Shown here in pieces: positions 1-64,000 of a stretch of 64,000 nt of DNA (positions are counted from its first letter, which is position 1; each line of letters starts with the position of its first letter). The DNA lies in assembly GCA_964106645.2 (NCBI GenBank), contig OZ067046.1, one strand, 5' to 3'. A program made the position numbers and the translations under genes. Source of the DNA: Podarcis pityusensis. Taxonomy: Eukaryota. The notes beneath the pieces were generated by a model. It did no database searches, was not told the origin of the DNA, and saw only the letters and a program-made list of their open reading frames with translations.

Positions 1-59
1 CCAGAAATTTAATCCCAGAAATATGCATGTTCTTCATTCCCCCCCCATTCATCTTTCAG

Positions 60-150
60 TGAAGCCATATGAAAAAATGAACCTGAAACAACTCAAAGAA
101 GCTGAAGATGAATTTGACGAGGAAGATAGAAAAGCAGTTGAAATGTATAG
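60..150 (+). CDS. PDCL2: PDCL2 coding exon (91 nt)
   Basis: tttcag| at 59; [31 protein letters not shown]; |gtatgc. Confidence 0.9.
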
Positions 151-1520
151 GTATGCCAAGCTACTAGTAACCACTCTCAAAGCCAATACTGAGTAAGAAT
201 ATTCTAAACTGGAGATTAAGTATAGAAAAAGGACAAACTTCTTATCCATATAACCCCCCAATCCCCTTTCTAAAACACTACTGCATAATTTAACTTATTT
301 AGTTTCCCAGGGGGACTGTAATCCATGAAAGCTTCTGCTACAATAAATTTCTTAGTCTTTAAGATATCACAAGTGTCTTTGTTGCTTTAACTATCTGAAA
401 TCCATTTACTACAGGATAAATAAATTTTATTTCTAACGTTGATAGAATTTCTTTTTCATGAGCCAGTAGTGCCACCTAGTGATTACCATATCCAAAGTTC
501 CTGCATGCTGTATTCACTACTCAAAGTTGGCATATTGCTCAAATTATTTTTCTGCCCTCTTGTTATTCCTATTTCGTAACCTTGTCCACACTTATGTGGA
601 CAGGCTGCATGTGTATTTGAATAAACCGTTCCCCACATCTAACAATGCTCCTTTTTCCGAACCTGTAAGGAACAGGAGTGATCATAGCCCTCCCACCCAC
701 TGTCAAACTTTCTCCCCAGTGTCTATTAATAATCATATGAAAAGTTATTAGTTCACATGACTTTTTTAAAATTAGGAAACGACGTTTAGAAGAACTGCAA
801 AAAGGACATCGATTTGGAGAACTCAGAGAAATTTCTGGAGAACAGTATGTGAAAGAAGTTACAAATGCACAAAAAGGTGTCTGTGTTGTCATCCATTTAT
901 ACAGATCAAGGTAACAGTGAGGATTTCAAAAAGGGTGCTTTAAAATTTGGCAGAATAAAACTATATACATATAAAGTTAACTCTGGGTTATGGCTTGAAT
1001 AGGCACCCGTTCTTAATAATTTCTGACTGGTTTTCTTGAGGCAAATATCTGTACCAGATTTCTTCTAGATCTGCAGTTTAGGAACATCAATGAAAACTCC
1101 CTACGTTCATATGCTACCAGCAATTGCAATGTCCTGTCATACTAGCAAATGGGGGTTCCCTTGATAGGTAGGTCTAGCGCAGAAAGGACTGTGGGCTAGT
1201 TCACACATGGCCTAAGCCAATGTTCCTCAGCCTTGGGTCTCTAGATGATCTTGGACTACAACTCCCACCATCCTCAGGCAGCTTCACTAGTGCTCAGAGA
1301 TTATGTGAGTTGTAATCCATCAATTTACGGGGATCCAAGGTTGAAGAACTCAGGCCTAGGCTATACACATGAAAGGAGGTAGAACCATATTGTCCAAACT
1401 TCCCCACTCTGCTGCCTCCCAGATGTTTGGGACAACCTCAATAAGCCACAGCCAGCACATGGGTTACAGGTTGCCATCCTCAGCAATAGACTATTTGTGC
1501 ATTTTGCAGGGCTGCAGTCT

Positions 1521-1555
<35 letters not shown>

Positions 1556-3387
1556 CTATTATGGGGTGCTAGGAACCTCTACATAGTAAGGGGATGCATC
1601 CTAGAATGAGCGTGAATACAAATGGCGTATTGGCTTTTGTTCTGGGGCAAGAAAACGCAGCACAGCTTTATATGCATAGGACGATAGCTATGGGAACATG
1701 TCATGGTTTTCAGTCTCATGCTAATGGGCTAGTGCAATGGGCTTAGAAATGTACTCAGTAAAGGGCTCAGAAATATTGGGTGCAACATGCTGAACTGAGC
1801 AGGGAAACAACTGGAGTGAAACTCAGCCATACAGTTAAACCCAAAGTAACATACTGCCCTTCTGATGTGAAAATGCGAGTGTGAATTTAGGGGAATGGTT
1901 GATAGCGGTTTGGTGTATGGTTTTTTTTTTTTTAAATCTAGCATTTTCTTATTTGTGCCAAAGCTTAACCATCAAACACATTTGCTCTTTTGGATTTTTA
2001 AAGCATTCCATTGTGTGTGTTAATTAATCGACACCTCAGCCTACTGGCCACAAAGTTTCCGGAAACCAAGTTTGTGAAAGCCATTGCAAACAGCTGTATT
2101 GAAAATTACCACGACAGTTGCTTACCTACATTATTTGTGTATGAAAATGGAGAGATAAAGGGCAAGTTCATTGGAATCAGAGAATGTGGAGGAACAAATC
2201 TTACAGTAGAAGGTAATGCTCAAAACACTTCAGCAAACTAGAGGCCAGTAGACAAAGATTTGGCTGGTTAGTGCAAATTTATGTGAACTGCAGCCTTCTT
2301 TATCTTTGCAGTTCTTAGCCATATTAATGACTCCTTTCCACCCATTCTTTATCCAAGTTTTACCTCTCTCAAGCTCTTCCTTTCCAGCCTTAACCGTTCT
2401 CTCATATTGTTCTGTAGCATTGCTTGTTTCAGTCCCTATTTCCAAATCCTCTTCCTTTCCTGTTTATCTAGACCTCCTGATCTGACTGCCCTGGTCCTCC
2501 TTAAGATCTATGAGCTCAACCAAACACCAGTGGCAACTCTTTGGATTACAGCTACTGAGCCAATGGCCACTAGAGACTCTTCTGGCTGCTCTGTCTCCCA
2601 GTGATGGGCATAATAGCTGAGAGATCGCCCCCAATGCTGCTACTGAATTGCTTAATGTATTGTAATATAAATTTTACAGTAAAATGTTGCAGCAGTTCAT
2701 AAAAGAACATGTGAAGTGTGAAATGCTTCACTGTGGAATAACCAAGATAACTATTCACTGAATACTGTAACTTTACCAAACATCTTTGGTGTAAGTTCGT
2801 AACTAAAGGCAATAATTGTTTACTTAAAGACATGTATTAAATAGCTTTTTAGAAAAGGACTAGAATGGGCTGCCTTGCTATTTTTTTAGTGAAGGTAACT
2901 TTAAGGTATGTGTAGCAATTCAGAGCTAGTAATTTCTGTATACTTATTTACAAGGCTGGTTTTTAAATTACTCTAATAGTGTTGTGCTATCCAGTGTAAA
3001 ATAATAACTTCCTCCCACTATATTTTAGCTAACCATTGAGTTCTATCTGTGAATACTATGTACATGAGTTGTATCATGAAAGTAAAAATTTCATGTACCA
3101 GCCCCTGGATTGGATGTAAGTAAAAAGGCAAACAGGTGCAGATTGAGGTTGGTGGGGCAGTGCCCCATTGGCCCAAACATACTGGATCATAATACTGGGA
3201 TATAAATGATTTACTGCTAAATATATTGCTACTTCAGTTTGTCTCAACAGTCTTTGTTATTTCAGAACTTGAGTGGAAACTGGCAGAGGTTGGTGCTCTG
3301 AAAACCGATTTGGAAGAAAACCCCAAGAAGGAAGTTGTGGATATGATGACATCTTCACTTAGAAATGCCTCCATAAATGATGTTTAG
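60..3387 (+). CDS. PDCL2: Phosducin-like protein 2, 3' part (last 4 coding exons; 5' exons lie upstream of the window)
   Basis: Exons 60-150, 776-910, 2004-2212 and 3266-3387 are all AG/GT-bounded and in phase. They encode [23 protein letters not shown]...[19 protein letters not shown]...[52 protein letters not shown]...[21 protein letters not shown], a phosducin/thioredoxin-like fold. Synteny with CLOCK favours PDCL2 over PDCL3. Confidence 0.93.
776..910 (+). CDS. PDCL2: PDCL2 coding exon (135 nt)
   Basis: attag|; [44 protein letters not shown]; |gtaaca. Confidence 0.9.
1524..1552. repeat. (TA)n microsatellite
   Basis: Seen directly. Confidence 0.95.
2004..2212 (+). CDS. PDCL2: PDCL2 coding exon (209 nt)
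   Basis: ttaaag|; [27 protein letters not shown]...CGGTNLTVE; |gtaatg; overlaps ORF 2011..2241. Confidence 0.93.
3266..3387 (+). CDS. PDCL2: PDCL2 terminal coding exon
   Basis: tttcag|; [40 protein letters not shown]; TAG at 3385-3387. Confidence 0.9.
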
Positions 3388-3524
3388 ACAAACATTAACA
3401 GGACATGTAAAGACACAAACACCGCTTGAGCAGAAGAACACTTGAAGAAGCACCTGGCATTTCCGCGTTTACGTTTGGTTGGATTACTGCTTAAATCAAC
3501 ACTGCTTAGGAATAAGAATAAGTA

Positions 3525-3530
3525 AATAAA
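3525..3530 (+). terminator. Candidate PDCL2 polyadenylation signal (a second AATAAA at 3858-3863)
   Basis: AATAAA about 140 nt after the stop codon. Confidence 0.5.
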
Positions 3531-5478
3531 AACGGCACAAATGCAACCCACTTGCTGTTTTCACATTCGTAACGTATTTTCTGCTCCAGTCCAGAGCTCT
3601 GTGTGCACTCAGACATTAGCCCAACTATCTGCCAAGGGGGCTTATTTCCTAAAAAGTGTGTTCAGTATTGCATCCATCACTCATTTGTTCATAAGTCATC
3701 TTTCCAGTGAGAGATTTGTGGCTCTCACTGTCACACAAAGGACAAATGAATCAAGGTACTGTAAAAGTATTGTAAAAATCAGATACTGGCCTTTAAAAGC
3801 TCTGATATCCACCTGAAAACAGAATTTGGTTTCTAATTATAATACTGGTATTCATGAAATAAACTTGGATGCTATGGTTCTTCCAACCTCCTTATCAAGC
3901 AAAAATGTGCTTTTACTCTCTGAGATGCTGGCTCCTAATCAAATCATTCTTTAGCTTGTGGGTCAAGCCAGAAAATGAGAGAATATGAGAAGCTAAAACT
4001 CAGAACCTCTACTATGGGTCTGGAAAGTCCCAACCCTGAAAGCATGTACAGAACACATGTAGGAGCACCAGGTCACTAGTGTTGGGAATTATTGTTTATG
4101 GGTTTGTAAAAAGCAGAACTGGACTCAACAGAGGGAAATAGCTTCAAAAAAATCACTGCCTGTATCCTTGGCCATGCCATAGTGAGCACCCAAAACCATG
4201 TGGGAAAGTATTGCGCAGACACACAGTTTGGTTAGAGTTGACCCATTGAAATCAATGGGTATTAAATCCACTGATTTAAATGGATCTACTCTTATGAGGT
4301 AGCTGGATATCAGCCAGTATTTTTAGTGCTGGGCATTGTACATTCTAAGTCATATCTTGTTAATACATGCAGGGCTGCGAGACTCATTCAGATTAAATCA
4401 AGCTTAAGAAGCAACAGAACATATTGTCTGAGAAAATAGTCCCAAGGTATTTAAAAAAAGATTGGCTGAGTATTTATAGTGCCTTTCTTCTTTGTTAATT
4501 TTTGAAATTTGTTAATACGTGAGAAGGGTGAAGTGAGTTTCACAACCACACCCACAGCAGATATACCGGTAGTTGTTCAAAAACACTCATAGTTATTTCT
4601 CCTGAGAACTGGATTATTAAAAATATTAATAAAAAATATTAGCTGGTCCAGAGATCAGTAATTAACCCCAAATTCTGAAAGCCTGTGTTGTACATGCAAT
4701 GTTCTGTTAGCACCTTAGAGGTTTGTGTAGTTCATTCATTCCTAGCTAGACAAAACACATGCAGGAGAATGATGAAGCAGTACACTTTGTGGTGTGTGTG
4801 TTTAATAGGGATCATTTGGCAAAGAGAGATTGGGGGGCACCTTCTCTGCACAACAATTGTGAGCTTTGCATTCCTTAGCAGCAGCTTACTGATTCCTACT
4901 ATAACTGATCTCCCCAGAGCAGGTAAACACCAACTCAAAATCTGAATTTATTAAAAACAATAATTTCTTGTTTAATGAACATTTACACATCTATTTATTT
5001 ATGCATTAAAATATCTCTCTGCCGCATATTCTCAAGTAAGAGAATTTGCCTGCATCGGCTTCAGTCAAGTAGTTTGCTACAGCACATAATTAACCTTTAA
5101 ATAGAATGGTTTCATAGTGTGGGTGATAAATGAAATAAAAGGTGAAGTCATTTGTGTGTTGCACACTCACAAAAACTGCAGATAACTGAGCACAGTTTCA
5201 AGCTTTTATTCAGCAGTAACCTCATTTTAAGAATGAAGCAGTGACGACTAAAAAATATTGATGGAGGTGTGTGAAGACTGCAGAAAGATCTGAGAAGAAT
5301 CTTAATAGCTGTTACTCATAGTCACAGGTAGGCACTTCATACTGAACCATTACCTAAGTATATAGGCCTACATTTGCACTTATTCATCTGCTGTTACCCT
5401 TACTCTTCGCCCCTTTACTCGCAAACCACTTGGGGAAAGCAATCCTGCCTCACTCACCACAAACACAGGTATGAGTAT

Positions 5479-5868
5479 TGTCAGGGAACTGCCATCGGCT
5501 CAGAGGCGAGAAATAGAAGGGCAGTTGTGTTACAGGGAGCCTCCGAAAATCTTGCAAAGCAGTTCCTCTTCTGGAGAGGAGGAAAGCCCCACCTCCAGTG
5601 GAGAAGAGGTGCAAGGACCAGAGGATGCTAGTGAGAGCCTTAACGCTGCTCCTGAGCAAGCTGGAGAGGGGGGAAGCACGCCCTTGCCATCGCCCATCCT
5701 GCACAGTAGTGTGGGCACAGGGAGGGGTGGAAACAGTTGGGGGTAACAAAACTTTTATGTTGGGGGAGGTACAAAAAAAGACCACTCCCGGATTCTGCTA
5801 GCAATTGAGCCAGACATGAGTCGGAGTCCTGCCTGCTTACTCTCGAGCAACCACAACAGCACCTGACA
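5479..5868. mobile_element. Solo LTR (probably Gypsy-type), 390 bp
   Basis: Termini TGTCAGG...CCTGACA; perfect 5-bp TSD AGTAT at 5474-5478 and 5869-5873; GC-rich relative to flanks. Confidence 0.8.
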
Positions 5869-6362
5869 AGTATTCTGAAAGGAATATGACAATAAAGATT
5901 ACTACAAGATAATTTTTAAACGAATGAATAGTTTGAGGAGCATTGGTGCTGCAGTGTGCCTCGCTTTGGAAAAACAGGCAGGCATGACCCAGATCAGTTT
6001 CTGGGATGGATGATAGCTCAGGGAACTCCATGTAAACATGCCACCCTTCCTCCTTTTTAAAGAGGAAGTGGGATTTCATGAGCATCCTACTGTTTAGTTT
6101 CTTAATGTGGCATGTTCTGCTGTGAATGAAGCTCTACACACTATGGCAAGATGTGATGGAAACAAGCCTAAATTAAGAATGACACATGAAACAAAAAGAT
6201 TCGATGACTGGGTGGTTCATTGAGTGGTAAGACATCCAGGCAAGGGCACTAAGAGACCAATTTAACTGAATGTTTACATTGCTGACTAGCAATTTGTGCC
6301 TACAGGAACTCTGTTAGAGGGGCCCTGTCCCACTCAATTTGTCCAAAACCCTGCATCTTCTT

Positions 6363-6900
6363 CTTCTTCTTTTTTTAAAAGATGTTTATTAAGATTTTCA
6401 AAATATTACAAAATGAAAAAAGAAAAAAGAAAAATACAAAATAAAAGTAGTTAAAAACAACTCAGTCTTTCCATTACTTATCTTTCATTTGCTTGTTTCC
6501 CGGACCTCCTCGCACCTCCCTTTTTTGTATTCCAATTCAATTTGTTAGTTCAGCAAATCCTTCCCCTCTTTGTTTATCCTAGTCTTTAATCTTAAAATAT
6601 TGTAACATTAAATTTTTACCTATTAATAATCCATTTTTAATAATCCATTTCATATTCCCTTATAATATTACAGCTAAAAACCAGTTAATTTCTATCCAAC
6701 ATCATTCTAACATTCATTAATTTTGCAGTATTTCTGTAAATAGTCTTTTCCCATTCTTTCTTTCACCAATTAATCATCCACTTTTACTTTATTTAATCTT
6801 ATCTCTCTTAAATCTTATATATCTAAGCTTATTCTTAAAACGTTTCCCCTAGGGTCAGAAAAAATTCCATTCCACGATTTGCCCATCCCTCATTAAAACA
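6363..6900 (-). mobile_element. 5'-truncated non-LTR retrotransposon (L1-like 3' end)
   Basis: 18-bp TSD AAAACCCTGCATCTTCTT at 6345-6362 and 6901-6918; minus strand ends in AATAAA plus an A-rich tail; ORF2-end-like remnant (...DYLQKYCKIN). Confidence 0.75.
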
Positions 6901-8292
6901 AAAACCCTGCATCTTCTTGGCAAAGTAATATCGCATGAAGAAAGCACTCATTTCCACAAGAGCTAAAGCCAGCCTCATTCCCTACAGACCCTCTCAGGTG
7001 TGAAGAGCTGTAGGGTTAGATAGTTCTGCTGCCCTTGGGAGTTCAGAGTGACTGCATGATGGCCTGGGAGATGGCATTCTTTGTGGCAGCCCCTCAGTTG
7101 TGGGATCCCCTCCCACAGCATTAAGCATATAGTGCTGATAGCACACTGCTTTACCCTGGCCTTTGAAACCTGAGATCTGTGTTATCGGGAACCACACTAT
7201 TCCTGAGACTGTAGCTTGTTTTCAGAATTTTTAATATTGAATTTAGAATGGTTTTAACGTGCCCTGGGACCTGCTGATGAAGAGCAGATAATAAATATAA
7301 TAATATTAATAAATGGCAACTTTTTCTGGAAAACATCTTGGAGCATACCAACAGCTTATTTAATTCAATGTATTTGTGCTACTCTATAAAATAATGAAAG
7401 TAACAAAACAATCTTGTACATGCCTATCCAAAAGTAAGTCCTATTTAATTCAATAGGGCCTATTCCCAGCAGGAGTATCATTACACTGTGAAGGAGAAAA
7501 GTTTGCCATTAAAAAGCATGATTTTTTTTTCTTTTCCGAGTCAGTTCGTTGAGAATATTATGGTATTCTATCTTCTTCTGGGTCCTCTTGGCTTCCAGTC
7601 ATATGTGTCCTTTGCATCTGGCCTTTCTATTGCACAACACGTGGAGTTATTAGTATATTTAAAAGATGAGGGTTTGTCAAGATTAAATGGCCTTGATATG
7701 GCTTTCTTCCCCTGGATAAGTTTGAAAAGGTGTCCCTAAATCAAATACAACCACCAGTTCTTTTCCCCTTGTGCAAATTGTATTTACACATATTAAGGCT
7801 TTGTCTCAGTAGGTGATAAGAACTAACAATACTATTATTCAATACTTTGCTTCCCTCGTGAAATCAAAATGAAATGTTTTCTCAAGCAGCTCCCAGAACA
7901 GTGAACACACCCCCTAATTGCAACTGAAGAATAACCCAGTTAATATTGCCTTTTGAAATTCCATATTTCCCTTTGTCCAACAATTGTTTATAAAATTATT
8001 CCTATTCCACCATTTTGGATATAGCCTACACAAGGAGGCTCACCATATCATAAAAAGGATCTAATAGAACCAAAAATAATACAGGCAACAATAAATAAAC
8101 AGGCCAGTTAAAACAATTATTAAGTTACATATGGAATTCTCACTGTACCTGTCTGCTGCAGCTTTGGGTCTATAAAGGAATCTGTGGGTATCCTTATGTG
8201 GGATAAAGTCACTTCCCATAGATGAGCAAAGTACTTAAAATGGTGTTTTAATTCTATGCATATTTTAGCCCATTGCTACCCTACACCTTAGA

Positions 8293-8647
8293 GGGACGAG
8301 GGTGGCACTGTGGTCTAAACCACTGAGCCTAGGGCTTGCCGATCAGAAGGTCAGTGGTTTGAATCCCTGCGACGGGGTGAGCTCCCATTGCTTGGTCCCA
8401 GCTCCTGCCAACCTAGCAGTTCGAAAGCACATCAAAGTGCAAGTAGATAAATAGGTACCACTACAGCGGGAAGGTAAATGGTGTTTCTGTGCGCTGCTCG
8501 GGTTCACCAGAAGCAGCTTAGTCATGCTGGCCACATGACCCAGAAGCTGTACTCCGGCTCCCTCGGCCAGTAAAGCAAGATGAGCGTCGCAACCCCAGAG
8601 TTGTTCGTGACTGGACCTAACAGTCAGGGTACCTTTACCTTTACCTT
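8293..8647 (+). mobile_element. Sauria SINE, near full length
   Basis: tRNA-like head (GGTGGCACTGTGG...GGTTTGAATCC), core GTGCAAGTAGATAAATAGGTACC, tail CATGCTGGCCACATGACC and (ACCTTT)n end. Confidence 0.9.
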
Positions 8648-9348
8648 ACTGAATTCTTACTTGAGTTGAAATCAATTTCTTCCCATCCCCGATTAAACCT
8701 TCTGGTTTAATAAAAAAGCTACAGTAGTTATGTATATGTTGGTCTTTATACTACTTTTTGTAAACCTTTAACGGCAAAGCTTTTCTACAAAAGGGCATGC
8801 TCTTTCTTGGCGTTTGTTTATACAGCTTACATATCCAACCAATTCTATGTGAAACTAAAACTGTTTTAAGGCTCACCTAGTAAGTTGCTTGGCAACCTCA
8901 GTTACAAAACTTATATAGATAAGATAAATGGCATACACTGGGCATTAATTACCTCAAGTCATGTGTGCAGTAGTATTAACACATTCTACAAGGGCTAAAT
9001 TGTTACCAGTGATATATTTACAAGACCTAATGCTTGAACAAGGTATGTCAACTGTGCTTTATTTCTCTGCTGATCTTTCACATAAAGGGAAGACAATTTC
9101 AATTAAAAAACAAAATTCTAGAGCAGTGCCATCTGTTGTGTGTAGAGTCAAAGGAACAGCATTTCAATCATCATTCATAATAAAAATATAGAGGGGATCT
9201 AAAGCTGTTTCATAATTGTTTTAAAGAACTTACTGTGAATACATGGTGTTCAAGTTCAGTAGTGAACCATGGCAACCACAGTAATAGACATGAATTGCAT
9301 TAGATTTCAATATTAACCATGCTTGTAGCTTAACCATAAGCTCTAAAC

Positions 9349-9475
9349 CAGGGATAGCCAATGTGGTGCCCTCCAGATGTTGGGGATTTCAACTTCCATC
9401 AGCCCTAGCCACCACGGCCAATAGCTAGGGATGATGGGAATTGTAATCCAAAACAATTGGATAACACTACATTGC
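9349..9475. mobile_element. Degraded hAT-type MITE
   Basis: CCCTCCAGATGTTGG...CAACTTCCATCAGCCC...GGGATGATGGGAATTGTA, the same palindromic core as the copies at 33942 and 60905. Confidence 0.55.
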
Positions 9476-10449
9476 CTCCCCCTCCCCTTATGCACTGCGA
9501 GGGTGTTGTGACTGCACCGTTCCTGCTCTTCCAGGAAGCTCAGTGGTAGATGTTGGATGTTACATTTGCAGAGGAGAATAACGTATACCTGTAGATCTAA
9601 TGCATCCACACCAGGGTGGTCCAACATGCGGCCCACAAGGCCTTTTTGGTGGCCCTCAGCAACATTTGATGTCCCCACCCCCCCGCCCTGTATTCCCAAA
9701 GCTGGGTAAATGAGGTGCTGGGCTTAGGGAAGGAGGCTTTGAGTCTTCCCTCCTCCTTCCCAAAGCCTAGGTAGCCGTTTTCAAACTTTGGGAAGACAGT
9801 GTGAGAGCTGGGACATCAAATTTTGGCCTCGCTTCCCCTGCATGACAAGGTAGTGTGTGGCCTGAGAGTTATGTGTCAAAGTATTATTGCAGCCCATTTG
9901 GTATGAAAAGTTGGGCTGCCCCGATGTACACTCTGAAGATCCCAACTTTGCAGTGTACAGATTGCAGGATAGTCAAACTTGCATGTACTGGCCTCTATAC
10001 AAATACTATATCTAATAAGGGGATGGTGGGTATGGAGGAAGAGTGGTATGCTAGCATGGTTTCTGTTTGTTACAGCATGTAAAATACTGGCACATGTAAT
10101 GTAGCTGTATAGTGTTGTGCATATTAGTATACTTTTAGAATTCAGCATGCCTGCATGTATTTTTGCTGCTACATTTCCTTAGCAAGGCTCTTTCACCCTA
10201 AATGGTTGGACCAGGAAGAAGTGCAACAAGAAAAGTTTTCAGTCATGCTCACTGCATTTCTGCCAGATTACTCTGCCTACCAAATTTCTGACAGCTATTA
10301 CAGCTCCTGTCATCCCTGCTGCTCCCAGATGTTGATGAAAGTTGGAAGTCTAATGTTCAGAGGGACAGATAGTCCCCTTACCGTCTGTAATGGAACCTTT
10401 CAGAACCAGGCTTCACATCTGAGCAGTGGATTGTATCGAGACATCTCCA

Positions 10450-10693
10450 AGAATCATAGAATTGTAGAGCTGGAAGGGACTCCAAGGATCATCTAGTCCA
10501 GCCCCCGGCAAATGCAGGAATCTCAACTAAAGCATCCATGACAGGTGGCCATCCAACCTCTGCTTAAAAACCTCAAAGGAAGGAAAGTCCACCACCTCCC
10601 TTGGGAGTCCGTTCCACGGTGGAACAGATTACTGTCTGAAAGTCCTTCCAGATGTTTAGCTGGAATCTCCTTTTTTGTAACTTGAATCCATTG
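10450..10693 (-). mobile_element. CR1 LINE 3' fragment
   Basis: Minus strand reads ...GGACTAGATGATCC...CCCTTCCAGCTCTACAATTCTATGATTCT, the CR1 3' terminus with the ATTCTRTG repeat. Confidence 0.85.
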
Positions 10694-10829
10694 AAATGCC
10701 ATCTTCTTCTTTGTCCAAAAACTCAAGGCAGTCTTGTATTGATTGACCTTTTTGCCTCACCTGAATTTTTTATTTTGAAAAACCCTCATTCTTTGCGTCA
10801 GCTTCTGAAACACTGAACTTTTAAATCTG

Positions 10830-12450
10830 CTTGGGTCCTCGGCGGAGCTGTGGTGTTTGCTTTTGTTTCTTTGTTTTTAAAGTAACAACACTGGGCAACA
10901 TATACGCAGTTCACAGAGCTTCTGACTGCTGCAAACATGCTACTTGCAGAAGAGCAGGAGTTTACTCAGGAGGAGGCCGGAATGACTTGCAAAGGGACTT
11001 GCGCCCATGCTGCTTCCACACTGCCGGTTAACGGGGAGCTTTTACGTGGCCCCTTCAGTAAAATAAGGTGACGGAAGCCCCCAAGTCCCCATCCCTCAGC
11101 GCCGTCTCCGAAGCAGCAACGACGTAAGAAGCTTCCACTTTGGGAGGAGGCAGAGGACCCTCCTCCAATCCCGCCCATAGTCCCAAATCCTCCCTCGCTG
11201 CTCCCCTCCTACAAGGTAATCTGAGGTCACGGAAGCACAGCGAGAACGCCTTGTCCTCTTCCGACGCATGCGCAACACATCCCTTTCCTCTCCCCCCCCG
11301 CCACCGCCCGAAGGTTTCCGTGGCGCATGCGCAGCGAAGCCGCGGCCCGCTCCCTGACGAAGAAGGGGAATCACCGTCGACTCCCCATCTATGCGCGCGG
11401 TAGTAATGCGCATGCTTAGTACTGACCAGGGAAGCACAGGGGGCCTGGGCCGGCTCAGGCTCTTGCGAGCCGATATACCGCTGCAGCTTGCTTGGTATCC
11501 CTTACCACCGGCGCACGCGCAGTACGGCCAAGGCTCCTCCGGGCTCGGCGGCTGATTCCGCGGCTTGTTTTGCCGGTAAGCGCGAGGGCGGCGCATGCGC
11601 GGTGGCGGAGGGAGACCTTAGGGCCTGGCGGGTTGTGGCTGCTTACTTGAGAAGCGGGGGCGAGCGATCCGTGTCGCGGCGGTGGGCTGAAGAAGAAGAG
11701 GAGCGCGAAGGGAGGCGGCAGGCTGGCGGGGAAGCTCGGTAAGGAGGATACGCCAGCGAGCCGCAGCCGCCGGCCTTGAGGGGGCCTCGCGGAGTCCTGC
11801 TGGCGAGTGGGCTGAGGTAAACTTTGACAGGCGGCGGGCGCGACGGCGGGTTGGGTCGCTGGCGCAGGTCTATGATCTCAGTGTCTCTGCCCCCCCCCCG
11901 TCTTCCGACCCCGCCGACAGTTGAGGGCTTCGCGTGACCCGCTGCCGGGGACGATTCAGGCCCTCAGGGGTTGGCCGGGAATTGGGGGACAGACTGAGGG
12001 GCCGCTGCCTCTATCTTCCTCCCACCCCCACCCCCGAACCCGGGCACCGTGGCGAGGCGGAGACGGGGCAGCTCCGGTGTTTCATAACCGAGGCGGGAGG
12101 GGGCTGTGAGGGGCTTTGGCTGCGCCCATCCCGCTCTCCGGGTTGCGCCCGGCGTCTCCGGTTTATTAAAGCCGCGCCAGGAGCGGCACCGGTTTGGGGT
12201 ATCCCTTATACAACCGGCGCCGTTTTGGTCCTGTCAGAAAGCTGCCCTTCCCCGCCCTGCGAGCCCGGAGCGCGAAGAGGCATTTTCTTTTTTCTCTTTT
12301 CCTCCTACAGCGGCCCTGAACCTTATTTGAATACTGATGATGCAGGCGGGGAGGGGTTTCCTCGCCTCTCTGGAGCCGCTTGCTTAGGAGCGAATCTAGG
12401 GCATTAGATCAAGTTGGAGCGCCCACGTACTTTCGTTTATTTTGCCGAGA
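10830..12450 (+). promoter_or_regulatory. CLOCK: CpG island: CLOCK promoter and first non-coding exon(s)
   Basis: Dense CpG and high GC. NRF1-type motifs at 11265-11274, 11323-11333, 11407-11416, 11511-11521 and 11591-11600, plus CGGAAG ETS motifs. Candidate donors after 11215, 11575, 11738 and 11816. Confidence 0.85.
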
Positions 12451-12946
12451 TCAGGACCCTGCCCCTTTTTTTAGAGCAAAGGGGAGTATGCTGATTTGTC
12501 AAGCCCGCTTCAAAGGTGCCAGCTGGTTTCATTTGGTAGTCAGGAATGCAATCTGACTTTTTGGTGTCGTTGGTTTCTTAGGTCTCTGGCTCAGTTTCCA
12601 CTAGAATGTTATACTTCAGAAAGATCTAATGTAGCAGAAAGTGGAAAGTCAGCACGTAATGATTTCTTAATGCGCTTCTTTTTGTTAAGTAACATGCAAG
12701 CCTAAGCATACCGCTGGTAAATCTTGTTTAACTCTGCAAGATTTCCGAGTAACCATGCTGATGATGGTGCCGATGTATTGTGCACTTGCAGACAAGGTTT
12801 TGTTCTGGTTGGTAGCACTTGTAGCACTCCTTGAGTGAAGGACACCATAAGTGACAGGACAAATTGTTAGATTGTAGCAATGTGCATAACTCCATACATG
12901 GCATTTTATAAGTGATCCTACTTGCTTTCTGTGCGCACATAATGGC

Positions 12947-12973
<27 letters not shown>
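12947..12973. repeat. (TA)n microsatellite
   Basis: Seen directly. Confidence 0.95.
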
Positions 12974-12977
<4 letters not shown>

Positions 12978-14275
12978 GACTTTTTGAGTGGAGTAGATGT
13001 GCTGGAATAAATAGTTCTCTAGTATCTACTTAGGAAGAATAGATTGCAGCTTAAATAAACCTTCAAGTTGACCATTCAATCAGCTCAAATGGCCTTTGCT
13101 GCACAGTTTCTTGGGTTGGCAACACTTTTTATAGACCATAAATTGCTCACATTGCTGCTTTATAGAAAACAGTGCTTGTGTTTATTATACCTGTGCCCCA
13201 CTTTTGTATCAGAAAGCTCATGTACTTCCCATAAGCCTTCTGTATAGGTACAGATCATGTCTACACACTAGTTTCAGCAATGTTAAACCAGTGTTCCATT
13301 ACCTGCCAAAGGCTGTTTCAGTATCCTATCATTTCAGACAAGAATAGTTTAGCTATCTTCATCAAAAAGAAGGGATTCACACAAATAAAAAAATGCATGG
13401 TCTGTTTCCTCGCCACCATGTTCTTCTGGAATGTTGTTGTTAAACAGAATTGAAACACCAGAATGATGTCTTACTTTGTGGTATGATGCTGAAGTGGCAT
13501 GCCAACTTTGTAACCACTCCCAAATAAATAAATAATAATACAGTAACAGTTATTTATTTATTTCTTTATTTATTTAATGTGTATACCACTCTGTACTTGT
13601 AGATTTCAGGGCGGTTCACAATGTTATGTTACTAGTTAAAAAGTTATAGTTGTACAATCCTTCCTTACTCACACATTAAATCAGACTTGCAATGATAACT
13701 GCAAAATTGCAAATAGACTTAGACTGTTACCTCTAGGTGAGTGGGATAGAGTTGTCCATGCACCTATTTATACAGCTCTGTACTGTATATATACTACAGT
13801 ATATGCGGGTTGCTCATTGACTTTCTTACAGACTTAAAGAGCTATAGAGAAACCTTTAAAATATAGACATATTGTATACAGGACTGCAGTTATCTCTTTT
13901 ACCTTTTCATACTTTGTCTGGAAGGAATACCTTCCTGTTCAGCATTGCCTTCAGTGGAGGAAGCCAGAATGGCTGGTGCCTAGGCTGTGTTGTGATAAGA
14001 AGCACAACCTGCTTTCTCTTCTTCCCTATTTGGTGCATGCCCACATCAGAACTTAATGAAATGATAGTGCAGTGCAGGTTGACAAAGTAGGCAGGAGAAT
14101 TGCAGGCATAGCAGAACCTCAGTGAACACTTGGATCATTTATGCACAAAATGCATTATCACTGGCCTGTGACAGCTTTGTATTTAAATAAAAACTTTATT
14201 CTGGACTGCTGTTAACAGAGGGGTTTTTCTGTTTTTTCTGATTTTTTTAATCAGCTGTCCAAAAAAACACAGGTA

Positions 14276-14630
14276 CAGTGGTGCCTCGCAAGACGAAATT
14301 AATTCGTTCCGCAAATTTTGTCGTCTTGCGATTTTTTTCGTCTTGCGAAGCACGGTGTCGGGAAAGTTTTGGAAAAGCTTCAAAAATCACCAAAGTCTTT
14401 AAAAACCTCAAAAAAGGCTACCACACCGCGTTCTATGAGTTGCTCCTCGAAGTCAAGTCGCAACTGTATTAACGGTGTTAAGAAAAAGGAAACAAACTTG
14501 CAAGACGTTTCTGTCTTGCGAAGCAAGCCCATAGGGAAAATCGTCTTGCGAAGCAGCTCAAAAAACGAAAAACCCTTTCGTCTAGCGAGTTTTTCGTCTT
14601 GCGAGGCATTCGTCTTGCGGGGCACCACTG
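14276..14630. mobile_element. Tc1/mariner (Tigger-like) non-autonomous DNA transposon
   Basis: TIRs CAGTGGTGCCTCGCAAGACGAA / TTCGTCTTGCGGGGCACCACTG; TA TSD on both sides; internal CGTCTTGCGA repeats; CpGs retained, so probably young. Confidence 0.88.
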
Positions 14631-14674
14631 TATATATAACCAAAATAAGTTTATATAACTGCAGTCCTAAACTA

Positions 14675-14919
14675 GGTAAAGGTAAAGGGACCCCTGACTA
14701 TTAGGTCCAGAGTGGCTGACTCTGGGGTTGCGGCGCTCATCTCTCTTTATTGGCCGAGGGAGCCGGCATACGGCTTCCGGGTCATGTGGCCAGCATGACT
14801 AAGCTGCTTCTGGTGAACCAGAACAGCGCATGGAAACACCATTTTCCTTCCCGCTGGAGCGGTACCTATTTATCTACTTGCACTTTGATGTGGTTTCGAA
14901 CTGCTAGGTTGGCAGTTAG
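14675..14919 (-). mobile_element. Sauria SINE, 5'-truncated
   Basis: Reverse complement of the 8293 copy, including the tail (GGTAAA repeats on +). 14-bp TSD GCAGTCCTAAACTA (14661-14674) / GCAATCCTAAACTA (14920-14933). Confidence 0.88.
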
Positions 14920-15536
14920 GCAATCCTAAACTACCTAGCAGTAAATCCTATTGGATTCAGTGAGGCTTACTTTTAAATCATCGGGGTTAGGATTGCCTCA
15001 ATTATGAAACAATAGATCTTCTGTAATGGAAATAAGCATTCTTTTGATACTACTTATTGCCTGAAATAGAATAGTTTGATGGAGGCAAATCAGTCAATAC
15101 CAGTGATGGTATATCCTACCTATCTCAATCTTGAATGGGTTAGACGTTTGTAGGGCTTTTCCTGGAAATAGTTTGGATTTTTTAAAGAAAGATCTAACCA
15201 AATGAAGGTGAGTAGGACAGAACTTGTAGTATCTTGATGATTTCTGAACTGAGGTGGTTAGTTTCAGGACACCCCCACCCCCCAGATCTTTAAAGATTTG
15301 TATTAAATGCATGCTGGTGAGATGAGGATTAGTGATGTGGCCTCACTTTCCATGTTTTGAAATGTAAGGAACAAAATATGGATTTGTGTTGTTATTTCTG
15401 TGGGTCTAGAAGTAGTTTCAGTTCTTCATTTGTTATCCATTGTGCTTATGTCATTTCCCATTCGTATAGTACATACCGTCCTTTTAGTCTCTGATCAAAT
15501 CTACTTAATTATAGGAAATCTGCCACTTCCTGTTTC

Positions 15537-15571
<35 letters not shown>
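15537..15571. repeat. (ATT)n microsatellite
   Basis: Seen directly. Confidence 0.95.
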
Positions 15572-15573
<2 letters not shown>

Positions 15574-16537
15574 AAAATGTAACAGTGGGATTCCCCATTT
15601 CTAAAGGACAGAAATGTTTGATATAGCCCATTTCATATGGAAATATAACATACGCATGAGAAACATAGGTTTGCAATCGGGTAAAGACATATGCAGGGTC
15701 CTAAAACATAATTGATTTATTATATTGCCATTTCATTGCAATTAAAAAAAAGAATCAGTTGAAAACATATACAGAACAAGTCGTTCTGGGAGAGCCTATT
15801 AAAACTGTTAGAATTATGAAAGTAGATTTTTAGAATTATTTCCTCCAATTTCATCAATTTGGATAATTAGGCCTGGTGCTAGTTTATCTCAAATATTACT
15901 GTATGTGTAAATAATTGTCATACTAGTGACATCTCAGTGGTTAACATTGCAGTTAGGTCCCTTATTGTAAACTGTTTCAGACAATTAGCCTTAGTTAAAT
16001 ATTTTCTAAAAAGGTCATACTTAGTACGACTTTGAAGGTGTTTAAAGTTTTTTATCTTTAAAGCACAATAAAAACATACTGAGTGCCAGACCTTTCAGTA
16101 TTATAAAGACCTAACACTTTATCTAGAATATAAGGGCTATCAATATTTTTATACTGTTAGCCTTAGAGGTCCAATAGTGCAGAAGTTCATTGAGTATTAT
16201 ATGTGTATCATTGCTAACTAGGGTTCCTTGCTTACAAGGTTTTGCAAAAACATTCCAAGCTCCAATCAAGATGGATCCAATTAGTATTCATCGTGTCTAA
16301 TGCTGTTAACTGCCCTGGGATATAGGCTATGAAAGGCAGCATATAAATGCTCTAAATAAATAACTATAGGTGAGCAAGAAAGGATTCACAACAGACCAAA
16401 AAAGAGAAGGAAAGAGGGGGAAAGAGCTGGAGTCTTTGACTTTTTGAACTTTTACATATTTAAGAGATTAGTGTTACACTTGCGCTGGGCAAGTGTGTAA
16501 GTTTCTTTGCCTAATTTTGCCTACATTTCCCTCCTAG

Positions 16538-16700
16538 GAGAAACATTAAAGCAACTGAACAAATCATTATTAACTTGTTAAGTGTTTAAAAGTTAGAAAT
16601 GAACAGTAGTAAAGTAGTAAGTCTCAACTTTCAGGAGGGATGTGAAGGACAATAAAGATGTTAAAAGTGACACAGAAATTCTGACTTGGAAAACAACAAG
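16538..16700 (+). other. CLOCK: Candidate CLOCK 5'UTR exon
   Basis: Acceptor ttccctcctag|, donor AAG|gtgaaa. Position and size fit a non-coding exon 2, but there is no transcript evidence. Confidence 0.4.
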
Positions 16701-17044
16701 GTGAAATTGCAGGAATGGTGGAAGAGTTCTTAACAAAACAATTACAATGTTAAAAACTAGTAAAACAATAAAGCTGTTTCAATCAAAGCAGAATTGTGTG
16801 AAGTTCCTGTTTTCTTAAGCCACACTTTCATATGATGTCCAGTTTGGGAAAATGTCCAGATGTCCCTCCAAACCAAGTTATTAAACCAAGGTCATCTCTC
16901 CTACTTTGTTTTATAGATTTGTTTTAAGAGATTCGAAGGCAGCCAAATAGCATCATTAACAAAAATAATACAAACACCAATTGTATGATTATATTGTTGG
17001 AATCTGTTCTGAGACCTTATGATGAAGGTTGGAGAAGAAGTCTT

Positions 17045-17074
17045 ATGAATGAATGAATGAATGAATGAATGAAT
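17045..17074. repeat. (GAAT)n microsatellite
   Basis: Seen directly. Confidence 0.95.
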
Positions 17075-19398
17075 ACATAAATAAGATAAATAGTTGTCAG
17101 ATAACGGGCAGATAGAATAGCTATTGCCAGTTTGCTCTTCGCTGTGACATGTGTCTTAGAAGTTAGGTCCAAGGATCAAATGCTGCCATCCATCACTATC
17201 ATGTTCTCAGGACTCTTCCAAGGCCACACCACCCCCGTCCTCCTCTTGCATGTTTCTGCCCGGTTACAGTGTGTTATTAGACTGTGATAATGCCTCCCTC
17301 TTGCCTGTATGGAGGCTGAAGAGATGTGTGCATACAAATCTCCAACTCATACATGGTTGAAATGCAGCCTTTGGTACAAATGTAAGAGTCATAGCTATTG
17401 TTCTGTCTGCTTTTGCCACAAACTACACCTATTATTATTGCGTCTTTTCCTGCCCGACACTGACATGAGGTTGAACATGAGGGAATGTGGCCTTGGGCTG
17501 AAAAAGGTTCCTCATTCCTGACTATTATAGTTGTCACAGCATGACATTTTTTGGACTCCAAAGAATATTCTAGAAACTTGCTGGTCTTGTACCCAGCACT
17601 GAACAGTTCCAGATCACATTTAGCCACCACAGATTCCCTGCTGAGGTGAGAGAGACATCACTTCTGCCTTCTCTCTCGATGGAAGCCTTTTATGAATATC
17701 TGTGGGTGAGACAGGAATGTTGCTGAGTTCCATGGAATTCCTTTCTCTCTGCACAATGGTGGACCAAATGCTTGAGAGCTGTGATGTTTCACATGAAGCC
17801 TTATAGGCACTTTTTCTTAGACAAGTGATTAATAGAATGCTGTATTTATAAAAATGCTTATTAATGCAGCACTTGTCAAAAATGTGTGAGAGAATAAGAT
17901 GGTGACTCTGTTGTTAAAACGCTGAATTGTAAATGAGTAGGGGTTTTTTTTAGTGAACATTGCAGGTCCTTGTGGTGAAAGAAGTTTGATATTGCAGTGG
18001 ATCAGATGCTGCAATTGATTGTGCTGTTCATTTTTAAAAATTATATTTTGAGTGGTGTACTTTTTATCGTTTGATTTGTTGATGTCTTTTGGCTAAGCAA
18101 TAAAAGACATGACAGGCCAAGACCCAGAACTAGATATCAACAATCTCATTTCATGATGATTAAGCTAGTATTGCAATATGAGGAGCTCTAATGATTTCTA
18201 ACTTTGATGATCAAGAACCATTGTTTATTTTCAGTCTAGTTCAGTTAATAATACCACTAGCTTTTGCGTTTCTCACCTTAGAGGGCTAGCTTCTGAATAT
18301 ATTTGCTGTGCCATTAGCAACTATATAGAAATAAAGTTTAGCTCCTGCAGGACTGTAGCGGTTGGGAAAGCTGTAAATTCTTCATCTGTAAGCTGTTAAA
18401 GCCGTGGAAGTTGAGAGTATATCCCACTGAAGTGTCATAAGTTTGAGACAGTAATAACTGTGGGTTGCATCCAACCAAGTCCTATTCAGAGTAGACCTAT
18501 AAAAATTACTGGGGCTATGTTAGTCATGTTCATTCATTTCTGTGGACGTATTCTGAGTAGGGCTAACACTAGATATAACCCTATGTAAAGGAGTTGTAGT
18601 GCAAAGCACATGCAAAAGACTCTAGTCAAATAACTGGCAATCTTTAGCACTACGTATTCAGACCTGCATCATGGTCTGTAGAATTTGTGGGAATGAAGTT
18701 TTGATACTAGTTATTGCTGGTGCAAATAAGCCTTTTCAGGGACTGTTTGAAACAAGAGGGGGGGAACCTGGTTTTTCCACTAGCTTTGTTACTGTTGTCA
18801 AATATAGTAGAAGTAATCTTTCAGGTTACCATAGTTCATTAATTTATAATTAGATTTATCTTCTGCATTTTCTCCAAGGATCATGAAGTTTTTAAGTTTG
18901 TCACAGTGCTTATTTGTTAGTTTTCAAATGTTTAATAAATGCTATCTTTAAAAATTAACTACTAGTAAGTAGTAAGGAAAAATTAACAAGATGCAGACAT
19001 TCATTAGTGAGCATTTGAATCTTAGGGCAACAAAATAAGATATTTTTAAACATGAATGTGGTGTATTACATCTATGCCAATCCCACTAATGCTGTTATTT
19101 TGCTTACTTTAGAATGGCGGGTAGTGGGAACATGTAGAAGATCATTGTAGCATTCTGCCTACCAGCTTGTCCCATTCTACATTTTTCTGTAGCGGGATGT
19201 TGAATAATATAATAAATCTAAAGTGCTCACAAAAGAAATTACAAATTCAATTTGAAATTAAAGTAAAAGTTTTTAAACATTGCTAGTTTTGAAGAACTGG
19301 AGTACTACTTTATTCATATTCTTGGCAAGATATCAGTTACATTATAAGGATTTTTGTTATGTTATAGAAAATAATTTTGTTGTAGATTTTAAGAAATA

Positions 19399-19858
19399 CC
19401 GTATTTTTCGCCCTATAGGATGCACTTTTTCCCCTCCAAAAATGAAGGGGAAATGTGTGTGCGTCCTATGGAGCGAATGCAGGCTTTCGCTGAAGCCTGG
19501 AGAGCGAGAGGCGTTGGTGCGCACCAACCCCTCTCGCTCTCCAGGCTTCAGGAAGCTATCCGCGGGCTCACAAGGCTTGCGGGCTGCAGCCCGAAGCACG
19601 GGGCGCCCTCCGGAGGACACTCCGTGCTTCGCGCAGGTGTCCGCAAGCCTTGCGAGCCTGGCGGGAGTTGCCGCCGGGCTTGCAAGGCTTACGGATAGCA
19701 GCCTGTTCTGGGGGCTGGGGTTGGGGGAAGCTCGGGCCTCCCCCACCCCAGCCCCGCGGCTGGGGGGGAAAAATATTTTTTTTAATTCATTTCCCCCCCC
19801 CCCAAAAAAACGAGGTGCGTCCTATGGGCCAGTGCGTCCTATAGAGCAAAAAATATGG
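19399..19858. mobile_element. Tc1/mariner-type MITE with palindromic GC-rich core
   Basis: TIR CCGTATTTTTCGCCCTATAGGATGCAC / GTGCGTCCTATAGAGCAAAAAATATGG; TA TSD at 19397-19398 and 19859-19860. Confidence 0.85.
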
Positions 19859-22800
19859 TATATATTTAGTTTAAAAAGTTATACATTGTTTCATTCCATC
19901 TCCAATAATTTTGTAGATCAGACATTGGCCTGGTTCACATGGGTGGCATGGCAGCTGGTGCCCCCTGGTTCACATCTAGCTTTCTCACCAACCAGAGGAT
20001 AATGAGGTAACCTTCTGTATTGTGTTGTTATGATAGGTCTGGTTCAAGGCAAGGCATAAACTGTGCTATAGAGCAGAGCTGTATTGCTTCACTAAATGTC
20101 AATCTGAGATTTGGCCCTATGTAGAAATAGCAGCTGCATCCCTGTTGCTAGTCCCACCCTCACTTTTCATGTAAAGGACTCTAGCCTGCTCCATCAGTAA
20201 GCAGTAAGCCCACAACTTATGTAGGGGTTATGTTCTGGGGATTACACATAAATCCAAAATCATGTACAATCAAAACACATTGGGTTCAGTGGTGGATGAG
20301 ATTCCCAAAGTCATTTCCTCTGAAACTCCACCCTCTTTTAATTTTTTGCTGTGCATGTAAAGCTGAATGCACACAAGTTAAATGCATGTATGTTCAGCTC
20401 ACTGCAGTACATCTTCCAGCTGGAAGACACTGGTACTGCATGCTTATCTGATGGAAGTGCTTTCTGGGGCTGCTCTTGTGTGCCCTCCCTCTTCGGCTTC
20501 AGAGTGTTCAGTCTCAAACAAGTAGGGGAATCCAATTGACGTCTTGAGCCTCTAAAAATGGGCCTGTGTTAAGAGAGCATAGTTGCAAGGCTTTCAGGAT
20601 TTCCACATCTGGGGAAGCATTTTATTAACAATCTGTTTTATGGTTGCGTAGGATATCCTGTTTAATTTGGCTTTCATTTAGCATGGGGCTCAGAGCCAAA
20701 GAACTTCACAGCATTTTTGTGCAGTTTGGGACACCGTGGCCTGGTATATGTGTTATGCAGTAGTTCCCTAAGCTGCATGGCAAATAGAGTTTTGACACTG
20801 AAGAATACTTTTCAAAAATAATTCATGGCATAAGGGTTTGCAGTTCAATACAAAATAAAAAATCAGAATCCCACTGAGCCCAAAGGAGCTCTTTGTAATC
20901 TGGCCATTGTTTGTTATTAACTGAGAGACTGGCAACACAGTACATTCCCTTAGAAGTTCCATTGTATTCAGTAAGGGTTATTCCCAGGTGAGGGTGCATA
21001 GGAGTTCCACTATAGAGGGGGGATTTGACTACAAAGAAAGAATGGTTGTATATTTCAGTCTGTTTGAACTTCTTTGTACTTCTTGAACTTGAGAGACACA
21101 TTGTGTGCTTTATGGATCCCACATAAATGTAACAGAATTTTATGTTCTTGTTAGAGGTGTTGAGCATCAGATGCCAACTTTGTTCATAGGGGTCAGGAAT
21201 GTCACCTTATGCATGACCTTGGAAGAAAGCATGGTTTGTTTCATTATTAGGTTATTAGGCATAAACGGAAACGTAATCCATATATGATATTACTATGATA
21301 TTTAAAGTAGTACATTCTGGCAAAACTCAAGGTGCTACCTGAAAAATCTGTTATTTGCAGCAAAAGTTATCACCATATACTGAAAAATCTAAGGGGTCTT
21401 TCTTGGTATCAGAATGGACGAAGACGCTGAGGGTAGCTGTTATAACCAAGCTGACTGGTCTAATACATAGGCAAGAAGGAATAACAACTTGGTGCTTTAT
21501 GATTATGTAAGTTGTCATCTGGTATTTACAATGAACTATATTTGAGTATTTTATATTTTTACATTTAAAAAATACTAAGTTCTCTTCAGTAGGTATCTTT
21601 GAATGGTCACTGTTCTTCTTATGTCAGCTTTTATTAGAGCCATTCAGCTTGGCTAAATCAACTTTGTCAGGTCTATTAGAATGCTATTCAGTTGCTCATT
21701 TTATGTAGACTATCAGACTGAAATTATTGGCTACTATTGTTTGTTTTGTTTACTCTAGTCATTCTAGCTTAAGTTTTCAGTGTATTCATAAGCATCAAAA
21801 AATATTCTAATGACTCCTTGTATTTTATTTCTATGACTTAAAAATTGTTTTAAAAATAAATATCTAAACTGTTTAATGTGTGACCTCAATACAAGCTATG
21901 TGAACAAACCAGATTTGCAAACAAGTGCTCCAAAGTTACTAGCACTCACAAACAAAAATACTGGTTTTACTCCCTATGCATTCTTGTATCAGTTTTTGAG
22001 GTCAACAGAAAAAAATAAGTCAATGGTTGTAAAGCTCCCCCTTTTGGTTGTCTAGAAGTGGTTCTTATGTGTCACAGGTGACTATAAGCATAGTATAAGT
22101 GTAAAAGTATTGGGCAAAATTTAACATTAGACGAGTAGGGATGGATGGAACAGTCATAATCCAGTTCATGTCCCTTGAACACGAGTAGTCTAGTAAGTCT
22201 GTTCCTTTGAATGGCCATGCAGATTTATTTGACTCTTTTTTTTCCTTTTAAAAAACCAGTTACAGCTCTTTAGAGCAGCTAGAAAGTGTGGTGCTGCCAC
22301 ACTCATTGATAAGATATGAGTAAAAAGCTCCTGGAAGAGGCAGCGCATTATGATGTGCCACCATTTCCTGGGTGATTCTACAGCACAAAGATGGTTACCT
22401 GCCTTGCAGTAATGAGTGCATAAAACATAATTTATTTCTGAAGACTCAAGCACCAAAAAAACATGTTCTGAAACCCACAAGTTTAAAGAGGTAAACTGTA
22501 TAGTACATGATGGCCAACCAACTTATGGTTTTTACTCTTATCATTTGCTTGATAACTAAAACTTGCTCTAATTTTTTGTGTCTTGCCTGGTGTTATGTAG
22601 TGGCCATATCTCCTTAAAAGTATTACCTTACCCACATGGCGTTTACAGGTGCACATGTACCTGCAGAGAATTTCCCTGGCATGCACAGGCCCCCTCCCCA
22701 GGATATATGCCATCCCTTAAAGTTCCCTCATTATTAAAATTTGGTTGCACTAGAGATCATTTCATTTCATTCTTTATTTCATCTATTATACAGAGAAATG

Positions 22801-23860
22801 GAAAGAATCATCTGTATTATATGTGTACCTGTTCAAGGAGGGGGTGTTGGGGGGAAGTTTGATATGAGTTTGTGAAAAAGTGAGGAGGAACAGGTTTGCA
22901 ATGGAACCCCAGAAGGTTAGTGAAACATTTTAGTATCATAATACCTTTATTAACTGAATATCACCAAGCAATGAGCTATCTTATAAGTTTCACATAAATC
23001 TTCCCTGAAGTTCAGTAGAGGCGAGGGAGGGAAGAAGAGAGAATGATATTCCTAATAAGAAACATGGCATAAGCCTCTTCTGTAATATATGTATCTGTAA
23101 TGTGACTTTCTTAAGAAAACTCAGAAAGCTGCTGGAAGACTGTTAGTTTGTGCAGTGCAGAATATCTGACTTACATACTTCTACTTTGTCCTATACCAGC
23201 AATATAATTTTCCTCTGCTCACTCTTCTCTGCATAAGTCATATGGTCTCTTTTCTTTAACATCTATTCTATTCATGTTTGCTTTTAATTTCAGAAGTCTT
23301 TCTAAGCGTTTTTTAAACATTCTCTTCCCCCCTCCGTGCCTCCGGTTATAAGCATAGGTCGGGATTCAAAGAACTGTGAAAATAGCTTCATGTGCCCGGA
23401 ATGGTTTTGGATTTGTTTCCCAAACAGCAGCCGTGTCTACCCCTTAAAGCCTAATGGTAAACCACATTTGAAACTGGGAAGAATTAAGGGAGCTTTCTGC
23501 TCAAAATGGGGAGGGAAACTTAAAATTCCCACTAGGTTAGCTCAACCCCTAGAATAGCTGTTTGGGTGTCTGGCATAATAATAAAAAGTCTAGGCATTGT
23601 AAGTGAGAGTGAAACACAGTTTTAAAGACTACCAGTACTGGATGCAGTACTTGCGTCATTTATTATCCCCCACCCCGGACTTGTGTAATGTTTGGCAGAA
23701 TATTCATATTCTCAAAAGTTTAAAAACACAAGCTTCATGTTACAACGTCCGCAGTCTAGATTTCAAAAGACTTCTTTGCGCATTTTAGTGGATACTCTGC
23801 CCAAAAGAAGGGGGGAAAAACTATTCAAATGGGAGATAAGTGTTTAACCACCTTAACAGG

Positions 23861-23896
23861 AAAAGTAGGTCAATAGGACACTAGGCTATTAGGCCA
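23861..23896 (+). promoter_or_regulatory. RORE / RevDR2-type element in a CLOCK 5' intron
   Basis: AAAAGTAGGTCA is a perfect WAWNTRGGTCA match, followed by AT-AGGACA-CT-AGGCTA-TT-AGGCCA. Confidence 0.65.
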
Positions 23897-24923
23897 GAAA
23901 GACACAAGCAGGTTCTCTGAGTCATGCTTCACTTTGCTTTTCCTCCCCACTCCTTCTGGCAGATTGCTTTTCTTTGTATTTAGTTCTTTCTCTTTTTAGT
24001 TACTTTTAAAAACAAGTAATCATTATTGTTTGTGTAGCTCTACTGGCAAGAGGATACATTAATCTTCTAAAAGAAAGTTCCATGTTCTCTCAGTATGATT
24101 TGCTTCTTGGAAATCTAAAAATACCAGTTAGGAGGGAGGGAGTTCTACAACTGAAGAAGCTTTTCCAGAACTCCTTGCAGCTGATAGGGGAAGAGAATGG
24201 AATGGCCAGAACAAGGGCAGTATTTCCTGCTTGGAAATAGACAGTGAGTGGGATGGAGGAGGAGAATTGAATGTAGAGATATTTTCCCCAGTTCCCAAGA
24301 TCTTGGACTGTTTTGCATTTTGAGAGCAGCAAAATGTTGAAACCTCTGGAGTAATGTATTAGTCTGTATGTTTGAGGGATTTTCTTTTGCATCCTGCCCA
24401 TTCTGGAGAACCAATGTGTTAACGTAATGTTGGGGTTTAGAACAGAAGATTCATATGGCATGTCTACATTCTTTCGGGCAACAGGAACAAAATAAGCCTG
24501 TGCTAGCTGGCCTGTGCTGTGCAGATACCAATATTGCGGTTGCGGTCATTGACAGTGTGAAGTTAACTAATATTGGTTAAGCACTGTACCGATTGCATGA
24601 GTACACCAGCAGGCACCCAATAGTTTATTTCTTTATTTAAATATTTATAAACTGCAGTTTCATAGATAATATAAAGCAGCATACAAAATAAAGACAATGC
24701 TACAGTAAGAACAGTTAAATCATGGATAGCATATCAGCAAGAACTGACTGGTAAAGAAAATCACAATGCAATTATTTATTTGAACACACTTTTTGAAATT
24801 TATTTATTTAAATATTATTAAACTGCACTTTCATAGAAAGTATAACATATATAATATTAATGATACATTACAATATTAAAAAACTGCATGCTGAATTTGT
24901 GCTGCTGCAGACATAGTCTAACA

Positions 24924-25059
24924 CAGGCTTCCTCAAACTCGGCCCTCCAGATGTTTTGAGACTACAGTTCCCATCATCCCTGACCACTGGTCCTGCTAGC
25001 TAGGGATCATGGGAGTTGTGGGCCAAAAACATCTGGAGGGCCGAGTTTGAGGAAGCCTA
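24924..25059. mobile_element. hAT-type MITE
   Basis: Inverted termini CAGGCTTCCTCAAACTCGGCCCTCCAGATG / CATCTGGAGGGCCGAGTTTGAGGAAGCCT; right TSD eroded. Confidence 0.8.
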
Positions 25060-25782
25060 ACATGTGCAAATGTTCCACCACTGTAGTTGATCATTTTTGT
25101 AGGGAAAATCTTGGCAGAGATCTGTGCTTTGTAAATAGATGTAGCAATATAAAACTATCCAGCTTTTGGAGGCAGTTTTGGTATGAAGAAACAAAGAAAC
25201 AGATTTGGGAACATTGGTGGAATAAAGAAGTAAGAATTCAGATATAAGTAAAATAATAGAAACAATTATGATACAGCACCTCCAGAGCTATGGGTGGAAT
25301 CCAAAGATTGTAAGATTGGACAATGTTCTTGCACAACCAATCATTAGATTTACAGTACATTGTCCCTGCTGTGTCTCTGAATAGCTTCTCTGGGTGGGGA
25401 GGGGAAATTGCCCAAAACTTGCTCAGCATATTTGGAATTAAGGAAGCAATACTTTACATGGTTGTCTGGAGTAAATCCCTTTGAATTTAATAGGGTTTGC
25501 CTCAGAATAGACATATAGAATAGAATCATAGAACTGTATATGGCTAGTAATGGAATTCATGTAGTTGACAGCTCTGGTCAGAGAAGATTAAAGTGTAGCT
25601 GCTCAATGACTTTTCTCTTATAACAGATGAATGTTTGTTTTCTTACATCAAGCTATTACAGTGTACATATATATATATATTTCTGTTCCTGTACTTAAAA
25701 TAAAAAGTGTCTACTTATTACATGAAAAAAATAATTAGGTGCAGAATCCTAATACTATTATCTTTCTTTTTCTTTTTAACAG

Positions 25783-25904
25783 TACTGAATTAAGATATTA
25801 ATGATCTTCTGCGGAGAATACATTTTGAAGGCTCTTCCCAAGTTGCTCCTTCTGGAACCTGTCATTTAGAACATTGCCATTTATCATCCAGAAAAGTATA
25901 AACG
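25783..25904 (+). other. CLOCK: Candidate CLOCK 5'UTR exon (contains uORF 25801-25869)
   Basis: Long polypyrimidine tract + ttaacag|; donor ACG|gtaaaa; about 350 nt upstream of the first coding exon. Confidence 0.55.
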
Positions 25905-26305
25905 GTAAAAGCCCACTGGATTATATTCAGATAATTAGGGCACAGAACCAAAAAGCACAGGCATATATATTGGTAGCAATCCAAAGAACTATGTCCTCAT
26001 TTTAAGGGCTTTGACATTGCCAGACAACATGGCAATTTGCTTTTGACAGTGCTCTCAGTTTCAAATACGGTTTGCCATGTGGAGTTGGGGCAGGGAGCTG
26101 ATGTTCAAGAGACACAATCCCAAAGCTTTTTGGGCACGTGGAACTAGTTGCATGGTTCTTTGGATTCTGCCTATTGTTCCTTTTGGCGCCAGTAGGGAAT
26201 TTTATTCAGGAAAAATAAGAGAGTGACGTTGCATTTCTTTCTTTTTCTATTCTCCTACAGTGCAGACGTACAAATGTCTACCACAAGACTAAAGTGTGAT
26301 ATGTT

Positions 26306-26352
26306 ATGTTCTTTACCATAAGCACCCATAAAATGAGCTCCATTGCAGACAG
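26306..26352 (+). CDS. CLOCK: CLOCK coding exon 1 (exon starts at 26261)
   Basis: tcctacag| at 26260; [16 protein letters not shown]; |gtatgc. Confidence 0.92.
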
Positions 26353-26712
26353 GTATGCTATGTTTGAGTTTTGTGAATTATTTTTTATTTGTGCATTATT
26401 AATGGTTGCACATGGTTTAAAACAGAATTTCAAAGAAGGCCATTGAAGTTACAGTGTCTCTTTATAACAGGAGAGGTGAACCTGCAGCTGTCAAGCTGCT
26501 TTAGGTGGACTGCCAATCGCCAGATGTCTCCTCTCCCTCTTGTGCAGCCCCATTGCTAGCAAGTCATTGCATGAAAATGCTCAGCAAGCAGGAAGGAGCA
26601 CCAGAGGATAAACAGGTGCCTTTGGAAGCTAAGGAGATGAGGCAGTGAGGCTTTCCTTTCCTCCTAGCCCAGCACCACAGTGGAGAGGAGTTATATCTCT
26701 ACTGGTATTGTT

Positions 26713-26795
<83 letters not shown>

Positions 26796-29700
26796 AGAGC
26801 ACCTACCTGTATGTTCCTGACTGTGTGGCTGCCTGCTTGTCTGGATGTATGCAGTATGTGTGTGCATGCATGTAAATGTACATTGATCTCAGCCTCTGTT
26901 GGCTTGCAGCCCTTGGAGTGGTGGTTATGAGTGTGATCCTTAGACCAAAAAGGTTATCTACCCCTCCATTAGAACATAACAGACTTCATTAGCTGTTTGC
27001 TATGAATGACTTGATTTAATGGTAATGCGGAATTGCAAAGATCCAATGAGGGTGTTTCAATATTTCTTCCTAAATTGTATCTGTGGGTACGGTAGAAAAG
27101 GTAATGTTCACAAAATTTATTTTACTTCACATCGAAACCAATCTTATAAATACCAATTTTTTTAAGATTGATATAATTAGTAATGTTGCAGACTGAAAAT
27201 ACTTATCAATATAAGGCTGTTCTTAACATTGTGGCTGCCCTCTGAGACTTGTTTTTTTCTTGTAGAGATGATGGTAGCATTTTTGATGGTCTCGTGGAAG
27301 AAGATGACAAGGATAAAGCGAAGAGGTATGTTTTTTGAGGTAGCTAGCACCTTCCATTTTTCCTCTGGTTAGGATGTATATAAACTGTGCATTGAAATGG
27401 GACTTTACATAAAGGGCTGTTTGCACACAATGCTAAACCATGGTTCAGTGTTATAAAGATGAGCCTCCCCAAGCCTAGGTAAAGCCAACTTCAAACCATG
27501 GGATTTTCCCTTGTTGTGAGCCAGGAGACCTGATTTGCATAGAATGCAAAGATTCTTTGAAACTCAATGTAAAATTCTCCTGGCTGCACAGGAGAGAGTA
27601 TTGCAGAGTGAATTGAAGAGCATGTGAGACTAATGCTTTGTTTGGACTTGCTGAGGCTTGACTAAGTAAATAGTTTAGAACAGGGAAAGAGAACCTGTGA
27701 CCTTCCAGCTGTTATTGAACTTAATCTCTCATCAGCCTCAGCCAGCATTGCTCATGATGACTGGTGATGAGAACTGTAGTTCAATGACATCTGGAGGGCC
27801 ACTTCTGGTTTTGTATTACATCTGGACCAGCGCATAGATTGCACAGATTATATCAGGAAGCCTGTGAAAAGCCCTATATCCAGTGGCCTAAAGTATGCAC
27901 AATGCCCTTAGTCCTTGCATACATTGCCAGGCATGTGGTCAGCTGTCTTATCTGACAATGGGGAAGGGGGAAGAGAAGGGAGGACGGATTCAAAGCATCT
28001 CTTTTCTCCCCACCCACCCTCTTAACAAGTGACCAAGTGGATTAATTAAAGTTTGTTCAAGGGAAGATACCAACACATAGTCCCTTGCTGAGTGCAAGGA
28101 TCACTGCATGGGGATCTTGGTTTTTTTGGCTTGGAGACAGTATTAAAATATTGCAATAAAATATTAACATATTTATGTACTGCAAAGATATAAGACTCTT
28201 CAAGTTTCAATTTTTAGTTTTTCTTTTAATTTTATCAGGCATCCAAATAAGTCCAAGTGTCTTGACTGGCAACTGACCTCTTGAAAAGCTACTGTAATAT
28301 GCTTAAGACAAAAGCCTAGATTCAAACAGCAGTAAAACTTGTTTCACAGGCTAAGGGCTTGGGGCTTCCCCCCCCTTTTTTTCTTTTAGCAATAACCTAT
28401 CAAAGCCGCATAACTATTGAAAGTGGAGGAAGAGTAGTGGAGATTAAAAAAATTCCACTGGGCATGCTCAAGCACTTGTTTTTACCAAAAGTAGTTATTT
28501 GGATTCCACCCAAAAGATGTTTAAAGATAATTTAAACACATCGCTAATGTTTCCATGTATAGGGCTCCAAAATGGAATACTAATGTTGCAGTCCTAACCC
28601 TGCTTACTTGAGAGTAAGTTCATTGAATTTAACAGAACTTCTGAGTTGGCATGATTAGAATTGTGCTAAAAGTATTTCTATGGCTAGTTTTGCCAAATGT
28701 TTCCTCCTCCTCACATTTGAAATGAGCATATTTTATTGACCATTGTAACTTACAATACATTCTGTTGTATCCACTGCTTCCAGGGCTTCCATTCCCTCTT
28801 CTTTCCATTCATGCCCCCAACCCTCCAGCTGTTCAGGAGCTGGAGGGGATGGGAGAGGAAAGGGAAATTCTGTTATGCAAATGGAAGCCCCTTTTGCTGA
28901 CAGAACTGTAGCATTGGACACAGCCTCCTAACCCCTAAGAAATTGCATAAAACTTCCCCCCTGGAATTTTCATAATTGTGTGTGTCTGCTTTTTTTTAAG
29001 GGTGTCAAGAAACAAGTCTGAAAAGAAACGCAGAGATCAGTTTAATGTACTCATCAAAGAACTGGGATCCATGCTTCCGGGCAATGCTCGGAAGATGGAC
29101 AAATCTACTGTACTGCAGAAGAGCATTGATTTCTTACAGAAGCACAAAGGTAATTTGGGAATGTCACAAGAAATTTGTGAAACAAATTTTGTTGAATTCT
29201 TGATACTTAAGTATATATGAGTTGGAATGGTCCATAAATCACAGGTAGTTTTAGTCTGTCTACCTGGTGGTGTTATATTTGCTGGGACAGGGTGGTGGCA
29301 AGGTTGAAGGGAGCCCTGGATTGGTGGTGCCAACAACCCGGTAAGGGTGTGTGTGCACATGTGAGCCACTGCCAACCCAGAACTCTCCTAGCTTTCCCCT
29401 GACCTATCTCTGTCCTGTTGAATGCAGCACTGTGACTAGTAGTGTGCTGCTGTCTGCTCTCCCCATCATGCAGTTCTGGTGATAAGTAAATGCTTCTTTT
29501 CTCAACCTTTTTACCTACCTATCTGCATCTTGGTACATTAAGGTAGAATGTTGCAATGAATACAGTTCTCTCACTTGCTCTCTATCTTTTTTGTTTTTGT
29601 AATAGGCATGTTTAATGACTGGGCTGGTGCGGTTAATGAATGATAGTTTCCAATGGGATGGGGAAAATAACCTGTGGCGCTATTCCCTCCCCCCTTTTGT

Positions 29701-32700
29701 TCAAGTTGGCATCCAAAGTTGGGTGTGTGTATTACAAGTGTGCGCACAATTTTCCTTTCCTTTTGCAGAGATCACTGCCCAATCAGATGCCAGTGAAATC
29801 CGACAGGACTGGAAACCCACATTCCTTAGTAATGAAGAATTCACTCAGTTAATGTTAGAGGTAACTTAATTATTTTCATTGTAAAATGTGTGCGTATTCT
29901 GTCATTGTAAGTATTGCTTTGTGATGTCGTGCGGTATATTTTCAGCTTTGTATTGTAATTAAAATGCACTTTCCCCAATATTCAGTTAAAATATGTGCAG
30001 AACAGATTCAAAAGATGCATGTGGAGAATGCTGCTGCCAGGGGGTTATTGGGGGACCAGCTACTTAAAATATTCTGTACCTTTGAAACTTAATTTACCTT
30101 CTGTTTTGAAACCCAGTTTGATGATGCCTTTGACCTTTAGTTCCTCAATGGTTTGGGTCCAAAGTAAATTGAGCACTACCTACCTCCATGTAATACTGCT
30201 TGTCTGTTTAGAAACTTAGAAGGGTCTTTGCTCTCCATCCCACCATTATCTGTAGCTGTAGTCATGTTGGGTGGTATGTGAAGCCAGGCCTTCTCTGGCA
30301 CAGTGGCACTTAAACTTTGACACCACACTGGGAGACATGCTTAGCTTGTTCTCTTCCCACCTTCTGAAAGATGGTGAAGACCACTGTTGTACATTGGGCA
30401 TTTTATAGCAATGAGTTTAGTGCCTTGGTTTTGTGCTCCTGCTGTTTTTTGTTGAATTGATTCAAAGCAATTTGTATCAAATTTGCAATTGGTATTTTAA
30501 CATTTTTCTTTTGTATTTTAAGTTTTGTGAGCCTTTTGGCTGAGGAGCAACATCACAATGTACTCAGCATAATGTGCATTTCCCCAGGTTTGAGAGCGCA
30601 ACCCATGAATTGATTGTCAGATAGTGTTCAGTTCCACTGTTCAGGGTGCTGGTGCAGGGAAGTTTAAGATTTTGAGATCAATTAAGAAGTTAGTCCTGGC
30701 TCTTTTTTGTATGTTAATCAAATTGTACAGTGCCCTGTTTGTCTCCTTTTAACTGTCTGTTCTGTTTAATTTCAGGCTCTTGATGGTTTTTTCTTAGCAA
30801 TCATGACAGATGGAAGTATAATATATGTATCAGAAAGTGTAACCCCCTTACTTGAACACTTGCCAGTAAGTACGAGCTGCTTACAGGAAGATATCAGATT
30901 TATTTGGTCACTGGATGGACACTTTACCATTTGCCATTCTAAATTCTAGAGCTCAAATAGTATAATATCTTTTTAAAGACTTCATCTTTTCTTCCATTAA
31001 AGCAGCCTTAGTCCTGTTTCATGTATAAGGCACTTCAGTGGGTGAATCAGGAGCATCAGACATTTTTCTCTGCTCATATACACACAGCCATCACAGTGTG
31101 CCACAGTGTGCACATTCATTGACTCCTGATGTAAGTGGTATATGAAAATAACACACATATGCCTGTGCACGATCTTCCTTCTGTATAGCCTATTTCTCGC
31201 TTATCAAAGGGCATAAGCATTTTGTTTTTATCTTGCCCTAAAAATTTTTTTTTTATTCTTGCACTAAGAAATGGAGACAGTTACAGTTGAGTCTACCATT
31301 GTGTAGATTTGGTTTATAACAGTTGCAGACTTCGTTTCCTCTAAGGAGGAAAGGGATTTGAACAATCCTGCACATTGAGGTTTTTACCCACAATTGCTGT
31401 GGATATGGTAAAACTTTTCCTTTTGTCCAAACTGTTGGAATGCAACTGATATTACTATTGCTGGTCTTCTGCTTGAATTTGATGAGAGGTTTGTATATAT
31501 ATTGTAAAAGCATTCATTTAAAGTGGGATCCATAACTGATCTCTGCTCATGTCTTGTGCAAACAGACAGAACTGCTTTTCTGCCCACACAAGACATCTCT
31601 GGATTGCACACAAAATCAAGTAGGATCAGCATCAGAATATTGCAGGGTGTCCTCACTTTCTAACAGGATTGCTTCTCTTCAGGGTTTCTGACAGCTAATT
31701 ACACCCCTTTCCCAGATACTGTAAGTTGTAGTAATCTTAAGCAGGGTATCCCCCCCCCCCCCCCGGTTTTCCACCTTTTGCAATCGATTCTCAATATCCC
31801 GTGGCTGCTTAAAATGCTCAGTCCTCATTCAAAGGTTGCTTCCTTAGGTTAAAACATATACTTCATTACTGCAATGTACCTCGAGTCTCAAAGGACAGGG
31901 GAGTGTCTTCTATACTTTGGATAGGATTATAGCAATGTTTGTTCACTGTATCTGAAATTAGGGCAATCCAGCTTTTTATTGTTGTAAAAATATTTGGAAA
32001 TGATGTACTTAATCAGGATTATGTGTTACAAGCAGCATAATATTTTTCTCCCTGACAGCTGTGTTAGTTACTTTGTATTCAAAAGTGACATTTCACAAGA
32101 TTACATTTTCATTTCATTTCTCTCTCTCTTTTAGTCTGACCTTGTGGATCAGAGTATATTTAATTTTGTCCCAGAGGGGGAGCATTCAGAGGTTTATAAA
32201 ATACTGTCTACTCATCTGTTGGAAAGTGATTCGTTGACCCCAGAATATTTAAAATGTAAGTTGCACTGTTGAATTATCTCTCGAAAGAAACTCCTGAACA
32301 CTTCAACATGTTAAAATACAGTGAAAATATAATCACTGATTTATTCTGTTAAACTAAGAGTTTCCTGAAATCTTTTTCACATACCAGGTATATAAAAAGG
32401 CTAACACTATTATTATATTATATATATTTATATTTATATTTATAAATGCAGTAGGTAAGGAACCAAGAATTGTTTCAACTGTGGCCAGCAACTGCTGCAT
32501 TTTAGCAGTATTATTATTATAATTATTTATTGAATTTATGTACCGCCCTATACTCAGAGATCTCAGGGCGGTTCACAAAATAAAATCAAAATATAAAACT
32601 ACAAAATACATAATCAAAATAAAAACAACAACCCAATAACCTCCACCCCCCAAAAAACCCCACATTTTAAAAGGGCATAGGATCCTGACAACATTTAAAG

Positions 32701-35700
32701 TGAGACAATTAACAAACCTGGACAAGAACCACTTTCTGGAAAACCATGATCTCAGAAATGTCTGCAGAAATGTCTGTCAATATATAAAATGAATGTAAAT
32801 TGTAACAACACTGCATTGTAGAATGCATGTGGTCAGTGTTCCAGTGGCCACCATGTCCTCATCTATGATACTCTCCCATGCCTTCTGCCATTCTCTCTCC
32901 CACTTGGTTCCCCCTTTGGGTTTTTTGAGGGGCAGGGGCTCTCACCCTCTTAGAGTTGTTTTTCTGAAGATTTTTTGCTCATCTGCAAATCTTCAGTTCC
33001 CACAGGCTTATTGATACTTCCCTCTTCAGTGTAACCGATGCAATATTGGAGAGCCACACTCAACTCTGAGTTTTGAAAATCGAAGGAGTACTGGGCTGTG
33101 GACTGTCTGCAGTTGGGATGTTGACAGAAGCTTGCTTCACTTTCTGAAATGTTTCTCACTCATGGTTTGTTAAACCATGGGGTGATGATCATTATCCACA
33201 CTTTTATTTTATATTGCTCACAATACTTTTGGGGAGTGAGGCAGCACAGGGTAGATACATACTTTAAGGCTGCAACCCTATATATACCTAACTGGGATTA
33301 ATCCACAGGCTCCTTTGGGAGGGTGGGTGGATATAAACAAACAAACAAACAAACAAACAAACAAACTCACTGTGCCTTCCTTCTGAGTATAAATGTAAAA
33401 GATTATATTCTAAATGTGTAGGATCTTAGATTCAAACCTAGTTGAAAAATATTGTGGTAGCAGGGCAGGAAAAGGCTGGATGCACTGAAGAACTACTCCC
33501 ATGTAAGGAATGTAAGGTGGCACATTGTTAAGGCTATGTTTAAGGTAGCTTCTTCCATTGTTTTGCACATTTTACTCAAGAATATCAGCTTGTAAGGTTT
33601 CGATGTTCATTTTGATATTCCATTATGTGTGTTTTGTTCTTCTAGCAAAAAACCAACTAGAGTTCTGTTGCCATATGCTCCGAGGGACAATAGACCCCAA
33701 AGAGCCACCTACATATGAATATGTAAAATTTATAGGAAACTTCAAGTCATTGAGTAACAGTAAGTTACAGTATTTTTTTTAAAGTGTTTTAGATTACAAC
33801 TAACTTGTGAAACGTTACAAGAAATAGGAAAAATAATGTACCTCCTTTTTTTTAAGGCACTGGATTACATTTAAATGAGGATAGTGTAAATTTACAGCAT
33901 GTCTGTTGACAGAAACTAGGGAAGTGTAGCAACTTCTAGTGCAGGCACCCCCAAACTCGGCCCAGCTGTTTTGGGACTACAATTCCCATCATCCCTGACC
34001 ACTGGTCCTGTTAGCTAGGGATGATGGGAATTGTAGTCCCAAAGCAGCTGGAGGACCGAGTTTGGGGGTGCCTGTTCTAGTGAGTCCTGAATCCCAAGCC
34101 TTGGAGAGATTCTTGGCTGCTTTGGGCAAAGTGTGATCTGCATGTGACACCCAAGTCAAAGCAGAATTCCCCAAGTGCCTAATAACATCTTCAGTGATTC
34201 AGATGCTTTAAAAAGCTGCAAACAAGTGTCTGCAGAAAGTGAAACTATTGTCTCTAAGCTCACCATATAAGGAAGACAGCAGGGGGGAGGAGAGGGGCTA
34301 ATTGATGTCTGTATTTTAATGAAAACTCTTGGACCAGGATGGAGGGAAAGCTTGTTCAGAACTGTCCGTTTTTAATCAGAGGAATTATTTTGTTAGCACT
34401 CTTCAATCCCAGTGTTTGAGGGGAGGGATGTTGCTGAATAATATAATCTACATTTTCTCTGTGTCGTTTCTTGCTCTTTTGCAAGTTCTGTTCTGCAGTG
34501 CAGCAAACATCAGAAAGAGTTCTGTTAGACTTCGGTGGTGTCCTTCCCTTTCCTGCTTTTTTCCTATTGTCCAACTTACATCTTTAGCGCTTTCATTCTG
34601 TTTGATTACTCGTGCTTTTCAATTTATTTCCAGTTATTGTTAATAGTCCCTCATTCTGTTTTGATTTTATTTGCTGGTATTTCAAGGGTTTTTGTTCTGT
34701 TTAGCAGAGTGCAATGTTATGCCCCTTCCCCTTATAGTTCAGGGTCTGAGGACTTTGCTTCTGTGTGACTGACTGTAGTTTTTTTAAAAAATCGCTTTGA
34801 TCTGAAGGAAGGGCAGGATATAAAAACTCTGAGATAAGTGAAACAGGTTGAGTGATTTTTACTTTCTTTTTATATCAGCTTAGGCAGTATTTATGTTATT
34901 CTATGAAATATTTTAAGAATGTAGTTTTAATTTTTTTCTCCCAGGTGACTTTTTAAACACTTTGTTTCATAGGATCGTTAATTATATGTTTGATTTTATA
35001 AGTCATTCTTAGAAATAGTAGTAATTTTCTTCTCTTCCTCCTGTCCTTAGTGTCTAACTCTGCGCATAATGGTTATGAAGGAACCATTCAGCGATCACAT
35101 AGGCCTTCCTATGAAGACAGAGTTTGTTTTGTAGCTACGGTCAGGTTAGCTACACCTCAGTTTATCAAGGTATGTTAAGATTGTCATCTCTTCAAAATCT
35201 ATGATATTTGCTTTTCCTTTGTATTTTTCTTAAGCAAAACATTTATTGTTTAATGAACAATAATTTAAGCAACCATACTCCAATCCAGGTAGGGTAATAT
35301 TCTCCAGGATGCAGGTGTTCTTGTACAAATTGCCTCCTAGATTGGGTCCTGTGCTGTTAAAAAAAGGTCTATAGCCAGCTTCTGTAACTGTACTGCATGT
35401 ATGCTGGATCAGGCTCAAGCATGCATCCCCAGAGGATGATTTGGGCTGTTAGTTAACAACCTGTCTGCAGTACTAGGAAGACTCAATCAAGTTCTCCTCA
35501 TTGCTGTAGCTGACATTCAGTGCCTTTCCTACAGGAATTTTGAAACATGTCCTTCTGTGGTGCAAATTTAGATTTGCTGAAGGCTTAGTTGTAAAGAACT
35601 TCCTCTTTTAGGAAGGCTATATACCATGTGAATTGCTAGTAAAAGAAAATAGCACAACTGCCTTCCGTATCAATTCCCAGATGTCAAAAAGAAGTAGGGG

Positions 35701-38700
35701 AGTTCTGAGGGTGATGGTTCCTCTGGTGGTTCCTTGCACAGAATGCTGAACTTGCCATTCTCACACTGGAAAAATAAGCATAGTATGGGTTGGTCTGTAG
35801 TGGCAAGTTGCTTGAATTACTCCTCTTCCAAGCAGCAGTGAAACAGCAAAATAAGAAATATTTTGCATGTTACATTCACGTCGATTTATATGTATGTTTG
35901 GAAGTCTGGATTTCATGAGAGTTTTTACATTAGAGTAGAGCAGTTCTGAGAGACTTACGTTTTTTTATTTTTTAGGAAATGAGCACTGTTGAAGAACCCA
36001 ATGAAGAGTTCACCTCTAGACATAGCTTAGAATGGAAGTTCCTTTTCTTGGATCACAGGTGCCATTTCTTACAATGTAGTACTAAGCGGTAGCACTCTGT
36101 TACCGTTAGTGGTCACTAATCCTCATTGGCTGTTTATAGCAAGAAATGAATTTTACTTTTTACTGAATACGTTTTTATGTAATTATAAGCACAATTTTCT
36201 GTTTAAAAACTGTGACTGATTTTTTTCTATTCTGAGAAATAAAATAACGACTCTTATGTCATTATCCAGGGCACCACCAATAATAGGTTATTTACCATTT
36301 GAAGTGTTGGGGACATCAGGCTATGATTATTATCATGTTGATGACCTAGAAAACCTGGCAAAATGTCATGAACACTGTAAGTAAATGTCAAAATTTTATG
36401 TAAACCATACTAATATAGAATTGGTAACTTTTGGTGATGTATACAAACTAGTTACAGTGGTACCTCTGTTCCCAAATATCTCCATTGACGAACGTTTCAG
36501 AACCCGAACGCCGAAAACCTGGAAGTAAATGCTTCTGTTTTTGAACGTGCCTCAGAAGTTGAACAGCTTCCGCTGCATGTTTTTCCATTTTCTCAGTGCA
36601 ATTTACAGACTGCACTTTGCGCCTTGGTTTTCGAACATTTCAAAAATCGAACGGTCTTCCAGAATGGATTACGTTCAAGAACCGAAGTACCACTGTATCT
36701 ATATTTGAAAATCTTTTAACTAGGGCTGAAATACTTGTAAAATTATGTTCTAAAAAAGTTTTTAATCACAAAATAGTGCTTAAACAAAAATAGCACTTAA
36801 GTACAATTTAAATAATTGCTTAATAATAATAATAATAAATTGCACACTTAGAATTATAGCTTCCCTGTTTACTAGGCTAGGTTTTGCACACTAGTGTGGC
36901 AGGAACATTGCGCTATCTGAAGTGCGGAAAATCAATTTCAGTTGTGCATGTAACTAATAGATAAGAATAATTATTGATGACATCAGGAGCTACCATTCTG
37001 GAAGCATTCATAGTAGTTCTCGGGTTTCCTTCCATTCTCTCCTTCTATAATATGTTCCACAGCTTTTAAAAATAATTTATTTTTGTATTTGGGATATTAG
37101 AATCAAATGAAGAAAGTTTTGTGTTGGTTTAAAGAAATGATGCAAACTGTTTAAATGCACATTCTGGAAGTGGCATTTTCTGAAGCAGAACCATATTTTT
37201 ACATTGTTTTTAGTAATGCAATATGGAAAAGGGAAATCCTGCTATTACAGATTCCTCACAAAGGGTCAACAGTGGATTTGGTTGCAGACTCATTACTATA
37301 TCACTTACCATCAGTGGAATTCTAGGCCAGAGTTCATCGTATGTACACACACGGTAGTAAGGTAATAGAATTCTGCATAATTTTTATTACAGTTTTTTGC
37401 AACCGATTTTTCAGCTATATTTTAGTACTTCTCCCAGCTGACTAAGAAGTCATCAGAGTCTTCTGAGTTAGTCACAGGTAAAAGCATATTAATGCATTAA
37501 TGCATCCATGTTATTTTTCAAATGCATTTAAATAATGTATATAAAATGTTTGCTACCATTCTGTTAAGATGAACAGACATGCTAATCGCCTGAAATGTTG
37601 GGTTATTTATCGGTAGTTATGCAGAGGTTCGAGCAGAAAGGCGGCGTGAACTTGGTATTGAAGAGTCTCTACCAGAAATAGCAGCAGATAAAGTAAGTTT
37701 TCCACCATCATCTTATATTGGTTCTGTTCATTGCTATAGCTTTTAAAAATTGGCTTGTAGGGTTTGCAGTGCCCGCACTTCAGCAGGTTTTAATAATCCA
37801 CCCACCCAGAGTTATTCATTCTTTCATGTAAATTACCTAGTGATAAGGTGTTCAAAACTGCTCTTGCACAGTTTGGTTTGGATTTTTTGTTTTGCTTTTG
37901 GGTTGTCAGGGTGGTGAAAGAGACACAAACACTGATCATAGGGAGAAGTAAGATGGAAAGACGGACTGTTAAGATGTCAAACAGAGCAGGGATAAGTTAA
38001 GGGAAGGTGAAGCACATGTATAAGAAATTTGCTTTCATTGTGAAAGCCCCATGTTTGAATATTTGGTAAGATACAGTTAGTTTCTGCTAATTATATTGCT
38101 AATTATTTTGTGTGTGATGAACCAGCCAAAACATTTTTATTGTTTTAGAGTCAAGACTCTGGTTCTGAGAATCATATAAGCACAGTAAGCCTCAAAGAAG
38201 CTTTGGAGAGATTTGATCACAGCCCTACACCTTCTTCTGCCTCCAGGAGTTCAAGGAAATCTTCTCACACTGCAGTTTCAGACCCTTCTTGTGAGTGCAC
38301 AGAATCAAAACTATTCTATAGAAGGTTATTGACTTTGGGGCCTTGTGACTTTAAAATGAATGCTATTCATGATAATTGTAGCCTGATGATATTATCAGTT
38401 CTACAGAGAGAGTTGTTAATCTGGTGTGGAATATAAATCTCAATTTTTACCTAACCAATTGGAATAAAGGCTGTTTTGAATATGCAGTGCTATCATTTTA
38501 TTGTGATGAACTATTCACTTGCCTAAGTATATCTGGGCAAACTCAGAATGCTGATGATGAATAAAAGTATCCCTCTTCAATTTTATATTTGCTGGGACAT
38601 CAGCAACGCCAACAAAGATGACAATGGATACTAGCACTCCTCCAAGGCAAAATTTATCCACTCTTGAAAAGTCTGCACAAAGGAGGGCATCGCTTGGTAA

Positions 38701-41700
38701 TCAGGTAATTCTTCAGAAAATAGCAACTCATATTTATCTGTTAAGGCTTGTGAACGTTACATTTTTTTGCTTAAAATACAAACAATACATTAAATAAATA
38801 AATGCTTTCAGTTAGTCACCTAGTTTGGAAACATCCTTTTTAAAGCTTTCAGTTGACTGCTTGAGAATGTCACTGTCCTGAATGTGTCCACCATGTGCAC
38901 AGTTCTACGCTCAAGCAGTCAGCTGAGAGCTTTTCATTAAGTGTCATCTGCCTTTTTAAAAATAATGGAGATTTTTGCTATGAATCTGAATAGAAATTAG
39001 CTTTCAAATAGTGTGCATGAGCAGAACAGTCTTCCCCTTCATCTCCAGTTTACCCCCAAAATCTGCTCCAGAGGTTATGTATTATGGATTGTATTCAGTA
39101 ATGCACCAGTGTCATTCCACTGTATCAACAGAACACCCATTTCCTCACATCCTTGTGTGCCCCACAAATATGCTTCAGAAGGTCCCCCATCCCTCCGGAA
39201 CTGATTTTAAGGGTGCAAGGAGGTCCTAAAGGGGAAGAGGAAACTCTGCTGCATACACAGAACTCTCTTGTATCACCAGAGCTGCAGCTTTGGATACGTC
39301 CTCTATGTGTTTGTAAAATTTGTGTCCTTTTAAAGTACTGCTGTGTTTCATGCCTTTTGTATAAAATGTAAGCATTAGCTCAGTGGATGTGTTTGGAAAT
39401 GCTTACAAAGTCTACTTGTTCCACAAAAACAAAAGAGAATAACACTTTGAGGCTTCTGCTGTAGATTGTTAATCTTTGTCTTCCTGTTTGGGGTGTATAA
39501 CACTTGTATTTGGCTTTTTATATGTGTGTATTTTCATGTGGGCAAATCAAAGTTAAAAAATGGAAATCAGCAAGTGATGTAAGGTGGTCCAAACTCTTTC
39601 TAGCTACCCCGTTTCTTCTCAGGTGGTTAGGGAAGAAAGGAAGATTACATTTGGGCTTGTCATTTTAAAACCTCCTCCTCTATTCTGTCTGCCTCCAAAA
39701 TACATATTTGATTTGATAATTATGGTATGTATATTTCTTTTTAAATCCTAGTCTTTAAATTCACAATCTATTGGGCAACCTTTAGCACAGCCAATGATGT
39801 CCCAGCCTGCATCTTTACAGATTCAGCAAGGCATGTCTCAGGTACTAATTAAATCTGAATGTGTATCAAAGCAGTTAATTTGTATTAAAGCAAGTAATTA
39901 CATTTTGATCCTTTAATGGATCTTCGTTTGATCTAGAATTCAGTTCTTGAATTTGGGTGCATTGGAAGTAGTGTCCCCTGCTATTAACAGGTCCCATTGC
40001 CTGACTTTTGGTTCAGCAGGTCCTGTTTCCTCTTTGTCTAAGATTTCTCTAAATTGGTCAGCATCCTCAGTACTTTTTTAAAAAAGTCTTCTTTGTCAGA
40101 AATGTCAATTTATGACTTTAAGCTAAATACAGATAATTACTTCCATATGCACAGGATTGATAGATTTTTTTTGTAGTGGTTAATTACTTTTCCTATGGTA
40201 TGTTTGCTACTGATTCAAATCTTTCTTGCGTTTTTCTTAAATGTTGCCCTGTAGCCTATGCTTCAGTTTTCTGCTCAGTTAGGAGCTATGCAGCACTTAA
40301 AGGACCAATTGGAGCAAAGAACACGAATGATAGAAGCAAACATTCATCGGCAACAAGAAGAACTGCGTAAGATTCAGGAACAACTCCAAATGGTCCATGG
40401 GCAAGGACTTCAGGTTGGTTAAAGCTGATCAGATACTGACATAGCTAGTGATTCTACACTTAAAATCTCTCTCTCTCTCGTGTGTGTGTGTGTATTTGTA
40501 TGTGTGATGTACAGATTAACACTGATGTTTTGCGTGCTGGAATAAAAAATTATTGATAAAAGACACCTTCATTATTATTAATAATAAAAAAGTTGTCTAG
40601 TAGCACCTAATATACCAACTAAGTTTGTTCTGGCATAAGCTTTTGTGTGTACGCACTCTTCTTCAGATACCATTATAACTTCATTATTAAGTTATTAATT
40701 CAGGAGATTTGTACTTTGCATTTCAACTGAAGTTCTTAACGGAGCTTACAACATTAAGAAAATACAATGAGTATATTTTTATTAGCTGGTTCTATAGATA
40801 AAATATTTCCTGCAAAAGCATATCTTTAATGTTATAGAACTTAATTTGATCAGCCATTCGCTGGAATCCTAGATGTTCATATCAGTTACTAATAAGGGCC
40901 ATGTGATATAACTGCAAGTTCTGCCACTAGTAAAATAAAATACAAATACAGGTTACAGTAGTTTAGTTGTAGGTAGGGTTTCCCCCTTTACCAGATTAAC
41001 AGTATAATCTTATGCATGCTTACTCAGAAATAAGACTTGCTGAATTCAATTTTATTACTCCCAGGTAAGTGAGTATAGAATTCAGTCTAAGCCTCATATG
41101 CCCATTAGAACACTATTATTAGACAAAATAATAGTGTATATAATTTTCACCTCTAAGATAGGGAATTCATTGACCTTTAAACAAACAATGGTTTATGTGT
41201 TCTGAATGCTCACTAGTATTTTAAGCACTGGCATGTATTCTTTTTCTTCTGAAAGATGTTCTTGCAGCAGTCAACTCCTGGATTAAACTTTGGCTCTGTT
41301 CAGCTGACTCCTGGAAACCCATCAAATATTCAGCAGATTACACCAATAAATATGCAAGGTCAAGTTGTTCAAACTAATCAAATCCAAGGTGGCATGAACA
41401 CTGGGCATATTGGTGCTCAACACATGATACAGCAACAGCCTTTGCAAAGTACTACCCAACAGGTAATGCCACACTTGAAGATAATATTTAGTTATGTGCC
41501 ATTGTTTCTTAAATGCAGCCTTTGTATCTTTATGTTGCTATGAGAGAGTGCTCCTTTAGTAGATGTTATTTATTCTTCAAGCACTCACTTCTCCTAGCCT
41601 AGCCTTTGAGGGTAGGGAAGGGCTTAGAGTCAGGAAAGTGTGACTCATATGTCAAAGCCAACCTTAGGAAGTATATTGGTGGATTGAGTGGGTTGTTGCA

Positions 41701-44641
41701 AAAAAAAACAACCCTGTCCCACACTTTGTTTAATATAGGAAAGAAGCAAGACGTGACTGGGCTAGGAAGCTAGACCGTGACAACCCAGGAAGCTAGAGAG
41801 TTCAGATTATTGGTGGATCATTTTTTTGGCCATTCATAAGTGAACAATTTGTCATTGCACAAATGAAGATAGGAAGGAAATGAATGTTGAAGGGCAAACA
41901 GAATTTGCCGAGCTGTTGCCATGGTGCAAGGATTAATAGACAAATCAACATTTCCTTTTGTTGCACATAGTGCCATCTAGTGGGTGTAAAAATAAGTTGC
42001 ACCAGGAGGAAGAAGTGTCTCTCCCTAGCCCTATTTTTTCTCTTTTTGGGAAGCTGTTTCTGCCTCTATAGACAGCAATTCAGGAAGATATTTCGGCTGT
42101 GACAACCAAAATATCGGTAGACCTGATTTTTCAGAAATGGCTGAAGCATTAATTACTTAACTGGAAAAAAACCCCATCCACTCTATTAATCATGGCCTTT
42201 AAACAAATTCTAATTGGAACTGTTCCTTGTCTAAAGTGTGTTCAGTTGTAAATTCCAATCAACTTTGTCAATGGTAAGCTTCCCTAGCATAATAATTAGG
42301 CCGAAACAAAGTGAACCACGTAACTGACAGCTCGCATCCTGATTTTGATAATTGTGGGCTATCTTTTTCACTTCAAACCATGCATTTAAGATTCCTTTGT
42401 CTTGTCTGTGCATGCACATCTGTGTATGCCTACCCATTTGACTTCCTGATTGGCTGCCTGCCTGTGTTTAAGAGACAGCGGGCGTTGGGTGGCACGGGCA
42501 CACACTTCGACCACACCCACCACTGGCATCTACTGGCACAACCAGTGCCGCCCTTGGGCTGAAAAGGGTTTGGCATGCCTGCTTTAAAAAGAAGACAAAT
42601 GGGATGATTTCAAAATACCCCATGCATTGCAATTACTACATTGAAAGGAAGGCCATTCAGTCATTACATACTGTAAGATGTATCTTTTGTGAAATTTCAA
42701 ACTACCTAGAATATCATTAAATTATTTTAAAAAAACATATTCTCCATTTTAAAAAAGGAAAACGTCTTCCACTTTAACATTGGTACCTTTAGTTTCCAGT
42801 CAGGATGGTGAATCATTACAGCCTGAGGGGAGAGAGTGGATGATTTCTAGTTCTCTCGTTGCATCCTTTGAACAAACTCAAACCCTCTTTCCCAGAAAGT
42901 ATTCCTTATGGTGACCCCTTACTCCTTAATAAAAACTTCCTTTGGCTGGTAAGAAGGTAAGGAGATATTTGAGCAGGGTGTCATTTCACCTTTTTCTGGT
43001 CCCTGCACCTTCACAGGCCACAGCTCATTTATGGTCAGTGATTTCAAATACAAGGCTTGTGTTTTCTAGAGAGCTAATATAATATAGATAACGCACCACT
43101 ACAAAATGCCCCCCAAACTAGATGACATACAATTAGCAGAAGCATTAAAAAAACCCAAAAACCAGGCTGCTCAGCAATCTGCAGTTTCTTGCAGTTTGGT
43201 GGGGTTGCCTTAAATCTGTTCCGTCATGCAAAATAATCTCATTGACAACCTGTTTTCTTTGTGCAGCATAATCAACAAAATATTCTCAGTGGGCACAGTC
43301 AGCAGACTTCTCTTTCTACGCCATCTCAGAGCACACTGTCAGCCCCCTTGTATAACACTATGGTGATTTCCCAGCCGGCTACAGGGAACATGGTCCATAT
43401 CCCTTCTAATTTGCCACCAAGTAATAACCAGAATGCTGCTATTACCACATTTACCCAAGACAGACAAATCAGGTAAGTGTTAAGAGAGACAAGTGAGGCT
43501 TGCTACACTTGCTGCTGTGTAGAATGCTCCTGTTCAGTGTTCCAGCCAGCCATGCCTGCCTTCAGGCTACTCCACACTTGATGTGTTGCCCATAAAGCTG
43601 TTAAGCAAATAAAATTAGTCTGGGCACTGATGGAGAGAGGATGCTGGACTAGAGGGACTCTTGGGTTGCTGTTAGGTGTTAAATGAGATTGAAAGTACAG
43701 AAAGCACCCATCAAGCTAATTTGTGGGGTGTTGGTTAAGACTACCTGAGACAGACAACAGATCTTTCTTTTCTTTCACAGATTTCCGCAGGGACAGCAGC
43801 TTGTAACAAAGCTAGTCACTGCCCCTGTAGCTTGCGGAGCAGTTATGGTACCAAGTACTATGTTTATGGGACAGGTGGTGACTGCTTATCCTACTTTTGC
43901 TGCACAACAGCAGCAGCCACAGANNNNNNNNNNNNNNNNNNNNNNNNNNNNNNNNNNNNNNNNNNNNNNNNNNNNNNNNNNNNNNNNNNNNNNNNNNNNN
44001 NNNNNNNNNNNNNNNNNNNNNNNNNNNNNNNNNNNNNNNNNNNNNNNNNNNNNNNNNNNNNNNNNNNNNNNNNNNNNNNNNNNNNNNNNNNNNNTTCAGC
44101 AACCTGCTCAAACTCCGCTGACCCAGCACCCACAACAGTTCTTGCAGGTAAAGCCACATGTTCATTCATACATTCGACAAGCTGGCCGTATAGGACAATG
44201 CAACTTAATGAACCTATACTGAAAGGTGTTCTTCTGTAGATAGTTGATGCTATACATGTTGGGCTTTTGGAAAACACATAATTCCCTGCAGCAATGCAGG
44301 GAAGATAATATTAATTGTAAAAAATGCCAGCCTCTGTCCTAGAAAATGTGGGTTTTTAAGTCAGGCCTGGAGGGGGGGCATCCTGAATTCAGGTAAGGGT
44401 AGGGGAGAAGAGGAAATAGGTGCATTGCACTCAAAAAAGTTTTCCCACATGGCTTGCTTCAAAAAAGGGAATCAAATGGAAATGCCTCCTTTGAAAGTCC
44501 TTCTTCAAACTTCCTATACATCATTTATGGTAAGAGCTGTTTGTTTGGAAGGCTATATTTACTTCATAGCTTGTGCCAGGTATACAAGAGAACTTTATGT
44601 CTGCATACCAGATGGTCTTGGTTGGCAAGAGCCAAGGAGAA

Positions 44642-44679
<38 letters not shown>

Positions 44680-45584
44680 GGGATAGGAATCAAAAAGAAA
44701 AGGCACAAATAATGTTTTATTGAAAAAACTATAGTATTGTTTTTCAGCTGAGGGAGGGGAGATTTTAAAACCAGTTTGTGACATGGTCTGGATGTCATCT
44801 GTTTTAAGTGCCAATGGTAGGAGTTGGAAGCCAATGGCCACATTTGCACAAAACAATAAACCAGATTATTTTTCTGTTTGCCTGTTTTTAAATTTGTGTG
44901 TGTGTGTGTATGTGTTAAAAGCAGTCTGTATTGAGTGATGGAAATCAAGGACGTTGAGAGGGAATAAGTGGGAAATAGGACCAAACTGCTTATATGTTCA
45001 CCGTTCTTTTTCTCTGTGGACAGAAGAATGTCATCATAAGAACAGTAAAGACCCCTGTCAAATAACATAGTACAGTCGTACCTTGGTTTTCAAACAGCTT
45101 AGTTCTCGAACGTTTTGGCTCCCGAATGCCGCAAACCCGGAAGTGAGTGTTCTGGTTTGCAAATGTTCTTTTGGAACCTGAACTTCCAATGTGGGTTCCA
45201 CAACTTCTGATTGGCTGCAGGAGCTTCCTGCAGCCAATTGGAAGCCGCTCCTTGGTTTCTGAACATTTTGGAAGTCGAATGGACTTCTGGAACAGATTCC
45301 GTTTGACTTCCGAGGTACGACTGTAGAGTATACCAGTTACTCTCATGAGATAGGTGCCTTAATTCTCTTATTTGTGTATTTAGACCTCCAGGTTGCTTCA
45401 TGGAAATCAGTCAACTCAGCTTATTCTCTCTGCTGCTTTTCCACTACAACAAAGCACTTTTACCCAGTCACACCACCAGCAGCATCAGTCGCAACAGCAG
45501 CAGCAGCAGCAGCACCAACAGCAACAAATTTCACGACACAGAACTGACAGCATGACAGAGGTTTCCAAAATTCAGCCGCGGTAG
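26306..45584 (+). CDS. CLOCK: Circadian locomotor output cycles kaput (bHLH-PAS transcription factor), complete, 20 coding exons
   Basis: Starts [18 protein letters not shown]; b[25 protein letters not shown]; PAS-A and PAS-B; exon-19 coiled coil [41 protein letters not shown]; Q-rich tail ending [17 protein letters not shown]. Exon lengths sum to 2679 nt with consistent phases. Confidence 0.98.
26721..26792. repeat. Compound (GT)15(GA)21 microsatellite
   Basis: Seen directly. Confidence 0.97.
27266..27325 (+). CDS. CLOCK: CLOCK coding exon 2
   Basis: [20 protein letters not shown]; AG/GT-bounded. Confidence 0.95.
28585..28666. repeat. Old ~80-bp palindromic interspersed repeat (other copies near 7415, 14920, 25445, 33270, 41005, 55727)
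   Basis: Degenerate GCARTCCT...CTTAC...GTAAG...TGAA...AGRATTG pattern recurring across the window. Confidence 0.5.
29001..29149 (+). CDS. CLOCK: CLOCK coding exon 3 (bHLH)
   Basis: [49 protein letters not shown]. Confidence 0.97.
29769..29860 (+). CDS. CLOCK: CLOCK coding exon 4
   Basis: [31 protein letters not shown]. Confidence 0.97.
30776..30865 (+). CDS. CLOCK: CLOCK coding exon 5 (PAS-A)
   Basis: [30 protein letters not shown]. Confidence 0.97.
32135..32255 (+). CDS. CLOCK: CLOCK coding exon 6
   Basis: [40 protein letters not shown]. Confidence 0.97.
32510..32682 (-). mobile_element. LINE (L2-like) 3' tail remnant; a similar piece lies at about 13550-13622
   Basis: TTATTTATT...TACCGCCC...CTCAGGGCGGTTCACA stem-loop plus microsatellite tail, typical of squamate L2-type ends. 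Confidence 0.55.
33335..33367. repeat. (AAAC)n microsatellite
   Basis: Seen directly. Confidence 0.95.
33646..33759 (+). CDS. CLOCK: CLOCK coding exon 7
   Basis: [38 protein letters not shown]. Confidence 0.97.
33942..34074. mobile_element. hAT-type MITE (133 bp)
   Basis: TIR CAGGCACCCCCAAACTCGG / CCGAGTTTGGGGGTGCCTG; perfect 8-bp TSD TTCTAGTG at 33934-33941 and 34075-34082. Confidence 0.9.
35051..35169 (+). CDS. CLOCK: CLOCK coding exon 8
   Basis: [39 protein letters not shown]. Confidence 0.97.
35976..36058 (+). CDS. CLOCK: CLOCK coding exon 9 (PAS-B)
   Basis: [28 protein letters not shown]. Confidence 0.97.
36270..36376 (+). CDS. CLOCK: CLOCK coding exon 10
   Basis: [35 protein letters not shown]. 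Confidence 0.97.
36455..36695. mobile_element. Tc1/mariner (Tigger-like) MITE
   Basis: TA|CAGTGGTACCTC ... CGAAGTACCACTG|TA. Confidence 0.8.
37214..37361 (+). CDS. CLOCK: CLOCK coding exon 11
   Basis: [50 protein letters not shown]. Confidence 0.97.
37617..37692 (+). CDS. CLOCK: CLOCK coding exon 12
   Basis: [25 protein letters not shown]. Confidence 0.95.
38149..38290 (+). CDS. CLOCK: CLOCK coding exon 13
   Basis: [47 protein letters not shown]. Confidence 0.96.
38604..38704 (+). CDS. CLOCK: CLOCK coding exon 14
   Basis: [34 protein letters not shown]. Confidence 0.93.
39752..39841 (+). CDS. CLOCK: CLOCK coding exon 15 (mouse exon 18 equivalent)
   Basis: [30 protein letters not shown]; 90 nt, phase 0-0. 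Confidence 0.92.
40255..40413 (+). CDS. CLOCK: CLOCK coding exon 16 (mouse exon 19 equivalent, coiled coil)
   Basis: [53 protein letters not shown]; 159 nt, phase 0-0; donor CAG|gttggt. Confidence 0.95.
41256..41462 (+). CDS. CLOCK: CLOCK coding exon 17
   Basis: [17 protein letters not shown]...[11 protein letters not shown]. Confidence 0.95.
41970..41983 (-). promoter_or_regulatory. Candidate CTCF site
   Basis: Minus strand CCACTAGATGGCAC matches the CTCF core. Confidence 0.5.
43267..43472 (+). CDS. CLOCK: CLOCK coding exon 18
   Basis: [16 protein letters not shown]...[12 protein letters not shown]...[10 protein letters not shown]. Confidence 0.95.
43781..44147 (+). CDS. CLOCK: CLOCK coding exon 19 (polyQ exon, contains assembly gap)
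   Basis: [47 protein letters not shown]-[gap][17 protein letters not shown]. Confidence 0.92.
43924..44094. other. Assembly gap (171 N) over the CLOCK polyQ tract
   Basis: Run of N flanked by CAG-rich codons. Confidence 0.99.
44645..44673. repeat. (CTGT)n microsatellite
   Basis: Seen directly. Confidence 0.9.
45073..45323. mobile_element. Tc1/mariner (Tigger-like) MITE, related to the 36455 copy
   Basis: TA|CAGTCGTACCTTGG ... CCGAGGTACGACTG|TA; internal palindrome ATTGGCTGCAGGA-GCT-TCCTGCAGCCAAT. Confidence 0.85.
45384..45584 (+). CDS. CLOCK: CLOCK terminal coding exon
   Basis: [66 protein letters not shown]. Confidence 0.96.
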
Positions 45585-48500
45585 CATGGAGGCTCTTGCT
45601 TCCAGGAGCAATGCAGAGGGGTAGCTGCTCCGTTAACAGTTGCCCTGGTGTTAGAGAAAGAAGCCTACAGACTTTGTGAAGTACAGTACTGAATATTCTT
45701 CTAACCGCTTGGAATGTGTGTGCTGAGGAAAACAAAGCAAAATGCTGTTGGAGGTATATTAGGTATAAATCTGCAAAAAAAATGACGGGGACAGGGACAT
45801 GGCTGCCTTTGAGAGGAACCTAGTTACTCTGGTTTCTGTGTTTTGTTTTTCCTTCAAAGGCATGCACTGCCATCAGTTAACTTGTCCAGATCAAGTCTCA
45901 AAATGTTCAGTGGACTAAATAGGGCACTTAAATATCTTGATGTTTTTAGCAATTTTCTCAGATTAAGTGTTACAATGGACATGCTGTCATGACAGCAGTT
46001 GGGTTTTGTTTTTTTTTAATTGTTTGCCTGCAATTATGCTCCAAAAGGAAGTTAATTTTTTCACATTTTGGGACAGTAAATATTTTCAAAATATTGTGTG
46101 GAATCAGTCTTCATTGTACAGATACTGTAAAATACTATGTATATGTCTGGATAAAAGGTGAGAGAGCAGAATATTTTATATGATGCATGAAACTGTTTTG
46201 AATATGTTTCCCCCCTACATTTTCACACAATGCTCAGATTACTATTTTCATCCGTTTATACTTGTTTGTCTTCTACATCATGCTCCATCATTTATTCTCA
46301 CCTGTATTGTGGGCACAAGTCTTCTGTTTGTGCTTTATGTCTGATTGTCGGAGTTAGTTCAATGAGGTAATATAGTGTGCTGGTTTGTGGAAGTTTTGCA
46401 GTTAAATTATTGATGAAACTCTTTGAACTTGTGGGGGGTTCAAGGCATTAAGATTCTTATATATCATTTGTCATTTCATAAATACTCAAATTTTTTTCTT
46501 TGGGGAAAAAATAGGAATTTGCACTGCTCTATTGTGGATGGTTTGGAATTTTACTCCCCCAAAGCTATCTTTTGATATAATACATAGTTGGAAATATTTA
46601 TGTAAAAAAAAATAAGGTTTAAAAATATGAAAGTAATTTTCAAGAATGTCTCAAATATAGGAGTAATTTGCACAGAAAAATATATTTGAATTTAATAATT
46701 GTAGGCACTTTTTAACCTCTGTGGTGAGAAATACAACTTCTCAGAATTTGTTGGAATCTTTTTATTCTTCTTTGAACATTTTGACCTTCATTTAATCAGA
46801 AATGATTCAGGGTCATTTGAAAAAACAAAAACAAAAAACCCCCATAGTGCCTTGATTTTGATTCAGGTGATAGTGTTAAACATCTCTAATTACATTATAT
46901 GGAATTTGTGACCATTTTTGAAGTCTTAGTACATTGTTAACAAAGCATCCTTCATAGCTGTTTCTCCACTGTATTTGTGTATATATATATAGAGAGAGAG
47001 AATAATACAAATTGGGGTATGAAGTTCTGAATTTTTGGCACACCCCTTTTTAACCATACATCATGTAATGACTTACTTTTGAAGTATTCGTTTACCAAGA
47101 AATTAAGTTCTTTTAAATGATAGCAAAACAGAATTGCATAGTAATCAAGTATAATCACTTTGTAAGGTGGCTCAAATTCAAATTTACTGAAATTTAATGG
47201 GAAAATAGATTAAAGATCATGAGGGCCACAGCTTCCAAAAGGGATATTGATGCACTAAGACTTCAGATGGCAAGTTCACTTAATAAAGTTAATAAAAAGA
47301 TTCAACTGAAATTCTGTACAGTTTTAAAAGTAAACACTGAGTAGATTTTATGGTACTAGGTTTAAAATCCACATCTGCAGAGCAAAATATGTTTTTAATA
47401 CAAAGATAGATTGGTTAGTTCAAAGAAGAAGAATCTGATTGTAATGAAGGAATATCAGAGTCAAGAAAGATGGAGTATTATAGAGGAGCTTTATTAATGT
47501 AACCAAAGTATGGCGAGATGCTAAGAATGTAACGCTGGGTTAGCAAAGCCAACACCATAGTAGCAAATGATAGCAGAATTTTATCTTTGAAACTAACTCT
47601 TAAAGAGTCGTTTTCATTGCCATAGTCTTGCATGATCCTCCCGTGACACACCACAATCAGTAGTCTAACAGTAGAACCATAATATCAGGAGTCAAAGTTT
47701 TAAGAAATAAAGAACCAAAGAATTGGACTAGTTTCTGTTCCCTCTTGGCAGCGACTGGAAACCAGTAGGTCACTTGTCTAGGAAATCTCCTAGCTATATT
47801 CTTTAAAGGGACTTTATGGCATTCCCTAAACTAGTCTCAAAGAAATGCACATTGTGGGAAAGTAGTCGCATTAACTTAATTGCAGATAGCTTTTGTCTTG
47901 CCATACCAGTGCTGCTTGTAATTCCAAATTAGGCTGTGTTGATCAAAGGTCCATGCTTTAATGGCATTGTTTTAGTGAATAGGCATCCTCTTGGGCTTTA
48001 AGCTATTTACAACAGAAACAACAATAATAGCAGTGAATGAGAAAATCAGGGGAGCTTTCATTGTGCTCACAGAACAGGACAGCAAGGCTTTTGTATATGG
48101 AGCTACTGGGAGTGCAGAGCATAATCACTGGACTTTTTTATTTGATACCAACCTCTTTTTGACTGTTCCTTGGGGGGAAATGCCGCTCGTGGTAGAAGTG
48201 AAGTTTCTGTAATGAGACTTCCGGGAGGTTGCTGTGAAAGTTAGATAGCGGAGAAATGGCGAGAAACTAGAAACCGATGGCTAAAGTTTTAAGAAACAGG
48301 ACTTAACGACCACACCTTGGGCAGTCTTAACTGAAAGAGGCCAGAAACAAAAACCTTGAGGGGAAGGATTTCTTTCAGCCGTGATGCTTTTTCTCTGGTG
48401 TTGCTGGTTACTCAGAAATGTTCGATATCATTTCCCACTTACCGTATTTTTTGCTCACTTTTTCCCTCCTAAAAAGTAAGGGGAAATGTGTGTGCGTCTT

Positions 48501-50895
48501 ATGGAGCGAATGCAGGCTGCGCAGCTATCCCAGAAGCCAGAACAGCAAGAGGGATTGCTGCTCTCACTGCGCAGCGATCCCTCTTGCTGTTCTGGCTTCT
48601 GAGATTCAGAATATTTTTTTTCTTGTTTTCCTCCTCCAAAAACTAGGTGCGCCTTGTGGTCTGGTGCGTCTTAATAGAGCGAAAAATACGGTAAATAACG
48701 GGGAGATGGCTTGTGCTAATGCTGCTTTCTAATGGCTGGTCTTAGCCCAGTAGTTGCTGTCGGACTGAGTACTCTGCCATCTTGAATTCAATGTGGCCAA
48801 ATGTCTCAGCTTGGGAAGAAAGGGTGGGTGGGCATGGGGACTGGTAAGTGAATGTTGTGCTAATGAAATAGCACTAACACAACCACACCGTAACCAGCAC
48901 TTAAGTATGACAGAGTGCTGCTGAAAAAGAGAAAATGCAGTTTAGGGTTGCTTACATTGGGGGAGGGGGCAAGGGAAGACGATTTAAAAATGGGTCTCTA
49001 GAGGGAATTGTATAAATATTTTTATATTATATTTAATATATATACTATATTTGTACACATATTAAAAGATTATAGTCTGAGCTCTCCATATGCCTTCCAT
49101 TACTTTTACCTAGAAGTTTACTGGCTGGGGCTGGGGCTCCAGTGTATCACAAAACTTCTGCAGGCTGCTTGCCTGCTGCCAACTGACAACAAAAAATGAC
49201 CCAACAACCAGATTAACAAGTACAAAGCTGTTGGTCATCCTAATTCAGTTAGATGCTTAAGGCCATATATGATCAGTAAGCCCCTGGGGTTCCCAATAGG
49301 AAGGGTAACAACAGTTTTGAGCAGGGGGAGGAATGTTGTCACTGGCCTTTGCACTGTTCTGGCCGAGAGCAGCCCCGAAGTGTGTTTATGTTGTTGGACC
49401 TTGAAAGACCGGCAAGTCAAATCTGTTTGTTTGTTTCTCTGAAGTGCCATGCTCTTATCCTCTCCAAGGTGGGTCGCCCTTGTTTCATACTTGAGTATCC
49501 TATTGAATTAGGGTAGAAAGATGTGTGCAGATGAAAGCACTTTATTGAGGGGGGTGGGGGGCCTCATTCGGAATACAGTTTATTATTTTTAGGCAATGGA
49601 ACTGTTCACAATGGGGGGGGGGTGTCCAAAGGAATCGGAATGTAGACTATTGTCAAAAAGAGGCATTGCTGGAAAATGTTTCTCAATATGGGGATCCTTT
49701 GAGACTCTGAACACAAGCTTATGCAGGCATCTGATACTGGATGGTTTTGTGGGAAACGGATAAATCTACACACTTAAGCTCTTTGAAGAGCTGTTTTTTT
49801 TTAAAAAAAATAATGTTGCACAATTGTCGGAGAGATATCAACAGGAGGCTTGTTAGAGCCTTTAAAATGATTCTAAGTGGTCCTTAGGATTAAAATGTGT
49901 AGAGGGTTTACAGATGTGGCCTTCAGTAGACTGCTTCAGTCACAATTATAGAATAGTTTGTATTTTTAGAGAGAACAGGTTTTTTTGTGTGTGGGCTTTA
50001 TTTTTTTAACGTTATGGTGTCATGTGCTGTCTGCATGTGTGTCAAACGCATAAATCGTCTCCATTGGAAATTTCTTGCTGAAACATTGTATGTGGTGGGA
50101 AGAGCGGCTTGGCAGGAGCAGCTTGGATTTCAAAGGGAGGAAAAGTTTTTATTTTTCTTTCCTTTCTCCCCCTTACCAGTAAAAAGCATTGGAGACATTT
50201 TTTAGTGAACCGAAGTATATAGAGATGTCTGAAAATGAATGTTGATTGGCTCATAAATAAATGAGGCAAGCGTCGAAATAAGATTTTTTAAAATTTAATT
50301 TGGTTGTTTATGAAACTGGGTAGTTTATTTGTCAATATATATTTTTTTAACACTACATTCCTCTGTCTTTTAATAAACAAGTACTTTACAGTCAGTGTTG
50401 CTATGCTTCATGCTTTTTCATCTGCATGGGTGTTGCCAGCAGCATGATAGGCTATATTGCTTAAAGATATTGTATCTACCAGTAATACACACAAGCAAAA
50501 CAAAACACTGTGTATGAACAAAATACTGTGTTGCCTGATCTACAGATCCCAGCTCTGACCGAGAGGTGCTGCACTAGTAGACAATCAAAATCTAGGGAAG
50601 ACTTTGGGAGGGGGAAGGGATGTTCTTAAAGATACAGCTGCTTTGAAAGTGTTTTTTATTCTTAAAAGGAGTATTTATTTTTAAAATTGTCTAATTGGAT
50701 ACTTTTCAGTGTTGATTTCACATTGTCTTGGTTTTGCATTAAAAAAAAATGGCATTAGATTTGTATATGTAGAACAACCTGTGCAATTTTCATGATCTAA
50801 CTTCAGGAAAATGTAGATATGGTTCCCTAGTGTTCATGTGACCATTACCAAGTGTCAGTTTTTAACTGAATAAATATAACATTTGAAATTTCTGC
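45585..50895 (+). other. CLOCK: Probable long CLOCK 3'UTR
   Basis: AT-rich and poor in transposons. AATAAA at 50372-50377 and 50869-50874, the latter followed by a T/GT-rich tract. The end point is inferred. Confidence 0.55.
48442..48691. mobile_element. Tc1/mariner-type MITE in the CLOCK 3'UTR (termini related to the 19399 element)
   Basis: TA|CCGTATTTTTTGCTC ... GAGCGAAAAATACGG|TA; shares GGGGAAATGTGTGTGCGTCYTATGGAGCGAATGCAGGCT with the 19399 element. Confidence 0.85.
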
Positions 50896-51114
50896 TTCTT
50901 GTAGCCTTAAGGTCCTGGTTTGAATTCATTTCTATGTCTTGGCTGCTGCTTTGTTGGTATTGTTCCATCTGGCGCTACTTTCCCTCAGTAACTGTAGCTC
51001 CAAATAAGGACCGATGTCAGGAGTGGGGTACAAGAGGCATCAAATACCGTGGGTTTGGTGATTCTGTACCTTCAGTGAATCTACACTGGTCCTGCCGGCC
51101 TCTTTGAACTAGTA

Positions 51115-51252
51115 CATGGTGGGGAATCTTTTACCCGCAAGATGTTGCAGAACTACAACTCCCATCAGCAACAGCAAGCACGGCCAATGTCCAAGGATAG
51201 TGGGAGTTATAGTCAAGCAATATCTGGAAGGCCAAATATTCAACACCCCTTG
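51115..51252. mobile_element. Degraded hAT-type MITE
   Basis: AGATGTTGCAGAACTACAACTCCCATCAGC...GTGGGAGTTATAGTC...ATCTGGAAGGCCA palindromic core. Confidence 0.6.
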
Positions 51253-53669
51253 GACTAGAGCTGAGCAGCTCCAGTTCAGTCTGCCTAGCACTCAAGGTAC
51301 TTCTAGGCAGCATTTTCTAATTTAAGCCTCTTCCAATATATCCAGATATGCTCATGGAAGTGTTTAAGAATGCCCACAATCTTCTGTAGCTACCCTCGAT
51401 CTTCATTTAGGAATGAACAAAAATAGTTCCTAAAGAGGAAGTTGCTTCTCAATGTTCTGGGCATTTTTAAAATCCTATGCAGGGGATGCATTTCAAACAA
51501 GCTAAATGAAGTATGTTTTGATAATATGAACAAATGGCTTTCAAACTTCCTTTTGTGGAATCTTTTCCACAATCACGCTGGCGTCCTTTTTGTACATGTC
51601 TCCCGACAACCCCGTCCTCCCAAGTGTTTGAACTCCAGAGTTACATTCTAGGATGCCATTATTTTAGTTCAGACCAAGAGGCATCTTACGGACACTCCAT
51701 GAAAAGTTAAAATGCATGCCTCTGAATACATCAAACGTGCCACTGTGGCTTTACATTGCAGGTAAAAATCAGCAAAGCAAAGGATGCCTGTCTGCCATCA
51801 CTCAAATAAATGGAATGCCAGGTTAAACCTTTGCTCTAGCAGCCTCTCATGTTGAAAACTAGCAACGGTGGCTACATTGCAAATTGCAGCTAAGTCTTTG
51901 TCCTAGGTCAGGTGTAGGGAGACTGTGGTCCTCCGGGTGTTGCTGTCATCCCAGCTGGGGCTTTTAAGAATTGGAATCCATCATCATCTGGAGGTTGCAG
52001 CAATTTCAAAGTGCACACAACTTAATAATTGTTTTAGACATCAATTCTGTCCTTGAAGCAGCAAAAACTTTTATTCAGGAACAGCAGCTGAACTTCTAGT
52101 CTGAGAGAGGTACTTCCCACTTAAGACAGAGAGGTGCCCACACTAGCCGCTCCTTGAGAGCTGCCAGGAATGTGTCACTGAACTAGGACACACCTCAAGA
52201 GAATGCTGCCACTAGACTGAAAAAGGTCAACATCCATGGAATAGAGAGAGCAGACAGCTATTCTTAAAATTTAGACGCTTTTGGCCCGTGGGCTAAATTT
52301 CTGTACTGCTTTGGAGAACCATAGGAATAGAAACAAGAATAATCAAGTCACCTTTATACAGTTTATTGTTTCAAGTAATCTTTCCATCCTGATAAAATAT
52401 TACTTACAGTAATTCTTAAGTCTTTGGCTATTTCATCTGGTCTTCTAGCTAGCTGATGTAAAACGTGTGCTTGAACCTCTCTCATTTAAGGGCTAAGACT
52501 ACCTCTGGATGATGCTTTGTTTCCTAATTCTGCAATAATTTCCTCATACTTCATATGTAAGCACAAATTTACTATTCCAGACATGATGCTTATATATGAA
52601 GAATGGAGAACTACTGCACTTTCTCAGTACCCAGAGATATTTATATTGTCTTCACAGCAGTCTGTCAAAGACACAGTATTAGACGACTGAAACTCCTCAA
52701 ACGATCTGCTTAAGAATCATTACAGAAATGACTGAATGATTTAAACACAGTAGCAACCACAAGGAATCACAGAAATATTTGTCCAGACTAGACACTGAAT
52801 GTAGCCAAAATGCTTGCCTGTAGGATAAAAGTGCCCCCCCAACCAAGTAGAAATACTACACAATAACTTCCTCTGAATTAAGCTAAGCAGTCAAAGCAAC
52901 TACATTTCTAAAACAGAAGACACCTAAATTTATTCATGTTCTCCCTGTTTACCTTTTTAATTTCTAAAAGAAAAACAATCAACACCTTAGTAAGTACTTT
53001 AATCTGAAAAAGCAGTGAATGTTTAGTATAAATACAAGAAAAAGAGGAATTTTATTTGGTTACTATCTGGCTAGATTGTGTACTTGAATACATTTGAATT
53101 CTGAATCAGCATACTTGATACCAAAACATTCTGATTTTTCTACAATTCAGTTACAAACTGAATTCACAAATCCTTGAGGAAGTGAGTTAGTCCTAAGTGC
53201 AGATTTCAGATTTCCTGGTATTCATTATTGATTGTGGAACGGTGTACTTGGGCTGCAAGGTCGGAGGCAAAAGGTTCTCCGCAATACTTTGTACTAGACA
53301 CTTGGTAAGGCATAACTGCAAGCCAAAGGCAGCAGCAATTCGTCCAGAATGGGGATCTTTCGGCAATGGCTAGTGATGATCCGCAGATGAAGTAGCAAAC
53401 CTCATAAAATTTCAGAAGGTGGATCTCAGTTTACCTGAGTCAGCTACAGTAAGCAAACATATTATTCGTGTCCCAAATATATAGACTATGCATGTTCTCC
53501 AGCACAGATTGTGTCCACAAAGTATACCAAACTAAACGTTACTATAAAAGTTACAGCATCCCATCTTCAGTGCTTGTTTCACTAATAGCTGTACACTATA
53601 TACAGGAATACAAGGGTAGGTTTGTTGATCCTAATTCTTGCTCTTTCAAGGAAAGGGGGAAATCTCTTG

Positions 53670-53746
53670 TTAAAAACCAGCATCTGGGCTTATAAATAGT
53701 GCAGAAAATGCAAATGCTAAGAAAACAATGCCTCCTATGATTGTCA
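53670..53746 (-). CDS. TMEM165: TMEM165 terminal coding exon
   Basis: (TC)n tract + acag|; VTIIGGIVFLAFAFSALFISPDAGF*; TAA at 53672-53670. Confidence 0.96.
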
Positions 53747-56700
53747 CTGTAAGAGAGAGAGAGAGAGAAAAGATGGTGATTAGATCAGAAGGACAAAGTT
53801 CACTCTGTATCTAATGGCTCTCTTTCATCCCATAAACAACTTACAGCACCCATTTGCCTTAAAGCACTGATGCACCCATTAAGCTGTTTCTGGCTCTTGC
53901 AGAATTGTGACAAGTTCTTCTCTTTCACTGCCCTCCGCCAAGGGACGCCACATGGCCCCTATACTGCACACACAATTCAAGCATGTTCAGACTCAAGAAG
54001 TCACAAGCATGCTTGTACGCAGACCAGCACGCTTTCTCACGAATGGAAGTACCCATGATGTGGTTCTCATGAAGCATGTTCTTAAAGATAAGCCTTTGGG
54101 CTCACACCAGGGAGCAAAACCAGCAGAAAGGAGAAATTGACTTCTGACAGTGCGGCTTTTCATTTTCTTGAAAAGCGAACACACTTTTTTCTAGCGGGCA
54201 GTAAACATGACAAAGAGGTAGGGCAGCTGATGTCCTAACATCAAGGTGGAACTGGTGGAAAGTGCCTCACACAGCCTGTGAGCTTCTAGAGAATGGGAAA
54301 TTTGGCCCTACCCAACTCAGTTTGGGTTTTATAGCCTTGTCTTTTAGAGATTAAACCAACGGCCACTTAATAAAAGTATTATTGTATGGCTAATGATATG
54401 TGGCTCTATCTCCCTGTAGCTGCCACTCTGTACTTGCATAATGGAAACTGCCACTATTTTGTGAGGAGCCATTTAACACAAACTTCTTAAAAGGGAGAGG
54501 GCCACCCAGATCATATTTGAAGCAGCTGCTGGTGTAAACTTATTAAAATCTGTAACACCATTCAAGTAATAACAAGTTTTTTTTTCCAAAAAAGAGATAG
54601 GGTGCAGACACTAAAATTATAGTATCAGCAGCATGCAGGCTGCATATTGTCTGGTGCCTATGAGCACAAGAATGACTATAGCTGTCTTGAGTGTTCATGC
54701 AGGAAAAAACAGTTGTTTTGATGCAGCCCTCTAGCTCAAATGTAATTTGAACATAGCAACTCATTACATGCATTCAACACATCCCTCTCACTACTTTCAG
54801 CCCCTAATTAATCCAAGTTTGAAATTCCACTCGCTTTGCAATTATTAGGCAAATCAGCTTCCAATCAAGGGCTTACTTACCAGTCCGAACAGATATTTTT
54901 TGTGCTATCATTCTTCCTCCAATCACCGCTAGGCCAGTACATAAGCTATGGCCAACTGTTCCACCTACTGCCACACCATAGGGATCCTGTACAAATACGC
55001 ACGGTCAATTTTCAATGCAGTTTAAAAGCTACAGCTCTCTACAGCACCTTATCAAGGAGGTATTTATGCATTCAAAGGGCTTGATCAGACAAAGCCACAT
55101 TAAGAGAAGATTGTCAACCACTTCAAAAGTTGGGGTTAATGACCAGGGTGATTTTATTGGGCAGCTGTTTCCTGGGATAAAAGCAAAAAAGTGTGACCCT
55201 TTCCAGTTACTGCCAATACAACACTCACCCCCTCATTAAATGAGAATTGTTTTTTCCAACTCATTTAAATTCCCACTTCTGTTTAAAGGATAGAATAATG
55301 ATAATGCTTAAGCAGTGGTGGCTCATCTCCAGTTTAGGGGCCTGATACAGCACCTAGGAAATTTTTTTCTCTCTGGTCCCATGAGCTCCTACCAATTTTG
55401 CTGGTGGAAGCAAAAAGGAAAAGAAAAAAGGTAGCCACAGTGTTAGCCTTCCTCCTCAGCTGATTTGCACAGATCAGCAGAGGAGGGGAGCTGTGTGCCT
55501 TTGTGTGTCCCATGAGATAGAGGATGAACCTGTACAGGGTGTCCAGACCAACTTTGAGCTACATCCATGACTGGAATGTGGCATATATAATGACTGTTTC
55601 AGAGGCTACTGTCTAAAATCAATCTCGGATTATTTAGCCTTTGGACAAACTTTCGACCCCATGCTACTTTATAATGCCTGAAAATATAAATACAGATACA
55701 TTAATATGTGTGCCTGCACCTAAGGCAGCAATCCCATGCCCGCTTACCCGGGAGGAAGTCTCACCAACTCAAGGGGACTTGTTTCCAAATAAGACAGGAA
55801 GCAGCCCAAAGAGCTCACTTTGTCTAGCATTTGCTGTACGCCAAAGGACGCTGCCAAAAGTATACCTCTGGAGGAGATGTGCATCCTGCTCTAAATCTAA
55901 ATCCCCTGGGCCCAATACTACAGGAGGAAAGGGGGTGTGTGGAGAAAGAGAGCAGGCAGACTCAAGTACACCAGCCATTTGCAGCAGCAAAGGAAGAAAG
56001 TCTATAAGCACACACACAGCCTGCCCCTTGCATATAGAATACTTCTATCACACGTAGGCTCCCTGACTGGGCACATGCTCCTTTGATTGCAATAATGGCT
56101 ACAGGATGCAATGGGTATTTGCCTAAGTACCCCTTCTCCTCTGGTTGAATGAAGAGAAGCAGCACAGAGAACAAATCCCACTAGCAAACCTTCATCATTG
56201 TGCTCCTTCTCTATAAGCCACGTGCTACTGCTGCAACTCCTGAATGAGTTTACTGAGCAGCAGGTGTGGCAGTGCACACTTTGAACAGTTTAAAGGATGC
56301 TTTCTCTTGAGCAAATTCATGTAGCCACAATATGAAGCGAGACATTTTCACCTGTTCCGTCACTACCAGGTTCTGCTCCCCACTGCCCTTCTAAATGTAT
56401 TTTATTTAGTAAGCTTAGCAGTTTTACCCCACTAAAAACAAGTTCTCGGAGACAGCCTCCCCCAACCTGGTGCCAAACCAATGGATTCAAGTTACAAGAA
56501 AGGAGATTCCAACTAAACTTCAGGAATAACTTTCTGGCAATAAGAGCTGTTGGGGGCCCCATCTGTCATGGATGCTTTTATTGAGATTCCTGCACCGCAG
56601 AGGGTTGGACTAGATGACCCCTCGGATCCCTTCCAACTCTACAATTCTATGGTTCTATTATTAGTTCTTGAGAATGTTGCTCTTTGATTAGATACATCCT

Positions 56701-59124
56701 ATGCATTTCACTCACCTCTCTTGCTGCAAGAACTATTGTGGTTAACTGAGAGCGGTCGCCCCATTCGGCTAAGAACGTTAAAGTAAAAGCTTGCACAAAA
56801 ATTGGAGAGATAAAGTGCAGCCATTTTCTTTGAGGTATAGCAGGGCCTGTTCCCATTTCCACATCTCCAGGTCCATTTAATAGTTTTGTTCTCTGGAGCT
56901 AGAAGCAAAAGGCGGATGTTAGAAAAGAATAGGAGCTAACTCGCTCCTACGTATAAGTAAGGAGCTACGTGTAAGTAGCACATACATCAATTATCAGAAC
57001 ACTAAAATTTTTTACATATAACTCATATGGCAGCATTTATCACAAAGACTTAGTCAATTCAGTTCACCCAGAATCTATTGGAAAGGCCTAGTGACTAATA
57101 TATATTAGCAATTTGGGTGAATAAATATTAACAATTAAGTCAGAACCAGTATAGTTCTCCTATGACTATTCTGAGATGGTAATGAGTTTAAAATGAGAGC
57201 TAAAGCAGAATGCCAAATCTATTTCGTACTAGCGATTTCAGAAATGATTAATAAAGCACAACAATTCTGATAATGTTTACTGTTTGAAGTTCTGCACTTA
57301 TATACCAACAATAATAATAATGAAAATATCCTGAAATGAGGAGATGTTATCTAAACAACTTAACAAAACTTCTGGCTCTTAGAATACAAAAACTGTATTG
57401 AAACCAAGCCAGAAGTAACCATTGAAGGACTGTACAATATATAGCACAATAACCTACTAATAGGTTCTCACCACCAAAACTAAGAACATACAACCTATAG
57501 AGGTTAGTAGAACAATCTCAGTTAAAATACTTCAATTTCTTTCTTACTGAAATTTGTATCCAGGAGTTTTTCTTCTCTTGCTCTTGTAGCACAACTCTGT
57601 TTTAGTCAGCTGTTAAACATACTGCAGGAGGCAGAGGATATATTTTGCTACATCATGCAAGAGCTATATATCTGGTGTATCAATTCCATTTGGGAACAGG
57701 TGTAGCTAAATATCTGGCTACTTTCCCTAGACTTCCTGATTTCACAAAGATACTCTGCATGGTGTACACATGCTCTATATACTTCAACTTACTTCTTCAT
57801 CCTTCTTTTTGAGTTCTGCTTGAACTTCCTCCAGCTCTTCCTGACCCTCATCTGCACCCATCTTCAAGCCTTCCCGGAGCATTCGGATGCCAAAAATTGC
57901 AAAGAGTGCTGTCGACACGTAGTAGGTGTATACTCTGGGGATTACTGTGGTGGCATAGCCAAATAAAACTAGGAGTGGAAAAACAAAAACATTTCAGGCT
58001 ACCTGTGAAGTTGACTTTGCTCATTCCCTAAAGCTAATTCAGGTTGCAAGTTGGTTAACAGGAAATTAGATTCTCTACTAATTCAGGGAGCTCTTAATTT
58101 ATTTGGTCGGATGTATACCTCATTCCCAAAAAGGAGCCCAGGGCAGCTAACATCAAAAGATACAACATACTGAACCATTAAAACTACATTCCCATTCTAG
58201 GGCAATTCATGAAACTCGTCCAGAATACACCTTCCTTTAGGTCTAACTTGCCATCTTTCTGCCAGATTTGATGCAAAACATAAGGCATGAACCACTGTCT
58301 AGCAAGGCAGTATTTAAGAGTTGCTTTCTTCATGTACACAATCTATTTTTCAACCCATTTATATAAGAAGTTGCCTTGGTGAATTGGATTAAATGTCTTA
58401 TGTGAGTGGTTGTAGCAGGTCTCTAATTCCTTGGCCAGAAATATTTCCCATCCTTGCTACCCAAGACACTTTAACTCACACAATAGCTGACAGTAACATT
58501 GGCATGATTTTAGTTAAATAGAACACGTTAGCAAAAACACAATGGGGTGGATTCATGTCCACCGTTCCACAAATGAAAGGATTCCTTCCATTCATGAGAG
58601 TCAGTCAGATCCAGGGGAAGCTCCCATTTTGCAAACTGGATACAGATAGAGGGGTCCCCATCCCCGTCCCACACCCAGATCCCACCAGCCCCACTTCAGT
58701 TCCTATTGCCACATGTCATGCTGTTCTGAGGTTCCTCCAATTCTCTGGAGCATATTTTCGGAGGCAGCAGAGGAAGGGGAAATTCTTTTGTAGGACAGAA
58801 GACACAAAAGCAAGGCCTGACTGTCTTCTCCACATATATGTGTCACTGTTTGCAGTTTTCCTACATATGTTCCAGGACAGAGAAGCTACAGCACCCACCT
58901 GATAAACATGTCATCAACCCCAGGGCAAGCATAGCCCCAGCGAGCACTGTTAACCGGTTGTAACGCATTGCCATGATGGCTGCAATGAAGAAAGTTTTGT
59001 CGCCAAGTTCAGAGACAATGATGACCGATATAGCAGCCACGAATGCATGGATAAATCCCAGGTTCGTCTTATCCCCGGAGTCTTCACTAACAGAATGGAT
59101 GGGAGCCACTGGAGTAGGTCCTTT
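53670..59124 (-). CDS. TMEM165: Transmembrane protein 165 (GDT1/UPF0016 Golgi Mn2+/Ca2+ transporter), exons 2-6; exon 1 outside the window
   Basis: Exons 59124-58899, 57968-57793, 56898-56716, 54986-54881 and 53746-53670, all in phase. Signature motifs ELGDKT and EWGDRSQ; C-terminus VTIIGGIVFLAFAFSALFISPDAGF*. Confidence 0.97.
54881..54986 (-). CDS. TMEM165: TMEM165 exon 5 (106 nt)
   Basis: DPYGVAVGGTVGHSLCTGLAVIGGRMIAQKISVRT. Confidence 0.96.
56477..56658 (+). mobile_element. CR1 LINE 3' fragment with internal deletion
   Basis: CAATGGATTCAAGTTACAAG...GGACTAGATGACC...CCCTTCCAACTCTACAATTCTATGGTTCTAT. Confidence 0.85.
56716..56898 (-). CDS. TMEM165: TMEM165 exon 4 (183 nt)
   Basis: LQRTKLLNGPGDVEMGTGPAIPQRKWLHFISPIFVQAFTLTFLAEWGDRSQLTTIVLAARE. 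Confidence 0.96.
57793..57968 (-). CDS. TMEM165: TMEM165 exon 3 (176 nt)
   Basis: VLFGYATTVIPRVYTYYVSTALFAIFGIRMLREGLKMGADEGQEELEEVQAELKKKDEE. Confidence 0.96.
58899..59124 (-). CDS. TMEM165: TMEM165 exon 2 (226 nt)
   Basis: KGPTPVAP...NLGFIHAFVAAISVIIVSELGDKTFFIAAIMAMRYNRLTVLAGAMLALGLMTCLS. Confidence 0.96.
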
Positions 59125-60904
59125 CTGGGGAGGAAAGAAAAAAGTTTTATTTCTCTCACCCAAATCCATCTATTCTATAGATTTTCTTATTGCACTAGCT
59201 GCGGTCAGTAATTTAACTAAACTTGCATTGGGTTAAACCGGGGACAGAAATCTGCACGTAAGCCACAACCCAAATAACCTTGGGTGTGCTAACTGATTAA
59301 GAAATCAAATTATTTATTGATTTCTTAGCTGCACTTCACCATAAAGTCCCAGGGCACAATAAGTGCATCAGTTTGAAGGGTTGTTGTTGTTTTCAAAAAG
59401 CAGGTCAATATACTTTAAAAATTTCCAAAGACTGGGAAACCTGGTTTATTGGAATTTCTGATTACAAGGACAGTCTCTAAGAACATTCACTCAATGTCAT
59501 TTTAAAAACTCTTCAGAACTTTTCAGATATTTGCATGATTATCACAGAGAAGCCAGTTCACCTGAGGACAGTGGGGGAAGGGTTTGCCTGCATGCTCTTG
59601 GCCTCAATTTAATCCATCACATGTTAGGGTGAATGCCTGTACATTTTACTTCAATACGTTTTCATATCTTGCTACTTCCTGCAAACTATGTCGTCTATTA
59701 ACTAACTTATGCTATTCAGCTGCTTAATCATGATTTTTTGGGGGTAAATATTATACTAAGGAATGATTTTTCAGAAACAAACAAGGGAAAAAGAATTGAA
59801 GTTAATAATGATACTAGTGTTTAAATCTTCAGCTGCCCATGTTTCCCAATATTCTGGCAAATGATTCATGTAAACTCTGCAATTTTGCTATTCAAGTACA
59901 GTGCATGATTAGCCTGTCATATATGGATACAGATACAAGACTTCTCAAAGTATATGCGCTTATCAGTAATTAAAACAATTCATTCTGCTGCACAACAAGG
60001 CATTTTGAAGCCTTCTCTATACAGAGGGGTAGGAGAGCTGGGGTATAAAAAAAAAAACCACACACCTGGAAACCTAGGAGGCTTAGTTTGGTCAGAATCA
60101 AGTATACATTTCCAGAGTTAATGCTAAATACATTACTTCTGGTAAATGAGCCACCGTAGCCACTAGAGAGCTGTGAAAATTTGTGTCCCGGGCTTTTTAG
60201 ACTTGTCTACCCATGTACTATCTGAAACCCAAGGGGCACATTGGTTGCCAGATGTGAAATATACTGGCATTATTTTCAGCTCTCGTACCCCACTACTAAA
60301 ATGCCTCTTCCTTAGGGTAGGACCACTTGAGACTGTCAACAAACTTGAACCTGGGAATGAAATGTTTCATGATTATATACTGATGTCAATTACATCAGAT
60401 GAGAGATGAGTTGCAGAGCTACCATTTTGTACCAGAAGAATAGACACCCCCCCCCCCAAATGCAGTAATTTCTTCAGCGGAAAATTTGAAGGTTAACAAT
60501 GTGTTGGTCTTAACTTTTTATCAATTTGAATAGTTAACAGAATTGTAAAGAAAAACATTTTTATGTTCTTCTTGACAACAGACTGCAGTTGAAGAGATGC
60601 CCATAGACAGATACTGTATTTGGTAAACTAGATTTTACATACATTAGAACACACTACTGTACTAATGTTTCACATCCCTGCTTACCAGTTTGCTGATTTG
60701 TTGTATTTGCATGCCAACTTTCCTCCAGATAGCCTGGAATGGCAGATATGGGGTCACCTCATTTTAGCCTCTGGTGTAGTTCAGGCAAACACTTTAGTGC
60801 CCAGAGTTCCTCAGTGATCTTCAGGACTGAATGAAAACATAGCCAGGTCTTCCTAATTGAACTGCAACATTCTTAATTGCATCAGACTTGATGATCCCTT
60901 AAGT

Positions 60905-61040
60905 CAGGCATGGCCAAACTTGGCCCTCCAGCTGTTTTGGGACTACAACTCCCATCATCCCTAGCTAACAGGACCAGTGGTCAGGGGTGATGGGAACTGT
61001 AGTCCCAAAACAGCTGGAGGGCCAGGTTTGGCCATGCCTG
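60905..61040. mobile_element. hAT-type MITE (136 bp)
   Basis: TIR CAGGCATGGCCAAAC / GTTTGGCCATGCCTG; 8-bp TSD CCTTAAGT / ACTTAAGT. Confidence 0.88.
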
Positions 61041-64000
61041 ACTTAAGTGATGTCAAAATGTACTACTGCTACAATTATCAACACATCGATACTACTGTGG
61101 CAACAATCACAGTTACCCAAGAGTTTTAAATGATTCCATTTAAATGGCTGGAATGTGACATCAAGTTAACACATATGTGAGAAAGAGAATTAAAGACCAC
61201 ATGTAGCTAAATCCATTGTAGCCACCAACAGATCAGAACAGTGTTGTCCAGTAGACATTGTGTTGTATTATAAGACAACTGTTCATTTATGGACTAATTT
61301 TGGGTGAAAAACCTAAGAGCACTTCACACCACTTTTTGTATCCTGCTTCACATACCCAAAGATCACTTCAAATCTGACCTCAAGACTTCCAACCACTTCA
61401 GCATATTTTCTCTGCCCTGGCATTCCTGTTAATATTTAATGTTTTAATCACTCAGTTATAATTTATCATTGCAAGCTACCTGAAGTAGCTCTATATTTTG
61501 CACTTCAGACTTTGAGTCATCTACACTCTGCTGATCACATATTTGTGGTATTTTACCCTGAGCTGCCATCTATCCCACTTATTACAAAGCTTAGGTTCCA
61601 GTCACCCTGGAGAGATATCTGTTTACGTCTATGCCAAACTCATCCCACGTACAACTTTTCAACCACTTTGGCAACCCCAGATTTGCCATACTTTATGAAT
61701 TACTATACCGTACTTCATTGTAACCTTCTGAATCACCCATATTACCTCTGATAAGGCGGGTACTTGGAGTGTACAGACAACTGTGGAAAGTGGCATTCCT
61801 TTAAGGTCAGGAGATTCTAAAACAACATCCCTTATCAGATATAACAAGGAAAAATTTCAAATTCCACTGAAGGTAAGATCAAGACAGTGACCCCATACAC
61901 TCTGAATCTAACAGATCCATCAAGTCCAAATCCTATCCTATTGCTCAAACTCAGAAGCACTATCTGTCTGAAATGCAGAGAACTCAAGGTAAAATTTAAG
62001 TTGCCTAGATTTCACTCTTAATATGCATGAAGTTTTAAACTGTAAAGCTCTCTTTTCTTTTCTTAATAATAATAATAGAGATCAGGTAGTATGAAGAAAA
62101 TGTTTCACCCTGCCAGCCCTTTGTCACTGGTGACACAACCATCAAGAAAAGGTGAAAATCAGGAGTAACACGGAAAACTGGATTTGTAGATAAAGATAAT
62201 ACTTATGGCTTGCTTGGACTCAGTTGCCGTATTTTCCAAAAAGATAAGTTGTGTCGTGTTGAAGCTGTATTACAGGGGCATGAAAGCTTTAAGTCACATA
62301 CAGTGTGGAGCTATAGAATCTCAGCTTCTTTTTATGAGTCATTTTTGCATTGCTCAAGCAATTTTAACTTCTAAATTACTGGTTTCTCTTAAGCACACTA
62401 TTCTCACCTTATTAAATTAAAGGGTTAATTTTAGCCTGAGGGAATTTACCCATACTGTGCTTTACTAATTACTAATCCCTTGATTAAAGTAAACACAATA
62501 AATGACATTTTCTATTTTACAACATTTAGTTTTAATTGTGCCACAAGAGCTATTGAATGGCTACAGCACTATAAGGGAATTGTGACAGGGTTCCTAACAC
62601 AGTGCCAGTTAGAAACTGGGACAGAAAAGCTAGGAGCCAAATGGCTTCTGGGACCTGGGTTGTGGGTGCCAAAACAGAATGTCTAGTCGCCACTGGGGGG
62701 CAGCGGTCAGGAACACTTTTTATTTATTATTTTAATAAGCATGAATTAATACACAATTCACATAACTGATACACTGTTAATATCACTTTTTAGCAGAAAT
62801 TATTAATACAAAATAAATTAGTGTTTACAATAAAAATATTGGTACCATACTTCAGGTTTCAACACACTCTACTCTTTATTGTTAAACTCCTTAACATATT
62901 GTATCCTAAACATATCCTTTGAGGCTTCAAAGCACATGCATTTCAGTAATCCTTGAGTGTCAGCCAGGTGCAAAAAATGGCACCCAGACTTTTTAAAGCG
63001 CTCGCAAATAGAGAATCTTTAGGCGCAAAATGCACCTTGCGCCCTGCTAATTTCAAACCCTGCCCTCAACCTACCAATGAACTGATCGTTATGACATCCC
63101 CTGCAAGCAGAAGCAACTAGACATGTTCAGGAATTTATTGTCGATAGAAAAAAATAGAGAAGGAACGTTTTATGTTAACAGAATTTGAACTGTTACCATT
63201 TACTCTGTGACAAAAAGTTCACCAAAACCTCTCCACCCCTCAAGGCTGCCAAGAAGTCACAGTGGTCTGAGACAATGAGGCAGGCTTGTCATCTTGATTG
63301 TGAGGCTTGGCAACACTTTAGTCTCCAGGATGCTAAACTGTGATAAACAAAAACAATGCATTTAGCTCACTCCTTCAACTGAACCTGCACCAATATTTGT
63401 ACGGCTTGCTTCACACTTTAGACTGCAATTGTTTTTGCTGCGGCTACCGTGACTGTTTGTGGCAGCTCATGCACAAAGTGTCAACAGAGACAGACTTGAA
63501 AATACCCATGCTGGAAGAGCCATAGATGCACCTCTGGTATGAAACGCTGTTTCTGATAGAATGCACATAACATACCAGTGGCAAGCACACTCCAGTATAA
63601 AGTGCAAAGTGGCCCCAAGTACCCTGTGTATTATACATTATTTAAAATGAATAACTTAGGTAGTACTATATTCTGAAGGATCTCAATGGATGATCCAAGC
63701 AAGCACCTTGAAGACCAACAACAAATACAGTACACATGGCAGCTCTTTGAATTTTCCTCATAGATGCAAGGGAGAAGTTGCCTGAGGCTTCCTCCTTGAC
63801 CTGGAGAACAAGACACCACATTTTAAGTCTCTGAGTGGAACAAGCCTCAAGGCAAGCAATACCCATTGTCTCAGCAGAACCTCTATTAAGAGATGTATGC
63901 TTTATCCCTGATCTATGCAAGAGATTCACTAGGCGGATCTGTGATTTAACCATAGATTAAAAGCATATGTTATCGGGAACAGCGAGACCATCCATAGCGT

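Follow-up and report, generated by a model that had tools for sequence, protein, structure and literature searches.

REV-ERB dimers bind RevDR2 elements 5-10 times more stably and recruit NCoR-HDAC3, whereas monomers on one RORE do not, according to the accessible part of the source (PMC10712084). The available text of a second source states that these dimers prefer A(C/G)T before both half-sites, which is a preference and not an absolute rule, and that RAR/RXR also binds DR2 (PMC7406977). Within the portions available of three further papers, RORE and RevDR2 are enriched at in vivo sites (PMC7568238, PMC6105032, PMC10345098), and RXR is tabulated on four consecutive half-sites in what is accessible of another (PMC3167614).

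Human CLOCK carries a REV-ERB-bound element in intron 1 that was tested as a single RORE (PMC3066191), and the mouse Clock site lies within +511/+827 and has low ROR occupancy (PMC3458568). As far as the accessible text of both sources goes, this bears out the original prediction in taking mammalian CLOCK to be a REV-ERB/ROR target. Mouse Npas2 has two separate monomer sites, RORE1 and RORE2, which lie 21 bp apart in the proximal promoter (PMC3113563). Our literature search, for which subscription papers were mostly beyond reach, returned no described element of lizard Clock and nothing relevant on REV-ERB arrays or trimers; nor did it return binding, chromatin or rhythm data for any lizard.

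We analyzed a 64,000-nucleotide stretch of the 1.5-Gb genome of Podarcis pityusensis (G000:C9:22816001-22880000, hereafter the window), which contains CLOCK on the plus strand. The bHLH exon is identical to PDB CLOCK at 47 of 49 residues and, with the N-terminus, identifies the gene. The element under study lies 12 kb downstream of a CpG island, with a non-coding exon following at a distance of 1.9 kb and the ATG at 2.4 kb. Since the CpG island with a putative exon 1 is upstream, and the non-coding exon spliced to the ATG exon is downstream, the element is located in a 5'-UTR intron, which agrees with the CLOCK intron proposed before. None of the listed sequencing runs is recorded as RNA, and the RNA status of the runs used as such (X15 and F) is a guess. 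The upstream neighbour is presumably a phosducin-like gene, and the downstream neighbour, on the minus strand, is one we take to be TMEM165-like. A six-codon upstream ORF (26301-26321) starts 5 bases before the CLOCK ATG, overlaps it and is out of frame.

Features of the CLOCK window, with positions counted from its first letter
Feature	Position	Strand	Basis or remark
CpG island (presumed promoter of CLOCK, with non-coding exon 1 and a putative donor after 11738)	11001..12500	+	Sequence, not RNA
Another RevDR2-like site, with 2 mismatches, some 0.65 kb inside intron 1	12393..12411	+	Position of the mouse Clock RORE
12/13 match to the mammalian CLOCK RevRE probe core, half-site GGGGCA	13192..13204	-	2/760,000 background positions
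Perfect RORE (A/T-rich extension WAWNT plus AGGTCA), half-site 1	23862..23872	+	Sole perfect WAWNTRGGTCA in the window
RevDR2, half-sites 1 and 2, spacer AT, one mismatch in 17 scored positions	23862..23880	+	Best site of the window; likely functional core
Units 3 and 4 (CT-AGGCTA, TT-AGGCCA)	23881..23896	+	2 and 1 mismatches; both in phase and with the spacer T
Unit 5 (GA-AAGACA)	23897..23904	+	Chance-level; altered at 23903 in organism D
AP-1-type site TGAGTCA, 14 bp behind the array	23918..23924		0.13 such sites expected in 640 bp, with 11 motifs screened
Non-coding exon of CLOCK, joined by splicing to the exon with the ATG	25783..25904	+	Joint in RNA contigs of a related organism; splice sites
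First coding exon of CLOCK, ATG at 26306	26261..26352	+	Contigs, splice sites, N-terminus
CLOCK bHLH exon, translated part	29002..29148	+	Comparison with PDB CLOCK

The 44 bases at 23861-23904 read AAAAGT-AGGTCA-AT-AGGACA-CT-AGGCTA-TT-AGGCCA-GA-AAGACA, exactly the letters and the position given originally. The half-sites start at 23867, 23875, 23883, 23891 and 23899 and have 0, 1, 2, 1 and 2 mismatches to RGGTCA, while the phases flanking the array have 3-4. T-AGG-n-n-A recurs in units 1-4 with a period of exactly 8 bp, so that the description of a perfect RORE followed by three more TAGGnnA units holds on the letters; unit 5 lacks the spacer T. A-N-T precedes all four of these half-sites. The preferred A(C/G)T has its C/G middle base only before units 1 and 3, and A-A-T precedes unit 2. 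The T at half-site position 4 is absent from units 2-5, and unit 3 has two core mismatches.

As far as the accessible sources describe RevDR2 (PMC10712084, PMC7406977), the element shares with it the A/T-rich extension, AGGTCA, a 2-bp spacer ending in T and a second half-site in direct repeat; it differs in that this second half-site is AGGACA, the spacer is AT instead of (C/G)T, and two more degenerate units follow in phase. It resembles the Npas2 pair (PMC3113563) in that a CLOCK-family gene has several ROR/REV-ERB sites, but those are separate monomer sites of a proximal promoter whereas the CLOCK element is a DR2 array. With the four-half-site binding of RXR, in the accessible part of PMC3167614, it has in common an in-phase run of half-sites that could hold more than a dimer; the receptor and the spacing are different there, and the CLOCK units are degenerate.

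To judge how rare the element is, we used as background 38 stretches of 10 kb (380 kb; 760,000 positions), leaving out two stretches that had been chosen for their arrays. The RORE by itself is ordinary: the background holds 6 perfect ROREs, or 1.0 per 64 kb, precisely the chance rate that had been assumed, and the window holds a single one, also as claimed, together with 29 one-mismatch ROREs against 42 expected. What stands out is the phased array, as had been proposed. Only 20 of 760,000 background positions have three following hexamers with at most 4 mismatches, and among 211 perfect half-sites (6 spacings, 2 directions) the element ranks first with 4 mismatches, the next having 6. Units 3-4, scored with the spacer T at no more than 3 mismatches in 14, are equalled at 88 of 760,000 positions (about 1e-4), and unit 5 has a P of 0.10. 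A RevDR2 (WAWNT-RGGTCA-NT-RGGTCA) with at most one mismatch is expected 0.006 times per 64 kb. At two mismatches or fewer, the background contains 0 sites (0.75 expected) and the CLOCK window two, at 23862 and 12393 (P 0.007). These figures overstate the surprise, because the patterns were shaped after the site had been seen and the window was picked from many. Still, the dimer core and units 3-4 both need an explanation other than random sequence, while unit 5 is probably not part of the element.

Compared with the intron-1 RevRE/RORE of human and mouse CLOCK, the element has the same gene, a 5' intron and a perfect RORE with the AAAGT extension in common, and no likeness of the flanks is shown. 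The mammalian site is described as a single RORE, at +511/+827 in mouse (PMC3458568, accessible text), whereas the lizard element is a dimer-type site 12 kb from the CpG island; an orthologue of the mammalian RevRE would be expected within about 1 kb of the start site. In position it does not correspond to the mammalian site, and it is also outside the 8 best matches of the window to the mammalian CLOCK RevRE probe. From their positions, the sites at 12393-12411 and 13192-13204 are better candidates for counterparts of the mammalian site, and the latter is possibly its decayed orthologue. In both of them the half-site is changed to RGGGCA, which suggests weakening or turnover of the proximal CLOCK site.

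Around the element, CpG, E-box, D-box, HNF, HSE and NF-Y motifs are at background level only, with the exception of the one AP-1-type site, which is a weak hint of an enhancer. In run X15, guessed to be RNA, three contigs with a depth of 2.6-3.9, compared with 55-60 on exons, together cover 23301-24024, and no others flank them; they begin just behind a strong 3' splice-site-like sequence that ends near 23293. They are possibly a minor exon, enhancer RNA or pre-mRNA. We do not count them as enhancer RNA or an alternative exon because they come from one run, have no strand and could be DNA or pre-mRNA; among 15 of the 32 splice joints, those listed, none is near the element. The same intron contains a very high-copy short repeat with inverted ends at 24924-25058, which is MITE- or SINE-like.

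Close relatives were compared through contigs of three DNA runs (organisms C, D and E) and one guessed RNA run (F), all 1-3% diverged, with 13 of 16, 7 of 17, 12 of 30 and 4 of 7 differences located for D, C, E and F, respectively. Among the 40 of 96 substitutions listed, the only one in 23861-23904 is at 23903, in unit 5 of organism D, and the 12 of 14 indels listed for these four relatives include none in this interval. At such divergence only 2-3 changes are expected in 36 bp. Among the changes listed, the slot of the element thus appears at least stable in length in close relatives. Depth over 23150-24600 is flat in the relatives.

A second element of this kind is found at a paralogue. A perfect RevDR2 at C4:75749606 has 22 of 24 letters in common with the CLOCK element and lies 29 kb upstream of the CpG island of a gene which we take to be NPAS2, without a third half-site. 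We use this name on the basis of four features: the bHLH exon is 85% identical to that of CLOCK, the start exon reads MDEDEKDRAKR, a paralogue of the phosducin-like gene of the window sits 70 kb upstream, and directly before the CpG island there are two AGGTCA 30 bp apart that resemble the mouse RORE1/2 pair. ESM Atlas returned no name for the C4 paralogue. The locus (G000:C4:75735001-75805000; L038-L044) holds, within its 70 kb, 8 perfect ROREs where chance predicts 1.1, with a P of 2e-5 to 1.4e-4 for a region that was selected because of one of those ROREs, as well as 3 RevDR2-like sites that deviate at no more than 2 positions; it is a stronger case of RORE clustering than the CLOCK element itself. 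Given the position of the twin 29 kb upstream of the CpG island and its lack of a third half-site, convergence on an optimal site is likelier than descent for the CLOCK/NPAS2 pair. A further RORE, 1.4 kb before the NPAS2 ATG exon (G000:C4:75795402, minus strand), shares the upstream letters ACAGGAAAA with the CLOCK element in opposite orientation, which may be chance. A third CLOCK-family gene (G000:C20:41611695-41611844, minus strand), whose bHLH is 79% identical and has a short insertion, has 2 ROREs and 0 RevDR2 sites with at most 2 mismatches in 60 kb.

Genome-wide, the pattern WAWNTRGGTCANTRGGNCA has 53 matches in 1.5 Gb, 32 of them in one 4-kb cluster and 21 dispersed, against 11 for the control and a Markov expectation of 16.6; WAWNTRGGTCANNRGGWCA has 31 matches and its control 34. 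The strict WAWNTRGGTCANTRGGNCA loci number 22, of which one is the CLOCK element and another lies beside NPAS2. Six other strict sites that we examined have no clock gene within 5 kb; beside them we recognised a Copia-type gag-pol, a vomeronasal-type receptor gene, a Kelch gene or no feature at all. There are no zf-C4 or cryptochrome matches within 100 kb of any of the 22 loci, and Pfam recognised no clock gene in 144 of 411 frames, namely the 18 longest open ones from every one of 8 loci. Because the class is not clearly enriched over the control and the six other sites have no clock gene, most RevDR2-like matches are probably chance. A RORE followed by two looser units is found at 9 places, 5 of which are accounted for by one repeated string. 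Individual places of interest are a tandem cluster with a period of about 60 bp near a contig end (G000:C20:226458-230459; 32 RevDR2-like sites), a RevDR2-like site inside a Kelch-repeat gene with a second perfect RORE 19 bp later (L057; G000:C12:4251231-4251260), and a three-unit DR2 run near a glycosyltransferase exon with two perfect GGGTCA and without the A/T-rich extension (L003; G000:C9:31192384).

We then considered how the array may have arisen. Runs of four TAGGNNA units at period 8 were found 20 times, spread over 13 loci, and 0 times in the control. At the other 12 loci the array is a near-exact (ATAGGGCA)n repeat, and thus 8-mer slippage does happen in this genome; the CLOCK array is the only degenerate, RORE-anchored one. 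Nine loci were compared, and all belong to one 1.07-kb LTR-like family (L022:4370-5441 and relatives, L026-L037) that carries a variable-length (ATAGGGCA)n array of DR2-spaced half-site variants. Its copies are 86-94% alike, and several pairs are about 9 kb apart, as expected of LTRs. Tandem Repeats Finder at a score of 30 does not list the CLOCK array. Equal period-8 self-identity is found at 10 loci, among which the element is the sole one that is not low-complexity; like thresholds yield 3 loci of this sort for period 5 and 1 for period 6. The 6 changes seen across units 1-4 are concentrated in 3 of the 8 columns (P 0.05): the first base of the spacer, where any letter is allowed, and positions 4 and 5 of the half-site. 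Such clustering would fit mild constraint on all of units 1-4, but the test is circular, as the array was noticed for its invariant columns.

Together, we propose that half-sites 1-2 may act as a working distal RevDR2 of CLOCK and that units 3-4 are relics of an 8-bp duplication that add little binding, a reading to which we give an even chance. A REV-ERB/ROR role for the core, taken by itself, is probable, if well short of certain. An 8-bp tandem duplication would have made the site and left units 3-4 over. A REV-ERB dimer would bind head-to-tail on half-sites 1-2 and, from known biology, recruit NCoR-HDAC3 when REV-ERB peaks, while activation in the opposite phase would come from a ROR monomer on half-site 1. 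As a putative enhancer, and together with the weaker site near the promoter at 12393, the element could give CLOCK mRNA a rhythm in anti-REV-ERB phase. Several observations count against this proposal: RevDR2-like matches are no more frequent in the genome than control patterns, the six other strict sites examined lack a clock gene within 5 kb, the window was chosen out of many, there is no CpG enrichment around the element, the spacer is AT and not the preferred (C/G)T, the position is unlike that of the mammalian site and unlike that of the NPAS2 twin, which is upstream of the promoter, and the three-column clustering shows slightly more order than would be expected if units 3-4 had decayed neutrally.

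Alternatively, the array could be a neutral, decayed 8-bp microsatellite whose first unit is a RORE by accident, with CLOCK regulated through promoter-proximal sites only. One RORE per 64 kb is indeed background, slippage accounts for the phasing without selection, proximal candidates exist at 12393 and 13192-13204, and relatives only 1-3% diverged do not show conservation. However, this needs a site class found once in 70 Mb to have landed in a known REV-ERB target and also beside its paralogue, and the changes cluster by column; we consider it unlikely.

Another possibility is that all four units work, with REV-ERB bound either as two dimers or as a head-to-tail chain of its DNA-binding domains at the 8-bp period, so that cooperative binding would give stronger or switch-like repression of CLOCK. 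The CRBPII element consists of DR1 repeats with near-perfect half-sites, and half-site position 4 is the most tolerant position. The columns that vary in the CLOCK array are the free first spacer base and this tolerant position, and the rarity of in-phase units with the spacer T, the A-N-T before every one of the four half-sites and the singular degenerate, RORE-anchored character of the array among the 13 loci would also fit, as would RXR on four consecutive half-sites (PMC3167614, accessible text). Against this, unit 3 has its two core mismatches, T4 is kept by unit 1 alone, the argument from the columns is circular, the twin at NPAS2 lacks a third half-site, and REV-ERB trimers or arrays did not appear in our literature search. 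Full use of all four units is quite doubtful, and a cooperative four-site platform is possible but unsupported. Units 3-4 are likely either duplication relics or weak auxiliary sites. 

Of the original prediction, a ROR/REV-ERB element at half-sites 1-2 is well supported by its rarity, the known target gene and the NPAS2 twin; an amplified platform of four sites that strengthens Clock cycling is not: T4 is gone in units 2-5, unit 3 has two mismatches, unit 5 is at chance level and altered in organism D, and all the other arrays of this kind in the genome are slippage repeats. Since DNA-binding domains placed head-to-tail on DR2 could form a chain, we keep a bolder version as a long shot, in which four DR2 half-sites of graded affinity would load 3-4 REV-ERB head-to-tail, and CLOCK, weakly rhythmic in mammals, would have become high-amplitude and threshold-switched in the lizard lineage through an array that was born by 8-bp slippage and replaced a weakened proximal RORE.

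A DR2 element that serves mainly another receptor, for example RAR/RXR, is very improbable: RAR/RXR binds DR2 (PMC7406977, accessible text) and a tandem DR2 could hold two heterodimers, but the 5' extension is the optimal one for ROR/REV-ERB in the sources as far as accessible, the spacer T is kept, and the host gene is a known REV-ERB target. Descent from a (ATAGGGCA)n array of the LTR-like family, with or without later co-option, is hardly credible and found no support, for although the family is common (285 pattern matches, control 2), its array is 77-80% like that of CLOCK over 31-36 bp (E 0.07) and one copy has two perfect AGGTCA units, nothing else of a family 86-94% alike over 1 kb is left at CLOCK, the 400-bp flanks do not align (their best scores are at background level, reached by 42% and 20% of 150 random windows), 23150-24600, of flat depth in relatives, is single-copy (self-match only in a genome search that skipped very common words), and the 8 differences are confined to 3 columns (P 0.003).

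If only the dimer site works, the element would be a new instance of known regulation. It offers a concrete candidate through which the REV-ERB/ROR loop could act on CLOCK in a reptile, and CLOCK and NPAS2 are each predicted to pair a weak proximal site with a strong distal one of the dimer type. With its in-phase units, the array may also be a natural substrate for asking whether REV-ERB occupies more than two DR2-phased half-sites.

Follow-up and report, generated by a model that had tools for sequence, protein, structure and literature searches.

The CLOCK exon-19 donor of five sampled squamates carries at +3 the T of the mouse Clock-delta19 allele

In the mouse, the Clock-delta19 allele is an A-to-T transversion in the donor of exon 19, through which 51 residues are lost (PMC1802832). 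A sequence-only reading of the window (the whole 64,000-nucleotide stretch of Podarcis pityusensis DNA that was analysed, contig OZ067046.1) reported a T at the same intron position of the lizard gene, and proposed either that the site is compensated through the pairing of its +5G and +6T, or that the lizard makes a natural delta19 isoform that could serve as a temperature- or season-regulated splicing rheostat. We asked whether this donor resembles the mouse mutant site, or is an ordinary splice site of an uncommon type.

Exon 19 of CLOCK and its donor

Squamate CLOCK proteins mapped on the window delimit 20 coding exons, from 26306 to about 45580; in this mapping the exons were taken singly, with natural database proteins as guides. 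The features that matter here are as follows (a slash marks an exon-intron boundary).

39752..39841, + strand: upstream exon (mouse exon 18), 90 nt, donor CAG/GTACTA; in a delta19 transcript 39841 would be spliced to 41256
40247..40254, + strand: main 3' splice site of exon 19, with TAG at its end
40255..40413, + strand: CLOCK coding exon 16 (mouse exon 19), exon-19 coiled coil, 159 nt, phase 0-0
40264..40278, + strand: two downstream in-frame CAG acceptors, candidate starts 40267 or 40279; in other squamates some annotated isoforms start at the corresponding positions
40411..40419, + strand: 5' splice site of exon 19, CAG/GTTGGT, with +3T at 40416, +5G at 40418 and +6T at 40419; supported by squamate orthologues
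40422..40473, + strand: flank in intron 19 (+9 to +60), 87% identical to Rhineura, second of 19 introns; against gecko, python and turtle not above background
41256..41462, + strand: downstream exon (mouse exon 20), 207 nt

The region 40255-40413 is an open CLOCK exon of 53 codons, with the borders ...ctgtag/ upstream and /gttggtta downstream, and the sequence-only reading described the exon and its donor correctly. It is the sixteenth of the 20 coding exons and has junctions orthologous to those of mouse exon 19, and it gave a match of E=1.6e-24 to the solved coiled coil of CLOCK exon 19 (PDB 5VJI/5VJX). Both flanking junctions, 39841 (CAG/gtacta) and 41256 (gaaag/ATG), are in phase 0, so that a skip of exon 19 would preserve the frame; a frame-preserving length is one trait of conserved regulated cassette exons. 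The length of 159 nt is identical in gecko, amphisbaenian, iguanian, python, turtle and grouse. Among the genomes compared, both the CLOCK protein identity and the intron similarity of the window peak against Rhineura, as might be expected of a lacertoid lizard.

Elsewhere in the window, a run of 171 N at 43924-44094 lies inside the polyglutamine-coding exon. The later part of one bat gene model is CLOCK; positions 774-911 match its residues 25-73 at 65% identity, and the match probably stems from a neighbouring gene, an exon of which was fused into the model.

The donor of exon 19 reads CAG/GTTGGT, and the T at 40416 is a Clock-delta19-like trait that is present in the window. Among the 19 CLOCK coding donors, as placed by homology, it is the sole one with a pyrimidine at +3, the other 18 having A or G, which agrees with the sequence-only reading. 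If a pyrimidine stands at +3 in about 5% of vertebrate GT donors, at least one such donor among 19 would be met by chance roughly 60% of the time; that it falls at exactly the exon-19 donor has a chance of a few percent. That the mouse mutation sits at +3 of the orthologous donor is borne out by published genotyping primers, the wild-type one having the +3 A as its last base and the mutant one the +3 T (PMC5218463). The positional match is a coincidence, genuine but shallow. A sequencing or assembly error at 40416 can be considered excluded, as three independent lizard assemblies and python carry the same base.

A further natural +3T donor of CLOCK is that of exon 11 (AAG/GTTTGT), in gecko (locus position 19403) and python (13507). 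Both share the AG/GT.. context, with -1G, +5G and +6T; in the window, Rhineura and Sceloporus the +3 base of the exon-11 donor is A.

Distribution and history of the +3 T

Donors were read from the genomic loci of seven reptiles and birds, with each species' own protein mapped exactly on its gene. The exon-19 donor is CAG/GTTGGTTA, identically, in Eublepharis, Rhineura, Sceloporus and the window, and CAG/GTTAGTTC (GTTAGT) in Python. In the turtle Mauremys it is CAG/GTGAGTTA (GTGAGT), in Alligator CAG/GTGGGTTA (GTGGGT), and in the grouse Lagopus CAG/GTGAGTAA (GTGAGT), while two rodent-like contigs have CAG/GTAATT and CAG/GTAAAT. The +3T is therefore found in 5/5 squamates sampled; among them are a gecko, lacertoids, an iguanian and a snake, lineages that together cover the squamate crown, or about 190-200 million years. 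Since it is common to all five, a mutation specific to the lineage of the window's lizard is excluded. A squamate-like open reading frame in a protein match also reads V-G after exon 19, consistent with GTNGGN.

The sequence-only reading had allowed that GTTGGT might be the ancestral sauropsid donor, and had named this as a finding that would speak against its proposal. For squamates this holds, but for sauropsids as a whole it does not, given the GTG(A/G)GT of turtle, alligator and grouse. The simplest history is most likely a single change at +3, apparently from G to T, on the squamate or lepidosaur stem. On the same comparison +5G and +6T would be older than +3T, as turtle, alligator and bird already have both.

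To gauge the retention of the T, we took fourfold-degenerate sites in eleven other CLOCK exons as a baseline, which is not fully neutral: a T in gecko is unchanged in all five squamates at 34/58 of these sites, and never becomes a purine at 47/58. Selection to hold the T was rejected, because its retention is no higher than this synonymous background, and the persistence of +3T thus requires no special selection.

Pairing of the lizard and mouse donors with U1

Duplex energies were computed against the 5' end of U1, with neither pseudouridines nor proteins in the calculation. The lizard donor reaches -8.0 kcal/mol, with pairing that picks up again at +4..+6; the murid wild-type donor reaches -8.1 (or -8.0) kcal/mol, and the murid donor given +3T only -5.6 kcal/mol, its pairing contracting to -3..+2. 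The python donor has -8.2 kcal/mol. Turtle, alligator and grouse donors have -12.2, -11.4 and -13.8 kcal/mol, respectively, so that the squamate donor is weaker than those of turtle, crocodilian and bird (-8 vs -11 to -14). Within the window, the exon-19 donor is the fifth strongest of 19 by U1 energy at 37 C.

The mouse primers imply +4A, +5C and +6T at the exon-19 donor. A contig with an exact match to the wild-type mouse primer has +5T; two outer primers are unmatched there, and we therefore call it murid only. Whether +5 is C or T, the mouse donor is without +5G. The +5G-less context that goes with the Clock-delta19 collapse is absent in the lizard, which has +5G and +6T. The Clock-delta19 mutant is thus CAG/GTTA(C/T)T, derived from a +3A (wild type CAG/GTAA(C/T)T), whereas the lizard's CAG/GTTGGT most likely derives from a +3G. 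The two have in common the orthologous exon and donor, the T at +3, the CAG exon end and an exon that is in-frame, which measures 153 nt in mouse and 159 nt in reptiles.

With -2A -1G, GT and +5G all present, the lizard site has the make-up of a functional U2-type donor of the AG//GU class with +5G. The computed pairing is in line with published results on donor context. Donors have been divided into the classes AG//GU and GURAG, of the U5 and U6 type (PMC11732430), and -1G and +5G interact positively toward inclusion (PMC8283771). The lizard donor shares with the non-consensus U2-type AG//GU donors of these two studies the CAG end, GT, +5G and +6T, and departs from consensus at +3 and +4 only; there is no mechanistic difference from that class, and its location in CLOCK exon 19 alone draws attention to it. 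The effects of changes at +3 vary with context (PMC8606209), and certain +3 pyrimidine changes (+3A>C) harm splicing even in otherwise good sites (PMC10661775). U1 energy is a good predictor of usage for strong sites only (PMC9311317). Of the two alternatives first proposed, compensation by +5G/+6T is supported; the computed U1 pairing of the lizard donor equals that of the rodent wild type and not that of the mutant.

Other properties of the site were considered. Between 40369 and 40500 there is no GT of comparable strength, and a nearby cryptic donor was rejected on this ground. A temperature-sensitive hairpin over the donor was likewise rejected, as the predicted unpaired fraction is 0.46 at 15, 25 and 37 C. 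The computed energies and accessibility give no special temperature response or occlusion of the exon-19 donor.

We consider it very likely that the exon-19 donor is an ordinary, efficiently used site of the major spliceosome, of the uncommon +3U type, and ancestral for squamates. On this explanation, the sauropsid ancestor most likely had the strong donor CAG/GTG(A/G)GTTA, in which a G-to-T change at +3 would have been fixed on the squamate (or lepidosaur) stem. The T would have been tolerated because the CAG exon end pairs fully with U1 and U5, and because +5G and +6T would pair with U1 and then with the ACAGA box of U6. In the lizard, pairing would thus restart after one mismatch, while the mouse donor, without +5G, would need a helix that runs without a break between -3 and +4; the same T at +3 would then leave it five pairs, and exon 19 would be skipped. 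Nearly all lizard CLOCK mRNA would then include exon 19.

Inclusion, skipping and other splicing around exon 19

In Eublepharis, Rhineura, Sceloporus and Python, the RefSeq proteins use precisely this donor at the end of exon 19. Among the matches listed, the top 120 of each search, no join of exon 18 to exon 20 was found in 192 vertebrate CLOCK models of at least 450 residues, 48 of them squamate, in a set that left out short, possibly human matches. The few CLOCK models without exon 19 are truncated or run into other sequence. In one protein search the scored part was the stretch that immediately precedes exon 19, and delta19 models would therefore have ranked. Gene models lean to abundant isoforms and to animals kept warm, and 90% clustering may conceal isoforms. 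The same set does show skips of exons 8, 18 and 20 and acceptors shifted 12 and 24 nt into exon 19, and minor isoforms of this region therefore do get recorded. In nine runs of a close relative, whose RNA nature is only guessed, 0.21-0.27 of the sampled words of 39700-41500 were present; the fraction expected is 0.207 with exons 18, 19 and 20 and 0.134 without exon 19, a measure that is blind to a rare skip. A literature search found no paper on natural skipping of CLOCK exon 19 in reptiles, or on the exon-19 donor.

These results bear on the possibility that squamates weakened the exon-19 donor early and make a minor delta19-type isoform, conditional on cold, season, brumation or tissue and absent from current gene models, whose dominant-negative CLOCK would damp the clock. 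In the mouse, the delta19 protein is dominant-negative and the period is long. A skip in the lizard would be in-frame, the donor is weakened relative to turtle, alligator and bird, and the +3T is retained in all five squamates; but that retention does not exceed the synonymous background, and the pairing with U1 is that of the rodent wild type. Conserved flanks are typical of regulated cassette exons, and those of exon 19 rank second of 18-19 on both sides in identity to Rhineura (0.88 and 0.87), but on the downstream side the identity to gecko, python, turtle and bird is no higher than background. A precedent exists at a different site in Drosophila, where Clk is spliced in a temperature-sensitive manner (PMC11648895). 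The likeness of this event, Clk-cold, is one of concept only, namely the splicing of Clock as a temperature input in an ectotherm: it uses an alternative 3' site in exon 2, which removes four residues near the bHLH and raises activity, and our analysis of the lizard gave no evidence of an analogous event. Unlike for the mouse mutant, neither the 48 squamate models nor the literature search yielded a skipped product. Taken together, we regard regulated skipping as unlikely. The proposal of a natural delta19 isoform acting as a temperature rheostat did not gain positive evidence, the donor being shared by all five squamates sampled, its computed U1 pairing that of the rodent wild type, and no skipping model being annotated.

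A second alternative, to which we give slightly less credence still, is that exon 19 is kept and its donor is tuned to other local splicing, that is the choice among three exon-19 acceptors or the skipping of exon 18 or 20. Some annotated squamate isoforms do leave out exon 18 or exon 20, or begin exon 19 at an acceptor that lies 12 or 24 nt inside it, and the flanks of exon 19 are modestly conserved, which may be tied to acceptor choice and exon-20 skipping. However, birds, mammals and salamanders have annotated isoforms of the same kinds with a donor that, where read, has a purine at +3, and +3T is thus not required for them. The preferred reading remains that of an ordinary donor.

The three in-frame acceptors lie at 40255-40279 (0, +12 and +24 nt), and use of the alternative ones shortens the start of the coiled coil. 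Rhineura isoform X2 takes the +24 acceptor, the +12 AG being absent there, and the +12 acceptor is used in some snake, bird and marsupial models; rodents begin exon 19 6 nt in. Several snakes, mammals and a salamander have annotated isoforms that lack exon 20 (phase 0-0). The Sceloporus model contains an odd donor, TCA/GTTATC, 17 nt beyond the orthologous AAT/GTAAGT, which adds six residues (locus 10887-10904) and is probably an annotation quirk or a minor isoform.

Another exon of the gene also stood out in its flanks. Coding exon 9 (mouse exon 12; region 35976-36269) is 83 nt long, so that its skip would shift the frame, and its intronic flanks are the most conserved of the gene on both sides, with 0.92/0.90 identity to Rhineura and, upstream, 0.79 to turtle and 0.69 to grouse. 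Its non-consensus donor, CAG/GTGCCA, is kept in squamates and turtle, and reads GTGCTA in alligator and GTGCTG in grouse. The intron that follows is short and conserved in length (195-234 nt), and its retention reaches a stop at 36090. For regulated intron retention or decay-linked splicing, exon 9 is a stronger candidate than exon 19.

If skipping of exon 19 were true, a natural, regulated dominant-negative CLOCK would let temperature act on clock strength through splicing in ectothermic vertebrates, and only if skipping is found would the donor be of relevance to chronobiology. As it stands, the locus offers a natural case in which the effect of a splice change at +3 depends on +5 and +6, and a caution that the meaning of a mutation is not transferable between species by position alone: the letter behind the classic clock mutant of the mouse seems to be what squamates normally have.
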